The notes beneath the pieces were generated by a model, which was not told where the DNA came from, searched no databases, and saw nothing but the letters and a program-made list of their open reading frames with translations. A stretch of 64,000 nucleotides of DNA from Dehalococcoidia bacterium (GTDB lineage: Bacteria; Chloroflexota; Dehalococcoidia; Bin125). Made by a program: the position numbers and the translations under genes. The number at the start of each line of letters is the position of its first letter. Position 1 is the stretch's first letter. Positions 1 through 64,000 of this stretch are shown here, piece after piece. The stretch covers positions 640,001 through 704,000 of the forward strand of contig CAXXRD010000002.1 of assembly GCA_963663895.2 (NCBI GenBank), written 5' to 3'.

Positions 1-977
1 GGCAGACTGGAGCCTGCGGCGGCGGGCAAGCGGACAGCGGAGAAGCCCAGCCGCTTGCGATGGCCGGCGGACCGCCAGAAGCCGCTCATCCCGGGCGGGA
101 GGTTCCAGGTGGGGCCCACCTCTTGCCGGGGGGCGCGCCAGCGCCCAACGAGAAAGGGGTAGATGAGGATCATGCCCGCCACGAAGCCGCCGAGGTGCGC
201 CCACCAAGCCGTGCCGCCGCTCCCGACGGATTCCGCCGCCAAGCTGCCGACGCCGCTGAACAGGTTCAGCGCGAACCAGATCCCGATCATGAGCGGGGCG
301 GGGACCACGGCGGGGACGAGCAGGATGATGGGGAGAAAGACGCGCACCAGGGCGCGCGGAAAGAGCAACAGGTAGGCGCCGAGGACGGCGGAGATGGCTC
401 CGCTGGCGCCGACCATCGGCACGAGGTCGCCGGAGTCGATCCAGATGTGAGCGGCGGCGGCGGCGTATCCGCCGACGAAGTAGAAGACGGCGAATCGCCA
501 GCTCCCCAAGCGATCCTCGACGCTCGTGCCGAACACCCAGAGGAAAAGCATGTTGCCGATGACGTGGAGCCAACCGGCGTGCAGGAACATGGCGGTGAGC
601 GGCGTGAGGAGCAGCAGGACGCCGTCGAGGAGATCGATCCCGCCGCTGCTGCGGGCGCCCGTGAATCGATTGAAGCGGAACGCTTCAACCCCGTCGTGGG
701 AGATGTTGTCGCCGTTGAGATAGCCGACGATGAACTCTGGAACCGCGCCGTAGCGCAGGGTGAAGTCGTCGAGTGGAGACGACGGATAGGCGATAGCGTC
801 TTCGCGGCTTTGGAGAGCCGGGCTGGCCGCCAAGTCGCTGTCGATGATCAGCACCGCCGAAGTGCCGCTCTGATTGAGGGTGAGCATGTAGAGGAAGATG
901 AGGGCGTTCATCACCAGCAACACGCGCGTGACGTAGGGAGTGGATGAGCGCTGCCGGCTGTCGCCAATGGGAATCAT
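1..977 (-). CDS. Rhomboid-family intramembrane serine protease (3' end beyond window)
   Basis: Own translation from ATG 977: MIPIGD..., AMFLHAGWLHVIGNMLFLWVFG, GASGAISAVLG (catalytic Ser), AWWAHLGGFVAG (catalytic His); no stop before the window edge. Confidence 0.9.
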   Translation of the reverse strand, partial: MIPIGDSRQRSSTPYVTRVLLVMNALIFLYMLTLNQSGTSAVLIIDSDLAASPALQSREDAIAYPSSPLDDFTLRYGAVPEFIVGYLNGDNISHDGVEAFRFNRFTGARSSGGIDLLDGVLLLLTPLTAMFLHAGWLHVIGNMLFLWVFGTSVEDRLGSWRFAVFYFVGGYAAAAAHIWIDSGDLVPMVGASGAISAVLGAYLLLFPRALVRVFLPIILLVPAVVPAPLMIGIWFALNLFSGVGSLAAESVGSGGTAWWAHLGGFVAGMILIYPFLVGRWRAPRQEVGPTWNLPPGMSGFWRSAGHRKRLGFSAVRLPAAAGSSL

Positions 978-1231
978 GTCGCGGGCATCGTATAGCCCCT
1001 ACGGCGATGAGGAGCGGAGCGGGTGCGGAAAGTACCTGTAGGGCAAGGAAGAAACGCGGGTAAGGAAATGTCACGAGCAGCGCTGACAGCCGTAAACCAA
1101 GCGTAAATTCAAGCCGCGATCCGCGCTGGAATCAGTCAAGCAAACACGGATTGGGTTGACGGTTCCGAAAAAGCGTCGTGAGGATGTGCAATAATTCACA
1201 AGTGGCGGCGGCCACGGAGGCCTTGATACCC

Positions 1232-1447
1232 ATGCCTGTACAGACACGAATGCGAATGCAATGTCCGCGCTGCGGCGGCTCGATGCTGGCCGAGTCGGAC
1301 AACCACGGCAACTTCGGTACCTGTATCTCCTGCGGATACGTTTACGAGAGCCACGTGATCTCGGTCTTGGAGCTTGAGGAAGAGCAGGCGGTCGAGGCAG
1401 GCCGCCAGCGCCGCCGCCAGCCCTCGCACGGCAAGCTCCGACTCTAG
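1232..1447 (+). CDS. Small Zn-ribbon protein
   Basis: CPRC...CISC pairs, GGAGG upstream of ATG 1232, basic C-terminus. Confidence 0.7.
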   Translation: MPVQTRMRMQCPRCGGSMLAESDNHGNFGTCISCGYVYESHVISVLELEEEQAVEAGRQRRRQPSHGKLRL

Positions 1448-1922
1448 CCCAACTTCCCGCCCTTTCCGGCTCGGCCCCTCGTGAGGCCCGAGTTGCCCAT
1501 TGCCCCTTCCCATCGGTGGTTGACCCTGGTCCCCGGTCCATCGTGTCCGCACGTTGTCCCACACGGCGCGCGACCCGCTCCCTCGTCCAACTCCTCAAGA
1601 CATATGCGTGCGAGCGGGAACCTCGCGTGCCTCAGACGCTACGCGATGGCTGCCAAGGAGGGCACTTCGTGACCGCTGGCCGCCGCCGCGAGATCGCAGG
1701 TGATTGTCCCAGGCCGCGAAGCATGCCTAGAGTAGCCCCCTTTTCAGTGATCACGGAGCCGCGGCCGGAAAGCGGGTACGCGCGGCGCGCGAGGCAGGCA
1801 GGAGGAACGCGGTGGAGACACACGGCACTCGGCACCACGCGGATGTCGTCCGCCATGCGATCCGGCGCCGGATCATGGGCGCGGAGCCGCGGGTGCGGCG
1901 GCGCATAGGTTAGCCGGCTCCC

Positions 1923-2186
1923 TTGTCCGAGCAGCAACAGCCCTGGGCATTCGAATTCGATCCGCCGATCGAGCGGGCGCCGGCAGAACTGGCGCAAGAG
2001 CGGTTCCAGCGGCTCGAGCGGCTGGTGTGCCTGCGCGACGTGCACGACGACGAGCTGAACGAAGAGGGACGACGGCTCCTGCAACGCGCGATCTTCACGA
2101 CCTACCTAGACTGTCGCGAACTCGGGATGGTGGAGATCGTGGATGCGATCGTCCGCCCGCCGAAGTCGGCGCCCCGCCACCTCTGA
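1923..2186 (+). CDS. Small hypothetical helical protein (87 aa)
   Basis: Protein-like composition, TTG start; no recognised motif. Confidence 0.55.
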   Translation: MSEQQQPWAFEFDPPIERAPAELAQERFQRLERLVCLRDVHDDELNEEGRRLLQRAIFTTYLDCRELGMVEIVDAIVRPPKSAPRHL

Positions 2187-2241
2187 AACTCCAGCGCGGA
2201 GGGCCGATCACGGGACCGTCTTCAAGCGCCCCCCTGCGCTC

Positions 2242-2934
2242 CTAACCCGTCCGCCCTGCGCCGGTTCGTTCGAGCGCCGGCGGCGTGAGATCCTGCCGGA
2301 GCTCCGCCCGCAACTCGGCGGCCAGGGCGCGCGCGAGCCCGCTTCGCACCTCGGCGAGGGGCGGCGCGACCCCAAGGTGCTCCGCCATGGAGGTGGCGAC
2401 GGCGCCCGGCTGCCCGCAAGGCTCGATCAGCCGCCATTGCTCCGGATCCGTCGCGACGTTGAGGGCAACCCCGTGCATCGTGACCCAGCGGGAGATGTGC
2501 ACGCCGACCGAGGCGATCTTGCCGCGATCCGTGAATACCCCGTGCTGAACGTCGCGGCCCGCGCCGATGCCGTACTTCCCAAGAAGCGCGATGACGGCCC
2601 CCTCAAGTCGCTCCACGTACCAGCGCAAGTCGGTACGGAAGCGCCGCAGATCCACGATCGGATAGGCGACGACTTGGCCGGGACCGTGATAGGTGACGTT
2701 GCCGCCCCGCTCCGTCTTGATGACCTCGATGCCGAGTTGGTCGAGGAGCTGCGGTGCGAGGATGCCGCGGCGATCCCCGCGCTGGCCCAACGTAATCACG
2801 GGGGCGTGTTCCACGAGGAGCAGCGTGTCCGCTTGGGCGCCGTCATGCACGGCGTCGCGGGTCGCACGCTGCAGGGCGAGCGCGTCACGGTAAGGGAGAC
2901 GGCCGAGATCGCGGAGGAGCAAGGAGCGCGCCAT
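2242..2934 (-). CDS. lipB: Octanoyltransferase LipB
   Basis: EHAPVITLG, RGGNVTYHGPGQ, KIASVG, HGVALN, PCG motifs. Confidence 0.93.
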   Translation of the reverse strand: MARSLLLRDLGRLPYRDALALQRATRDAVHDGAQADTLLLVEHAPVITLGQRGDRRGILAPQLLDQLGIEVIKTERGGNVTYHGPGQVVAYPIVDLRRFRTDLRWYVERLEGAVIALLGKYGIGAGRDVQHGVFTDRGKIASVGVHISRWVTMHGVALNVATDPEQWRLIEPCGQPGAVATSMAEHLGVAPPLAEVRSGLARALAAELRAELRQDLTPPALERTGAGRTG

Positions 2935-2956
2935 GATGAGACGAGGCAGAGCCCCC

Positions 2957-4357
2957 TTAGAAGTGGATGGGGCGCCCATGCGCGGCGAGCGCGGCCTCGC
3001 CCAGCGCTTCGGCCAGCGTCGGATGGGCGTGCACGGCGTGGAAGAGGGATTCCGCCGTCGCCTCCAGGCTGAGGGCTGCGGAGGCCTCGGCGATCAACTC
3101 CGTAGCATGCGGACCAATGATGTGCACGCCAACGATTTCGTCGTACTGCTTGTCCGTCACCACCTTCACGAAGCCAAGCGTGTCATTGAGAATCTTGGCC
3201 TTACCCACCGCTTGGAAAGGAAAAACGCCCACGGAGACATCCTGGCCACGCTCACGAGCGGCCTCCTCGGAAAGCCCGATCGAAGCCACTTCCGGATGGG
3301 AGTAGGTGCACGAGGGGATCTTGTCGTAGTTGATGGGTTCGGGGCTGCCGCCGGCGGCGTGCTCGGCGGCGACGATCCCTTCATGGGACGCCACGTGCGC
3401 AAGCATCGGACCCGGCACGATGTCGCCGATGGCGTAGAGGCCCGGCTCGGCAGTTTGCATGCCCGCATCGACCTGAACAACGCCCCTCTCCGCGACGGCC
3501 GCGACGGTTTCGAGCCCGAGATCGTTCGTGTTGGGCGCGCGGCCGACGGCGACGAGCAGGACCTCGGCGCTGAGGTCGAGCGATTCGCCGGCCGCGTTGG
3601 TCGCGGCGATGCGGACACCGTCGGCAGCGACGGCGACGCGCTCAACCTTGGTGCTAACGTGCACATCGATCTTTCGCTGCTGGAAGGCCCGCTGAAGCTC
3701 GGCGCCGAGGTCGGGGTCCTCAAGCGGAAGGAGGCGCGGCAGCAGCTCCACGATGGTGACGGTCGAACCATACGACGCGTAGATGGAGGCGAATTCCACA
3801 CCTACCGCGCCGGCACCCAACACCACGATGGAAGCGGGGACCCGCGGCATCTTGGTCGCGTCGTCCGAGTTGATGATCGTCTCGCCATCGAACTCAATGC
3901 CGGGCAGGGCGCGGACCCGGGAGCCCGTCGCGAGGACGATGGCGCGGCTCTCGATCGTTGCAGTGACGCCGTCCGCAGCGGTGACGTCGATGCGGCCAGG
4001 CCCGGCCAGCCGGCCGCGGCCGTCGATCGCCGTGATCTGGTTCTTCTTGAACAGATACTGAATCCCCCTCGCGTTCGAGCGGACGACCTTGTCCTTGTAG
4101 GCATTGAGGGCAGAGAGATCGAGCTGAGCGTCTGGGATCCTGACGCCGAAGCTGGATGCGGCCCGTGCGCCATCCAGTACCTCCGCAGCCTGCAGCAAGG
4201 CCTTGGTGGGAATGCAGCCGACGTGCAAGCAGGTGCCGCCCGGCAGCGGATCCTTTTCGATCACGGCCGTCTTCAGCCCCAATTGGGCGGCGCGGATGGC
4301 GGCAACATAGCCGCCCGGGCCGCTGCCGATGACCGTGAAGTCGAAGAGGTCCGCCAC
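2957..4357 (-). CDS. lpdA: Dihydrolipoyl dehydrogenase (E3)
   Basis: GSGPGGY, GGTCLHVGCIPTK disulfide motif, HAHPTLAE; GTG start at 4357 inferred. Confidence 0.95.
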   Translation of the reverse strand: MADLFDFTVIGSGPGGYVAAIRAAQLGLKTAVIEKDPLPGGTCLHVGCIPTKALLQAAEVLDGARAASSFGVRIPDAQLDLSALNAYKDKVVRSNARGIQYLFKKNQITAIDGRGRLAGPGRIDVTAADGVTATIESRAIVLATGSRVRALPGIEFDGETIINSDDATKMPRVPASIVVLGAGAVGVEFASIYASYGSTVTIVELLPRLLPLEDPDLGAELQRAFQQRKIDVHVSTKVERVAVAADGVRIAATNAAGESLDLSAEVLLVAVGRAPNTNDLGLETVAAVAERGVVQVDAGMQTAEPGLYAIGDIVPGPMLAHVASHEGIVAAEHAAGGSPEPINYDKIPSCTYSHPEVASIGLSEEAARERGQDVSVGVFPFQAVGKAKILNDTLGFVKVVTDKQYDEIVGVHIIGPHATELIAEASAALSLEATAESLFHAVHAHPTLAEALGEAALAAHGRPIHF

Positions 4358-4371
4358 GGCTCGATCGCCCG

Positions 4372-5595
4372 CTAATCGCCGAGCAGAAGCGCGGGATGCT
4401 CCAGGTACCGCCGAAAGGCCTGAAGATATTGCGCGCCCGGGGCGCCGTCCAAGATTCGATGGTCGATCGTAAGACTGGCGGTCATGAACGCGCGCCGCTC
4501 GATTTGCGTCCCGCTCTCTCCCACCAAGACCGGACGATCGGCCACTTGGCCGATGCCGAGAATCGCAGCCTGCGGGGGATTGACGATCGGGGTGAAGGCG
4601 TCGATACCGAACATGCCCAGCGCGGTGACCGTGAAGGTGCCGCCGGTAAGATCGTCGGGGGTGAGGCCGCCGTCGCGCGCCTTCGCGGAGAGCTCGGCCG
4701 CCTCCACGGCGATGCGGCGCAAGGACTTGGCATCCGCGTTGCGGATTACCGGAACGATGAGGCCTTCCTCCAGCGCGACCGCGATCCCGATGTGAACCTC
4801 GGGCTGAACCCGCACCGTATCGCCGTCGAGAGTAACGTTCACGCGCGGCAGGTCGCGCAAGGCGAGCGCGGCGGCCCGGAGGGCCAGCGGTGTGTACGTG
4901 AGCCGCACCCCCTCGCTCTCCCATGCCTCGACCAGGTCCGCGCGAAGAGCAGCGGCGTGCGTCATGTCGACACCCATGGTGAGCGTGAGCTGCGCCATGG
5001 ACTGCAGCGACTCGTGCATGCGCTGACCGACCGTGCGACGCATCCCTTTGTAGGGGATGGCCCCCTCGAGCGGTGGACGTGCCGCGGCGGGCGCGGGCGC
5101 GGGTGGGGACGCGGCCGCGGCGGTGATCGCTTTCTGCACATCCTCGACGACAACCCGCCCCCCGGGCCCACTGCCGGGCACGGTGGCGATATCTAGGTCA
5201 TGCTCGGCGGCGAGTTTCTTGGCGGCGGGCGATGCTTTGACCCGCCCGCCGGCAGCGCGTGGCGTGGCCGCCGCTTCCGGCTTTGCCGAGGCAGGCGCGG
5301 CCGCCGGCGGGGGCGCCGCGGCGCTGGGTGCCGCGCCCGCGTCCGCTGGCAACTCCTCGCCCGCCGCGAGAATGTAGGCGGCGACGCCGCCGGCAGCGAT
5401 CGTCGCCTCGACGGGGGCAACGATGCGGATCGTGCCGGCGGCCTCCGCCTGGACCTCGTAGGTGACTTTCTCGGTCTCGAAGCTGTAGAGGAGCGTGCCC
5501 TCCGCGACGGTATCGCCATCGCCGACGAACCACTCGGTAATCGTTCCCTCGGTCATGGTCATGCCCTGCTTGGGCAGGACGACAGTCGTAGCCAC
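4372..5595 (-). CDS. Dihydrolipoamide acyltransferase (E2, AcoC-like)
   Basis: Lipoyl domain ETEKV, E3-binding GSGPGGRV, catalytic DHRILDG. Confidence 0.92.
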   Translation of the reverse strand: MATTVVLPKQGMTMTEGTITEWFVGDGDTVAEGTLLYSFETEKVTYEVQAEAAGTIRIVAPVEATIAAGGVAAYILAAGEELPADAGAAPSAAAPPPAAAPASAKPEAAATPRAAGGRVKASPAAKKLAAEHDLDIATVPGSGPGGRVVVEDVQKAITAAAASPPAPAPAAARPPLEGAIPYKGMRRTVGQRMHESLQSMAQLTLTMGVDMTHAAALRADLVEAWESEGVRLTYTPLALRAAALALRDLPRVNVTLDGDTVRVQPEVHIGIAVALEEGLIVPVIRNADAKSLRRIAVEAAELSAKARDGGLTPDDLTGGTFTVTALGMFGIDAFTPIVNPPQAAILGIGQVADRPVLVGESGTQIERRAFMTASLTIDHRILDGAPGAQYLQAFRRYLEHPALLLGD

Positions 5596-5618
5596 GTTTC
5601 CCCCTTTTCGCGCGCCCC

Positions 5619-6626
5619 TCAGCCGCTCTGAACGGCAGCGGCGATCTCTGAACGCAAAAATCCAACCTCCTGCGCTGCGGTCAGGCAGCGGTGCGCATCC
5701 ACGACGGGCGGACCGAGCCGCGTAACGTAGAGCGATGCCTCTTCACCGTCGCGGATGGTGAACTCGCGCTCGCCGTCGAGGGCGAAGAGGGCGGGTCCCG
5801 CGACAGCGACCCGCGCCCCAAATTCTAGTCGCCGGACGGCGGCAATGGGGACGGGGCGGAAGAGGCCTGGAGCGATGGGGGCCGTCACGCAGGAGCCGCC
5901 TTGGCCGAGGGTGAGGTGCAGACCCCAGTCGTCTTCCGGACTGACGGGTCCGACGAACCCGCCCAGAGAGGCCATACCGACGGCGTCGGGGACGGCGCGC
6001 GTCAGGACGACCTCGCGCACGCGGTCGATCTGCCAGATGGCGCGGCTGGCCACGAAGCCGTCGGTCATGACGACGGCGTCGATCAGCGCGACATCGCGGC
6101 CGATGCCGTCGACCGCCAGCTCAATCCACTTGCATCGCGGCGCGACCACGGCGGGATCGGCCGCCCCGGCGGCGATCGCGCCGGCGGCGAGCCCCGCGAC
6201 CGTCCCCTCGATCATCGTGGGGAACACGTTGTTCGTGCCGGTCGAGAGGGCCACGAGGGGCACGTTGCGAGCGCCCTTGGCGATGGCGCGATTCGTGCCG
6301 TCGCCGCCGAGAGAGAGGATCGCGACCGCGCCGGCGGCTTCGATCGCCGTGGCCGCGCGGACGGTGTCGAGCGCGTCCGCGCGCAGCGTGTCCGCAACCG
6401 GTTCGAGCACGAAAGGCAGGTCGAGCTCGGCGGCGGCTTTGGTGCAGATATGGAACGTATCGGGCATGTAGAGCACCCGCTCGACGCCGGCGGCGGCGAG
6501 GCCGACCATGGCGCGCCGGACGATGCTGACCTTCTCGTAGTTATTGAAGACCGAAGCATGCGCGACGAGACGCCGGATGTCCTTTCCGGAGGCCGGATTG
6601 GCGATGATGCCGACGGTACCCGGCAC
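5619..6626 (-). CDS. acoX: AcoX-like NAD-kinase-family protein
   Basis: GIIANPASGKDIRRLVA, GGDGT, STGTNNVFP, DGERE; located in an aco-type operon. Confidence 0.85.
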   Translation of the reverse strand: MPGTVGIIANPASGKDIRRLVAHASVFNNYEKVSIVRRAMVGLAAAGVERVLYMPDTFHICTKAAAELDLPFVLEPVADTLRADALDTVRAATAIEAAGAVAILSLGGDGTNRAIAKGARNVPLVALSTGTNNVFPTMIEGTVAGLAAGAIAAGAADPAVVAPRCKWIELAVDGIGRDVALIDAVVMTDGFVASRAIWQIDRVREVVLTRAVPDAVGMASLGGFVGPVSPEDDWGLHLTLGQGGSCVTAPIAPGLFRPVPIAAVRRLEFGARVAVAGPALFALDGEREFTIRDGEEASLYVTRLGPPVVDAHRCLTAAQEVGFLRSEIAAAVQSG

Positions 6627-6639
6627 AGTCAGCGACCGG

Positions 6640-7629
6640 TTAGGCGGAGGGCGCCGTCGGGATGAGCGACTCGATCGCGGAGACGATCTCGGCCTGGCCG
6701 GGCAGCCACGCCTTCTCCAGGGTGGGATTGAAGGGAACGGGGCTGAAGGGAGCGCCCACGCGCTTGACCGGCGCGTCGAGGTAGTCGAAGGCTTCTTCCG
6801 CGATCTGCGCCGCGACCTCGGCACCGAAGCCGCAGAAGGTCACCGCCTCGTGGGCGATCACGACGCGGCTGGTCTTCTTGACCGAGGCAAGGATCGTCGC
6901 GCTGTCAAGCGGCGAGAGCGTGCGGGGGTCCACCACTTCGACGCTGATGCCGCGCTCCGCCAACTCGGCGGCGGCGGCGAGGGCGTCTTGCACCATCGAA
7001 CTCAGGGCGACGACGGTCACGTCGTCGCCTGCGCGCTTCACGTCGGCCTGGCCGATCGGGACCTCGTAGAGCTCTTCGGGAACCTCGCCGCGCATGCCGA
7101 TGCCGAGCTTGTTCGTGATGTAGACAACGGGGTTATCGTCGCGGAGCGCGGCGACCATGAGCCCCTTGGCGTCATAGGGAGTGGACGGCGTGACGACCTT
7201 CAAGCCGGGGATGTGGCAGAACCACGCCTCCAGCGTCTGGCTGTGCTGCGCGCCCATGCTGCGGCCACCGCCCTGGTGGGTGAGGAGCACGATCGGCAGC
7301 TTCGCCTTGCCGCCGAACATGTACTTCATCTTGGCCATCTGATTGACGATCTGGTCCATGGCGACGGTCGCGAAATCGATGAGCTGGATCTCGACCACGG
7401 GGCGCATGCCGACCGCCGCCGCGCCGACGGCGAGACCGACAAGGGCCGTCTCCGAGATCGGGGCGTCGCGCACGCGCTCGGGGCCGAGCCGCTCGAGCAG
7501 GCCCTCGTTGGTCATGAACGTGCCGCCGGGCTCAATGTCGATCCCGACGATGAACGACTCGGGCTGACGCTCCATCTCGTCGCGGAGCGCTTGTGCGATC
7601 GCCTTGCGGTACTTGACCCCCGCGACCAC
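6640..7629 (-). CDS. ThDP-dependent dehydrogenase E1 beta subunit, copy 2
   Basis: DAPISE, DQIVNQMAK, QHSQ, VVDPRTLSPLD. Confidence 0.92.
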   Translation of the reverse strand: MVAGVKYRKAIAQALRDEMERQPESFIVGIDIEPGGTFMTNEGLLERLGPERVRDAPISETALVGLAVGAAAVGMRPVVEIQLIDFATVAMDQIVNQMAKMKYMFGGKAKLPIVLLTHQGGGRSMGAQHSQTLEAWFCHIPGLKVVTPSTPYDAKGLMVAALRDDNPVVYITNKLGIGMRGEVPEELYEVPIGQADVKRAGDDVTVVALSSMVQDALAAAAELAERGISVEVVDPRTLSPLDSATILASVKKTSRVVIAHEAVTFCGFGAEVAAQIAEEAFDYLDAPVKRVGAPFSPVPFNPTLEKAWLPGQAEIVSAIESLIPTAPSA

Positions 7630-7668
7630 GGCTAGCTCACCGCCGGTTCACGAAGCGAAGCGCGCCCA

Positions 7669-8670
7669 TTAGGCAGGCGCGCCGACGGGGACGATCTCTT
7701 CAATGGCGGCAACGATGTCTCCCTTTCCTTTAATCCAGGCCGCCTCCAGGGTGGGGGCGAAGGGAACGGGACTGAACGGCGCTCCGATCCGCTTGATCGG
7801 CGCGTCCAGGTAGTCGAAGGCTTCATCCGCGATCTGCGCCGCGAGCTCCGCGCCGTACCCGCAGAACCGCACCGCCTCTTGGGCCACCACGGCGCGGCCG
7901 GTCTTGCGGACGGAGTTGATGATCGTCTCGCTATCGAGGGGAGAGAGGGTGCGGGGATCGACGACCTCGACGCTCACGCCCCGCCCGGCGAGCTCGTCCG
8001 CGGCCTTGAGCGCCTCCTGTACCAGGCGTCCGGTCGCGACGACGCTGACGTCCGTCCCTTCGCGCTTCACCGCCGCTTTGCCCAGCGGCACGCGGTAGGG
8101 CTCGTCGGGCACGTCCCCGCGCAGGCCGAGCAGCCGCTTGTTCGTGATGAAGATGACGGGGTTGTCGTCCCAGATCGCGGAGGCCATGAGCCCGCCGGCG
8201 TCGTAGGGGTCGGAGGGCATCACGACCTTGAGGCCCGGAATGTGCGCGAACCAGGCCTCAAGGCTCTGACTGTGCTGCCCGGCTTGGCCGGTGCCGGCGC
8301 CTTGGTGGGTAATAATGACAAGCGGCAGCTTCGCCTTGCCGCCGAACATGTACTTCATCTTGGCCATCTGATTGACGATCTGGTCCATGCAGCAGGCCAT
8401 GAAGTCGATGAACATGATCTCGACGATCGGGCGCATGCCGGCAACGGCGGCGCCGACGGCGAGTCCCGCCATGGCGGTCTCCGAAAGCGGCGTGTTGCGG
8501 ACGCGCTCCGGCCCGAAGCGCTCGCGCAGGCCTCGCGCCGTCGACCAAAGGGCGCCCATCTCGATGTCCTGCCCGGCCACGAAGATCTCCGGGTCCGCGT
8601 CCATGGCATGGGACTGCGCCTCCGCGATCGCCGCCCAGAACTTCTTGCCTTTTCTCTTTTGGTCCGCCAT
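7669..8670 (-). CDS. ThDP-dependent dehydrogenase E1 beta subunit, copy 1
   Basis: NTPLSE, EIMFIDF, QHSQ, VVDPRTLSPLD. Confidence 0.92.
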   Translation of the reverse strand: MADQKRKGKKFWAAIAEAQSHAMDADPEIFVAGQDIEMGALWSTARGLRERFGPERVRNTPLSETAMAGLAVGAAVAGMRPIVEIMFIDFMACCMDQIVNQMAKMKYMFGGKAKLPLVIITHQGAGTGQAGQHSQSLEAWFAHIPGLKVVMPSDPYDAGGLMASAIWDDNPVIFITNKRLLGLRGDVPDEPYRVPLGKAAVKREGTDVSVVATGRLVQEALKAADELAGRGVSVEVVDPRTLSPLDSETIINSVRKTGRAVVAQEAVRFCGYGAELAAQIADEAFDYLDAPIKRIGAPFSPVPFAPTLEAAWIKGKGDIVAAIEEIVPVGAPA

Positions 8671-9644
8671 TACGCCGTGACCTCCGTGTAGACATCTTCC
8701 AGCAAGGCGCTGACTTCCGGTTCGGGGCTCTCCTCCGCGAACTTGATGGCGGCTTCGACCTCATCGCGAACGGACTGCGTGATCGCGTCCGCGGAGGCGT
8801 CGCTGAGGACGCCGCGCTCGATGAGGATTGCGCGGAAGATGTCGATGGGGTCGCGCGACTTCCAATAGTTGACCTCTTCTTCCGGCCGGGGCACGACGCC
8901 GTAGTCGCGGCCCACGTGGTCGTAGTAGCGGTAGGTTTTCGTCTCGATAAAGCTGGGGCCATCGCCACGGCGCGCGCGGTCGACGGCCTCGGAGGCGGCC
9001 TCGAAGACGGCGAGGACGTCCTGGCCGTCCACGGCGACGCCGGGCATGCCGTAGCCTTGGGCGATGTCGGAGACGTCGTCGATAGCGTGCTGCGAGCCAT
9101 AGGCCATGAACTCGCCGTAGAGGTTGTTCTCGCAGACGAAGATGACCGGCAGCTTCCAAGTGGCCGCGAGGTTCATCGCCTCGTGGACGGCGCCTTCGGA
9201 GGCAGCGCCGTCGCCGAAGAAGCAGACGGTGACTTGCCCGCGGGCGCGATGCTTGCAGGCGAAGCCCGCGCCGGCGGCGATGGGAGCCCCGGCCCCAAGA
9301 ATGCCGTTGGCGCCCAAGATGCCCAGGTCCAGGTCGGACATGTGCATCGAGCCACCCTTGCCGTGGCAGTAGCCCGTCGATTTCGCATAGAGCTCGGCGA
9401 ACATCTTCCGCATGTCGCCGCCCTTGGCGAGCAAGTGGCCATGGCCGCGGTGGGTGGAGGTGATGTAGTCGTCATCGTTCAGGGTGGCGCAGACGCCGAC
9501 GCCGGACGCCTCCTCGCCCACGTACAGATGGACGCTGCCGACCACTTTGGCCTCTTCGGTCAGGTGACCCGCGCGCTCATCGAATTCACGGATCCGCGTC
9601 ATTCGCGTGAACATCTCGATCAGCTTGTCGTTCGAAAGATCCAT
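8670..9644 (-). CDS. ThDP-dependent dehydrogenase E1 alpha subunit (AcoA/PdhA-like)
   Basis: STHRGHGH, GKGGSMH, GDGA...ENN ThDP motif. Confidence 0.93.
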   Translation of the reverse strand: MDLSNDKLIEMFTRMTRIREFDERAGHLTEEAKVVGSVHLYVGEEASGVGVCATLNDDDYITSTHRGHGHLLAKGGDMRKMFAELYAKSTGYCHGKGGSMHMSDLDLGILGANGILGAGAPIAAGAGFACKHRARGQVTVCFFGDGAASEGAVHEAMNLAATWKLPVIFVCENNLYGEFMAYGSQHAIDDVSDIAQGYGMPGVAVDGQDVLAVFEAASEAVDRARRGDGPSFIETKTYRYYDHVGRDYGVVPRPEEEVNYWKSRDPIDIFRAILIERGVLSDASADAITQSVRDEVEAAIKFAEESPEPEVSALLEDVYTEVTA

Positions 9645-9721
9645 CCGCCGCCTCTCTCACGTACTTGAGCGCGTTCTTATGGGGAGGCGCCGTCCCCCGG
9701 CGCCCATTTCGCTGCGTCAGG

Positions 9722-10261
9722 CTACGAGCGCCCTTCTGAGGGTGTCAATTGAGGATCGATTCCGCGACGGCGGCGGGAGCGCCAGACGGCGAGAATCTCG
9801 GCGTCGGAGGGGAAAGCGGGCGGCGGCAGGGCGTCCGGCGCGAAGAACTGGACCGCGTGGGCCTCCGGCCCCGGCCGGGGTTGGCCGCGCACCACACGGG
9901 CACGGTACGCGATCAACACCGCGGGCTCGCCGGCGCGAGAAAAGACGCCGAGGAGATCGCGCAACTCGATCTCGAGGCCGGTCTCCTCACGCACCTCGCG
10001 GACGGCGGCGGCTTCGACGACCTCCCCCCGGTCGACCCAGCCGCCCGGCCAAGCCCAGGCGCCCAGCATGGGGTCGTGATTGCGCTTGGTGTAGAGCAGG
10101 CTCCCGTCGCCGCTCTCGACCAACACGACGACGGCGAGCTTGGGGTCCGCGAAGTGGACGAAGTCGCAGCGGTCGCACGCCGGCCGCGGCACCCCCGCAA
10201 CCTCGCGCCGTCCGATCGGGACGCCGCAGCGCGGGCAGTAGCGCGGGTCCACGGGGTCCAC
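9722..10261 (-). CDS. NUDIX hydrolase with N-terminal Zn ribbon
   Basis: CPRCG...CDRC and Nudix box GGWVDRGEVVEAAAVREVREETG. Confidence 0.88.
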   Translation of the reverse strand: MDPVDPRYCPRCGVPIGRREVAGVPRPACDRCDFVHFADPKLAVVVLVESGDGSLLYTKRNHDPMLGAWAWPGGWVDRGEVVEAAAVREVREETGLEIELRDLLGVFSRAGEPAVLIAYRARVVRGQPRPGPEAHAVQFFAPDALPPPAFPSDAEILAVWRSRRRRGIDPQLTPSEGRS

Positions 10262-10271
10262 GGCCTGCGGC

Positions 10272-11021
10272 CTAGAAGGGGAGTACGACGTGCTGGAAGC
10301 GCTCGTAGTAGCGGCCGTCCTCATCCCGCCAACGGTTGCGCACCCAGTCGAAGAACTCTGCGTCGCGGTCGGCGAACTGGGAAGTATGGCATCGGAGCGC
10401 ATCGATCTTGAGCGGCAGGACCTCGGTGATATCGATAGCCAGGTTGGGCGCGTTCGAGCCGAAGAGGTAGAGCTCGGCGACGTTGTGGGTCTCGAGGCCT
10501 TCCTGCAGATGCTCGGGGAAGTTGAGGTGGTCGCGGGCGGTGGGATAGACGGCGTCGATGGCCATGGTGCCAGCATTGCGGTGATCGCGGTGATTGATGA
10601 ACCCGAGGTGCTCGGGCATCGCCGGGTCCGGCGTGCCGCCGGTCGGAAAGAGAACGATCTCCGGCGTGTTGGCGAAAACGGCGCGCGGACGGATGCGCCG
10701 GACTTCGCGCACCACCTTTCCCAGCATTTCGCGCGTGTAGTCGAGCTCGCCGTCCTCAGCGCCCAAGAACGTGCAACTCTTCACCCCCAGCATCTCGGCG
10801 GCGGCGCGCTGCTCGGGCTCGCGCAGCGCGATCAGCTCCGCTTGCGTCAGGCCGCGGTCGGCGGTGCCCTTGGAGCCGTTCGTCAGCAAGAGGTAATGAA
10901 ACTCCCAGCCCTGCCGCGACCAGAGCGCGGCGGTCCCGCCCGCGCCGAACTCGGGATCGTCGGGATGGGCGGCGATGACCAGCGCGACTTTGGGAGCGGA
11001 TTCATCCAGCGGCTGCAACAT
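10272..11021 (-). CDS. PIG-L/LmbE-family deacetylase
   Basis: AHPDDPEFG, HRDH, HTSQ. Confidence 0.9.
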   Translation of the reverse strand: MLQPLDESAPKVALVIAAHPDDPEFGAGGTAALWSRQGWEFHYLLLTNGSKGTADRGLTQAELIALREPEQRAAAEMLGVKSCTFLGAEDGELDYTREMLGKVVREVRRIRPRAVFANTPEIVLFPTGGTPDPAMPEHLGFINHRDHRNAGTMAIDAVYPTARDHLNFPEHLQEGLETHNVAELYLFGSNAPNLAIDITEVLPLKIDALRCHTSQFADRDAEFFDWVRNRWRDEDGRYYERFQHVVLPF

Positions 11022-11147
11022 ACGTCGTCCTCGCGAAGCTTGCGGCGGCGGTCACGCGATCCGGCGCGGGCGGTCACAACCCAGGCGGAGTCATCTTACG
11101 GAGCCATCACTCTCGAGGCAGCCGTTGTGTCGCCTGGGGGCGGAGGT

Positions 11148-11177
11148 TTGACATAGCCAAAAATACGGTGTTACCGT
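11148..11177 (+). promoter_or_regulatory. sigma70-type promoter of lexA
   Basis: TTGACA (11148-11153), 18 bp, TGn-TACCGT (11172-11177). Confidence 0.65.
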
Positions 11178-11181
11178 TTCA

Positions 11182-11193
11182 GAACACACGTTC
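11182..11193. promoter_or_regulatory. SOS (LexA) box, GAAC-N4-GTTC type
   Basis: GAACACACGTTC directly downstream of the lexA -10 element. Confidence 0.85.
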
Positions 11194-11262
11194 CACGCCT
11201 CCACCTGTGGATGACGTGGAAATCGTGGACCGGTCCTACACGAGTGAGGATGGCGGGCGCCA

Positions 11263-11904
11263 GTGAAGAAGATCCGCTCCGAAAAGCAACAGCGCATCCT
11301 GGATTTCATTCGCACCTTCCTAGAGGAGCACGACTACCCGCCGAGCATTCGCGACATCCAGTCCGGATGCGAGATCTCGTCGACCTCCGTGGTCGACTAC
11401 AATCTCAAAGCTCTGGAAGCGCGAGGCTTGATCCGGCGCGACCGCGAGGTGTCGCGGGCGATCCAACTCGTCGGAACAGGAGGGCGCGGCGGCGGCGCCG
11501 TGGAGGTGCCGGTGGTGGGCACGATCGCCGCCGGCGAGCCGCTGGCGCTGCCCAGCCAGGAGGGGATCGACCCCCGACAGGTCGACGAGACCGTGAGCGT
11601 GACCCAGGAGATGATCCGCGGCCGCGATCAGGTGTTCGCGCTGCGGGTGCGCGGCACCTCCATGATCGATGCGCTGATCAACGACGGCGACATCGTGCTG
11701 ATGGAGCCGACGGACAGCGTCGACGACGGCGAGATGGCGGCCGTCTACCTGGGCAGCAGCAACGAGACGACGTTCAAACGAGTCTATCGCGAGGGCAAGC
11801 GCGTGCGGCTGCAGCCCGAGAACGCGACGATGCAGCCGTTCCACGTCGACGCGGACGACCTCTCGGTCCAGGGCCGGTTCGTGGGAGTCGTGCGCGCGCT
11901 CTAG
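11263..11904 (+). CDS. lexA: SOS repressor LexA
   Basis: YPPSIRDI wHTH, Ala-Gly cleavage site IAAGEP, GTSM Ser and TFKR Lys. Confidence 0.95.
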   Translation: MKKIRSEKQQRILDFIRTFLEEHDYPPSIRDIQSGCEISSTSVVDYNLKALEARGLIRRDREVSRAIQLVGTGGRGGGAVEVPVVGTIAAGEPLALPSQEGIDPRQVDETVSVTQEMIRGRDQVFALRVRGTSMIDALINDGDIVLMEPTDSVDDGEMAAVYLGSSNETTFKRVYREGKRVRLQPENATMQPFHVDADDLSVQGRFVGVVRAL

Positions 11905-12908
11905 CGCCGCGCCGCCGCCGCGCCGCACAGATCGGCGACCAGTAGATCCACCGCCAGGTCTTGCTGCATCCCGCCGGGGCGGCCTTGCCAGTAGTCCTGG
12001 ATCGCCACCTCGCATTGCAGGAGGCGCTGCATCGCGGCCGCGGCCGTGGCTTGGGAGAAGCGGCGGGCCTGTTCGCTGGCGCGGCGGGCGACGAACTCCT
12101 GGACGTTGAGCGCCTCGCGCACCTGCGCCGCCGATCCGCCGCCGTCCAAGACCTCCCGTGCGATCACGATCATGCGGAACTGCCGGGCGATCATGCCGAT
12201 CAGCCGCTGCGGCGTCTCCCCGTCGCTGCGAAGAGTCTCCAACGCCTGCAGGGCAGCGGCCAGACGCCCTTCCGCGACCGCGTCCACCAGCCGGAAGATG
12301 TTGGCCTCCCGCGCGGGCGCGACGAGCGCGCGCACGTCCTCGGCGCCGACGGCGTCATCGCCGGCGTAGGTCTTGAGCTTCTCCACCTCGGAAGCGAGGG
12401 CGCCGGTGTTGCGGCCGATCAGCTCCACGAGCAGCCGCGCGGCCGCGGGCTCCAGCTTGAGGCCGGCGGCCTGCGCGCGCCGCTGCAGCCAGGGACCGAG
12501 CTCGCGCTCGCGCGGGAGCGGAAACTCCCGGACCTCGCCCGCCGCCGCGATCATCTGCCGCAGAGGGTTCGCGGGCGGCAAGGCGTCGTCGATGAAGACC
12601 AGCAGCGTACTCTCGGGCAGGGTTGCCAGCACGTCGCCGAGCAGCTCCCACTCGCCCAGGCCGCGCGTGCGCCGCCTCCCCGGACCACCGCCCAAGCGGC
12701 CGCCCAATCCCTGGACGACGACGAGCCGGTGACTGGCGAGGAAGGGCACGGTGGAGGCGGCGGCGCGCAGCTCCTCAAGACCGAGCGCCCCCGCTTCGAG
12801 CGTGGTGGTGTTGGCGGCGAGGGCGCCGTCATCGTCGTATTGCGCCTTGAGGGCCTGCAGGGCCTCGTGGCGAGAGAAGGCATCGGCGCCGTGGAGGAGG
12901 AGGATCAC
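11901..12908 (-). CDS. holA: DNA polymerase III delta subunit
   Basis: ILLLHG, TVPFLASHRLVVV, EVEKLKTY, NIFRLVDA. Confidence 0.88.
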   Translation of the reverse strand: MILLLHGADAFSRHEALQALKAQYDDDGALAANTTTLEAGALGLEELRAAASTVPFLASHRLVVVQGLGGRLGGGPGRRRTRGLGEWELLGDVLATLPESTLLVFIDDALPPANPLRQMIAAAGEVREFPLPRERELGPWLQRRAQAAGLKLEPAAARLLVELIGRNTGALASEVEKLKTYAGDDAVGAEDVRALVAPAREANIFRLVDAVAEGRLAAALQALETLRSDGETPQRLIGMIARQFRMIVIAREVLDGGGSAAQVREALNVQEFVARRASEQARRFSQATAAAAMQRLLQCEVAIQDYWQGRPGGMQQDLAVDLLVADLCGAAAARR

Positions 12909-12924
12909 GGCCGGGCGCGCGGCG

Positions 12925-13782
12925 CTACGGCCAGCCGGCGCCGGGGACGCCGACCGGGACCTGGCGAAGCCGGCCGCCGTTGCTCGGCCCCTCGATCTTG
13001 GAGGGGTCGCCCGTGATCGCCTCGGCCAGAATGAGGGTGCGGCGATCGGGGCCGCCCAGGGCGCAGGCGAAGATGGGCCGGTCCTGATCGACCTCGATCG
13101 TCTCCTGGATGACGCCCCCCTCCGCGATGCGGACCGCGGCGGCCGTGCGGAAGGGCACGGCCACCCACACGCAACCCTCGGCGTCGAGGGCGATGCCGTC
13201 CGGGATGCCGGGCACCGCGGCCCAGAGGCGGCGGTTGCCGAGCGAGCCGTCGTCGGCGATGTCGAAAGCGCTGAGCCGCTTACCGTACGACTCGGCGATG
13301 ATCAAGGTGCCGCCGTCGGGCGTGACCGCGGTGCCGTTGGGAAAGCGCAGATCGTCCGCGACGACGCGGGCCTCGCCCTCCGGGGTGACGAGGATCAGCT
13401 CCGTGCCGCGGGGCTCGTCGCCGCCGAAGGGGTCGAAGCCGAAGTTGCCGACGTAGGCGCGCCCCTGGCCGTCCACGACCATGTCGTTGAGGTTGTGCGA
13501 GGCCAGGCCGCTGAGGTCCGCGTGCTCCCTGAGGCCGTCCGGATCGAGGCGCAGGAGCTTGCGGTCCAGCATCGACACGATCAGCAGGCGGCCGTCCGGG
13601 AGCCAGCCGAGCCCCGACGGCTGCTGCGGCACCCGCACGATCGTCTCCCGCTTGCCGTCCATGCCGACGGCGACGACCTCCTTGGCGTGCATGTCCGAGA
13701 ACCAGAGACGCCCTTCGTGCCAGCGCGGCCCCTCGGGAAAGACGAGGCCATCGAGCAACAGGGCCGGGGTGGGAGCGGGCAT
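12925..13782 (-). CDS. SMP-30/gluconolactonase family protein
   Basis: FPEGPRW, NDMVVD, FPNG, PDGIALDAEG. Confidence 0.9.
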   Translation of the reverse strand: MPAPTPALLLDGLVFPEGPRWHEGRLWFSDMHAKEVVAVGMDGKRETIVRVPQQPSGLGWLPDGRLLIVSMLDRKLLRLDPDGLREHADLSGLASHNLNDMVVDGQGRAYVGNFGFDPFGGDEPRGTELILVTPEGEARVVADDLRFPNGTAVTPDGGTLIIAESYGKRLSAFDIADDGSLGNRRLWAAVPGIPDGIALDAEGCVWVAVPFRTAAAVRIAEGGVIQETIEVDQDRPIFACALGGPDRRTLILAEAITGDPSKIEGPSNGGRLRQVPVGVPGAGWP

Positions 13783-14018
13783 GGGAGCCGCCTCTCTAGG
13801 CGAGCCGGGCTCGCCGGTGCGCGGCTCGTGGTCACGCCGCTGTCCGACAGGGTAGCGGCAGCGCGCGCCCCAAGAAGGAGAGGAAGTCGCCGTGCCCGCC
13901 CGCGGCTTCCAGGGGCGGCGCACGGAGTCTCCCTCCCCACACCCATGCGGACGCCGCGCCCCGCTTCTAGAATCGCGCCGCGGCCGGGCACCGGCACGGC
14001 GGCCGAAGGGAGGCGACG

Positions 14019-14435
14019 ATGGCGCTGACGGCGGAGGACAAGCTGGAGATCATGGAGCTCGTGGCGCGCTACAACCACGCGCAGGACCAGGACGACTACG
14101 ACGGCTGGGTGGACACCTTCACGGAGGACGGCGTCTTCGAGTCGCCCCAGATCCGGCACCAGGGGCGGGAGGAGCTGCGGCAGCTCTCCCTCGACACCGC
14201 CGCCGGCATCCCCCACGTCCGCCATCTGACGCAGAACTTCATCATTGAGGGCGAGGGCGACGCGGCGACGATGCAATCCACGATCGAGGTGCGGTCGATC
14301 GCCGAGGACCGCCAGAGCTGGCGGGTGGTGGGCATCGGCAACTACGAGGACGCCCTGCGCCGGGTGGACGGCCGCTGGAAGTTCCAGCGGCGCTTCGTGC
14401 GGATGCTCTACTGGAAGAACGACGCCTGGCCCTAG
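14019..14435 (+). CDS. SnoaL/NTF2-like fold protein
   Basis: LTAEDKLEIMELVARY, FTEDG, HLTQN, YEDALRRVDGRWKF; GGAGG RBS. Confidence 0.85.
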   Translation: MALTAEDKLEIMELVARYNHAQDQDDYDGWVDTFTEDGVFESPQIRHQGREELRQLSLDTAAGIPHVRHLTQNFIIEGEGDAATMQSTIEVRSIAEDRQSWRVVGIGNYEDALRRVDGRWKFQRRFVRMLYWKNDAWP

Positions 14436-14454
14436 ACCGGGCCCGCCCGCGCGA

Positions 14455-15423
14455 TCAGTCGAAGGCGGCGGCGACCCGCATGATCGCCTTGGCCTGGTCC
14501 CGGCTGTGGAACATGGTCGAGAGGCAGAGCTGATTCATGCCCGCCTCCTGGAAGGCGGCCACCCGCTTGCGCACGTCCGCCGGCGTGCCGTAGATGCCGA
14601 TGTCGTCGGCCATGCGCTCGGAGACGGCGGCGGCCACGGCGGCGTGGTCGTCGCGGGCGATGGCGGCGCGGGCCTGCTCCACCTCGTCCCCGTAGCCGCA
14701 CTCGATGAAGTAGTTCTGGTAGTTCGTGAGGGTCATGTAGTTGGTGAGGGCCAGGCGCACGGCGGCCAGCGCCTCGCCGCGGTCCTCGGAGACGTAGGCC
14801 GGGGCCACGTCGCCCACGATGAAGCGCTCGCGCTTGGCGGCGGGCACGACGCTCAGCGAGCGGCCCAGCTGGGAGCGGCAGCAGTTGGCCCAGATCACGC
14901 CGTCGGCCAGCTCGCCGGCGAGCGCCACCATCTTCTGACGCAGGGCGGCGAAGACCAGGGGCGGCATGGGACCGTTCCCCACGCTGGCGCGCATCGCCTC
15001 CACGTAGCGGCGCATGTGGGCCAGCGGCTTCTCCATCGTCACCTGGAAGGGGCTGAGGATCTCGCTGTGGCCGGGGCCGATGCCGAGGATGAAGCGGCCG
15101 TCGCAGACCTCGTTGATGTAGTTGGCGATGGCGGCCATCTCGTGCGGCATGCGGTGGTAGGTGACCTCGATCGCCGTGACGAGCGTGATCCGCTCCGTGG
15201 CCATGCCCAGCGCCAGGGCGTGGGTGAGCGCGTCCTGCCAGACGGCCGTCCCCTCGTAGGGGCGCACGACGCCCTCGGAGGACGCCTCCGGCTCGATCGC
15301 GGGCGCGGAGCCGTGGCTGGCGTAGAGGAAGGGGAAGCCGCGCCGGTCCAGCTCGCGCGCGGCCTCGATCAGGGCCTTGCGCTGCCCCGGCACCGCGTAG
15401 ACGAAGATTCCCGGCTTCTCCAT
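14455..15423 (-). CDS. Luciferase-like (LLM) flavin/F420-dependent oxidoreductase
   Basis: ATERITL, GRFILGIGPG, LAGELADGV, GTPADV. Confidence 0.82.
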   Translation of the reverse strand: MEKPGIFVYAVPGQRKALIEAARELDRRGFPFLYASHGSAPAIEPEASSEGVVRPYEGTAVWQDALTHALALGMATERITLVTAIEVTYHRMPHEMAAIANYINEVCDGRFILGIGPGHSEILSPFQVTMEKPLAHMRRYVEAMRASVGNGPMPPLVFAALRQKMVALAGELADGVIWANCCRSQLGRSLSVVPAAKRERFIVGDVAPAYVSEDRGEALAAVRLALTNYMTLTNYQNYFIECGYGDEVEQARAAIARDDHAAVAAAVSERMADDIGIYGTPADVRKRVAAFQEAGMNQLCLSTMFHSRDQAKAIMRVAAAFD

Positions 15424-15618
15424 GGGTGGCCCTCCTCCGCTCATAGGAGCGGACACAAGCTAGCATGGCGCTCTACCGGAATCCCGAGGGGCGCGACGGC
15501 GGGGGCGTCTAGGCCTTGAACTCTCTCAAGACGGCTGTGTCCGCCATTGACCGCGGCGCCGGCTACCCGGTGACGCCGGCCAGCTTGATCGAAAACGCCG
15601 ACGGTTAGGTCACAGACG

Positions 15619-18564
15619 ATGACTCTCGTCCAAGAGAGCGATGCCGCGAAGGTACTGCAAGAATTCGGCGGCGACCCGCAGAGTGCGGAAAGCCTAGCGG
15701 CGTTCTTGGGATTTGATCCGATCTCGAGCCCGCAGGATCTGCTGGCCGGGCAGCTCACCGGAGACCTAAAGCACTTCTTCGCACGTCAGGACGACAGGTT
15801 CGGCGTCCACCAGTTGTACAAAGTGGGAGCGTGCGCCGCAGCCCCCGCAACGGTCGGCTTCTACATCGCGGTTCTCGCTGATTGGGGGCACCGCTCTTCG
15901 GATCGGGACCGCCCGCGCCGTCGCATCGCGCGTGCCCTCGTCGAGTACACGCCGGACCGCCGATCGCTGGCCTTGCTCGTGCCGCCAGCTGCGGACGGCC
16001 GTCGCGAGGCGGAACTCGTGTTTCCGCGAACTCAGGCGGACGCCTCCAGCGGGGCCGTAACCAGCATCCGCGCTCATCTGGATCTCGACGCCCCCACGCG
16101 CTTCCACCGGGACCTGTTGCGCGGTCTGCGCATTCCCGCCGAAGCGATCCTTCTTGAGGTATCCCGGCGCTGGCAGTCGCAGTTCAGCATTGAGCGCGTC
16201 ACCACCAAGTTCTACCAGGAGTACGCCGCCGTCCGAGACCGCATGGCCTCGGCCTTCCTCTCACGCAACCAAGAACACCCCGTAGTCAAAGAGTTCGACC
16301 AAGACGACGCGCGCGCTTGGGCGACCCGGCAGATGGGGCGAGTGCTGTTTCTCTGGTTCCTGCAAGCCAAGCGCTGGCTCGGGAAGCCCGGCGGACAGGG
16401 CTCGGCAACCTACCTGCTGGATCTATGGGGCCAGCGCGCTAGCACGGCGGCGGATGAATACTACCGCGACATCCTCGTCCCGTTGTTCTTCGACGCCATG
16501 GCCACCGGTAGCAGCAGCCGCGGCGAGGATCCGATCCTGGGCTTTGTTCCCTACCTCAACGGCGGCCTGTTCCGGCGAAACGCGCTGGAGGACCGCGTGG
16601 ACGACGCCGGCCCGATCTCGCTGCCGGACGAGGTGTTCGACCCGGCAACCGACGACTCACTGCTCGGCCTGCTCTCTCGCTACCGCTTCACCACGCGCGA
16701 ATCCACGCCGGACGACCAGTCCGTGGACCCGGACCCGGAGCTGCTGGGTCGCGTCTTCGAGAATCTCTATCAGGGCGACGAGCGTCACAACACCGGCACC
16801 TACTACACCCCGCGAGAGATCGTCCACTTCATGTGCCGCGAGGCTTTGGACGGCTACCTGCGCGACAGCACCGGCGTGGACCAGGGAACGCTCGATTCCC
16901 TGCGCGGGGAAGCCTTCGGATCCAGGGACGAAAGTTCAGCCGTCAGCCAGCATCCGGTGGATGATCTCATCGACGCCCTCGAAACCGTCCGCATTTGCGA
17001 CCCCGCCGTCGGCTCCGGCGCCTTCCTCTTGGGGAGTATCCAAGAGATGGTCGCGCTGCGGCGGGGCATCCTCTTTTCTCAAAGCGGCTACGTCGAGCCT
17101 GCAGAGCTCTACCGGATCGTGAGCGAATGGAAGCGGCGCATCATCAAGAACAGCCTGTACGGGGTGGACATCAATCCCGAGGCCGTCGAGATCTGCCACC
17201 TGCGGCTCTGGCTCTCCATGGTGCTGGACATGGACGAGCCTCCCGATGCTCCGTCGGACTGGGCGCTCCCCAACCTGGACTTTCAGATCGTTGCGGGCGA
17301 CTCGTTGGTGGACCGGGTCGCCGGCATCACCTTCAAGGAGTCTTGGCCGCCGCCGACAGATCTGCAGTTGGAGATGGGATTGCAGATAAAGCTTCGGCGG
17401 CTGGAAACGAACATCGCCCGGCGGAAGCAGGAGTTCGGGAGCACGCACCGCAATCCCAAACGTCTCCGGGATCTGCGTGACCTGATCGCAAGGGACCAAC
17501 GCGAGATCATCCGCTTGCACCTAGAGGAGGCTCAGGCCAAGGCAGAGCGTGAAGCTCTGACCAAGGCCGTCCGGCCTGGCAAAGCCGCGCTGCGGAAGGC
17601 CGATAGCTTCATTGACCGCATCCGCTCCTTGTTGGAGGAGATGGACGCGCAGGACTTCGCCCTGGTTCAGAAACCCTTCCTCTGGCCGATCGCCTTTCCT
17701 GATGTCCTGCGGGCAGGCGACCCCAATGCCGGGTTCGATATCGTCCTAGCTAACCCGCCGTATGTGCGGATGGAGAAGATTGATAACGAAGATGAACTGG
17801 CCTACGGCGAAGCCTTCCCGCAGGTCAGTGCTTCAAGGGCGGACCTTCTCGTCTATTTCTACGCCCGCGCCCTGCAGATACTCCGGCCCGGCGGCTGGCT
17901 GGCGTTCATCACCAGCAATAAGTTCATGCGGGCCGGTTACGGCGCCGGAATCCGTGAGCATCTGCCCGCTGCGCTTCGCATCCGGCACGTGATCGATTTC
18001 GGCGACCTGCCGCTCTTCGAGGCGAACGGCAAACCGGTGGCCGCCTATCCCAGCGTGGTGGTCGGAAGCCGCTCGAACACGACGCAAGACCATGCTCTCA
18101 GCGTCGCGGACCTGACGCATCCCATCCGCTCGAACCTCTCCAAGGATGGCCGGAAAGTGAATCCGGAGAACGTCCGCAGCGTCCTGGAAGACCTGAATGG
18201 CTTGCTCTCGCGGGCGGCTACGCCAGATTTCCCCCAAGTGATGCTGAAGAACGAGGGCTGGATCTTGGAAGATCCCGCCCTGATCCGTCTCTTCAACCGG
18301 CTGATGAATCAAGGCACGCCACTGGGTGAGTTCGTGAAAGGACGTATTTACTACGGAGTCAAGACTGGCCTGAACGCTGCCTTCGTCATCGATCAAGCCA
18401 AACGCGACGAACTTGTCTCCGAGGACCCGCACAGCGCGGAGATCATCAAGCCGTGGCTGCGGGGCAAGGACATCAAGCGCTGGAGGGCAGAATCTCCAGG
18501 GTTATACGTGATATTCACAAATCGCGGAGTGGAGATCGACCGTTATCCAGCAATCCAAGGGTAG
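15619..18564 (+). pseudogene. Eco57I-like N6-adenine DNA methyltransferase, 5' part (interrupted by IS1595)
   Basis: LNGGLF, YYTP, DPAVGSGAF (motif I), NPPY (motif IV); the TAG stop at 18562-18564 lies inside the IS left end. Confidence 0.9.
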
Positions 18565-18582
18565 TTATAGACAATAGTAGCA
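18560..18582 (+). repeat. Left terminal inverted repeat of the IS1595 element
   Basis: Exact reverse complement of 21109-21131. Confidence 0.95.
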
Positions 18583-18619
18583 CTCCTATGGTACTATAAG
18601 TACGTAAAGGGGGTGCGTA

Positions 18620-19552
18620 ATGGCCGGTGGACCGGGGCGATCGGAGCGGGAAGGGCTGACGCTGGCGGAGCTGTTCAAGCGGTTCCCCGACGATGCGAAG
18701 GCAGAGGCATGGTTCGTAGCAGGGCGCTGGTCAGATGGCCCGATCTGCCCGCACTGTGAGTCCGACACGATCAAGATCGGCCCGAAGCATCCGACGATGC
18801 CCTACCGCTGCCGTGCCTGCAAGAAGTACTTCAGCGTCAAGATGGGGACCGTGATGGAGGGGTCGAACCTCGGCTACCAGACGTGGGCCATTGCGATTTA
18901 CCGCATGACGACCAGTCTGCGCGGCGTCTCCAGCATGCAGCTTCACCGCGATCTGGGGATCTCCCAGAAGGCGGCTTGGCACTTGGCCCACCGCATCCGG
19001 CAGGCGTTCGGCACGCCAGCGGAACCGATGGCCGGCCCGGTCGAAGTGGATGAGACCTACATCGGCGGACTGGAAGGCAACAAGCACGAATCCAAGCGCC
19101 AGCACCGGGGCCATGATGGCAAAGTCGCGGTCATTGGCGCGAAGGACCGGGCGACCGGGAAGGTGCGAGCGGAAGTGCTCGGCAAGGCGGAAGCGCCCCG
19201 CATGCGGGAGTTCGTGCGGCGGCAGGCGGCTCCGAAAGCGTCGGTCTACTCGGACGGGCATGGAGCCTACACGTCGCTGGAAGGAGAGTTCCGCCACCGC
19301 GCGGTCCAGCATGCGGCGGGAACCTACGTCATCTTCGATACGCACACGAACGGGATCGAGGGGTTCTGGTCGCAACTCAAGCGCGGCTACCACGGAACCT
19401 ACACGCATTGGAGCGCGAAGCACACGCACCGCTACCTGGATGAGTTCACAGGCCGCTACAACGCCCGGAGCGCAGACACCGTGGACCAGATGGCGGGCAT
19501 CGCCAAGGGGATGCAGGGGAAGCGGCTCCGATACCGAGAACTCGTGGCTTAA
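18620..19552 (+). CDS. IS1595-family DDE transposase
   Basis: CPHC/CRAC Zn ribbon, VEVDETYIGG, SDG, TNGIEGFWS, YLDEF. Confidence 0.95.
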   Translation: MAGGPGRSEREGLTLAELFKRFPDDAKAEAWFVAGRWSDGPICPHCESDTIKIGPKHPTMPYRCRACKKYFSVKMGTVMEGSNLGYQTWAIAIYRMTTSLRGVSSMQLHRDLGISQKAAWHLAHRIRQAFGTPAEPMAGPVEVDETYIGGLEGNKHESKRQHRGHDGKVAVIGAKDRATGKVRAEVLGKAEAPRMREFVRRQAAPKASVYSDGHGAYTSLEGEFRHRAVQHAAGTYVIFDTHTNGIEGFWSQLKRGYHGTYTHWSAKHTHRYLDEFTGRYNARSADTVDQMAGIAKGMQGKRLRYRELVA

Positions 19553-20364
19553 TCTGTCGGCAGACCAGACGGTAGTTGCAGGATGCGATCGAGGTGGGGC
19601 AGCGCGTCGGGAAAGCGATCCTGGAAGTACGCGTGCGCCCGCGTTGGCAGCCAGACCTCGTGGAAGTACCGGCGAAAATCCGCCAAGTGCTCAATCGGGT
19701 AGAGTCGCGCCTGCACGGTGGGGCGTCGCCCGTCAATGAACTCGTGGTCATAGGTGGGGAACTGGTTGGGGTCGATGCCTCTTCGCCGGAGGAAATCGGA
19801 GAACATGCGGCCCGTCGAAATGTCCGGCATCATCCTGTCTGGCGGAATCACCCCCACGTCTTCCAAAGGCGCGAGCAGGTGTAGGTAAATCTCATTCAGC
19901 ATCGAGAAATGGGTGTGGGGAATCTTCGCCCGATTCTTCAAGAATCGCTGAATGTGGACGGGCATGTAAGCCCGGAAGTTGCCCGACATCCAGTCGTAGA
20001 CCCACCGGTTTACCTTGACTGCGAACTCGGGCGAGAGCCATTGGCCGAGGTGCGTAGCAACTTGGGGGTGAACCCAAGTACCCTGCAACTGTGGCTCCCC
20101 TCCTTTGATGATCTGCACGAGTTCCGATATGGGAATTCCCATATCGGCTGAAAGTTCATCAAGGTACGCCTTCGTTTGGCTGTTTCGGTGGTAGTCCGCA
20201 AATAACTTCCCTGCTTCCTGGCAGAGCCTCGTAGCGTTGATGTAACCGTCGCGCGGTCGCTGAGGAACGAGGCCGCCATTGGCCGGGTGTTCGATGATGA
20301 GGGGGAGCTGCTGAAACTCCATGGGTTTTGTGAGAGCGCGTTGTTTCTTGTTCATCTCTGGCAT
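19549..20364 (-). CDS. KilA-N domain protein with BstA-like C-terminus (IS passenger)
   Basis: DGYINATRLC...QGTWVHP...WLSPEFAVKV (KilA-N); C-terminal PDISTG and YP...FRRYF...WLP recall BstA. Confidence 0.8.
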   Translation of the reverse strand: MPEMNKKQRALTKPMEFQQLPLIIEHPANGGLVPQRPRDGYINATRLCQEAGKLFADYHRNSQTKAYLDELSADMGIPISELVQIIKGGEPQLQGTWVHPQVATHLGQWLSPEFAVKVNRWVYDWMSGNFRAYMPVHIQRFLKNRAKIPHTHFSMLNEIYLHLLAPLEDVGVIPPDRMMPDISTGRMFSDFLRRRGIDPNQFPTYDHEFIDGRRPTVQARLYPIEHLADFRRYFHEVWLPTRAHAYFQDRFPDALPHLDRILQLPSGLPTD

Positions 20365-20522
20365 CCCTGCCCGTATGCCACGCTCTCTATACCGCAGATG
20401 CCCCGGCTGCTGTGGTCCGAACGGGGAAAAGTCACGATTTCTCGTAGACGGATTGTGTATTGAGGGGAAAATGTGCAGGTTTGGAGACGCGAGCAGAACG
20501 GGGGCAGGCTATCCGAACCCCG

Positions 20523-20618
20523 TTACTTCTTCGGCTTCCGTACGCCGCCGCCCTTCACGATCGCCTGCATCACCTGCTGGGGCGTCGCCTTGATGCGGAG
20601 GTCTTTGATCTTCGGCAT
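20523..20618 (-). CDS. 31-aa basic micro-ORF (IS passenger)
   Basis: Own translation MPKIKDLRIKATPQQVMQAIVKGGGVRKPKK*; GAGAG upstream; co-oriented with the other cargo. Confidence 0.45.
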   Translation of the reverse strand: MPKIKDLRIKATPQQVMQAIVKGGGVRKPKK

Positions 20619-20650
20619 GGCAACTCTCAGGTTACTACCAGAGGCGCGCG

Positions 20651-21049
20651 TCAGAAACAGTCAGCACCACGGAAGCGGACCGACCCAGTGAAAGGATCGA
20701 GCCGCACAGAGCAGGTGATGACCTGGTCATCACCATCGAAGAGGAATGATTCTTCCGCGCAGCGAGATGCTGGACGATCGCAGCGCACCGCCACGACGAA
20801 CTCAAAGATATCGTCGTCTGTCTCGCGGTAGCGCCAGGTCTCTTGCTGATCAGAGCAATCGGTCTCAGGGGACGCCAGAGTAACGTCCTCCTGGACGTTT
20901 TCGAGGACAAGCCCGACAGCAGCACGGCAGCCATCAGCGGCGGTGAAGTCATCGAAGAGGACAGAGTCACCACCACCGCAGGCCAAGACTGTGACGCTAC
21001 CTAGACAGGCGATCACCCCGAGCAGCGCTACTTTAATTCGCTGAGACAT
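20651..21049 (-). CDS. Cys-rich putative lipoprotein (IS passenger)
   Basis: Signal peptide ending VLA-C, six further Cys, acidic mature part. Confidence 0.65.
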   Translation of the reverse strand: MSQRIKVALLGVIACLGSVTVLACGGGDSVLFDDFTAADGCRAAVGLVLENVQEDVTLASPETDCSDQQETWRYRETDDDIFEFVVAVRCDRPASRCAEESFLFDGDDQVITCSVRLDPFTGSVRFRGADCF

Positions 21050-21108
21050 AGGTATCCCCTTACCGCGCGAGCGGGCGGCACACTACGGGATCACCTGTAG
21101 GCGGTCAA

Positions 21109-21131
21109 TGCTACTATTGTCTATAACTACC
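21109..21131 (-). repeat. Right terminal inverted repeat of the IS1595 element
   Basis: TGCTACTATTGTCTATAACTACC. Confidence 0.95.
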
Positions 21132-21139
21132 AATCCAAG

Positions 21140-21651
21140 AGCATCTCCGATGGTTCCGAAGCGGCCTCGAAGAGCGGGCAACTGCCAATCTTCATCCTTG
21201 GTACGAGCTTCAGCAGCCGCAGGAAGGAATCTACGAGGAATTCACTCTTCCCAAGATCATCTGGCCTGACATAGCTCGCGAGGCACGGTTCGCTTCCGAC
21301 ACTAGCGGAAGCTACCTCGGTAACACAGCTTACGCGATGCCCGCAGACAGGACTTGGTTGTTGTCAGTCATGAACACTGACTTGATCGAATTCATACTGT
21401 GTCAGATGACCAATTCACTACGTGGTGGCTTTATACGATTTATTTATCAATATATTATCCATACGCCTATTGTAGCTCCTGACACAGCCATCACGTACCA
21501 CCTTGAATCCATTGCCCAAGCAGGACAAGTTGGAGAGTCCGTGGATAACGACGAACTAAATAACGTCGTGTACGACCTTTATGGACTGTCCCACAGCGAT
21601 GTGACAGTCGTGAAGGATTGGTTCGAGCGGCGGAGCCTGGAGAAAGATTGA
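21140..21651 (+). pseudogene. 3' part of the interrupted methyltransferase (TaqI-like specificity domain)
   Basis: Rejoined reading ...YPAIQ|EHLRWF...WYELQQPQ...PKIIWPDI...GNTAY continues in frame into ORF 21337-21651. Confidence 0.9.
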
Positions 21652-21666
21652 CGGTACGGACCGAAC

Positions 21667-24600
21667 ATGGCTACTGAAACTACCGACATCCTCCCTATAG
21701 CCAACGAGTCCACCATCGGCTCCATGCGGGAGCATCTTGCCGGCGCCCTGGCCCGCGTCGGCCCCCGAGAGATCCGCATCGCGACCGCCTACCTAACTCC
21801 CGACGGCTTCCTCGAACTGAAGAGTGGGATGCAAGAGGCCGCGAGCGTGCGACTGCTGTTGGGCGAGCGGCCCTTCCTCAACCGCCGCGGGCCCGGGGAC
21901 ATCCTCGCCCGGCCCGGCGAACAGGACGAGCTTCACGGTCCGGCGGAGTCGGTGAACTGGTACACCTTCTTGGAGGGAGGCTACCCCTGGCTGCTGCTCA
22001 CCCACGAAGAGCGGCGGGATCTGCTGCAGAGCGGCATGACGCCAGATGCCAGCGCCTTCAACCTCTTGGCCTGGGAGCGGGTCACCGCCCTGGCCAGCTT
22101 CCTGCGCAGGGACAACGTGGAGATCAGGCGTTTCCTGGGGGCCGATGCGGGCAAGGTCCTGCCGGAGGAAGTGCTCGACTACCGCTCTCCCAGGAACCGG
22201 CTCCACGCCAAGGCCTATCTTTTCTCGGGCGAGACGAAACGCTATGCCGCCGTCGGCTCCAGCAACCTGACCAAAAGCGGGCTGTCCGAGAACTCGGAGC
22301 TCAATCTCGCCTCCTACGACCGCGAACTCGTCGCCCAACTCGAAGGCTGGTTCGACGACAAGTGGGAGCAGGGGCAGGACTGCAAGGCGCAGTTCATCCA
22401 GCGTCTGGAAGAGTGCGTGCTGTTCGGCCGGCGCTACACGCCCTGGCAGGTCATGCTCAAGTCCCTGCACGCCGCCTACGGCCGCTTCCTGGAGCTGGGC
22501 CTGTCCGAGGAGGTCATGGGCAGGCTGGCCGGCTTTCAGCAGCTGGCCGTGCAGAGCTGCGTTGTCCTCCTCAAGCGCCACTGGGGAGCCATGCTGTGCG
22601 ACTCGGTCGGCCTGGGCAAGACCTATGAGGGGTTGGGGGTTCTGCGGGAGTTCGCCAACCAGCGCGGCGAGGACCCGCAGCAGGCGAGCCGCCTTACGCG
22701 CGCCCTGATCGTCTGTCCCGCACAGCTTCGGGACAATTGGAACACGGACAAGCTGGCGGATTGGGGAATCAGCGCCAGCACCGTCACCATGGAATCACTG
22801 CCCAGCCTGACGGACATCGAGAGCGAGCCCGCGCCGCTTCAACGGCAGCGGCTCCGAACCACGCTGAAACGCTACCAGCATCAATACGACATCATCCTGG
22901 TCGACGAATCCCACAACTTCCGCAATCCCCGTACCAAGCGCTACCGCGCGCTCATGGAGATCATCCGCGGCGGCAAGCCCGATAAGCGTGTGCTCCTAAT
23001 GACCGCCACGCCGATCAACAACTCGATCTGGGACCTCTACCACCAGCTCATGCTCATCACCAGAGGCGACGACACCTGGTACGCGGGGCGCGGGCCGGTA
23101 CCCAACCTGAAAACGGCCTTCCAGGCCATTGAGCAGGGCGAGTCCGGCGCCGGCCTGCTGGACGCGATGATGCTTTCCTTGGTGCGCCGAACCCGCCACG
23201 ACATCCGCGCAATGCAGGAGGCGGGGGAGGAGATGGAGGTCGACGGCCAACCGCTGCGCTTCCCGGAGCATGAGATACCGAAGGCGGTGGACTACAGCCT
23301 GCAGGGACTGTACGGCAACATCTACCTCGACATCATCGACGCCATCGAGCATCTCAAATTCGCGGTCTATCGCCTTGACGAGTACGGAGTAGCGACCGGA
23401 GAAGGGGAGACGAGCGCGCGGCTGAGACAGCGCAACGCCAACTTCGTCGGCATCATGCGCACCATCCTGCTAAAGCGCATGGAAAGCTCCCTGGCGGCGA
23501 TCACCTCCACGGTGCAGAGCTTGGTGGACTACCTCAACCTGTTCCTGTCCCGGCTGGAGCAGGGCTACGTGCTCACCCCCAAGCAGGCCTACAAGCTGCG
23601 CGCCGTCTTGGGAGGTTCGCTGCCGGACCACGACCAGGATCTGGATGATCTGGACTTCGGGTCTGTGGCGGCGCTGCGGCAACAGATCGAAGCGCCGGAA
23701 GATCCAGACCGCAAGGCCAACTTGCAAGCGGACGTGGAGTCAGACCGCGACCGGCTCCAAATGCTTCTCACCCGGCTCAAGTGGCTGGAAAAGATGCTGG
23801 CCGAGCAAGGCGACCCCAAGGCCCAGGCCGTACGCCAACTGCTCGAAACGCTCCCCAAAGAGGACGCCCGTGGAAACCCCACCAAGGTGGCCTTGTTCAC
23901 CACCTACAAGGACACCGCCCAGCACCTGTTCCGGCTGCTCGGAGGAGACACGGAAACCCTGGAAGAAGACTACCGCGTGCTCAGCAACCTGAAGGACGAA
24001 CGCTGGATGTCGCTGCTTACGGGCGACGACAACCAGAATCGCAGACGCGCCATTTTGGAGCGCTTCGCGCCCCTCGCAACGCACCGCGAGACCGAACCGC
24101 TGGATGATCCGGCCTTGCTGAAAAAGATCGAGCCGTTGCGGGCCCAGAGCATCGAACTGCTGATAGCGACAGACGTGCTCTCGGAAGGCCAGAATCTCCA
24201 GGACGCCCAGTTCCTCATCAACTACGACCTGCCCTGGAATCCAGTGCGCCTGATCCAGCGCGCCGGGCGTATCGACCGCCTGCTTTCCCCTCACGACAAG
24301 GTGTACATCTACAACCTGATGCCCGAAGACGGCTTGGAAGACTTACTTAGCCTCGTCCAGAACCTCTCGAAGAAGATCGAAGCGATAGATGATGCGGTGG
24401 CGCTGGACGCTTCGGTACTCGGCGAACAGATAGAGGCGCGGGAACTGGACAAAATCATGAAGCTGCGCGCCGGCGGCGCCCAAGCCGAACAGGTCTACCG
24501 CGAGGAAGAGCGGGACCAGGGGCTGGACGAAGGTACGGAGTTGCTCAACAAGTACTTCGATCTAATGAAGGAATTCGCCACCGAGGACATCCGCGACATC

Positions 24601-25251
24601 CCCAACGGCGTCTACAGCGTGAAAAGTGGGGAGGCAACCGGCGTGTACGTCATGCTGAAGATGCCCGAGGAAGCATCCGGCGAAGTGTTCTGGAGATTCT
24701 ATCCTTCGGGCAACGTGGCCCAGCCGGTCACGTCACCCAACGATGTGCTCTCAATCGTGGAGGCCAGTAGAAAAGAGAATCGGTACAAAATCCCTGAGGA
24801 CGAAAATCCCTTCAAGTACCTAAAGGACCCGCTACAAGCCGCAGTGGACCAGATCGGCAGCGCGTACTTGGACGCCATCGCTGCGGTGACGCCTGACAAC
24901 TTCACCAGAAAGATTAGGCAGTTCCTCAATCGCGACGACTTGTTGGAGTCGGACCGGGAATTGTTTGATTTCTTCAGCGGGTGGGTGGAGCTGCCCCTGC
25001 CCTCGGATGCGATCAAGCGCGTGGGGATGCAGGACCCGGTAAGGATCGTGAACCAGCTCGCGCCTAACCGCGCGCCGCTCGACCAAGTGATCCCGGCCCT
25101 GACTGCGCTCAGGGAAGCCATCCAAGCCGAGGGGCTCGACCGTCCGCTCACACGGCCGGACACGAAACAGCCATCGGCCGAGGACTTGGAGTTGGTGGCG
25201 TGGGAACTCATAGTCGGTCCGGAAGGGCTCTCACAACCTACTAACAAGTAG
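21667..25251 (+). CDS. PLD-nuclease + SNF2-like helicase fusion
   Basis: HAK...GSSNL PLD motif; DSVGLGKT, DESH, TATP, SEGQNLQ, QRAGRIDR helicase motifs. Confidence 0.9.
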   Translation: MATETTDILPIANESTIGSMREHLAGALARVGPREIRIATAYLTPDGFLELKSGMQEAASVRLLLGERPFLNRRGPGDILARPGEQDELHGPAESVNWYTFLEGGYPWLLLTHEERRDLLQSGMTPDASAFNLLAWERVTALASFLRRDNVEIRRFLGADAGKVLPEEVLDYRSPRNRLHAKAYLFSGETKRYAAVGSSNLTKSGLSENSELNLASYDRELVAQLEGWFDDKWEQGQDCKAQFIQRLEECVLFGRRYTPWQVMLKSLHAAYGRFLELGLSEEVMGRLAGFQQLAVQSCVVLLKRHWGAMLCDSVGLGKTYEGLGVLREFANQRGEDPQQASRLTRALIVCPAQLRDNWNTDKLADWGISASTVTMESLPSLTDIESEPAPLQRQRLRTTLKRYQHQYDIILVDESHNFRNPRTKRYRALMEIIRGGKPDKRVLLMTATPINNSIWDLYHQLMLITRGDDTWYAGRGPVPNLKTAFQAIEQGESGAGLLDAMMLSLVRRTRHDIRAMQEAGEEMEVDGQPLRFPEHEIPKAVDYSLQGLYGNIYLDIIDAIEHLKFAVYRLDEYGVATGEGETSARLRQRNANFVGIMRTILLKRMESSLAAITSTVQSLVDYLNLFLSRLEQGYVLTPKQAYKLRAVLGGSLPDHDQDLDDLDFGSVAALRQQIEAPEDPDRKANLQADVESDRDRLQMLLTRLKWLEKMLAEQGDPKAQAVRQLLETLPKEDARGNPTKVALFTTYKDTAQHLFRLLGGDTETLEEDYRVLSNLKDERWMSLLTGDDNQNRRRAILERFAPLATHRETEPLDDPALLKKIEPLRAQSIELLIATDVLSEGQNLQDAQFLINYDLPWNPVRLIQRAGRIDRLLSPHDKVYIYNLMPEDGLEDLLSLVQNLSKKIEAIDDAVALDASVLGEQIEARELDKIMKLRAGGAQAEQVYREEERDQGLDEGTELLNKYFDLMKEFATEDIRDIPNGVYSVKSGEATGVYVMLKMPEEASGEVFWRFYPSGNVAQPVTSPNDVLSIVEASRKENRYKIPEDENPFKYLKDPLQAAVDQIGSAYLDAIAAVTPDNFTRKIRQFLNRDDLLESDRELFDFFSGWVELPLPSDAIKRVGMQDPVRIVNQLAPNRAPLDQVIPALTALREAIQAEGLDRPLTRPDTKQPSAEDLELVAWELIVGPEGLSQPTNK

Positions 25252-25285
25252 GGGCTCTTCCATGAGGCTGCCGCACAGCAAAGAG

Positions 25286-25383
25286 TGGCGGGAGCGCATG
25301 GGAGTCGAACCCACCCAGGACGACGCGGGCCGCCCCGCAACGGTTTTGAAGACCGCGAGGGCCACCGGGCCCCCTCCGCTCCC
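25286..25383 (-). tRNA. selC: tRNA-Sec (UCA)
   Basis: 98 nt; CT-TCA-AA anticodon loop, 6-bp D stem with 4-nt loop, 9-bp variable arm, TTCGACT T loop, G discriminator + CCA. Confidence 0.95.
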
Positions 25384-25509
25384 GTGAGGCGACAGTATCG
25401 CACGCGGCGATCGCGCTGAGGAGCGAAAAGCGCCGAGAAGGACCGGCGCAGCACAGCGCCGCGCGCTGCTGGGGCAAGAGTCTCAGCGGGGCCTCAGCCC
25501 CGGCATGAG

Positions 25510-25836
25510 TTAGACGAGGGCGTCGTCCAGCCGCTTCTTGAGGTCGCCCTTGGGGCGGAAGCCGACGATCTGGCCGACCTGCTCGCCGCCCTTGAAGACG
25601 AGGAGCGTGGGGATGCTGCGGATGCCGAACTGGGTGGCGACGCGGGGGTTCTCGTCGGTGTTGAGCTTGTAGAAGGCGACTTGGCCGTCGTACTCCTCCG
25701 CCAGCTCCTCCACCACGGGCGCCACCATGCGGCAGGGGCCGCACCAGGGCGCCCAGAAGTCCACGAGCGATGGCTTCTCGTTCTCCAGCACTTCCTGCTG
25801 AAAGGTGTCGTCGGTGATCTCCGTCGGCTTGGGCAA
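25510..25836 (-). CDS. trxA: Thioredoxin
   Basis: [14 protein letters not shown]. Confidence 0.95.
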
Positions 25837-25957
25837 GGCGCACCCCTCTCTCCGAAATGGCCTGTGTACGTCTCGCTCTCTGTCCCTCAGTCTAGGCAGG
25901 CCGGCGCGATCCGTCTGTCGCCTCCGACCGCCCGCCGCCGGCGCCCTGTAGCGCCGG

Positions 25958-27052
25958 TTACGAGGTCCGCTTCAGCTCCTGCTGCTCGAGCCCCGGCTCC
26001 AGCGCGGGCTCGCCCCGCTCCGCCGCGGGGTTGGGCCGCAATTGGGAACGGTGGGCCGGCAGGGAGCGGGCCTCGCCGAAGGCGGCGCGTATGGCCTCCA
26101 CCAGGCCGGACTCGGCCAGGGTGCGGGCCGTGCGGATGCCGCTGGCCACGGCCTCGGCGTCGGCGCGGCCGTGGCCGATGAGCACGGCGCCATCGACCCC
26201 GAAGAGGGGGGCGCCGCCGATGCGCTGGTAGTTAAGCCGCGCCTTGAGCCCGTCGAAGGCGCCGCGCGCGACCCAGGCCCCCAGCTTGTAGTGGGGGCGG
26301 CTCATGAGGGACTCGCGGATCTCGCCGGCCAGCATGGCGGCGATCGCCTCCGCCACCTTGATGGCGACGTTGCCGGTGAAGCCGTCCGTGACCACGATGT
26401 CGGCGCCGCCGCCGACCAGCTCCTTGCCCTCCACGTTGCCGATGAAGTGGGTCTCCAGCTCCGAGAGCAGCTCGTGGGCGCGCTGGGCGCGCTGGTTGCC
26501 CTTGGCCCGCTCCTCGCCCACGTTGAGCAGCCCAACGCTGGGGTTGCCGTGGTGCAGCACGCGCTGGAAGTAGGCGCGGCCCATGGTGGCGAACTGGACG
26601 TAGTACTCGGGACGGCAATCGACGTTGACGCCCACGTCCAGCAGCAAGGTGCGCGAGCCGCGGGCGTTGCGGAAGATGGTGCCCAGGGCGGGCCGGTCGA
26701 CGCCGGCGATGCGGCCGAGCTGGCGCAGGCTGGCGGCCACGATGGCGCCGGTGTTGCCGAAGGAGACGAAGGCGTCGGCCTCGCCGCGCTGCACGCATGC
26801 CAGGCCCACCATGATCGAGGAATGGGGCTTGCTGCGGATGGTGGCCGAGGCGGATTCGTCCATCGCCACGGCGTCGGGGGCGTCCACGAAGCGCAGGTTG
26901 GCGGGAACGGTGGGAAGAAGGGGGCGCAGCTCGTCGCGGCGGCCGACCAGCAGGATCCGCAGGGCCGGATCGCGGGCGGCGCTCAGCGCCCCCTGCACGA
27001 CGGCCGCCGGGGCGTTGTCGCCGCCCATCGCGTCGACCGCAATGGTGGTCAT
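25958..27052 (-). CDS. plsX: Phosphate acyltransferase PlsX
   Basis: [25 protein letters not shown]. Confidence 0.93.
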
Positions 27053-27080
27053 GGACGCTCCGTTCTCCCGCCGCGCGCGG

Positions 27081-28382
27081 CTAGGGCGCCGATCCGTCGT
27101 CGCTGGTGCAGCGGAACGCGTCGAGCGTGGGCTGCACCATGGCGCGCACATCGTCGCGGCTGAGGGATTGTAGGACGAACGATCGGCCGCTGTCTTGGCA
27201 GTACCAGGCGTAGAGGCCCACCTGAGCGGTGAGTCCCCCCTGGAGCACCGCGTCGAAGACGGCGAAGCGGCCGCTGGCGTCCCGCAGCCGCAGATCGGCG
27301 CGCTCCAGCTCGCGGGCCTCGACGGCGGAGTTGACCAGCCCCTCTTCCAGCATCCCGATCGCCTCGTCCGGGTCGAAGAACTCCTCGCCGATCGTCTCCC
27401 AGCGCAGGAGCATCTCCAAGAGGCCGTCCAGGGCGCGCTGCTCGAAGAGGCCGATGTCGAAGGTCGGGAGCGGCGTGCCCAGTTCGGTCGTGACGGAGCG
27501 GTGGTCGTAGAGGAAGACGAAGCCGAAGCGCGTATACCGGCCCGGAAGGCTGGGCGGGTTGGGGCTGGCGATGAAGGAATCGAGGGCGGCCTGGAGGTCG
27601 GCCTCGACGGCGGGCAGCTCTTCGGCGGAGGCGCCGGTCTCGATGAAGTAGGCCAGCGGGCCGACCCGCACGAGCAGCGAGCGGATCTGCAAGAGGTCGC
27701 CGCCGAGGGCGCGCCGGTCGACTTCCCACGCGATCAGGCGCGCCGGCGTCTGGCCGTCCGAGGGAAGGGCCGCGTCCTCGCGGCTGAGAACATTGAAACC
27801 CGGGGCGGCGCCGCGCTGCCGATCCCATTCCGCTTCCAGCGCGGGCAGCCCCGCCTCAAGGCCCAGCAGCAGCGGGTTCAGGACGGAGATATCGATGAAG
27901 GCGCGGCCGCTGTCGGAGACGAACAGGATGCGGTCGAGACCGGTGGTATCGACGCTGCAGAAGGCGCCGCAGACGAGATCGAGGCTGAAGCGGTAGGCGT
28001 CGTTGAGATAGCGGCGGATGACGTTGTCGGCGAGATCGATCTCGTCGAAGCTGCCAAGGTCATCGAGCTCGCCGGGCGGACTGGAGTCGGACGGGGGAGG
28101 AGAATCGGACGGCGCCGGAACGGGAGCGGCCTCCTCTGCGCCGCTATCGTCCTCCTCCGCGGCAGCATCCTCCTCGCCGGCAGCGGCCGCATCGCCGGCG
28201 GGCGGCGTCTCGCTGTCGGGCGGCGCGGTGCGGATGAACTCGTCCGCTTCGACCGTCTCGTTGGGGTTGCCGCCGCAGGCCGCCAGGGTCACGACGCCGG
28301 CGAGCGCCAGCAGCGCGAGCCATCCCGCCAGCCGCGGGAAGCAGCGAATGCCGCGCGGCCGGCCGGCGCACCTGTCGTTCAT
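27081..28382 (-). CDS. Hypothetical acidic lipoprotein
   Basis: Signal peptide with LAAC lipobox, acidic/Pro linker, globular C-terminal region. Confidence 0.65.
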   Translation of the reverse strand: MNDRCAGRPRGIRCFPRLAGWLALLALAGVVTLAACGGNPNETVEADEFIRTAPPDSETPPAGDAAAAGEEDAAAEEDDSGAEEAAPVPAPSDSPPPSDSSPPGELDDLGSFDEIDLADNVIRRYLNDAYRFSLDLVCGAFCSVDTTGLDRILFVSDSGRAFIDISVLNPLLLGLEAGLPALEAEWDRQRGAAPGFNVLSREDAALPSDGQTPARLIAWEVDRRALGGDLLQIRSLLVRVGPLAYFIETGASAEELPAVEADLQAALDSFIASPNPPSLPGRYTRFGFVFLYDHRSVTTELGTPLPTFDIGLFEQRALDGLLEMLLRWETIGEEFFDPDEAIGMLEEGLVNSAVEARELERADLRLRDASGRFAVFDAVLQGGLTAQVGLYAWYCQDSGRSFVLQSLSRDDVRAMVQPTLDAFRCTSDDGSAP

Positions 28383-28485
28383 CCCATCATCTTATCGCCC
28401 TCCTCCGCAAGCGGCCCGGCGCAAATTGACGGGCCGGATCAGCGTCCATAGCCTGTTGCGGGCCTGTGGTCGGCCCGGGGCGAGG

Positions 28486-29016
28486 ATGCACGACGAACTC
28501 AGGGTCTTGATCCGCGACGTACCGGACTTTCCCCAGCCGGGGATCCTGTTCCGCGACATCACGCCGTTGCTCGCGGACGCGGCCGCGCTGCGCACGGTGC
28601 TGGATTGGCTGGCCGCGACCTACCGCGAGGCGCGGCTGGACGCGGTGGTCGGCATCGAGTCGCGCGGGTTCATCTTCGGGGCGCCGCTGGCGGAGCGGCT
28701 GGGGATCGGCTTCGTGCCCGTGCGGAAGCCGGGCAAGCTCCCGGCCCAACGGCACGTTGAAGAGTACGCCCTGGAGTACGGGACGAGCGCCCTGGAGATC
28801 CACCAGGACGCGCTGCGATCCGGCCAGCGCGTCGTGATCGTCGACGATCTGCTCGCCACGGGCGGCACGGCCTCGGCGGCCTGCAAGCTGGTGGAGCTGA
28901 CGGGGGCCGAGGTCCACGCGCTGGCCTTCCTGATCGAGCTGGGCGCGCTCCAGGGCCGGGCGCGGCTGCGGCACTATCACCTGGACGTGCTCCTGCGATA
29001 CGACGAGGACGCTTAG
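28486..29016 (+). CDS. apt: Adenine phosphoribosyltransferase
   Basis: PDFPQPGILFRDI, YALEYG, VDDLLATGGT. Confidence 0.95.
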   Translation: MHDELRVLIRDVPDFPQPGILFRDITPLLADAAALRTVLDWLAATYREARLDAVVGIESRGFIFGAPLAERLGIGFVPVRKPGKLPAQRHVEEYALEYGTSALEIHQDALRSGQRVVIVDDLLATGGTASAACKLVELTGAEVHALAFLIELGALQGRARLRHYHLDVLLRYDEDA

Positions 29017-29048
29017 CAGCCTCCCGGCCGGCGGCGGGGCGGGGCCGC

Positions 29049-29077
29049 TTGACGGCTGCCGGAAGCGGCCATACGGT
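29049..29077 (+). promoter_or_regulatory. sigma70-type promoter upstream of the SAM riboswitch
   Basis: TTGACG-17 bp-TACGGT. Confidence 0.55.
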
Positions 29078-29097
29078 CGCAGCACCGATCGATCGCG

Positions 29098-29209
29098 GCT
29101 TTCATCGCGAGTGGTGGAGGGATCTCCGGCCTAACGAAGCCCGGCAACCGGCCGGCCGCCGACCGGCACGGTGCCAAGTCCGGCAGACTCGACGTCTGAG
29201 GATGAAAGC
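29098..29209 (+). ncRNA. SAM-I (S-box) riboswitch
   Basis: P1 GCTTTCATC/GATGAAAGC; GGTGGAGGGA, GAAGCCCGGCAACC, GGTGCCAA, GCAG...CTG consensus elements; leads methionine-cycle genes. Confidence 0.9.
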
Positions 29210-29281
29210 GGTGCGCGGGCATTCCCAGCCACCGCGGAGTGCCTGAATTCATTGCCAACCGAGGAGATCTCCGGAGAGGGA

Positions 29282-30325
29282 TTGCCGCCGACCATCGAGT
29301 GGCGGGCCGGCCGGGTGCGCTTCCTCGATCAAACCGCGCTGCCCGGAGCGGTACGGTTTATCGAGACCAGCGACCCCAGCACGATCGCGGAAGCGATCCG
29401 AACGCTGCGGGTGCGGGGCGCGCCGGCCATCGGCATCGCCGCGGCCTACGCCCTGGCCGCCGCCGCCTGGACGGGACCGGACGACCCCGCCGCGCTGCGG
29501 CGGCGGCTGGCGGAGACGGCGGCCCAGCTCCGAGCCACGCGACCGACGGCGGTGAACCTGGCGTGGGCGATCGAGCGGACGCTGCGCGCCACCCAGGAGG
29601 CGAGCAGCGGGCAAGCCTTGCGGCGCGCGGCGCTGGCGGAGGCGGAGGCGATTCACGCGGAGGACGTGGCGGCCAATCACCGCATCGGCGAGCTGGGAGC
29701 AGACCTGCTGCCGGATCGCGGCGGCGTCCTGACGCATTGCAACGCCGGCGCGCTGGCGACGGGCGGATACGGTACGGCGCTGGGGGTGCTGCGCGCGGCC
29801 CGCAGCAGCGGCAAGTCGCACACCGTCTTCGTGAGTGAAAGCCGTCCCCTGCTCCAAGGCGCCCGCCTCACGACCTGGGAGTTGTTGCAGGAGGGGTTCC
29901 GTGTGAAGCTTCTCAGTGACGCAGCGGCCGCGAGTCTGTTCGCGCGGAGGGAGTTGGCCGCGGTGATCGTCGGTGCGGACCGCATTGCGGCGAACGGGGA
30001 TGTCGCGAATAAGGTGGGAACGTACGGGCTCGCCCTGATGGCGGAGGCGCACGGCGTGCCATTCTACGTCGCGGCGCCTTGGAGCACGGTGGACCTCGAC
30101 ACGCCGAGCGGCGACGCGATCCCGATCGAGCAGCGCGGCGCCACGGAAGTGACTTGCTTCGCCGGCATCCGCACGGCGCCGGCCGAGGTTTCCGTGGAGA
30201 ATCCCGCCTTCGACGTCACCCCGGCCAGGCTGGTGCGCGCGATCGTGACGGAGCGCGGCCTGCACCGGGCGCCCCATGGCGCGTCCCTGCGCGCCGCCGC
30301 GCGGGAGAGGGCGTTGCATGTCTAG
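29282..30325 (+). CDS. mtnA: Methylthioribose-1-phosphate isomerase
   Basis: VRGAPAIG, RPTAVNL, THCNAGALAT, ESRPLLQGARLT, NPAFDVTP; TTG start after GGAGAGG inferred. Confidence 0.93.
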   Translation: MPPTIEWRAGRVRFLDQTALPGAVRFIETSDPSTIAEAIRTLRVRGAPAIGIAAAYALAAAAWTGPDDPAALRRRLAETAAQLRATRPTAVNLAWAIERTLRATQEASSGQALRRAALAEAEAIHAEDVAANHRIGELGADLLPDRGGVLTHCNAGALATGGYGTALGVLRAARSSGKSHTVFVSESRPLLQGARLTTWELLQEGFRVKLLSDAAAASLFARRELAAVIVGADRIAANGDVANKVGTYGLALMAEAHGVPFYVAAPWSTVDLDTPSGDAIPIEQRGATEVTCFAGIRTAPAEVSVENPAFDVTPARLVRAIVTERGLHRAPHGASLRAAARERALHV

Positions 30326-31195
30326 CGGCGCCGTCCCTGCCGCGCGTCTGGCGGTGATCGGTGGCTCGGGCTTTTACGACATGGCGGAGCTGACGGAGCG
30401 GGAGGAATGGAACCCCGAGACGCCGTTCGGCCAGCCGAGCGACGCCATCGTCATCGGCACGCTCCACGGCGAGCGCGTGGCGTTCTTGCCCCGGCACGGA
30501 CGCGGGCACCGGCTGCTCCCGCAAGAGATCCCCGCGCGGGCCAACCTGTGGGCGCTGAAGTCGCTGGGGGTGGAGGGGATCATCGCGGTGAGCGCGGTGG
30601 GATCGCTGCAAGAAGCGATCGCCCCAAGAGATATGGTGGTCCCGGATCAGATCATCGACCGTACGCGGCACGCGCGACCGACGAGCTTCTTCGGCAACGG
30701 GATCGTGGCGCACGTGGGCTTCGCCGACCCGTTCTGCCCCGATCTCAGCGAGCGGCTGGCGGCGGGCGGGGAGGCGCGGGGCCAACGCCTGCATCGCGGG
30801 GGCTGCTACGTGTGTATGGAGGGCCCGCTATTCTCGACGCGCGCGGAGTCCCACCTGTACCGGTCGTGGGGCGCGTCCATCATCGGGATGACGGTGATCC
30901 CCGAGGCGAAACTGGCGCGTGAGGCCGAGATCGCCTACGCCATGCTCGCGACCGCGACCGACTACGACGTCTGGCGTGAAGGAGAAGAGGACGTGAGCGC
31001 CGACATGGTGGTCCGCAACCTCCGCGCGAACGTCGAGAGCGCCCAGCAGATCGTGGCGGGCGTGATCGCCGGGCTCCCCGCCGACTGGCGCAGCACGGCC
31101 CGGGGCGCGTTGGCGGCGGCGATCGTCACGGAGCGGGAGCGGATTCCGGAGCAGACCAAGCGGGACCTCGCCCCGATCATCGGCGGGTACCTGTC

Positions 31196-31199
<4 letters not shown>
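30318..31199 (+). CDS. mtnP: Methylthioadenosine phosphorylase
   Basis: IGGSG, RHGRGH, EGPLFSTRAES, GMT, TDYD. Confidence 0.93.
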
Positions 31200-33377
<2,178 letters not shown>

Positions 33378-33399
33378 GCAGCGGTACAGGGAGACGAAC

Positions 33400-34611
33400 A
33401 TGCCGACCAGCTTCCAAGCCGCCTCATCCTTACTGCTGACGTCGGAGTCGGTGACCGAGGGCCACCCGGATAAGATCTGCGACCAGATCTCGGACGCGGT
33501 GTTGGACGCCTGCCTGGCGGCCGACCGGAAGTCGCGGGTGGCTTGCGAGGCGGCGGTGGCGCGGGATCTGGTGGTGGTGTTCGGCGAGATCACGACCCAA
33601 GCGCAGCTCGACGTCGAAGCGATCGTGCGGAGCGTGATCGAAGAGATCGGCTACACCGACTCGACGATCGGCTTCGACGCCCACAGCTGCCGTATCAACA
33701 TCGCCCTGGGACAGCAGTCGCCGGACATCAAGGAAAGCGTGGACCGGTCGCTGGAGCTACGCGAAGCGGAAGCAAGCACGGACCGATTCGACCTGCAGGG
33801 CGCGGGCGACCAAGGCATGATGATCGGCTTCGCCTGCCGCGAGACGCCGGAGTTCATGCCGCTCACGATCTCGCTCGCGCACCGGCTCACACGGCGGCTC
33901 GCGGCGGTGCGCCACAGCGGCGCACTGCCATACCTCCGTCCAGACGGCAAAGCCCAAGTGACGGTGGAGTACGCATACGGCGCGCCCAAGCGGGTGGCGG
34001 CGGTCGTCGTCTCGACGCAGCACGCGGACGATGTCGAGTCCGAGCAGGTCCGCGCGGACGTCCAGCGGCACGTGATCGAGGCAGTGATCCCGGCAGACCT
34101 GCTGGATGAGAAAACGGCGCGGTACATCAACCCGTCGGGGCGCTTCGTGATAGGGGGGCCAACGGGAGACGCGGGCCTCACCGGACGCAAGATCATCGTC
34201 GACACCTACGGCGGGGTGGCCCGGCACGGCGGCGGGGCCTTCTCCGGCAAGGATCCGTCGAAGGTGGACCGATCCGGGGCTTACGCGGCGCGGTGGGTGG
34301 CGAAGTGCATCGTGGCTGCAGGCTTGGCGGAGCGAGTGGAAGTGCAGCTGTCCTACGCGATCGGCGTCGCGAGGCCCATCTCCGTTTCCGTCGAGACGTT
34401 CGGGACGGCGGCGATCGAAGAGGAGCGTCTGAGCGCCTTCGTCCAAGAGCTCTTCGATCTGCGCCCGGCCGCGATCGTGGAATCGCTCGGGTTGCTACGA
34501 CCGATCTACCGCCCAACGGCAACGTACGGCCACTTCGGTCGGGACGATCTGGAACTGCCGTGGGAGCAGACACCGCAGGCCGAGACGCTGCGGAGAGCGG
34601 CAGGCCGGTAG
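33400..34611 (+). CDS. metK: SAM synthetase
   Basis: [26 protein letters not shown]. Confidence 0.96.
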
Positions 34612-34631
34612 CCCCCCGCCCGCGGCGATCC

Positions 34632-35042
34632 CTAGCGCTTGGTGTACTGCGGTGCCTTGCGGGCGCGCTTGAGCCCGTACTTTTTGCGCTCTTTCACGCG
34701 CGCATCACGCGTGAGCAGCCCGGCGCGCTTCAGCGCGGGACGGTAGGTAGGACCCGCGCTGATGAGCGCGCGGGCGATCCCGTGCTGAATGGCGCCGGCC
34801 CAGCCCGAGACGCCGCCCCCCGTGCACTTGATCTGCGCGCTGAACTTCCCATGCGTGCCGGTCACGGTGAAGGGCTTGTCCAAGAGCTTGCGATGGCGCT
34901 CACGCGTGAAAAGCTCTTCCGCCGGCTTGCCGTTAACGACCAGAGCACCTTGACCCGGGTATAGCCGTACGCGCGCGATGGCGCTCTTGCGGCGGCCGGT
35001 GCCGTAGTAGTAGGTCGGACCACCGGTGGATGTTGTGATCAT
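34632..35042 (-). CDS. rpsI: 30S ribosomal protein S9
   Basis: GTGRRK, ERKKYG...QYTKR. Confidence 0.96.
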   Translation of the reverse strand: MITTSTGGPTYYYGTGRRKSAIARVRLYPGQGALVVNGKPAEELFTRERHRKLLDKPFTVTGTHGKFSAQIKCTGGGVSGWAGAIQHGIARALISAGPTYRPALKRAGLLTRDARVKERKKYGLKRARKAPQYTKR

Positions 35043-35500
35043 GCCGTGTCTCCCGAGGCCTGGGTCGGACTACCGGTCTGAGGCGCCGCGGCGACCTGAC
35101 CTCCATGCGGATGATCGGCGCCGCGATAGACACGCAGGTGGGTGAACTGTTTACGCCCGAGCCGCGACTTCGGAAGCATACCGCGTACGGCTTTCTCGAT
35201 CACGCGCTCGGGCCGCGATGCGAGCAGTTGGCCGAGGCTGACCCGATGGAGGCCGCCGGGATAGCCCGAGTGCGAATGATACAGCTTGCTCTCGCGCTTC
35301 CGCCCCGTCACCTCGACACGATCCGCGTTGATCACCACCACGTAGTCGCCGATATCCGCAAAGGGCGAGAAGGTGGGTTTGTGCTTACCGCGCAGGAGCG
35401 TCGCCACCTCGGTGGCGACGCGGCCGAGCGGACGGCCCGCAGCGTCGATCACGTGCCAGCGGCGCTCGACATCAGTCTGCCGTCCAACGAACGTCTTCAT
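35039..35500 (-). CDS. rplM: 50S ribosomal protein L13
   Basis: WHVIDA, GKHKP, HSGYPGG. Confidence 0.96.
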   Translation of the reverse strand: MKTFVGRQTDVERRWHVIDAAGRPLGRVATEVATLLRGKHKPTFSPFADIGDYVVVINADRVEVTGRKRESKLYHSHSGYPGGLHRVSLGQLLASRPERVIEKAVRGMLPKSRLGRKQFTHLRVYRGADHPHGGQVAAAPQTGSPTQASGDTA

Positions 35501-36290
35501 TCTCTTCCCATCCCGCAAACGTCTCCCAGCCTTGCAAGGCCGCCAACTCGTAGCGAACCCGCACAAGATACAACCCCTGGGGCGGCGCCACAGGCCCGGC
35601 GGCACCGGCGCGGGGTCGCGCGAGCAACTCCTCAACGATGTCGGGACCAGCACTTCCCCGACCGACGGCTATCACCTGCCCAACCACATGCCGCACCTGG
35701 TGGGGCAGGAAACTCGGAGCTTGAAACCTGAACTCCAGCCCGTTAACGGTGGCGCGAAGGCAAGCTTTCTGCAAGGTGCGGACTGTGCCAGCGCCATCAG
35801 TGCGCCCGGCAAAGGCCGCAAAATCATGCGTGCCTTCGAGGGTCGTGAGGGCGCGGCGCATGGCATCGAGATCGAATGGCCCCGAGAGAACCCAAGCAGC
35901 ACGCTCCCAAAGCGGCTGCCGTTGGGCGGCCAGACGCACCCGGTAGTGATAGGTGCGGTCGAGGGCGGCGCGGCGTGGATCGAAGTCCGCAGGGACCTCC
36001 CGCGCTGCTTGGACCGCGACATCGGCGGACAGGAAATGATTCAGGCCGCGGACCCAGCGGGCAGTAGGAATGTTTGCGGCGCTGGTGAACGCGGCGACCT
36101 GCCCGAGCGCGTGCACGCCGGCATCCGTGCGCCCGGCGAAGTCGCAGCGGCTGCGCGCGCCCGTCAGCGCGGCGACCGCCTCCTCAAGCGCTTCCTGAAC
36201 GGAGGGTCTGTCGGCCTGGCGCTGCGAGCCGGCGAAGCCGCCTCCCTGATACTGGAGCAAGAGCGCGATCCGCCGGGCCACGCCGGCCAC
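35472..36290 (-). CDS. truA: tRNA pseudouridine synthase A
   Basis: GRTDAGVHA, HDF, PQGLYL. Confidence 0.93.
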   Translation of the reverse strand: MAGVARRIALLLQYQGGGFAGSQRQADRPSVQEALEEAVAALTGARSRCDFAGRTDAGVHALGQVAAFTSAANIPTARWVRGLNHFLSADVAVQAAREVPADFDPRRAALDRTYHYRVRLAAQRQPLWERAAWVLSGPFDLDAMRRALTTLEGTHDFAAFAGRTDGAGTVRTLQKACLRATVNGLEFRFQAPSFLPHQVRHVVGQVIAVGRGSAGPDIVEELLARPRAGAAGPVAPPQGLYLVRVRYELAALQGWETFAGWEENEDVRWTAD

Positions 36291-36296
36291 GGCAAG

Positions 36297-36917
36297 TTAG
36301 ACCTTCTCGTCGGCAGGAGCCTCGGCCGGATCTTCGGCGGCGGGAGCATCGTCTTCGGTGGAGGGCGGGGGCGCAGCAGTCTCCTCCAACTCGGCAGCGC
36401 CGGCCCCGTCCTCCTCGTCCGAGGACTGCTCGTCCACCGGCTCAGGCACAACATCAGCGTCGTCCGCCGGGGCGGGAGGAGAGACCGTACTGTCGCGGCT
36501 GGGTTCCGGCGCCGAGTCGGCGACTGCCGTTTCAGCTTCAGCAGGCTGATCGTCGAGCCCGATCTCCGCCACAAGCTCAATCTGCGCCATCTCGGCGCCG
36601 TCTCCGAGACGAGGGCCGAGCTTGGTAATGCGCGTGTAGCCGCCACGACGCTCCCGGTACGTCGGTCCGAGCGTCTCGAACAGATGGCGAAGAACGCGAC
36701 GGTCCGTCATGAGCGCGCCGGCCTGGCGACGGGCGTGGAGGTCGCCGCGTTTCCCCAGCGTAATCGCGCGCTCGGCCGCCGAGCGGAGCTCCTTAGCCTT
36801 GGCCTCCGTGGTGACCAGGCGCCCGTAGCGGATTAGGTCGGTCACCTGATTCCGTGTCAGCGCTCTCCGATGCGAGGCGGTACGGCCGAGGGCGCGGCCG
36901 GACTTGCGGTGTCGCAT
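36297..36917 (-). CDS. rplQ: 50S ribosomal protein L17 with acidic tail
   Basis: [22 protein letters not shown]. Confidence 0.96.
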
Positions 36918-36948
36918 CGAAGGCTCCTACCTCTCCCGTGGCGGGCGG

Positions 36949-38067
36949 CTAGTTGTTGGAGATGGACTCGGCGTCCTGGCCAGCCTCGCGCAGCGCATCC
37001 AACAAGGCGGTGCCGAGAGAGCTGATCTCCTCATTCTCCTCGTCCTCGCTTTCCTCAAAGGAGGACACATGGTCCAACGAGAAGTAGGAATCGAGGGGAG
37101 TGCCGGCGATCTCGGGCCGCCGGCCCCGGGGATCGTCTTCCGACACAAAGCCGAGTTCGCGCAGGCGATCCATCAACTCGTAGAACGATTTATCGCCGAA
37201 GTTGCGGAGAGCGAGCAGCTCTTCGTCGCTCTTCTCCAGGATCTCGCCCACCGTCATGAGGCCGCTGCGCTTGAGGCAGTTGTAGGTGCGCACGGAAAGG
37301 CTCAGATCTTCGATCGAGGTGTTGTAGCGCTCGGGTGGCAGGCCCAGCGTGTCGGCGACGACACTCTCGACGCTGCGAGGCGGCGCACCGAGGTGCACGA
37401 ACAGGCTCATCTCACGCTGGAGGATCTCAGCGGCCCGGCGTATCGCGTCCGTGCCGCTGAGCGTGCCGTCCGTCCAGACTTCGAGAAGCAGGCGGTCAAA
37501 GTCACTCTGCTGGCCGACGCGCGTAGGCTGGACGATGTAATTGACCTTGGATACCGGGGTGAAAATCGCATCCAGGGGGATGACGCCAATGGGGAGGCCG
37601 TCGCTCTCGACGGCGGGCACGTAGCCCGTGCCTTGCGCGATGTCGAACGTGGCCGTCAGCACCGCGTCCGGGGCGTCCAGCGTGGCGAGGTAGTGATCCG
37701 GGTTCACGATCTCGTAATCGCCCGGGACCTCGAGATCGCCGGCGGTCACCGTGCGTTCGCCGGAGACATCCAGGAAAAGCTTGGCCGGGCGGTCCGAGAG
37801 GGCGCGCAGGCGGATACCGCGGATATTGAGGAGGAGCTCGGTGGTGTCCTCCTTCATATGGGCGATGGTCGAGAACTCGTGCTGCACTTGGTCGATGCGG
37901 ACGGATACGATGGCGGCGCCGGGAAGCGAGCTCAGGAGAACGCGCCGCAGTGCGTTGCCAAGCGTGGTGCCGAAGCCACGGGAAAAGGGCTCAGCGACGA
38001 CGCGCGCATACGTGTCGCTCGATTCCTCGATCTCAAGGCGCGGGAGCTCTTGCTCCGAAATCACCAC
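36949..38067 (-). CDS. rpoA: RNA polymerase alpha subunit
   Basis: GTTLGNALRRVLLSS, LSVRTYNCLKR, NFG. Confidence 0.96.
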   Translation of the reverse strand: MVISEQELPRLEIEESSDTYARVVAEPFSRGFGTTLGNALRRVLLSSLPGAAIVSVRIDQVQHEFSTIAHMKEDTTELLLNIRGIRLRALSDRPAKLFLDVSGERTVTAGDLEVPGDYEIVNPDHYLATLDAPDAVLTATFDIAQGTGYVPAVESDGLPIGVIPLDAIFTPVSKVNYIVQPTRVGQQSDFDRLLLEVWTDGTLSGTDAIRRAAEILQREMSLFVHLGAPPRSVESVVADTLGLPPERYNTSIEDLSLSVRTYNCLKRSGLMTVGEILEKSDEELLALRNFGDKSFYELMDRLRELGFVSEDDPRGRRPEIAGTPLDSYFSLDHVSSFEESEDEENEEISSLGTALLDALREAGQDAESISNN

Positions 38068-38088
38068 CAGGTGGCTCCTCTCAATAGG

Positions 38089-38715
38089 CTAGCGGGAGTA
38101 AAACTCGACCACGGCGCTGTCGTTGAAGCGCGCGTCGATCTCGTCGGGACCGGGCAAGGCGACGACCTGGCCTTCCAGCGCCGCCGGATCGACGGCAAGC
38201 CAAGCAGGGACCTCGCGCCCGCCCTGCCATTCTTTGACCATCGTGAAGAAGGCCGTCTTGCGGGCTCGCTCCGTCCACCCAACACGGTCACCAAGCTTGA
38301 GCTCCGCCGACGGGACGTTGGTGATCTGTCCGTTGACGGTGATGTGGCGGTGCCGAACCAGTTGGCGGGCTTGCGCGCGCGACTCGGCGAAGCCGAGCCG
38401 GTAGACGACGTTGTCGAGTCGCTGCTCCAAGAGCTGCATGAGGTTCTCGCCGGTGACGCCGGAGCGGCGCGAGGCTTCCTGATAGAGGCGGCGGAACTGA
38501 CGCTCGAGGACGCCGTAGGTCTGGCGAGCCTTCTGCTTCTCACGCAACTGGAGGCCGCGGTCGGAGACCTTGCGGCGGCGGGGAGAGCGTTGCCCCGGCG
38601 GGTTTGGCCGCCGCTCGATGGCGCACTTGGGTGTAAAGCAGCGGTCGCCCTTGAGGAACAGCTTCTCTCCGTTCCGGCGACAGAGGCGACAAACGGGACC
38701 GTTGTAGCGTGCCAT
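38089..38715 (-). CDS. rpsD: 30S ribosomal protein S4 (Zn-binding type)
   Basis: CRLCRR...C...KC, RLDNVVYRLG. Confidence 0.96.
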   Translation of the reverse strand: MARYNGPVCRLCRRNGEKLFLKGDRCFTPKCAIERRPNPPGQRSPRRRKVSDRGLQLREKQKARQTYGVLERQFRRLYQEASRRSGVTGENLMQLLEQRLDNVVYRLGFAESRAQARQLVRHRHITVNGQITNVPSAELKLGDRVGWTERARKTAFFTMVKEWQGGREVPAWLAVDPAALEGQVVALPGPDEIDARFNDSAVVEFYSR

Positions 38716-38718
38716 CGC

Positions 38719-39111
38719 TTAGACGCGCCGACGCTTGGGCGGCCGGCAGCCGTTGTGCGGGATGGGGGTGCGGTCCCGAATCGTGGTCAGCGAAAGGCCA
38801 GCCGCCTGCAGCGCGCGCACCGCGGCCTCACGACCGCTGCCCGGCCCCTTCACATAGACATCGACTTCCCGCATGCCATGCTCCATCGCCTTGCGCGCCG
38901 CCGCTTCTGCGGCGAGCTGGGCGGCGTAGGGGGTGCTCTTACGCGACCCTTTCGTACCGGTACTGCCTGCGCTGCCCCACGCGAGCGCGTTGCCTTGCGG
39001 GTCCGTCAAGGTAATCAAGGTGTTGTTGAAGGTCGATTGAATGTAGGCGCGCCCCCGTGGCACGTTCTTGCGCTCACGCCGCCGACTCCGCTTGGCCTTG
39101 CGATCTGCCAT
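38719..39111 (-). CDS. rpsK: 30S ribosomal protein S11
   Basis: [18 protein letters not shown]. Confidence 0.96.
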
Positions 39112-39120
39112 TCTCGAACC

Positions 39121-39501
39121 CTACTTCTTGATGGCCCTGCGGCGACCGGCGACGGTCTTGCGAGAGCCGCGACGCGTGCGAGCGTTGGTCCTCGTCCGCT
39201 GACCACGCGCGGGGAGATTCCGGCGGTGGCGCTGGCCACGATAGCAATTAATGTCGATGAGCCGCTGTACATTCTGCCGGACTTCGCGCCGTAGATCACC
39301 CTCGACCAGGTAATCCCGGTCGATCACTTCGCGGATGCGGGTTAGCTCCGCGTCGCTGAGGTCGCGGACACGAGCATCCGGATTGATGCGCGTCTTGTCC
39401 ATGATCGCCCGGGCGCGCGTCGCTCCGATGCCGTGGATGTACCGCAACGCGAACGGAACGCGCTTGTTGTCGGGAATGTCGACGCCAGAGATGCGGGCCA
39501 T
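39121..39501 (-). CDS. rpsM: 30S ribosomal protein S13
   Basis: [20 protein letters not shown]. Confidence 0.96.
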
Positions 39502-39519
39502 GCGATCGGACTCCCCAGC

Positions 39520-39792
39520 CTAGCTCTTGAAGCGGTACGTCACGCGGCCGCGCGTGAGATCGTACTCGCTGAGTTCCACCAGGACACGGTCGCCGGGCAG
39601 GATCCGAATGAAGTACATGCGGATCTTGCCGGACACATGAGCGAGGACCTCATGGCCATTCGCCAACTCGACGCGGAACATCGCGTTCGGCAAGGCCTCG
39701 CGCACCACGCCCTCAACCTCGATCTTCTCGGCCTGAGGCGTAGGCGCACCGCGGGCCTGGGATGACTTGCGCGAAGCGGAGGATCGTGCCAT
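39520..39792 (-). CDS. infA: Translation initiation factor IF-1
   Basis: [22 protein letters not shown]; start uncertain. Confidence 0.93.
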
Positions 39793-39814
39793 GAGTCCTG
39801 CGCCCTCAGTGCCA

Positions 39815-40585
39815 CTAGCCGGGCAAGGTGAGCACTTCGGCTTCACCCCGCCCAAGCGCAATCGTGTGCTCGAAGTGAGCGGAAAGGCAACCATCTTGGG
39901 TGGAGACGGTCCAGCCATCGTCGTGGACAAACGTCTCCGGCCGACCGATCGTGACCATGGGCTCCAACGCGATCACCATGCCGCTGCGCATCCGCATGCC
40001 GGTGCCAGCTTTGCCGTAATTCGGCATCTGCGGTGGTTCATGCATCTCCCGGCCCACTCCATGCCCCACATAGTTCCGTACTAAGCCGTAGCCCGCGGCT
40101 TCGATCACTTGCTGGATGGCTGCCCCGATATCGCCCTTACGTACCCCGTCGCGCGCGGCGTGGATGCCCGCCCAGAGAGCGTTGCGGGTGACATCAATGA
40201 GGCGTTGGGCTTCATCGGAGATGAAACCGCATCCCACCGTGATGGCGGAATCCCCTACGAACCCTTCTACTGTAGCGCCCAAGTCGATGGAGACAATATC
40301 GCCCTCCTGAAGGATACGGGAACTGGGAATGCCGTGGACCAGCTGTTCGTTGATGGAGACACAGACCACGTCCGGGAAACCCTGATAGCCCTTGAAGGTC
40401 GGGACGACGCCGAGGCGCTCGTACTTCCGTTCGACGTAGGTGTTGAGGTCTCGTACGTCGACGCCCGGCCGGACTTGCTCCGCGAGCTCTTGGAGCGTCT
40501 CCCCCACGACCCGGCCGGCTTTCCGCATGATCGCGATCTCGTCCACGCTTTTCAGAATGACTTGGTGGCTGGAGTCCATCGTCAT
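39815..40585 (-). CDS. map: Methionine aminopeptidase
   Basis: HGIP, GHGVG, HEPP, SAHFEHT. Confidence 0.94.
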
Positions 40586-41235
40586 GCGGAAACGGCCTCC
40601 AAGACCCGGAGAAGGTCCGCCTGGACCACCTCCGGCTCGCGCGCACCGTCGACACGGGTAAGAATGCCGGCCGCCTCGTAAAAGGCCACGAGTGGCTCGG
40701 TCTGCTGGCGGTATACCCGTAGACGATTCTCGATCGCGGCAGGTGTGTCGTCCGAACGCTGCATCAGCGGCTTGCCGCAATGCTGGCAGATCCCGTCGCG
40801 CTCCGGGGGGTTGGTGCGCTCATGGAAGATCATGCCACAGCCCGAGCAGGTCCGGCGCCCGCCGAGCCGGCGCAACACTTCCGCGTCGGCGACCTCGATC
40901 AGAACGGCGACCCCGACCCCCTTGCCTCGCGCGTGGAGTGCGCGGTCGAGCGCCTGTGCTTGGGAGATCGTCCGGGGGAAGCCGTCGAGGACGGATCCCG
41001 CTGCGGCATCGGGTTGGTCGAGGCGATCCATGAGCAGTCCGATCGTTAGCTGGTCCGGGACGAGCTCTCCCTTGGTGAGATAGCTTTCGACGCGCTGGCC
41101 GAGCGTGGTCCGAGCGCGGATGTTGTCGCGGAACATGTCCCCCGTCGCGACATGCGCGAGCCGAGCGGCTTGCGCGATCCGCATCGCCTGGGTCCCCTTG
41201 CCCGCGCCCGGGGGACCAAACAGCACTACGTACAT
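40582..41235 (-). CDS. adk: Adenylate kinase
   Basis: GPPGAGKGTQ, DGFPR, Zn lid CSGC/CQHC. Confidence 0.96.
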   Translation of the reverse strand: MYVVLFGPPGAGKGTQAMRIAQAARLAHVATGDMFRDNIRARTTLGQRVESYLTKGELVPDQLTIGLLMDRLDQPDAAAGSVLDGFPRTISQAQALDRALHARGKGVGVAVLIEVADAEVLRRLGGRRTCSGCGMIFHERTNPPERDGICQHCGKPLMQRSDDTPAAIENRLRVYRQQTEPLVAFYEAAGILTRVDGAREPEVVQADLLRVLEAVSA

Positions 41236-41252
41236 GACAGGCCGTGCATCGC

Positions 41253-42986
41253 TTAGCGGATGAACCCTTCGTAGTTGCGCATGAGCAGCTGCGCCTCGAT
41301 CTGCTTCATCGTGTCGAGGGCGACCCCGACCACGATGAGAAGCCCCACGCTGGAGATCGTGAGCGCCTGACTATCGGGAATGAATTCCGTCGCCAAGAAG
41401 GGAACGATCGCGACGAAACCCAAGAACAGGGCACCCGCCCACGTGATCCGGAACAGCACGCGATTGATGTAGTCCTGCGTAGGCCGTCCGGGGCGAATGC
41501 CGGGAATGAAGCCGCCCTGCTTCTGCAGATTCTCGGCGAGATTCTGCTGCTGGAAGGTGATCAGCGTATAGAAAAACGTGAAGGCGACGACGAGCACGAA
41601 GACGAGGGCCCAGTAGAGCGGACGTCCGGGGGAGAAGTTGATCTGCACCCAATCCGCCGCCCGTCCGATCGCGGACAGCCGTTCGCCCGCGGTTTGCCCC
41701 TCGACGATGTCCGGCGTGAACAGATCGTCCGCGCCCTCGCGGTGGGTCGGGATATCGCTGAGCCGGACCAGGTTGCCCGCCAGATCTTCGATCTCGATGA
41801 GGTCGGAGCCCGTCGCGTTACTCTCGATATTCCACGTCGCCCTTCCGGAGATCGGGTCCGTCTCGATGAAGGTCAGCACGTTGGCGTCGGCGTCCTGATT
41901 GATCTCCTCGACGATCTCGTCAAAGGTATCGTCCGCCGCGACCCAATCGAACTCTCCGTCGTTGACACGGAAGCGGCCCTCCGCCTCGATCGCGGCGAAG
42001 GTCTGCGTGAGCGGGAACTCGGCGTCCTCTTCGGGAAAAGGAAGCTCCTGTCGCACCTGGGTATTGCTCTCGGCGGCCGCGCCGACCACGTAGCCGGCGA
42101 CCACCGACGGGAAAATGATGATGGAGAAGGCGAAGATCAAGGGAATCATCCCCGCGCTGTTGACGCGCAGCGGAATGTGACTCTGCCCGCTTTGGCGGTA
42201 CATACGCCCGCCGCGAAAAACGCTGCGCGCGTACTGCACGGGGATGCGCCGCTGCGCCTCTTGGAAGAAGACGATCAGGGCGACAAGGATGAGCGCGATA
42301 ATGATCACGATGGCGATGCCGCCGAAGCCCGTATCGCTCTGACGGATCGAATTGAAGATCGCCGGGAAGCCCGCCACGATCCCGCCGAAGATGATGAGCG
42401 ACAGGCCGTTGCCGACGCCCTTTTCGGTAATGAGCTCGCCAAGCCACACCAAGAACATCGTGCCCGCCGCCATGGAGATCACGGCCGCCAAGGTGGGCAG
42501 GGCGGCGGAGCCGCTGAAGCTGATCCCCTCGATCGCGTTGACGTTGTCCAACAGCAATAGCTGCCCGTAACCCTGGATCAACGCCATCGGCAACGCGATC
42601 CAGTAGGTATAGAGCTGGATCCGATTGCGCCCTTGCTCGCCCTCCTTGGACAGGTTCTGGAGCTTGGGGATCATCGGCGTGAGGAGCTGCATCACAATCG
42701 AGGATGTGATGTAGGGGTACACGCCCAAGGCGACGATGCTCAGGTTCTCGAGCCCCCCGCCGCTAAAGAGATTGAGAAAGCCGAGGACCGGGTTGTTGTC
42801 GAGCGCGCTGTCGAGCTGGGCAGCGCGCACGCCGGGCAGCGGGATATGCGCGGTGAAGCGGAAGACCGTCAGCATCGCAAGGGTGAAGAGCACCTTCTTG
42901 CGGACGTCTGGCTGCCGCCAAGCGTCGATCATGGCCTGCAGCAGGCGGGGTCTAGTCGGCGCTGCTGCCGTCTGTGCTCTCTGCAT
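41253..42986 (-). CDS. secY: Preprotein translocase SecY with large loop insertion
   Basis: ALGVYPYITSSI, GVGNGLSLIIF, AGMIPLIFA, FIPGIRPG, YEGF; start 42986 or 42932. Confidence 0.95.
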   Translation of the reverse strand: MQRAQTAAAPTRPRLLQAMIDAWRQPDVRKKVLFTLAMLTVFRFTAHIPLPGVRAAQLDSALDNNPVLGFLNLFSGGGLENLSIVALGVYPYITSSIVMQLLTPMIPKLQNLSKEGEQGRNRIQLYTYWIALPMALIQGYGQLLLLDNVNAIEGISFSGSAALPTLAAVISMAAGTMFLVWLGELITEKGVGNGLSLIIFGGIVAGFPAIFNSIRQSDTGFGGIAIVIIIALILVALIVFFQEAQRRIPVQYARSVFRGGRMYRQSGQSHIPLRVNSAGMIPLIFAFSIIIFPSVVAGYVVGAAAESNTQVRQELPFPEEDAEFPLTQTFAAIEAEGRFRVNDGEFDWVAADDTFDEIVEEINQDADANVLTFIETDPISGRATWNIESNATGSDLIEIEDLAGNLVRLSDIPTHREGADDLFTPDIVEGQTAGERLSAIGRAADWVQINFSPGRPLYWALVFVLVVAFTFFYTLITFQQQNLAENLQKQGGFIPGIRPGRPTQDYINRVLFRITWAGALFLGFVAIVPFLATEFIPDSQALTISSVGLLIVVGVALDTMKQIEAQLLMRNYEGFIR

Positions 42987-43437
42987 CCGGTCCCTCAACG
43001 CGACCGCCGGCGGCCTCAATCTTGGCGCGCGCGGCCGGGGAGACGCGCGCGGCGCAGACAACGAGCGGCCACTCCAGTTTCCCGGAGCCGAGAATCTTGA
43101 ACGGCTCGCGCGGATGCTTGAGCAGGCCCGCCGCGACGAGGGCTTCCGCGTCGACGTGGGCGTCGGCGGCGAATTTCGCGTTCAGGCGAAAGAGGTTGAT
43201 GGGTGTAACCTCCACGCGCGCGGGCGGCGTGAACCCACGCTTGCGCGCCATGCGCCGGATGAGCGGCAACTGCCCTCCTTCGAAACCCGGACGGGTGTTG
43301 CCACCCGCGCGGGATTTCTGCCCCTTGAGGCCGCGGCCTGAGTAGGTGCCGCCGCCGGCCGCATTACCGCGCCCGACACGCTTCCGCGGCCGCTTCGCGC
43401 CCGGCGGTGGGTGGAGGTCGTGCTGGCGAAGCGGCAT
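42952..43437 (-). CDS. rplO: 50S ribosomal protein L15
   Basis: RVGRG, GFEGGQ. Confidence 0.96.
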   Translation of the reverse strand: MPLRQHDLHPPPGAKRPRKRVGRGNAAGGGTYSGRGLKGQKSRAGGNTRPGFEGGQLPLIRRMARKRGFTPPARVEVTPINLFRLNAKFAADAHVDAEALVAAGLLKHPREPFKILGSGKLEWPLVVCAARVSPAARAKIEAAGGRVEGPDAESTDGSSAD

Positions 43438-43625
43438 CAGTCTCCTTCGACTTCCTTCACCTCGACCAGGTGCCGCACTTTGTGCAGCATCCCCCGCACG
43501 TCCGGCGTATTCGGCCGCTCGACGGTCTGGCCGAGCCGCCGCAGGCCGAGGGAGCGGATCGTATGTCCTTGGTCAGCCCGGTAGCCGATGGCGCTCTTGA
43601 CGTACTTGATGCGCAAGCTGGCCAT
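43437..43625 (-). CDS. rpmD: 50S ribosomal protein L30
   Basis: KSAIG, LGLRR, GMLHKVRHLV. Confidence 0.94.
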   Translation of the reverse strand: MASLRIKYVKSAIGYRADQGHTIRSLGLRRLGQTVERPNTPDVRGMLHKVRHLVEVKEVEGD

Positions 43626-43631
43626 CGGCAT

Positions 43632-44294
43632 TTACTCCGCGCCCGAATCAGGAGCGGGGGAGGCCGCCGTGTCCGCGGCAGCGGCCGGTGGCGCGACGGG
43701 TTCGCCGGCGGGGGTGGCGGCAGCGACAGCGACGGCCGCCGCCGGAGCCGAGGCGGCGGGCGGTGAAACAACGGACGCGGACTCGTCGGGCAGCCGTCCG
43801 GCGATAGCAAGACGGCGACGACGCGCTTCGACCGGATCCCGCAATTGGCTGAGGCCGCTCATCGTCGCGTAGACCACGTTGATCACATTCTGCGACCCCA
43901 ACGACTTCGTGAGGACGTCCCGCACGCCCGCCGCTTCCATCACCGCACGCACGCCCCCACCCGCGATCACGCCGGTGCCGGGCGCAGCGGGCTTGAGCAT
44001 GACGCGGGCGGCGCCTTCCTTCACGGTAATCGGGTGCGGAAGCGTGCCGCGCTTCAGCGGCACCTTGATCATATTGCGCCGGGCGGCGCCGGCACCCTTG
44101 CGGATCGCCTCGGGCACCTCGTTGGCGCGGCCGATAGCGGCGCCAACCGACCCTTGCCCGTCACCCACGACCACGACCGCGCTAAAGGAGAAACGCCGTC
44201 CTCCTTTCACCACCTTGGCCACACGGTTGATCGCGACGACTTTCTCGAACAAGTCGCTTTCGGCGCCGCGGCGGGAAAATTGTGCCTGAACCAT
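43632..44294 (-). CDS. rpsE: 30S ribosomal protein S5
   Basis: [22 protein letters not shown]. Confidence 0.96.
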
Positions 44295-44304
44295 CAGTCC
44301 CTTC

Positions 44305-44679
44305 CTAGAGAGCCAGCCCGCCCTTGCGGGCTGCGTCGGCGAGCGCGCGAACACGCCCGTGATAACGATAGCCCCCGCGGTCGAAAACGACCTCGCGGAT
44401 CCCGGCCGCCGCGGCACGCGTCGCGACCCGCTGGCCCACGGCTTCCGCGGAGGAGATCTTGCCCTTACCCGTCACGTCGCGCAGATCGCGCTCGAGATCG
44501 GAAGCGGCCGCCAGCGTGACGCCGGCTTCGTCATCAATGATCTGGCAGTAAATATGCTGATTGGAGCGAAACACGGCGAGCCGCGGACGGACGGGCGTGC
44601 CGCGCACGCGGCGCCGGACCCGAGCGTGACGGCGCTGGCGGGCGGCATGCTGAGTCAGGCGGCGACGGCGATTTCCCAT
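44305..44679 (-). CDS. rplR: 50S ribosomal protein L18
   Basis: [22 protein letters not shown]. Confidence 0.96.
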
Positions 44680-44687
44680 GAACTTCC

Positions 44688-45233
44688 CTACCCCACCGCC
44701 CCAGCAGCGCTCTTGCCAGCCTTGCGGCGTACCCATTCACCAGCGTATCGGATTCCCTTGCCCTTGTAGGGTTCGGGGGGGCGAATCCGCCGGATCTCGG
44801 CAGCCTGCTGCCCGACAGCTTGCTTGTCGATTCCATGCACTCGGACGAGCGGGCCTTCGACCGCGAAATCGATACCCGGATTGGGGTCCAGCCGCACTTC
44901 GTGCGAGAAACCCACGCGCAAGACCAGCGTCTTTCCTTCGAGCTGCGCGCGGTAGCCGGTGCCGCGCACTTCGAGCGTCTTAGTGAACCCTTCCTTCACG
45001 CCGGTGACCATGTTGGCGATCAGCGCCCGCGTCAGCCCGTGCATCGCCCGGTGCAGCCGCTGATCGGACTCGCGCGCCACCTTGACGTAGCCGTCCTCAA
45101 GGGACACGCGCACCTTCGGCGGGAGCATTTGCGTCAAGTGGCCCTTCGGTCCGCTGACCTCGACGCGCGCACCGTCGATCACGACCGACACCCCCTCCGG
45201 GACTGCGATCGGTTGCTTGCCAATACGGCTCAC
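44688..45233 (-). CDS. rplF: 50S ribosomal protein L6
   Basis: [16 protein letters not shown]. Confidence 0.96.
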
Positions 45234-45252
45234 AGCACTTGCCTCACCATGA

Positions 45253-45657
45253 TTACCAGACGTAGCAGAGCACTTCGCCGCCGACGCGCTCTTGGCGGGC
45301 GCGCCCGCCGGTCATGACGCCGTGCGGGGTGGATAGGATGGCGACGCCAAGGCCGCCGAACACACGCGGCACCTCCCTGTTCTGGACGTACACGCGCAGG
45401 CCGGGCCGGCTGACGCGCTGGATTCCAGTGAGCACCGACTTGCCGTCATCAGCGTAGAGGAGCTCGATATCGATCTCGCGAATCGCCGCGGAGCGGACCT
45501 CGCGGACCTCATAGCCTTTGATGAAGCCTTCTTCTTTCAGGACATCGGCGAGCGCGACCTTGAGCTTGGAGGCCGGAACCAAGACGTGCTCATGGCGCGC
45601 GGCGAGACCGTTGCGGATGCGAGTCAGCATGTCGGCGATCGGATCGGTGACGGACAC
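45253..45657 (-). CDS. rpsH: 30S ribosomal protein S8
   Basis: DPIADMLTRIRN, SRPGLRVY. Confidence 0.96.
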   Translation of the reverse strand: MSVTDPIADMLTRIRNGLAARHEHVLVPASKLKVALADVLKEEGFIKGYEVREVRSAAIREIDIELLYADDGKSVLTGIQRVSRPGLRVYVQNREVPRVFGGLGVAILSTPHGVMTGGRARQERVGGEVLCYVW

Positions 45658-45669
45658 AGTGGCTCTCCT

Positions 45670-46218
45670 CTATCCGGCTCGTGCGAGCGGCATCCCGAGC
45701 AACTCCAGAAGGCGCCGGCCTTCCTCGTCGCTGAGAGCGGTAGTGACGATGTTGACTTGCAAGCCGCGGATCTGATCCACGGCAGCGTAATCGACTTCGG
45801 GGAAGATGATCTGCTCCCGCAGGCCGAGGCTGTAATTGCCGCGCCCGTCGAACGCGGTGCGTGCCACGCCGCGGAAATCACGAATCCTGGGAAGGGCAGC
45901 GTTGATCGTCCGATCGAGAAACTCCCACATGCGCTGGCCGCGGAGGGTGCACGTGACGCCGATCTGATTGCCTTCGCGGACCTTGAAGTTGGCGATGGAG
46001 GTTTTCGCACGGGTGATCACGGGCTTCTGGCCGGTGATGGTCGCCATGTCTTCCGCCGCGGCATCAAGGGCGCGCGCGTTACCCAGCGCCTCGCCTAGAC
46101 CGATGTTCACCACCACTTTCGTGACGCGGGGGACCTCCATCACGTTGCGATAATTGAACTCCCGCAGAAGGGCGGGGTGGACTTCCTCGTGGTACCGACT
46201 GAGTAGACGAGGGATCAT
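45670..46218 (-). CDS. rplE: 50S ribosomal protein L5
   Basis: [22 protein letters not shown]. Confidence 0.96.
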
Positions 46219-46532
46219 CAGCTGATCTCCTCGTTGCAGCGCTTGCAAAAGCGGACCTTGGTGCCGTCGGGCCGGAAGCGGATACCGATGCGCGTTCGAC
46301 GGTTACAGCTCTCGCAAACGGGGGCAACGTTGCTGATCGCCAGCGGCGCCTCGACCTCAATGATTCCCGCCGGCGCGCCCAGCTGCGTGGGCCGGCGATG
46401 CCGTTTCACGATATTCACGCCTTGCACGATGACGCGCCCTTTCCGCGGCAAGATCTGGCGGACTTGACCCCGCTTGCCGCGGTCTTTCCCGGTGAGAACC
46501 TCGACGAGATCGTCGCGCGCGATGCGCTGCAT
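46218..46532 (-). CDS. rplX: 50S ribosomal protein L24
   Basis: [17 protein letters not shown]. Confidence 0.95.
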
Positions 46533-46900
46533 CAGACGACCTCCGGGGCGAGCGACACGATCTTCATATAGTTCTTTTCACGGAGCTCACGAGCCACCGG
46601 ACCGAAGATGCGGGTGCCTTGCGGGTTAAAGCGATCCGAAAGCAAGACGGCCGCGTTGTCATCGAACTTGATGAACGAGCCGTCCGGTCGCCGGTAGCTC
46701 TTGGCAGTGCGCACGAGGACCGCCCGCACGACATCGCCCTTCTTGACTTCACGGCCCGGATCGGCCTGCTTGACGCTGGCGACGAACATGTCGCCCACGT
46801 ACGCGTAACGGCGGCGCGTCCCTCCCAGCACGCGGATGCACTTAATCATCCGTGCGCCTGAGTTATCGGCCACGCGAACGGCGGATTCTTGCTGGATCAC
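46532..46900 (-). CDS. rplN: 50S ribosomal protein L14
   Basis: [19 protein letters not shown]. Confidence 0.96.
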
Positions 46901-47298
46901 GTCCCGGGCTCCTCGGGAGCGGCGGGCGGCGGGGCAGCGGCGGAGGGGGTCGCCGCCTCGGCGGCGGCGCGCGCTTCGGCGGTTTCCTCCGCGCGGAGGC
47001 GCGATGGAATGCCGGTCATCTCCGCATCGATCTCGCGCGGCTGGATCTCAGCGACTTCACGGCGCTCCAGCAATCGCACGACCCGCCAGTGCTTCTGCTT
47101 GGAAAGGGGGCGAGTCTCTTCGATCATGACCCGATCGCCGAGACGGCACACGTTCGTCTCATCATGGGCCTTGTAGCGGCGCCGGCGCCGCAGACTCTTC
47201 CCATACAGGGAATGCGCGACAACCCGCTCCACTTGGACAACGACCGTCTTGTCCATCTTGTCGCTCACCACGATTCCACTGCGCTGCTTTTTGGTCAT
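46897..47298 (-). CDS. rpsQ: 30S ribosomal protein S17
   Basis: [16 protein letters not shown]. Confidence 0.96.
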
Positions 47299-47301
47299 GA
47301 G

Positions 47302-47703
47302 TTAGTCCTCGTCCCTTGCGGCGACGGGGACGTCCGCAGGATCGCCAAGATCGCTGGGATCGCCATCGTCCGGCGACGCTGCCGCGGGGGCTTCGGCCGC
47401 TGCCTTCTCCGCGGCAGCGCGCTCCTCCTGGGCCCGCCTCTTCTGCGGGGAGAGCGTGCGCTCGGCTGGAGCCGTGTCAGGCGCGAGCGCCACGCCACGA
47501 ATGTTCGCGAGCAGACGTTCGTGGCGGATGGTGCGGAGCCGTGCCAGCTGGCGGCGCGCCTTGCGGATCGCCATTGGATTGTTGAGCTGCCGCGTGCCTT
47601 TCTGGAAATGCAGGTTGAATACCTCGCGGTAGGCCTCGTTGATCGCCTCGGCGAGCTCTTCGTCGGTGAGTGCACGGGCTTCGGCGGCTAGGGGGTTCAC
47701 CAT
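47302..47703 (-). CDS. rpmC: 50S ribosomal protein L29 with long tail
   Basis: Position in operon; FNLHFQ...IRKARRQLARLRT. Confidence 0.92.
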   Translation of the reverse strand: MVNPLAAEARALTDEELAEAINEAYREVFNLHFQKGTRQLNNPMAIRKARRQLARLRTIRHERLLANIRGVALAPDTAPAERTLSPQKRRAQEERAAAEKAAAEAPAAASPDDGDPSDLGDPADVPVAARDED

Positions 47704-47705
47704 CG

Positions 47706-48125
47706 CTAAATCACATCCGTGGAACGACCAACAAAGCGGGCGCGGATCGGGAGCTTGTGCGAGGCCAGCCGCAGCGCCTCGCGCGCGTCGGCCTCAGGGA
47801 TGCCGGCGATCTCGAACAGGATGCGCCCTGGCTTCACGACGGCGACCCAATGGTCCGGCGCACCCTTACCCTTGCCCATCCGCGTCTCGGCAGGCTTTTG
47901 GGTGACGGATTTGTCCGGGAAGACCCGGATCCAGACCTTGCCGCCGCGCTTGACGTGGTGCGTGATGGCGCGCCGCGCGGCTTCAATTTGCCGACTGTCG
48001 ATCCACGCGGCCTCGAGCGCTTGCAGCCCAAAGTCACCAAAGGCGACGGAATGCCCGCCCGACGCGAGCCCGCGCCGGCGGCCACGATGATGCTTGCGCC
48101 ACTTGACCCGCTTGGGCTGGAGCAT
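47706..48125 (-). CDS. rplP: 50S ribosomal protein L16
   Basis: MLQPKR, RMGKGKG. Confidence 0.96.
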
Positions 48126-48892
48126 CAGGAAGCCCCCAGCGGCGGATTGGCGGGCGAAGAAGAGGCCGCTGCCTCGCCCGGGACGAACGTTTGGGCGACG
48201 GGGGACGAAGCCGGCGGCGGTACCGCGTGCGCAGGACCCGTAGCCTCCTCTTCCTCCGCCGCACCCTCACCCGCCATCTCGCCCCGGTATATCCAAACCT
48301 TCACGCCGATGCGGCCGAAAACGGTGCGGGCTTCGGCGGTGCCGTAGTCGATGTCCGCGCGAAGCGTATGCAGCGGAACCTGCCCCGTCATTTCAGTAGC
48401 GCGCCGTGACATCTCGCTACCGCCGAGGCGGCCAGCTACGATGATCTTCACGCCCTTGGCCCCTCGCTGCATCGTGCGCTGCGCGGCCTGCTTGATGGCG
48501 CGGCGGAAGGCGATGCGCCGCTCGAGCTGCTCGGCGACGTTGCGTGCGACCAAGCGGGCATCCATCTCGGGGACACGGATCTCCTGAATGTTGACACGGA
48601 TGCGGCGACCCGTGGTCTTCTCCAGCATGGTCCGGAGTTCATCGACCTTCTGGCCGCCCCGGCCGATGACGATGCCGGGCTTGGCGGTATGGATCGTCAC
48701 CGAGCCTTGGTTCGCGTTGTTCTCGATCTCAATGCGAGACACGCCCGCATCGCCGAGCGACTTGTTGATCGCATCCCGGATCTTACGGTCCTCGGCCAAG
48801 AGATGCGCGTAATCTTTCTCGGCATACCACTGGCTCTGCCAGGTGTAGATCGTGCCGATGCGGAAACTCGTCGGGTGGACTTTCTGACCCAT
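48125..48892 (-). CDS. rpsC: 30S ribosomal protein S3
   Basis: [19 protein letters not shown]. Confidence 0.96.
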
Positions 48893-48895
48893 CGG

Positions 48896-49234
48896 CTACT
48901 CCCCGTCGTTCGAGACGACTACGGTGATGTGGCTCGTGCGGCGGTTGATCCGACCAACACGGCCCCGGGCCCGCGGCTTGTAGCGCTTCAGCGTACGGGC
49001 ATCGCCCGCGCGAGCGTTTGCGACGCGCAGGGAATCGCGCGCGAGATCGTAGTTGTTCTCCGCGTTGGCAACGGCAGCCTCCAGAACCTTCGTCACGATG
49101 CGCGCGCCCGGCTTGGGCGTAAACCGCAGCGTCACCAGCGCCTCCTCCACGTCCAGACCCGCGATGCCCTGCAGGATCAGCCGCGCCTTCCGGGGCGAGA
49201 GAGGCGCGTACTTGGCTGTGGCGGTGACTTGCAT
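48896..49234 (-). CDS. rplV: 50S ribosomal protein L22
   Basis: SPRKAR, ANAENN, TSHITV. Confidence 0.96.
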   Translation of the reverse strand: MQVTATAKYAPLSPRKARLILQGIAGLDVEEALVTLRFTPKPGARIVTKVLEAAVANAENNYDLARDSLRVANARAGDARTLKRYKPRARGRVGRINRRTSHITVVVSNDGE

Positions 49235-49239
49235 GACAG

Positions 49240-49524
49240 CTAGCTCACGCGTGTGGTGCGATCGGAGCGGCCGCCGTGCCCGCGGAACGTGCGCGTGGGG
49301 GCGAACTCACCCAGCTTGTGACCAACCATGTTCTCGGTCACGAAGACGGGAATGTGGCGGCGGCCATCGTGGACCCCGATGGTGAGGCCCACCATCTCGG
49401 GCATGACGGTCGAAGCGCGCGACCACGTTTGAATCACGGTCCGCGCGCCACTCTTGCGGACGGCCTGCACCTTCCTGAGCAGCTTCGCGTCGACGTAGGG
49501 GCCCTTCTTGGTGGAGCGCGACAT
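49240..49524 (-). CDS. rpsS: 30S ribosomal protein S19
   Basis: [19 protein letters not shown]. Confidence 0.96.
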
Positions 49525-49535
49525 CGGCAACCTCC

Positions 49536-50372
49536 CTAGCCGCGCCTGCGGCGGCGGCGCACGATGTGCTTGTCGGACGGCTTGCGCCCGCGCGTGCGGT
49601 AGCCCAGCGTCGGCCGGCCCCAGGGGGTCTTGGGCCCATCCAGGCCGATCGGAGCTTTACCCTCGCCGCCCCCGTGCGGGTGATCGGCGGGGTTCATGGC
49701 GGAGCCCCGCACCTGGGGGCGGCGGCGGCGATGCCGGTTGCGGCCCGCCTTGCCCAGCTTGATGTTGTTGTGCTCCACGTTCCCGACCTGGCCGACGGTG
49801 GCGTAACAGGCGCTGCGAACGCGGCGCATCTCCGTCGAGGGAAGACGGAGCAGCGTGTAATCGCCTTCCTTCGCCATGATCTGTGCGACGGTCCCCGCGC
49901 TACGCACCATCTGCGCGCCCTTTCCCTCTACCAGCTCCACGCAGTGGACTTGCGTCCCAGAGGGCATGCTGCCCAGCGGCAGCGCGCTTCCCGGCCGGAT
50001 CGGTGAGCCCGGCCCCGTGTGAATCGCGTCGTTCACGGCCAGACCCAGCGGCGCCAGGATGTAGCGTTTCGCGCCGTCCTCGTAGTAGACGAGCGCGATC
50101 CGAGCCGAGCGGTTGGGATCGTATTCGATCGCGCGGACACGTCCGACCACGCCGACGCGGTCACGCCGCTTCCAATCGATGATCCGGTACCTGCGCTTCG
50201 GCCCGCCGCCACGATGCCGAACCGTGATCTTGCCGCGGTTGTTACGTCCCGCCTGACGCTTCAGCGGCGCCAGCAGGCTCCGCTCCGGTCGCTTCCGCGT
50301 GATCTCCGTAAAGGTGTAGCCGGATGAGCCGCGGCGGCCGGGAGAAGTCGGCTTGAACTGCTGAATGGGCAT
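49536..50372 (-). CDS. rplB: 50S ribosomal protein L2
   Basis: [21 protein letters not shown]. Confidence 0.97.
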
Positions 50373-50374
50373 CG

Positions 50375-50671
50375 CTACACGCCTTCGAACAGCTTGATAT
50401 CGTAGCCTTCGGCCAACGTGACAACGGCCTTCTTGCGTGCTGGAGCCGTCCGCCGCCGGCGGCCGTACCCCTGCTCCCGGCCTTTCACGATCATCACATT
50501 GACCCGCTTCACCGCCACATTGAAGGCGATCTCGACCGCCTCCTTGATCTGGATCTTGTTGGCGCGGGGATCGACCTCAAACACGTACTTGCCCAGCTCC
50601 GTGAGCTCCGTGCTCTTCTCGGTCAAGATCGGGCCACGCAGCACCGCGTAGGGATGCAGCTCCTTGGGCAT
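50375..50671 (-). CDS. rplW: 50S ribosomal protein L23
   Basis: TEKS, ANKIQIK, KKAVVTL. Confidence 0.95.
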
Positions 50672-51348
50672 CAGCGCTCCCCTTCCGCGTCGACGGACGA
50701 GGGTGCGCTTCTCAGGCGCGCCCGCTCGCCGCCCCAGAGAGACTCCGCACGCCGCACGGCCGCCTCGGTCATGACGACGTAGTCGTGCTGGATCAAGACC
50801 TCGACATTCAGGACGTCCGCCGGCAGGCAGTTCATCTCGGGCAAGTTGCGGATGCCGAGCATCAGATCGGGATCGACGGACGGCGTGACGATCAAGCCCC
50901 GGCGGTCGACGCCGAGCGCCCCAAGGATCTCCCGCACGGCGGCGGTTCGGGCGGGAAAGGCAACGGCGTCGTCGAGGACGAGCAAGCCGCCCTCCGCCGT
51001 GCGCTGGGAGAGCAAGGATCGAATGGCGAGCCGGCGCATGCGCTTCGGCAGCGCCTGGCGATAGGAGCGTGGGTGGGGACCGTGGGCCACGGCGCCGCCG
51101 CGGCGGACAGGGGACGACGCGGTCCCTTGGCGGGCGCGTCCCGTTCCTTTCTGGCGCCGCGTCTTGGCCTTAGAGGCACGCACGGTGCTGCGCCTTCTGG
51201 TGTCATGGGTCCCTTGCCGCTTGTTGGCCTGCATGGCCAAGAGCGCCTGGTGCACGACGCCGAGGTGGGGATCGATCCCGAAGACGGCGTCATCGGCCTC
51301 GATCTCGCGCTGCTTGGCGCCGCTGGCGTCGACGACGGCGAGTTTCAT
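50671..51348 (-). CDS. rplD: 50S ribosomal protein L4
   Basis: RQKGTGRARQG, GPHPRSY. Confidence 0.96.
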   Translation of the reverse strand: MKLAVVDASGAKQREIEADDAVFGIDPHLGVVHQALLAMQANKRQGTHDTRRRSTVRASKAKTRRQKGTGRARQGTASSPVRRGGAVAHGPHPRSYRQALPKRMRRLAIRSLLSQRTAEGGLLVLDDAVAFPARTAAVREILGALGVDRRGLIVTPSVDPDLMLGIRNLPEMNCLPADVLNVEVLIQHDYVVMTEAAVRRAESLWGGERARLRSAPSSVDAEGER

Positions 51349-52007
51349 GAGCGCCCCGCCGATCCGTGCCGCGTGTGCCGAACGGTCACGATCTGATTGG
51401 GCGGTCCGGGCACGGACCCGTTCACGAAGATCAATCCCCGCGCAGGATTAATCCGGATCACCTCCAAATTGAGGACCGAGCAGCGCCGGGCGCCCTGGTG
51501 ACCGGCCATCTTGGTGCCCTTGTACACACGCCCAGGGGTCGTGCCCGCTCCAATGGATCCCGGAGCGCGGTAGCGATCGCTCTGGCCATGCGTCTTGGGA
51601 CCCCCACGGAAGCCGTAACGCTTGACAACGCCGGCGAATCCCTTGCCTTTCGAGGTGGCCGCGACATCGACGCGGTCTCCGACGTTGAAGAGATCGGACA
51701 CCGTGAACGTCTGGCCGACCTTTAATTCCTCGTAGCTGCCGGGCTCGGCAGGAAACTCGGCCAGGTGGCGCAAGGGGCCGTTCGAACCGCTGTGGCCCCG
51801 CTCCGCCTTGGTGAGCTTCCACTCCGCAGTGCGTTCAAAGCCCAACTGCACGGCCTGGTAGCCGTCGCGCGTTTCGGTCTTGATCTGGGTAATCGCGCAG
51901 GGGCCGAGCTCCACGACGGTGCAGCCTGTCACGCGGCCATCGTCGGCGATGAGCTGCACCATCCCGAGCTTCTTGCCAATGAGTCCTTCGACGGCCACGG
52001 CACTCAC
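51345..52007 (-). CDS. rplC: 50S ribosomal protein L3
   Basis: GKKLGM, SKGKGFAG, APGSIG. Confidence 0.96.
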   Translation of the reverse strand: MSAVAVEGLIGKKLGMVQLIADDGRVTGCTVVELGPCAITQIKTETRDGYQAVQLGFERTAEWKLTKAERGHSGSNGPLRHLAEFPAEPGSYEELKVGQTFTVSDLFNVGDRVDVAATSKGKGFAGVVKRYGFRGGPKTHGQSDRYRAPGSIGAGTTPGRVYKGTKMAGHQGARRCSVLNLEVIRINPARGLIFVNGSVPGPPNQIVTVRHTRHGSAGRS

Positions 52008-52017
52008 AATCTTCGCC

Positions 52018-52326
52018 CTAGAGCTTGATCTCGATGTCGACGCCGCTTGGGAGCTGGAGTCGCATCAGGGTATCCACGGTCTTGCCAGACGGTTCGAAGA
52101 TGTCGATCAAGCGTTTGTGAGTGCGCATCTCGAACTGCTCACGGGAGTCCTTGTCGATGAAGGGTGAGCGGATCACCGTGTAGCGCTGGATCCGCGTTGG
52201 CAATGGGACCGGCCCTGCGATCTCGGCACCGGTCTGTTCGGCGGCCTCGACGATCTGGCGCGCACTCTGATCCAGAATGCGGTGATCGTAGGCCTTCAGC
52301 CGGATGCGGATCTTCTGACGCGCCAT
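52018..52326 (-). CDS. rpsJ: 30S ribosomal protein S10
   Basis: [29 protein letters not shown]. Confidence 0.97.
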
Positions 52327-52333
52327 AGGGGGG

Positions 52334-53533
<1,200 letters not shown>

Positions 53534-53571
53534 GATTGCTCCTCCCCCGGCGGCGGTTCGCCAGCCGCTCT

Positions 53572-55635
<2,064 letters not shown>

Positions 55636-55720
55636 TAATTCACCTACTGCTCATTCGCTCGCGATCCGTCTACCTCTCCCACATGATTCCCGCCCGACAA
55701 GTCGAGCGGACCCGTGCCGG

Positions 55721-56191
55721 CTACCAGCGGTAGTGCACGAACGCACGGTTGGCTTCCGCCATCCGGTGCGTGTCCTCCCGGCGCTTCACCGCGGCGCCGG
55801 TATTGTGATAAGCGTCCTCGATCTCGGCCGCGAGCCGCTGCGCCATCGCCATGCCCTTGCGCGCGCGCGCGGCGGTGAGCAGCCAGCGGATAGCGAGAGC
55901 GTTGCGCCGGTCGGCCCGGATCTCGACCGGAACCTGGTACGTGGCCCCGCCAACCCGGCGGGGCTTGACTTCCATCTGCGGCGTTACATTCCGCAGCGCC
56001 TGCAGGAAGACCTCTAACGCATCCTGCCGGGTACTCTCGCCGACGCGGTGCAGGGCCTGGTAGACGATGCGCTCGGCCGTGCCCTTCTTGCCCCGCTGCA
56101 TGACGCGGTTGATCGTCTGCTGCACAGTGGCATTGTTGTAGCGGGGGTCGGGATCAATCCTGCGTCGTTCGGGGCGGTTGCGCCGGGGCAT
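55721..56191 (-). CDS. rpsG: 30S ribosomal protein S7
   Basis: RRVGGATYQVP, MAEANRAF. Confidence 0.97.
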   Translation of the reverse strand: MPRRNRPERRRIDPDPRYNNATVQQTINRVMQRGKKGTAERIVYQALHRVGESTRQDALEVFLQALRNVTPQMEVKPRRVGGATYQVPVEIRADRRNALAIRWLLTAARARKGMAMAQRLAAEIEDAYHNTGAAVKRREDTHRMAEANRAFVHYRW

Positions 56192-56234
56192 GATGTCGTG
56201 TCCTTCAACGGTCGCACCCGACCGTGGGGCCGCC

Positions 56235-56663
56235 CTAGGCGGTGACGGGAGCCTCGCTCCTGCGCGTGCCGTACTTGGAGCGCCCGCGCTTACGGTTCGC
56301 AACGCCCTGCGAGTCGAGGGCACCACGAACGACGTGGTAGCGCACACCCGGGAGGTCCTTGACGCGCCCGCCACGAATCAAGACGACGGAGTGCTCCTGC
56401 AAGCTGTGCCCCTCTCCGGGGATATAAGCCGTGACTTCAATGCCGTTGGTGAGCCGGACACGGCAGATCTTGCGGAGCGCCGAGTTCGGTTTCTTCGGAG
56501 TGACCGTGCGGACGGCGGTGCACACGCCGCGCTTCTGCGGCGATCCGCGGCCCGTGTGCGTCCGATTGGTGAGTGCGTTGTGAACAAAGCGGAGGGCAGG
56601 CGCCTTGGTTTTCTTCGTAACAGGCTTGCGCCCCTTGCGCACTAGCTGATTAATCGTCGGCAC
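56235..56663 (-). CDS. rpsL: 30S ribosomal protein S12
   Basis: [27 protein letters not shown]. Confidence 0.97.
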
Positions 56664-56818
56664 AATAGCCCTCTCAACCACGCAACCGCGGTGGTCCTGG
56701 ACACGAGAAAAGGCCGAAAGCCGACCGGAGAACCTGCCACGAACTTCCGATCGCAGCGGTCTTCGCCGGAGAACGGCTTCGGCCCCACGCCCTCGGTGAG
56801 GCGCTGACTTGGTTCTCC

Positions 56819-56848
56819 ACTCTACGGATCGAGGAAAAACCGTGTCAA
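56819..56848 (-). promoter_or_regulatory. Probable promoter of the str (rpsL) operon
   Basis: Minus strand TTGACA (56848-56843), 18 bp, TAGAGT (56824-56819). Confidence 0.6.
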
Positions 56849-56900
56849 GGCAGCGAGTACGCAGTTCGCCAAGACTTTTGGGATCTCGGCGCAGGCTCCG

Positions 56901-57815
56901 TCAAACGCCGGCGTAGGAGTGGAGCCCGCTGATCCAAAGATTCACGCCCAGATAGGTGAATAGGACCGCAGCGAATCCACCGATCACGATCCAAGAGCCC
57001 CGCGCGCCCTTGAGTTGCCGGACCCCCCGCGTGTGCAGGTAAGCAGCGAAGATCAGCCAAGTGACCAGGGCCGCGGTCTCCTTGGGGTCCCATCCCCAAT
57101 ACCGGCCCCAAGCATCGTTGGCCCAGAAGGCCCCCAGGGCGACCCCGGCCGCCAAGAGCGGGAATCCTACCAGAACAGACCGATACGTGAGCTCGTCGCA
57201 CCGGCGCGCCGGGGGGAGCCAATCGAAGCGCCGCCCCGCGCTGCCTTGGAGTATGTGCATCACCGCCGCGCCAAAAGCGACCGCAAGCACCGCGTAGGCG
57301 AGGATCATCAGGGCCACGTGAATGGTAAGGAGGGTGGGGCTTTGGAGCGCCGGCACCAACACCTCCTGCCCCTCCGAGGGGAAGGCGATGGCGCTGGCAT
57401 AGAGCCCGAAGGAGACCGGCATCACAAAGGCGCCAAGGATCCGCGTGCCGAACCGCCGCTCGGCAAGGACGTACATCAGAGCGATGGCGAAACCGAACGC
57501 CATGGAGAACTCGAAGAGGTTGGAGTAGGGAGCGTGATCAAGGGCGATCGTGCGGACGATGAGTCCCGCTCCGCCAAAGGCCACGGATGTCCACGCCGCG
57601 AGGGAAGCGACGCCGCCGACGGTGCGGGAGCGTTGCCGACGGGACGGCGACCCGACCCCCGCCGCCACCGTCAGCGTGCCGGCGCTCGTGGCAGCGATGC
57701 CCGGGATGGAAAGAACGGCGAGACGAGGCTGCATGGCGTAGACGACGTATACCGCCGCTGAAACGCCCGCCGCGACTAGTCCCGACCAAAGCAGGTAGAG
57801 TGCCGTGTCCTCCAC
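56901..57815 (-). CDS. ccsA: System II cytochrome c biogenesis protein (CcsA/ResC type)
   Basis: WGRYWGWDPKET WWD motif, conserved His residues, SGLHSY. Confidence 0.9.
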   Translation of the reverse strand: MEDTALYLLWSGLVAAGVSAAVYVVYAMQPRLAVLSIPGIAATSAGTLTVAAGVGSPSRRQRSRTVGGVASLAAWTSVAFGGAGLIVRTIALDHAPYSNLFEFSMAFGFAIALMYVLAERRFGTRILGAFVMPVSFGLYASAIAFPSEGQEVLVPALQSPTLLTIHVALMILAYAVLAVAFGAAVMHILQGSAGRRFDWLPPARRCDELTYRSVLVGFPLLAAGVALGAFWANDAWGRYWGWDPKETAALVTWLIFAAYLHTRGVRQLKGARGSWIVIGGFAAVLFTYLGVNLWISGLHSYAGV

Positions 57816-58056
57816 CGCGTGCCTGCCCTAGATCCTTTCGCTCTCGGCGCCGCCCTTGCGTCCAGCGCCGCCGTGACGTGAACCCGCTCTCGCCTCGGTT
57901 CCCTTGGCTCCCCAACAGGATACGGGAGCATCTTGAGGCCAGCGTACCCGACTCGCCGCCATAAACGCTGACCTGCCTCCCGTCAGCGCGCGCCTGGCCC
58001 GGTTCGACCGCTATCGACCGGACCGATCAGTGCGGCAGGACTTTATGGGCACTTCC

Positions 58057-59370
58057 TTATAGGCATTGGCGTCCGCCGTCAGTAGCTGCGACCGCACGCC
58101 GTGACGCATCCAGCCCCGCCGTCTGCATGGCAACCCTCGCAGCGGAGCCGGCCTCGTGCGTCTCGAGAAGCTGCTCGTAGACCTGGCTCATCTGCCGGGC
58201 GACCCCGGGCCACTGGAAAGCGGTCACGGACTGCCGCGCCGCCGCGCCGAACCGCTGGCGCAGGTCCTCGTTCGCGAGCAAGGTCTCGATGCGCTCCGCG
58301 AACGGCTCGGGGCAGCGCCATGGGACAAGGTAGCCGGTTTGCCCGTCGCGGACGGTGTATTGCAGACCGCCGACAGAGGTCGCGACGACCGGCGTGCCGC
58401 TGGCCAGCGCCTCAACAGCAACCAAGCCGAAGCTCTCGTAATACGAGGGGACGACGCACAGATCAGCCGCGCGGTAGTAATCGGGGAGCGCCTCGTGACT
58501 GACCGCGGCGTCAAAGCGGACCCGGTCGCCAATCCCGAGACGGTCGGCCAGCGTCTCGAGGCGGCGACGCTCCTCACTCGACCGCTCGTCGCCACCGGCG
58601 ATCAGCACGCGAAGCGGCTCGTCCACATCGGCCACGGCCGCCGCGCGCAGAAGGATATCGGCGCCCTTGAGTGGCTCGAGCCTCCCCACGAAAAGCAGGA
58701 ACGGTCCGGCGCCCAAGCCGAGCCGCGCGCGCGCGGCGGCGCGGTCGCCGGGACGGAAGCGGTCCAAGTCGACGCCGCCCGGCACGACGGTGACGCTATC
58801 CGTGGCAGCACCGTAGAGGTCGACGAGACAGTCCCGCTCATGGGGGGTGGCGCAGATGAAGTGGTCGGCGGAGGCGACGATCGCGCGCTCTGCCCCGATC
58901 CGCGCCTCAGATTCGCTCTCCCCTCGGCGCGCGCGGTTCTTGACCGCGCCGAGCGTATGGAACATCACCAGGTGCGGGCGTCGCCAGGCGGCGGCCAACT
59001 CGACCCCGGTCAGCCCCGAAATCCAATAATGCGAATGGATCAGATCGTAGCTCTGAGCGGATCGGCGACCGTAGGCGAGGAGCGCGGATGTGAAAGCGGG
59101 GGTGATGGCTTGGATAGCGGCGGAATCGAGTGGCTCGGGCGGGCCGGCTTCCAGCGCGATGAGCCGCACGCGCGGGGCGATCGCAACCGGCTCCAGCGGC
59201 GCCGCGCCATCTTGGCGCGTGAAGATGTCGATCGCGTATCCCAGGGCGGCCAACTCGCGAGTGAGTTGACGGATGTAGACGTTCATCCCGCCCGCTTTGG
59301 TCGTACCGGGAAGCGCGAGCGGCGAAGAGTGCGTGCTCAGCAGCGCCACGCGTCGGGCCTGCCGCGGCAT
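58057..59370 (-). CDS. GT4 glycosyltransferase, MshA-like
   Basis: HSSPL...GGMNVY, HSHYWISG, ESFGLVAVEA. Confidence 0.85.
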   Translation of the reverse strand: MPRQARRVALLSTHSSPLALPGTTKAGGMNVYIRQLTRELAALGYAIDIFTRQDGAAPLEPVAIAPRVRLIALEAGPPEPLDSAAIQAITPAFTSALLAYGRRSAQSYDLIHSHYWISGLTGVELAAAWRRPHLVMFHTLGAVKNRARRGESESEARIGAERAIVASADHFICATPHERDCLVDLYGAATDSVTVVPGGVDLDRFRPGDRAAARARLGLGAGPFLLFVGRLEPLKGADILLRAAAVADVDEPLRVLIAGGDERSSEERRRLETLADRLGIGDRVRFDAAVSHEALPDYYRAADLCVVPSYYESFGLVAVEALASGTPVVATSVGGLQYTVRDGQTGYLVPWRCPEPFAERIETLLANEDLRQRFGAAARQSVTAFQWPGVARQMSQVYEQLLETHEAGSAARVAMQTAGLDASRRAVAATDGGRQCL

Positions 59371-59374
59371 GTCG

Positions 59375-60370
59375 CTATGCCTCTCCGCGCTCAAGGTGGA
59401 GCCGCGTAACCGGCGACGGAACCCCGCCGAGTTGCATCTTGTACTCCTCCCTGCCCCGCAAGAAGTTAAAGCGACGGGCCCCTCGTTCGATCGAGTGGCG
59501 GATCAGATACACCTTCGACGCGAGTCCAACGGCCAAGTCACGGTAGGTAGGATCGTAGCCGCTGTTGTAGGCCATCACCTCGTCCGGGGTCTCGAAGGTC
59601 AGCATGGCCGCGACGCGTCTGCCGTCGACCAGCAGAAAATAGAGGCGGGCGATGCCGCGGGGGCCAAAGCGACGCACCAGCTCGCGGAAGAAGGCCGCGC
59701 GACGATCGTCGAGGAATTCGGCCTTGTCGCGGCGTGAGTCGCGCATCATGGCGAAGAGACTTTCAAGCGCGTCATCCATACCCTGGGGCGCCGCTGCGGC
59801 TTCGAGCGCCACGCGGGCGCCGCCGTCGGCCAAATGGCGTAACTTCCGCCGCACTTCGTGGCGGTTCTTCCCTTTGAGGCCGTCGAGGTAGCTCTCCCAG
59901 CGGGCCGGCAGAGTGATGACCGGGCAGACCGCTTCCTGTGCGCTGCGTACGGTCCAACCGTGCCGCCGGGCGGCGGCGGGCAGCGCCTCCAACGTCGGCG
60001 AGCCTTCGGCCAAGCCACAGATCTCTGCCGCCCCGCAATCCCGCTCTTCCAACAACGTGATCAAGGCATCGGCGACGGCGTGCCCGGCCCTCGGCGCAGC
60101 CACGATATCCATGTAGTCGCAGATCTCCGGATCGCCGATGAACGTCGCGACGCCGTCGCGGAAGCGAACCGGCAAGACACCAACGAGCGTGCCCGTCGCG
60201 TCCCGGACGGCATACGGCTCCAACTGCTCGTCCGCGGCGAAGACCTGGGCCCAAGCCGCGGGGAAATCGGGATCCGCGAAGATCCCGGCCGGGGGAGCAA
60301 TCTGCCGAACGAGCGCGACCCAATCGTCGCGCAGACCGGCCCAGCTCTCCGGCGCCGCGACCAGCTTCAA
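59375..60370 (-). CDS. GNAT-fold protein (CelD/BcsL, Acetyltransf_6-like)
   Basis: [38 protein letters not shown]. Confidence 0.8.
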
Positions 60371-60969
60371 GCGTCGCGCCGTTTCAAGAGAGAGAGAAAC
60401 TCCGCGCGGGTCACGGCCTCCGTCGCGAAGCTTCCCCGCAGAGCCGAAGTGATCATGCGGCTCCCCGGTTTCTTAATCCCGCGCATGGTCATGCAAAGGT
60501 GCTCTGCCTCGCATGCCACCGCGACGCCCTGCGGCGCGACCGCGCTCATCAAGGTGTCGGCGATCGCACAGGTCAGCCGCTCTTGTAGCTGGAGACGCCG
60601 GGCGATCGCGTCGACGAGGCGCGCGATCTTGCTGATCCCCACGACGCGGCCGTTGGGAATGTAGGAAACGTGCACGACGCCGTGGAAGGGAAGCAGGTGA
60701 TGCTCGCACATGGAAAAGAAGGGGATATCTCGAAGGATCACCATCTCATCGTGCGCCTCTTCAAACCCGACCTTGAGAAGGGTCGCGGGTTCGACGCGCA
60801 TACCGCCCAGGATCTCCTCGTAGACGTCCGCGATGCGCCGGGGAGTATCGCGCAGGCCCTCACGACCGGGGTCCTCCCCAATCGCACTGAGCAATTCGCG
60901 CATTGCCGCTTCAATGCGCGGCTTGTCCACGGGCGCCTTACCGTTGGGCGCCTCTGACGACGCGCTCAT
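60367..60969 (-). CDS. folE: GTP cyclohydrolase I
   Basis: [25 protein letters not shown]. Confidence 0.95.
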
Positions 60970-61017
60970 CTGGAATGCGACCTCCCCTGTTGCTGCCGGC
61001 CCGGACAGGCCGCGCCA

Positions 61018-62094
61018 CTAATCAAGCGCCGCCTCGATCCCTGCCAGCGTAGCGGGAACGTCCCGCCGGTCGGGCTGGATCTGGAGCGCAGCCTCGGGGT
61101 CCTTGAGTCCAGCGCCGCTGATGACACAGACCACCTGTCGTCCGGCGAGCTCCACGCCGTGGTCGTGCAGCGCCAGTAATCCGGCGACGGACGCCGCCGC
61201 GGCGGGCTCCGCGAAGACGCCTTCTGCACGAGCCAAGTGCTCGTAAGCGGCCCGGATCTGCGCATCGGTCACGGCGACGATATCGCCGCCAGATTCGTCG
61301 CGGGCGGCGACCGCGCCCTGCCATGAGGCCGGATTTCCGATGCGAATCGCGGTTGCGAACGTCTGGGGATGCGGGACGGGCCGACCCGTCACCAGCGGGG
61401 CCGCACCGGCCGCCTGGAACCCGAACATCTGCGGCAGATGCTTGGCGTCTCCGCGATCGTAACTATCGCGATAGCCGCGCCAGTAGGCGGTGATGTTGCC
61501 AGCGTTGCCCACGGGCATGCAGTGGATCTGCGGCGCGTCTCCAAGCGCGTCAACGATCTCCCAGGCCGCGGTTTGCTGTCCCGCAATGCGGAACGGGTTG
61601 ACCGAATTGACCAGCGCGATCGAGCGCCGCGCCGTCACTGTCCGGGCAAGCTGGAGCGCGTCGTCGAACGAGCCCTCGACGGCAAGAATGCGCGCGCCAT
61701 GCGCCACGGCTTGCGCGAGCTTGCCCTGAGCGACGGCGCCGCCCGGAACCAGGACGTAGACGCGCAGCCCCTGGCGGGCGGCATAGGCTGCGGCCGAGGC
61801 GCTCGTGTTGCCCGTCGAGGCGCAGAGCACGGCCTTGTAGCCCGCCTCCATCGCCTTCGCCACGGCCACCACCATGCCGCGGTCCTTGAAGGAACCCGTG
61901 GGGTTGCAGAACTCAAGCTTGAGCCACACGCGTGCCGCGCCCGTGATCTGCTCCAGCGAGGGGGCGGGGACGAGCGGGGTGCTGCCTTCGCCCAGGGAGA
62001 TGCGGGGAGTGGCGTCGGTCAGGGGAAGGCGATCGGCGAAGCGAGTGAGGACGCCGGGAGTGGCTGAATCGCGAGCCGGGCGGCCCTCAGGCAT
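61018..62094 (-). CDS. thrC: Threonine synthase
   Basis: NPTGSFKDRG, ASTGNTS, PVGNAGN, GLKDP. Confidence 0.95.
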   Translation of the reverse strand: MPEGRPARDSATPGVLTRFADRLPLTDATPRISLGEGSTPLVPAPSLEQITGAARVWLKLEFCNPTGSFKDRGMVVAVAKAMEAGYKAVLCASTGNTSASAAAYAARQGLRVYVLVPGGAVAQGKLAQAVAHGARILAVEGSFDDALQLARTVTARRSIALVNSVNPFRIAGQQTAAWEIVDALGDAPQIHCMPVGNAGNITAYWRGYRDSYDRGDAKHLPQMFGFQAAGAAPLVTGRPVPHPQTFATAIRIGNPASWQGAVAARDESGGDIVAVTDAQIRAAYEHLARAEGVFAEPAAAASVAGLLALHDHGVELAGRQVVCVISGAGLKDPEAALQIQPDRRDVPATLAGIEAALD

Positions 62095-63112
62095 CGGGCT
62101 CCGGCGCTCCCTCGGGGCGCGCGTACCCTTTGATCTCGCGAACCTCTTGTTCCAGGTCGGCAATCTGGCGACGGCGCAACTTTTCCTGAAAGCTGATGAA
62201 CCGCTCTGACTCGCGGGCGGTGAGATTGCGGACCTCCTGCACCAGCCTGCGAAGCTCGGCCAGTGCATGATCCTGCTGTTCGGCCTTGACGCGCTGGCGC
62301 TCAATCGAGCGCTCCACCTCTTCGATCTGGCCGTTCAGCACCCCGTAGTCGCGCGCCACACTGTTCGAGCGCTCGGTCGTTGCGTCGCTGACAATGCGGA
62401 TCGCTTCCACGCGCTCTCTGAGCGTGTCGAGTTCGTGGCGCATATCGCCCACGCCGAGCGCGTCATCGGTAATACGGCGTACCTGCTCCTCAAGAATAGT
62501 GAGCCGTTCGTTGAACTGGGATGCGAGACCTTCCATCTCTTGAAGCTTGTCGGCCAAGGTCTCCGCGTTGCCTTGCACGCGGCGCTGTGCTTCCGCGTTC
62601 ACGGACACCCGCGAATCCAGGGCAACGACGTCGACTTCGGCGCTGTCGAAACGCTGCGAAACCGCGTGGAGATCATCCTGGACGCGCCGGATCGCTTCGT
62701 CGACGGCGGCCAGCCGATCGCTTAGGCCCCCAGCAGTGCGCTCCGCGAACTCGGTGCGGCGCGCGAGCTGCGTCCGATCGTCCCGATCGCTCTGCATCTC
62801 GGCGCGGAGCTGTCGCCCCAGGTGCGACACCTGCTCCTGTTCCTGGGCGAACAGTGCTTGCAGCCGATCCAAGCGCTCGCGCAGCGCGCGCACCTCTCGG
62901 TCAAGGCCGACCAACGCATCGATCTGATTCGTGACATTGGCGGTTCCCGACTCGGCCTTTTGGAACCGCTCGGCCAAGTCCCAAAGCTGCGTGTGATCGA
63001 TCTGCGCTTGCTCACCCTGACGGCTCAGCTGCTGGCGGAGGCCGTAGACCTCGGCCTCAAGCCACTCAACCATTGCCTCGGAAGACTCGGAGGGTGGGGG
63101 GGTAGCCGTCAC
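62087..63112 (-). CDS. Long coiled-coil protein of unknown function
   Basis: E/R/Q/L-rich heptad pattern over ~320 aa; start uncertain. Confidence 0.75.
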   Translation of the reverse strand: MTATPPPSESSEAMVEWLEAEVYGLRQQLSRQGEQAQIDHTQLWDLAERFQKAESGTANVTNQIDALVGLDREVRALRERLDRLQALFAQEQEQVSHLGRQLRAEMQSDRDDRTQLARRTEFAERTAGGLSDRLAAVDEAIRRVQDDLHAVSQRFDSAEVDVVALDSRVSVNAEAQRRVQGNAETLADKLQEMEGLASQFNERLTILEEQVRRITDDALGVGDMRHELDTLRERVEAIRIVSDATTERSNSVARDYGVLNGQIEEVERSIERQRVKAEQQDHALAELRRLVQEVRNLTARESERFISFQEKLRRRQIADLEQEVREIKGYARPEGAPEPDA

Positions 63113-63119
63113 GACATCC

Positions 63120-64000
63120 TCATCCCCGGGGACCCTCGATTCGCAAGCGGATCCCTTGCTCGACAACGGCGTCGAGCCGGGCGGCTTGCGCAAGGAATCG
63201 ATCGCAATCGGCTTCGCGGGCGTGGTGCGTAGTGATGGCTATCTCCGCAGTGCCTGCCACTGCATCTGCCTCCATCTGAAGAAGCGACGCGATGCTGATG
63301 TTGTTATCAGCCAAGGCGCTCCCGATCTCAGCGAGCACGCCAGGCCGATCTCGCACCAAAGCACGCAAATAATACTGCATCCGCAGCGAGCCAACGGGTT
63401 GGATGCACGCGTCAACGCTGGGCGGCCGCCGCGGCCGCCCGCTGGCGATGCCGCGCACGATATCGAGAAGATCGGCGATGACGGCACTGGTCGTGGGCGC
63501 CGGGCCGGCACCAGGTCCTTCGAACAGCGCGCGGCCTATCAAGTTCCCCTCCACCGCGATCGCGTTCAGGACGCCATCCACTTTGGCCAGGGGATCATCC
63601 TCCGGCAGCAGCGTCGGATGCACGCGGACATCGAGTCCGCCGGCGGCGCGGCGCGCCGTCGCCACGAGCCGAACGACGTAGCCCAGACGCCGCGCGTAGG
63701 TGAAATCTTTGGGGGTGAGCTGGGTAATCCCCTCGCGGTACACGTCGTCCGGCCGAACCGTGACATGGAACGCGAGCGTGGCGAGGATCGCGAGCTTGTA
63801 GGCCGCATCGGTCCCATCGACGTCGTTCGCCGGGTCGGGCTCCGCGTAGCCGCGACGCTGTGCCTCGGCGAGGGCAGCCTCGTAGGTGAGGCCTTCGCGC
63901 GCCATCGCCGTCAACATGAAGTTGGTCGTGCCGTTGATGATGGCCTGCACGGCGGCGACCTCGTTGGCGTGCAGGTCACGCTGCAACGGCGCGATGATGG
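63120..64000 (-). CDS. hom: Homoserine dehydrogenase (5' end beyond window)
   Basis: NGTTNF, GYAEPDP..DVDG.DAAYK, GPGAG, C-terminal ACT domain DRPGVLA. Confidence 0.93.
   Translation of the reverse strand, partial: IIAPLQRDLHANEVAAVQAIINGTTNFMLTAMAREGLTYEAALAEAQRRGYAEPDPANDVDGTDAAYKLAILATLAFHVTVRPDDVYREGITQLTPKDFTYARRLGYVVRLVATARRAAGGLDVRVHPTLLPEDDPLAKVDGVLNAIAVEGNLIGRALFEGPGAGPAPTTSAVIADLLDIVRGIASGRPRRPPSVDACIQPVGSLRMQYYLRALVRDRPGVLAEIGSALADNNISIASLLQMEADAVAGTAEIAITTHHAREADCDRFLAQAARLDAVVEQGIRLRIEGPRG

Follow-up and report, generated by a model that had tools for sequence, protein, structure and literature searches.

Can abortive-infection immunity of the BstA type travel without a prophage? 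The question is raised by an insertion sequence that lies inside a restriction-modification (RM) gene of a Dehalococcoidia bacterium and carries a gene with a KilA-N domain, which the initial annotation took for a BstA-like candidate anti-phage gene. The stretch of DNA analysed here, termed the window, comprises 64,000 nucleotides (GCA_963663895.2, contig CAXXRD010000002.1, positions 640,001 to 704,000). Within it, inverted ends and a target duplication delimit an IS1595 element of 2572 bp (18560-21131) with the following features:

18552..18559, no strand: target site duplication, left copy, 8 bp, AATCCAAG
18560..18582, plus strand: left terminal inverted repeat, 23 bp
18568..18597, plus strand: sigma-70-like promoter candidate for the transposase, 9/12 positions; weak, 1 found against 0.8 expected in shuffles
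18620..19552, plus strand: IS1595-family DDE transposase, 310 aa (NCBIfam and Pfam)
19549..20364, minus strand: cargo ORF with KilA-N and BstA_C, 271 aa, convergent with the transposase
20523..20618, minus strand: 31-aa ORF with no Pfam match
20651..21049, minus strand: 132-aa lipoprotein-like ORF, second cargo, with a signal-peptide-and-Cys pattern in its sequence
21080..21108, minus strand: possible inward cargo promoter (TTGACC, 17 nt, TAGTGT), read by eye; 8/12 positions, below the scan threshold
21109..21131, minus strand: right terminal inverted repeat, 23 bp
21132..21139, no strand: target site duplication, right copy, 8 bp, AATCCAAG

The terminal inverted repeats are complementary at 23/23 positions, and their sequence matched twice in the window with up to 3 mismatches, a count of at least 2 being reached in 0/100 shuffles. 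The element is thus present as a single copy within the window, its ends are intact and the empty site is clean; the ends resemble the ISNwi pattern. The transposase scored far above the cut-off of 75 in NCBIfam transpos_IS1595 (NF033547; E 2.1e-51, 174.9 bits), and both the Pfam DDE domain (PF12762) and the zinc ribbon (PF12760; residues C43/C46/C64/C67) exceeded their cut-offs. Its catalytic triad we take to be D144/D212/E247. With transposase, inverted ends, duplication and passenger genes between the ends all in place, the assignment to the IS1595 transporter elements is borne out, as is the convergent arrangement with a 4-bp overlap, since the stop codons of transposase and cargo share TTAA at 19549-19552. 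The span originally given, 19549..20520, rightly contained the cargo ORF but omitted the two further ORFs inside the element. The larger of these, which has several cysteines, found no match in Pfam, PADLOC, NCBIfam or PHROG, 0/12 candidates were scored, and its Atlas matches reached 0.80 at most. Small secreted or membrane ORFs are present in several related elements too. No minus-strand candidate above the threshold appeared in the promoter scan of the element.

Two domains make up the cargo protein:

19984..20280, minus strand: KilA-N DNA-binding domain, residues 29-127 (Pfam E 6.7e-25)
19612..19965, minus strand: BstA C-terminal domain, residues 134-251 (PADLOC BstA E 9.2e-16)

The KilA-N domain is as clear as initially described, and in the predicted structure of the cargo (pLDDT 87) this part superimposed on Mbp1 (1bm8) with Z 9.9 and rmsd 2.8 over 88 aligned residues. 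All of the C-terminal motifs quoted earlier were found in the translation. PHROG 6287, 'BstA abortive infection system', which also contains the BstA of phage BTP1, covers cargo residues 15-250 (E 3e-52), and PF26567 (BstA_C) together with PF04383 was found in 120/120 of the listed cargo homologues (1846/2090 candidates scored). Direct comparison of the C-terminal domain with BTP1 BstA gave 26% identity over 134 aa (E 1e-10), HHalign matched it to BTP1 BstA 168-298 with a probability of 98.4, and the cargo family profile, run against 324 BTP1 ORFs, had BstA as its sole match (E 5.5e-18). The proposed kinship of the C-terminal domain with BstA has therefore withstood the profile comparisons (PADLOC E 9.2e-16, HHalign 98.4), and judged by these the domain is genuinely homologous to that of BstA.

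This kinship does not extend to the whole protein. In the comparison, which among the tested BstA proteins covered that of BTP1, full-length similarity was not found and only the C-terminal domain aligned; the profile of the cargo N-domain stayed unaligned against this single-sequence template (HHalign probability 0.3), and BTP1 BstA itself had no Pfam match at E 0.01. The PADLOC BstA model gave 55.8 bits for the cargo vs 412.5 for BTP1 and was covered only at positions 149-270 of 292. In a ranking of C-domains by similarity to that of BTP1, several fusions to Rha, Bro-N and AntA came ahead of the window protein, which was 48th among 108; a quick tree from few columns placed BTP1 in a starred group of 6 rows that does not include the window C-domain. 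The 26% identity of the C-domain lies below the 42-48% that Owen et al. give for the tested homologues (PMC8585504). By these comparisons the cargo is best described as a BstA_C-domain protein from a subfamily of putative function and is not a demonstrated BstA orthologue.

A profile search with the C-domain returned 664 representatives at E 0.001. Among 99 relatives, chosen by eye from the longer ones of the 150 listed out of these 664 and with their domains counted by hand, the N-terminal domain was Bro-N in 30, KilA-N in 23, Rha in 18, AntA in 14, ORF6N in 2 and another in 2, while 10 had none; the four antirepressor-type domains other than KilA-N account for 64/99, and all five together for 87/99. 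On the C-domain tree the N-domain labels change 45 times, against a minimum of 6. Since the C-domain is a shuffled module that sits mostly on antirepressor-type domains, homology by itself does not establish an anti-phage function. Domain shuffling of KilA-N/Bro-N proteins was reportedly described by Iyer and colleagues in 2002. BstA_C was also seen within three very long proteins (P0201, P0203 and P0142, 1230-1770 aa), two of them without a Pfam match and one with BstA_C behind a primase-associated region.

Structure searches assigned neither a fold nor an active site to the C-domain. Modelled alone (pLDDT 92), it had its best fold match in VIA (Z 4.4, rmsd 4.1, 89 aligned), and Z of at least 5 was reached by 0/48161 chains, which does not make the fold a new one; comparison of the model with viral structures yielded no match at E 0.001, and no solved structure related to the C-domain by sequence was found. 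That the C-domain is itself a second KilA-N, arisen by internal duplication, was rejected (HHalign probability 1.2). Residues D181, H207, Y222-P223 and W238 of the protein are invariant.

Against this background we consider it probable that the cargo is a BstA-like, replication-blocking defence gene, predicted from its domains and neighbourhoods, which IS1595 spreads without a prophage or an aba site. The domain shuffling, together with the best Atlas look-alike of the C-domain, the C-terminus of the P22 antirepressor (score 0.89, a lead only), speaks for a different role, in which the cargo would be an antirepressor-type DNA-binding regulator of the KilA-N/Bro-N/Rha/AntA class that shares a shuffled C-module with BstA, tunes transposase expression or interferes with further mobile elements, and does not protect against phages. 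We hold that role to be rather unlikely.

One scan of GTDB genomes produced 187 pattern matches, of which 152 were confirmed and the best 80 kept; the query derives from close relatives, so that frequencies among these 80 loci are not family-wide. Collecting related elements with their cargo, as had been proposed, showed the BstA-like gene to be recurrent: in 13/80 loci, from 12 genomes, it lies inside a complete IS1595 element with transposase, inverted ends and 8-bp duplication, the last being perfect in 11/13. Applied to the other loci of the 80, the loose rule used here yielded 8 weak matches, 0 with a perfect duplication. In 20/80 loci the strand of the gene also holds an IS1595 transposase or its remnant, whose end is at most 300 bp upstream; with L013, where it is divergent, 21/80 have one beside the gene or between the same ends. 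Two loci of one genome (L044 and L045) hold one and the same element at two sites, with 2 differences in 2258 bp and flanks that are 28-29% alike, which is direct evidence that cargo-laden elements have moved.

In 12/13 complete related elements the cargo is the next gene downstream of the transposase and shares its strand, in many cases with an overlap at the transposase stop codon; this placement would suit a regulator of transposition. The convergent layout of the window occurred in 0/13; at L004, L029 and L051 a convergent transposase ends 1-6 kb away. Orientation to the transposase thus varies between co-directional, divergent and convergent, which argues against such a regulator, as does the fact that most IS1595 elements need no such gene, none being annotated at two plasmid IS1595 loci. 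In co-directional elements the cargo has an in-frame N-terminal extension just past the transposase stop, a short helical leader some 30 aa long (L002, L011, L012, L014, L015, L034, L038, L040, L044, L064, L073 and L078). By eye the 31-aa ORF of the window resembles this leader in detached form, but a profile of the 12 leaders did not place it among the best 12 of 1358 window ORFs, and the idea was dropped.

Kinship and divergence of the cargo were compared with those of the transposase. In a quick tree of the cargo, from which L024, L051 and BTP1 were left out, the window protein belongs to a starred set of 17 rows with 13 from Chloroflexota, 1 from Binatota and 2 from Nitrospirota beside the window, and 7 of the 17 lie in complete elements. 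A single origin of IS carriage was rejected, since the starred branches of this tree force at least 8 changes. Identity to the window was higher for the cargo (49-72%) than for the transposase (26-56%) in 15/15 pairs, partly as a result of locus selection. In all 15 pairs cargo pN (0.20-0.36) was far below pS (0.69-0.99), with synonymous sites saturated, a pattern by which the gene is judged to be under purifying selection. The distance matrices of cargo and transposase agreed weakly (rho 0.31; 24/2000 permutations). The data point to a conserved, selected gene that has been exchanged among IS1595 backbones.

Several of the collected loci have a make-up of their own. L013:1482-7791 is a 6.3-kb IS1595 element with perfect ends that resembles a miniature defence island, where the BstA-like gene is accompanied by HTH, DNA methyltransferase and SocA/Panacea genes, an ORF that looks like HNH, and others. 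L052:4954-6990 combines asymmetric ends with a perfect duplication, and another IS1595-type left end follows directly. L015:7033-8234 contains SocA/DarG-like and proteasome-subunit-like genes as further IS cargo. At L008:5111-6810 and L007:4598-9274 the BstA-like gene lies between inverted repeats without an IS1595 transposase; that of L008 is seemingly frameshifted and located downstream of a superinfection-immunity gene.

The gene also occupies moron and defence-hotspot positions where there is no IS, and this again is not what a transposition regulator would lead one to expect. A relative 54.5% identical lies directly 3' of cI in Proteus phage vB_BPM-V3, and downstream of the cI repressor is the position that Owen et al. 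describe for BstA (PMC8585504). In an E. coli phage a relative sits between O/DnaC and Q, opposed to the lytic strand; a 54% identical prophage relative from E. coli, URC10292.1, has close matches in 137/5426 complete E. coli genomes. On a Vibrio plasmid the gene is part of a cassette-like array and adjoins Hhe and PDC-S21, and on a Klebsiella plasmid it is found near SIR2, RadC and a GNAT pair. Of the 59 non-IS loci, 55 had upstream ORFs, 105 in all: a cI-like gene was present in only 2/55 of these loci (L019 and L046), a few other loci had phage genes (tail, Q, integrase), and most ORFs were without a family. These addresses lend modest support to a role in defence.

A DNA methyltransferase, SocA/Panacea, a proteasome-like protein and HicA were recognised among the fellow passengers in the related elements; the majority had no family. 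The toxin-antitoxin parts among them, and the block that BstA imposes on a phage-derived plasmid replicon according to PMC8585504, would fit a cargo that restricts other replicons (plasmids or phagemid-like) or serves as an addiction or toxic module stabilising the IS, in place of defence against lytic phages. We regard this as improbable, as no antitoxin partner gene is common to the elements and in one of them (L017) the BstA-like gene is the only cargo.

If the cargo is indeed a replication-blocking defence gene, a promoter close to the right end of the element would drive its constitutive expression. The KilA-N domain of the product would bind phage DNA on entry or during replication, and phage replication would be blocked by the BstA_C domain, with abortive infection as the outcome, as in BstA. 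The element would then persist through the protection that the cargo gives to the host population. For BstA itself, PMC8585504 describes a block of phage DNA replication that causes abortive infection, with the mechanism left open. An IS has no lytic cycle, so no aba self-immunity site would be needed.

The initial annotation had offered a weak candidate for such a site. The 8-bp direct repeat does exist, with GGGGAAAA at 20423-20430 and 20464-20471, 59-107 bp upstream of the cargo gene and wholly outside it, but its role as a cis site was rejected on account of chance-level frequency and wrong position. A direct repeat of at least 8 bp arose in 211/2000 shuffles of the 158-bp intergenic stretch and in 148/405 window tiles of the same size, and GGGGAAAA was found upstream of the gene in 0/80 related loci. 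In BTP1 the aba extends over 63 bp, positions -29 to +34, and direct repeats at its termini bracket the start codon (PMC8585504), and our repeat scan recovered this repeat as a positive control. In the window a 7-mer repeat spans the cargo start; a 6-mer repeat of this kind was present in 367/533 tiles. As aba sites are homologue-specific, the lack of an aba is not provable here.

The insertion site lies in a defence island, whose features are:

15619..18559, plus strand: 5' part of the interrupted type IIG (Eco57I-like) RM gene; its frame stops at 18564 after 981 aa
21140..21651, plus strand: severed 3' end of this RM gene, some 170 codons from its C-terminal/specificity region (PADLOC)
21667..25251, plus strand: gene for a PLD-SNF2 helicase that partners the RM-like gene (PADLOC, NCBIfam and Pfam)
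25286..25383, minus strand: tRNA-Sec, at whose 3' end the lower-GC defence island ends

The 5' part matched PADLOC REase_MTase_IIG (E 5.9e-87) and Pfam Eco57I (E 1e-33), and the severed 3' part matched the same PADLOC model at profile positions 993-1143 of 1148 (E 5.7e-08); of this putative type IIG gene the MTase and C-terminal parts were thus matched, while the nuclease part (residues 1-220) had no match. When the element and one duplication were removed, the reconstructed empty site read through 1150 stop-free codons with the insertion at codon 980. The element has thus severed the last 170 codons of a type IIG RM-like gene, in keeping with the insertion into a defence gene noted at the outset, and from the truncation RM function has presumably been lost. 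The best PADLOC match of the helicase was C3a139 (HKD+Snf2). The island (RM-like gene and PLD-SNF2 helicase, window 15619-25383) has about 63% GC vs 70% in its flanks, and an att-like repeat of the tRNA-Sec end, sought at the other island border, gave 1 match, the tRNA itself. The insertion region is the AT-richest of the island, the 3' part of the RM gene having 50% GC vs 70% in the host flanks. That selection favoured an exchange of RM for Abi immunity here, the adaptive swap suggested earlier, is very unlikely: the insertion does disrupt a defence gene within a defence island, but an AT-rich target preference (A/T at 82/104 bases, by hand count, in the duplications of the 13 related elements) accounts for the landing site equally well, and the stop-free empty-site frame is consistent with a recent event that preceded any action of selection. 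The insertion is probably collateral.

IS1595 elements carrying passenger genes are said to have been treated by Siguier in 2009. What is new is that a BstA-related cargo recurs on IS1595 elements across several unrelated bacteria. In the freely accessible literature searched, no report of a pairing of BstA with IS1595 was found; the main text of Owen et al. (PMC8585504) does not contain the words transposase or IS1595, and its supplementary text lacks IS1595, transposase, KilA and Chloroflex, while tables and figures may still list IS neighbours.

Up to now BstA has been seen as a gene of prophages that comes together with a self-immunity site. An IS-borne branch of BstA that crosses phyla would, if real, mean that defence genes move on the smallest of mobile elements, and aba would be predicted to be dispensable off prophages. 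Going further, IS1595 passenger elements might in general ferry single-gene cargo of the anti-phage and toxin-antitoxin kinds between phyla, the aba-free BstA branch included, with BstA_C as a portable replication-blocking effector that stays functional when its DNA-binding head (KilA-N, Bro-N, Rha, AntA) is exchanged; this we put forward only tentatively, as a possibility that we would not yet expect to hold. Were the effector portable in this way, hundreds of genes now called 'antirepressor' would have to be counted among defence genes, and there would be a handle on the BstA mechanism. The natural domain swaps allow one to ask which half senses and which blocks replication.

With BTP1 BstA, the cargo shares the two-domain, single-gene form, the homologous PF26567 BstA_C and an N-domain of KilA-N type, and some members of its subfamily likewise follow cI in phages. 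It differs from BTP1 BstA in its canonical Pfam KilA-N, in an N-terminal part that does not align, the 26% identity being confined to the C-domain, in a location inside an IS within an RM gene and not in a prophage downstream of a repressor, in the absence of a supportable aba, and in the host lineages of its nearest relatives, namely Chloroflexota, Binatota and Nitrospirota. As 15/72 BstA homologues are prophage-independent according to Owen et al. 2021 (PMC8585504), a prophage location is typical of BstA, not strict.

The element resembles the IS1595 transporter IS (tISCpe8, MTnSag1/tISSag10; ISNwi and ISNha5 groups) in its Zn-ribbon DDE transposase, its passenger genes, inverted ends of about 25 bp starting with GG and an 8-bp duplication. 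Terminal inverted repeats with an 8-bp target duplication (PMC8101967) and the existence of IS1595 elements with passenger genes (PMC5704250, PMC8101967) are on record. Unlike the described IS1595 transporters, whose passengers in the literature searched are antibiotic-resistance genes, this one has for its passenger a candidate anti-phage gene that runs towards the transposase. With the modular KilA-N/Bro-N/Rha/AntA phage DNA-binding proteins, finally, the cargo has in common the class of N-domain and the shuffled C-module; unlike them, its subfamily occupies lysogen-expressed and defence-hotspot positions and not only lytic control regions.
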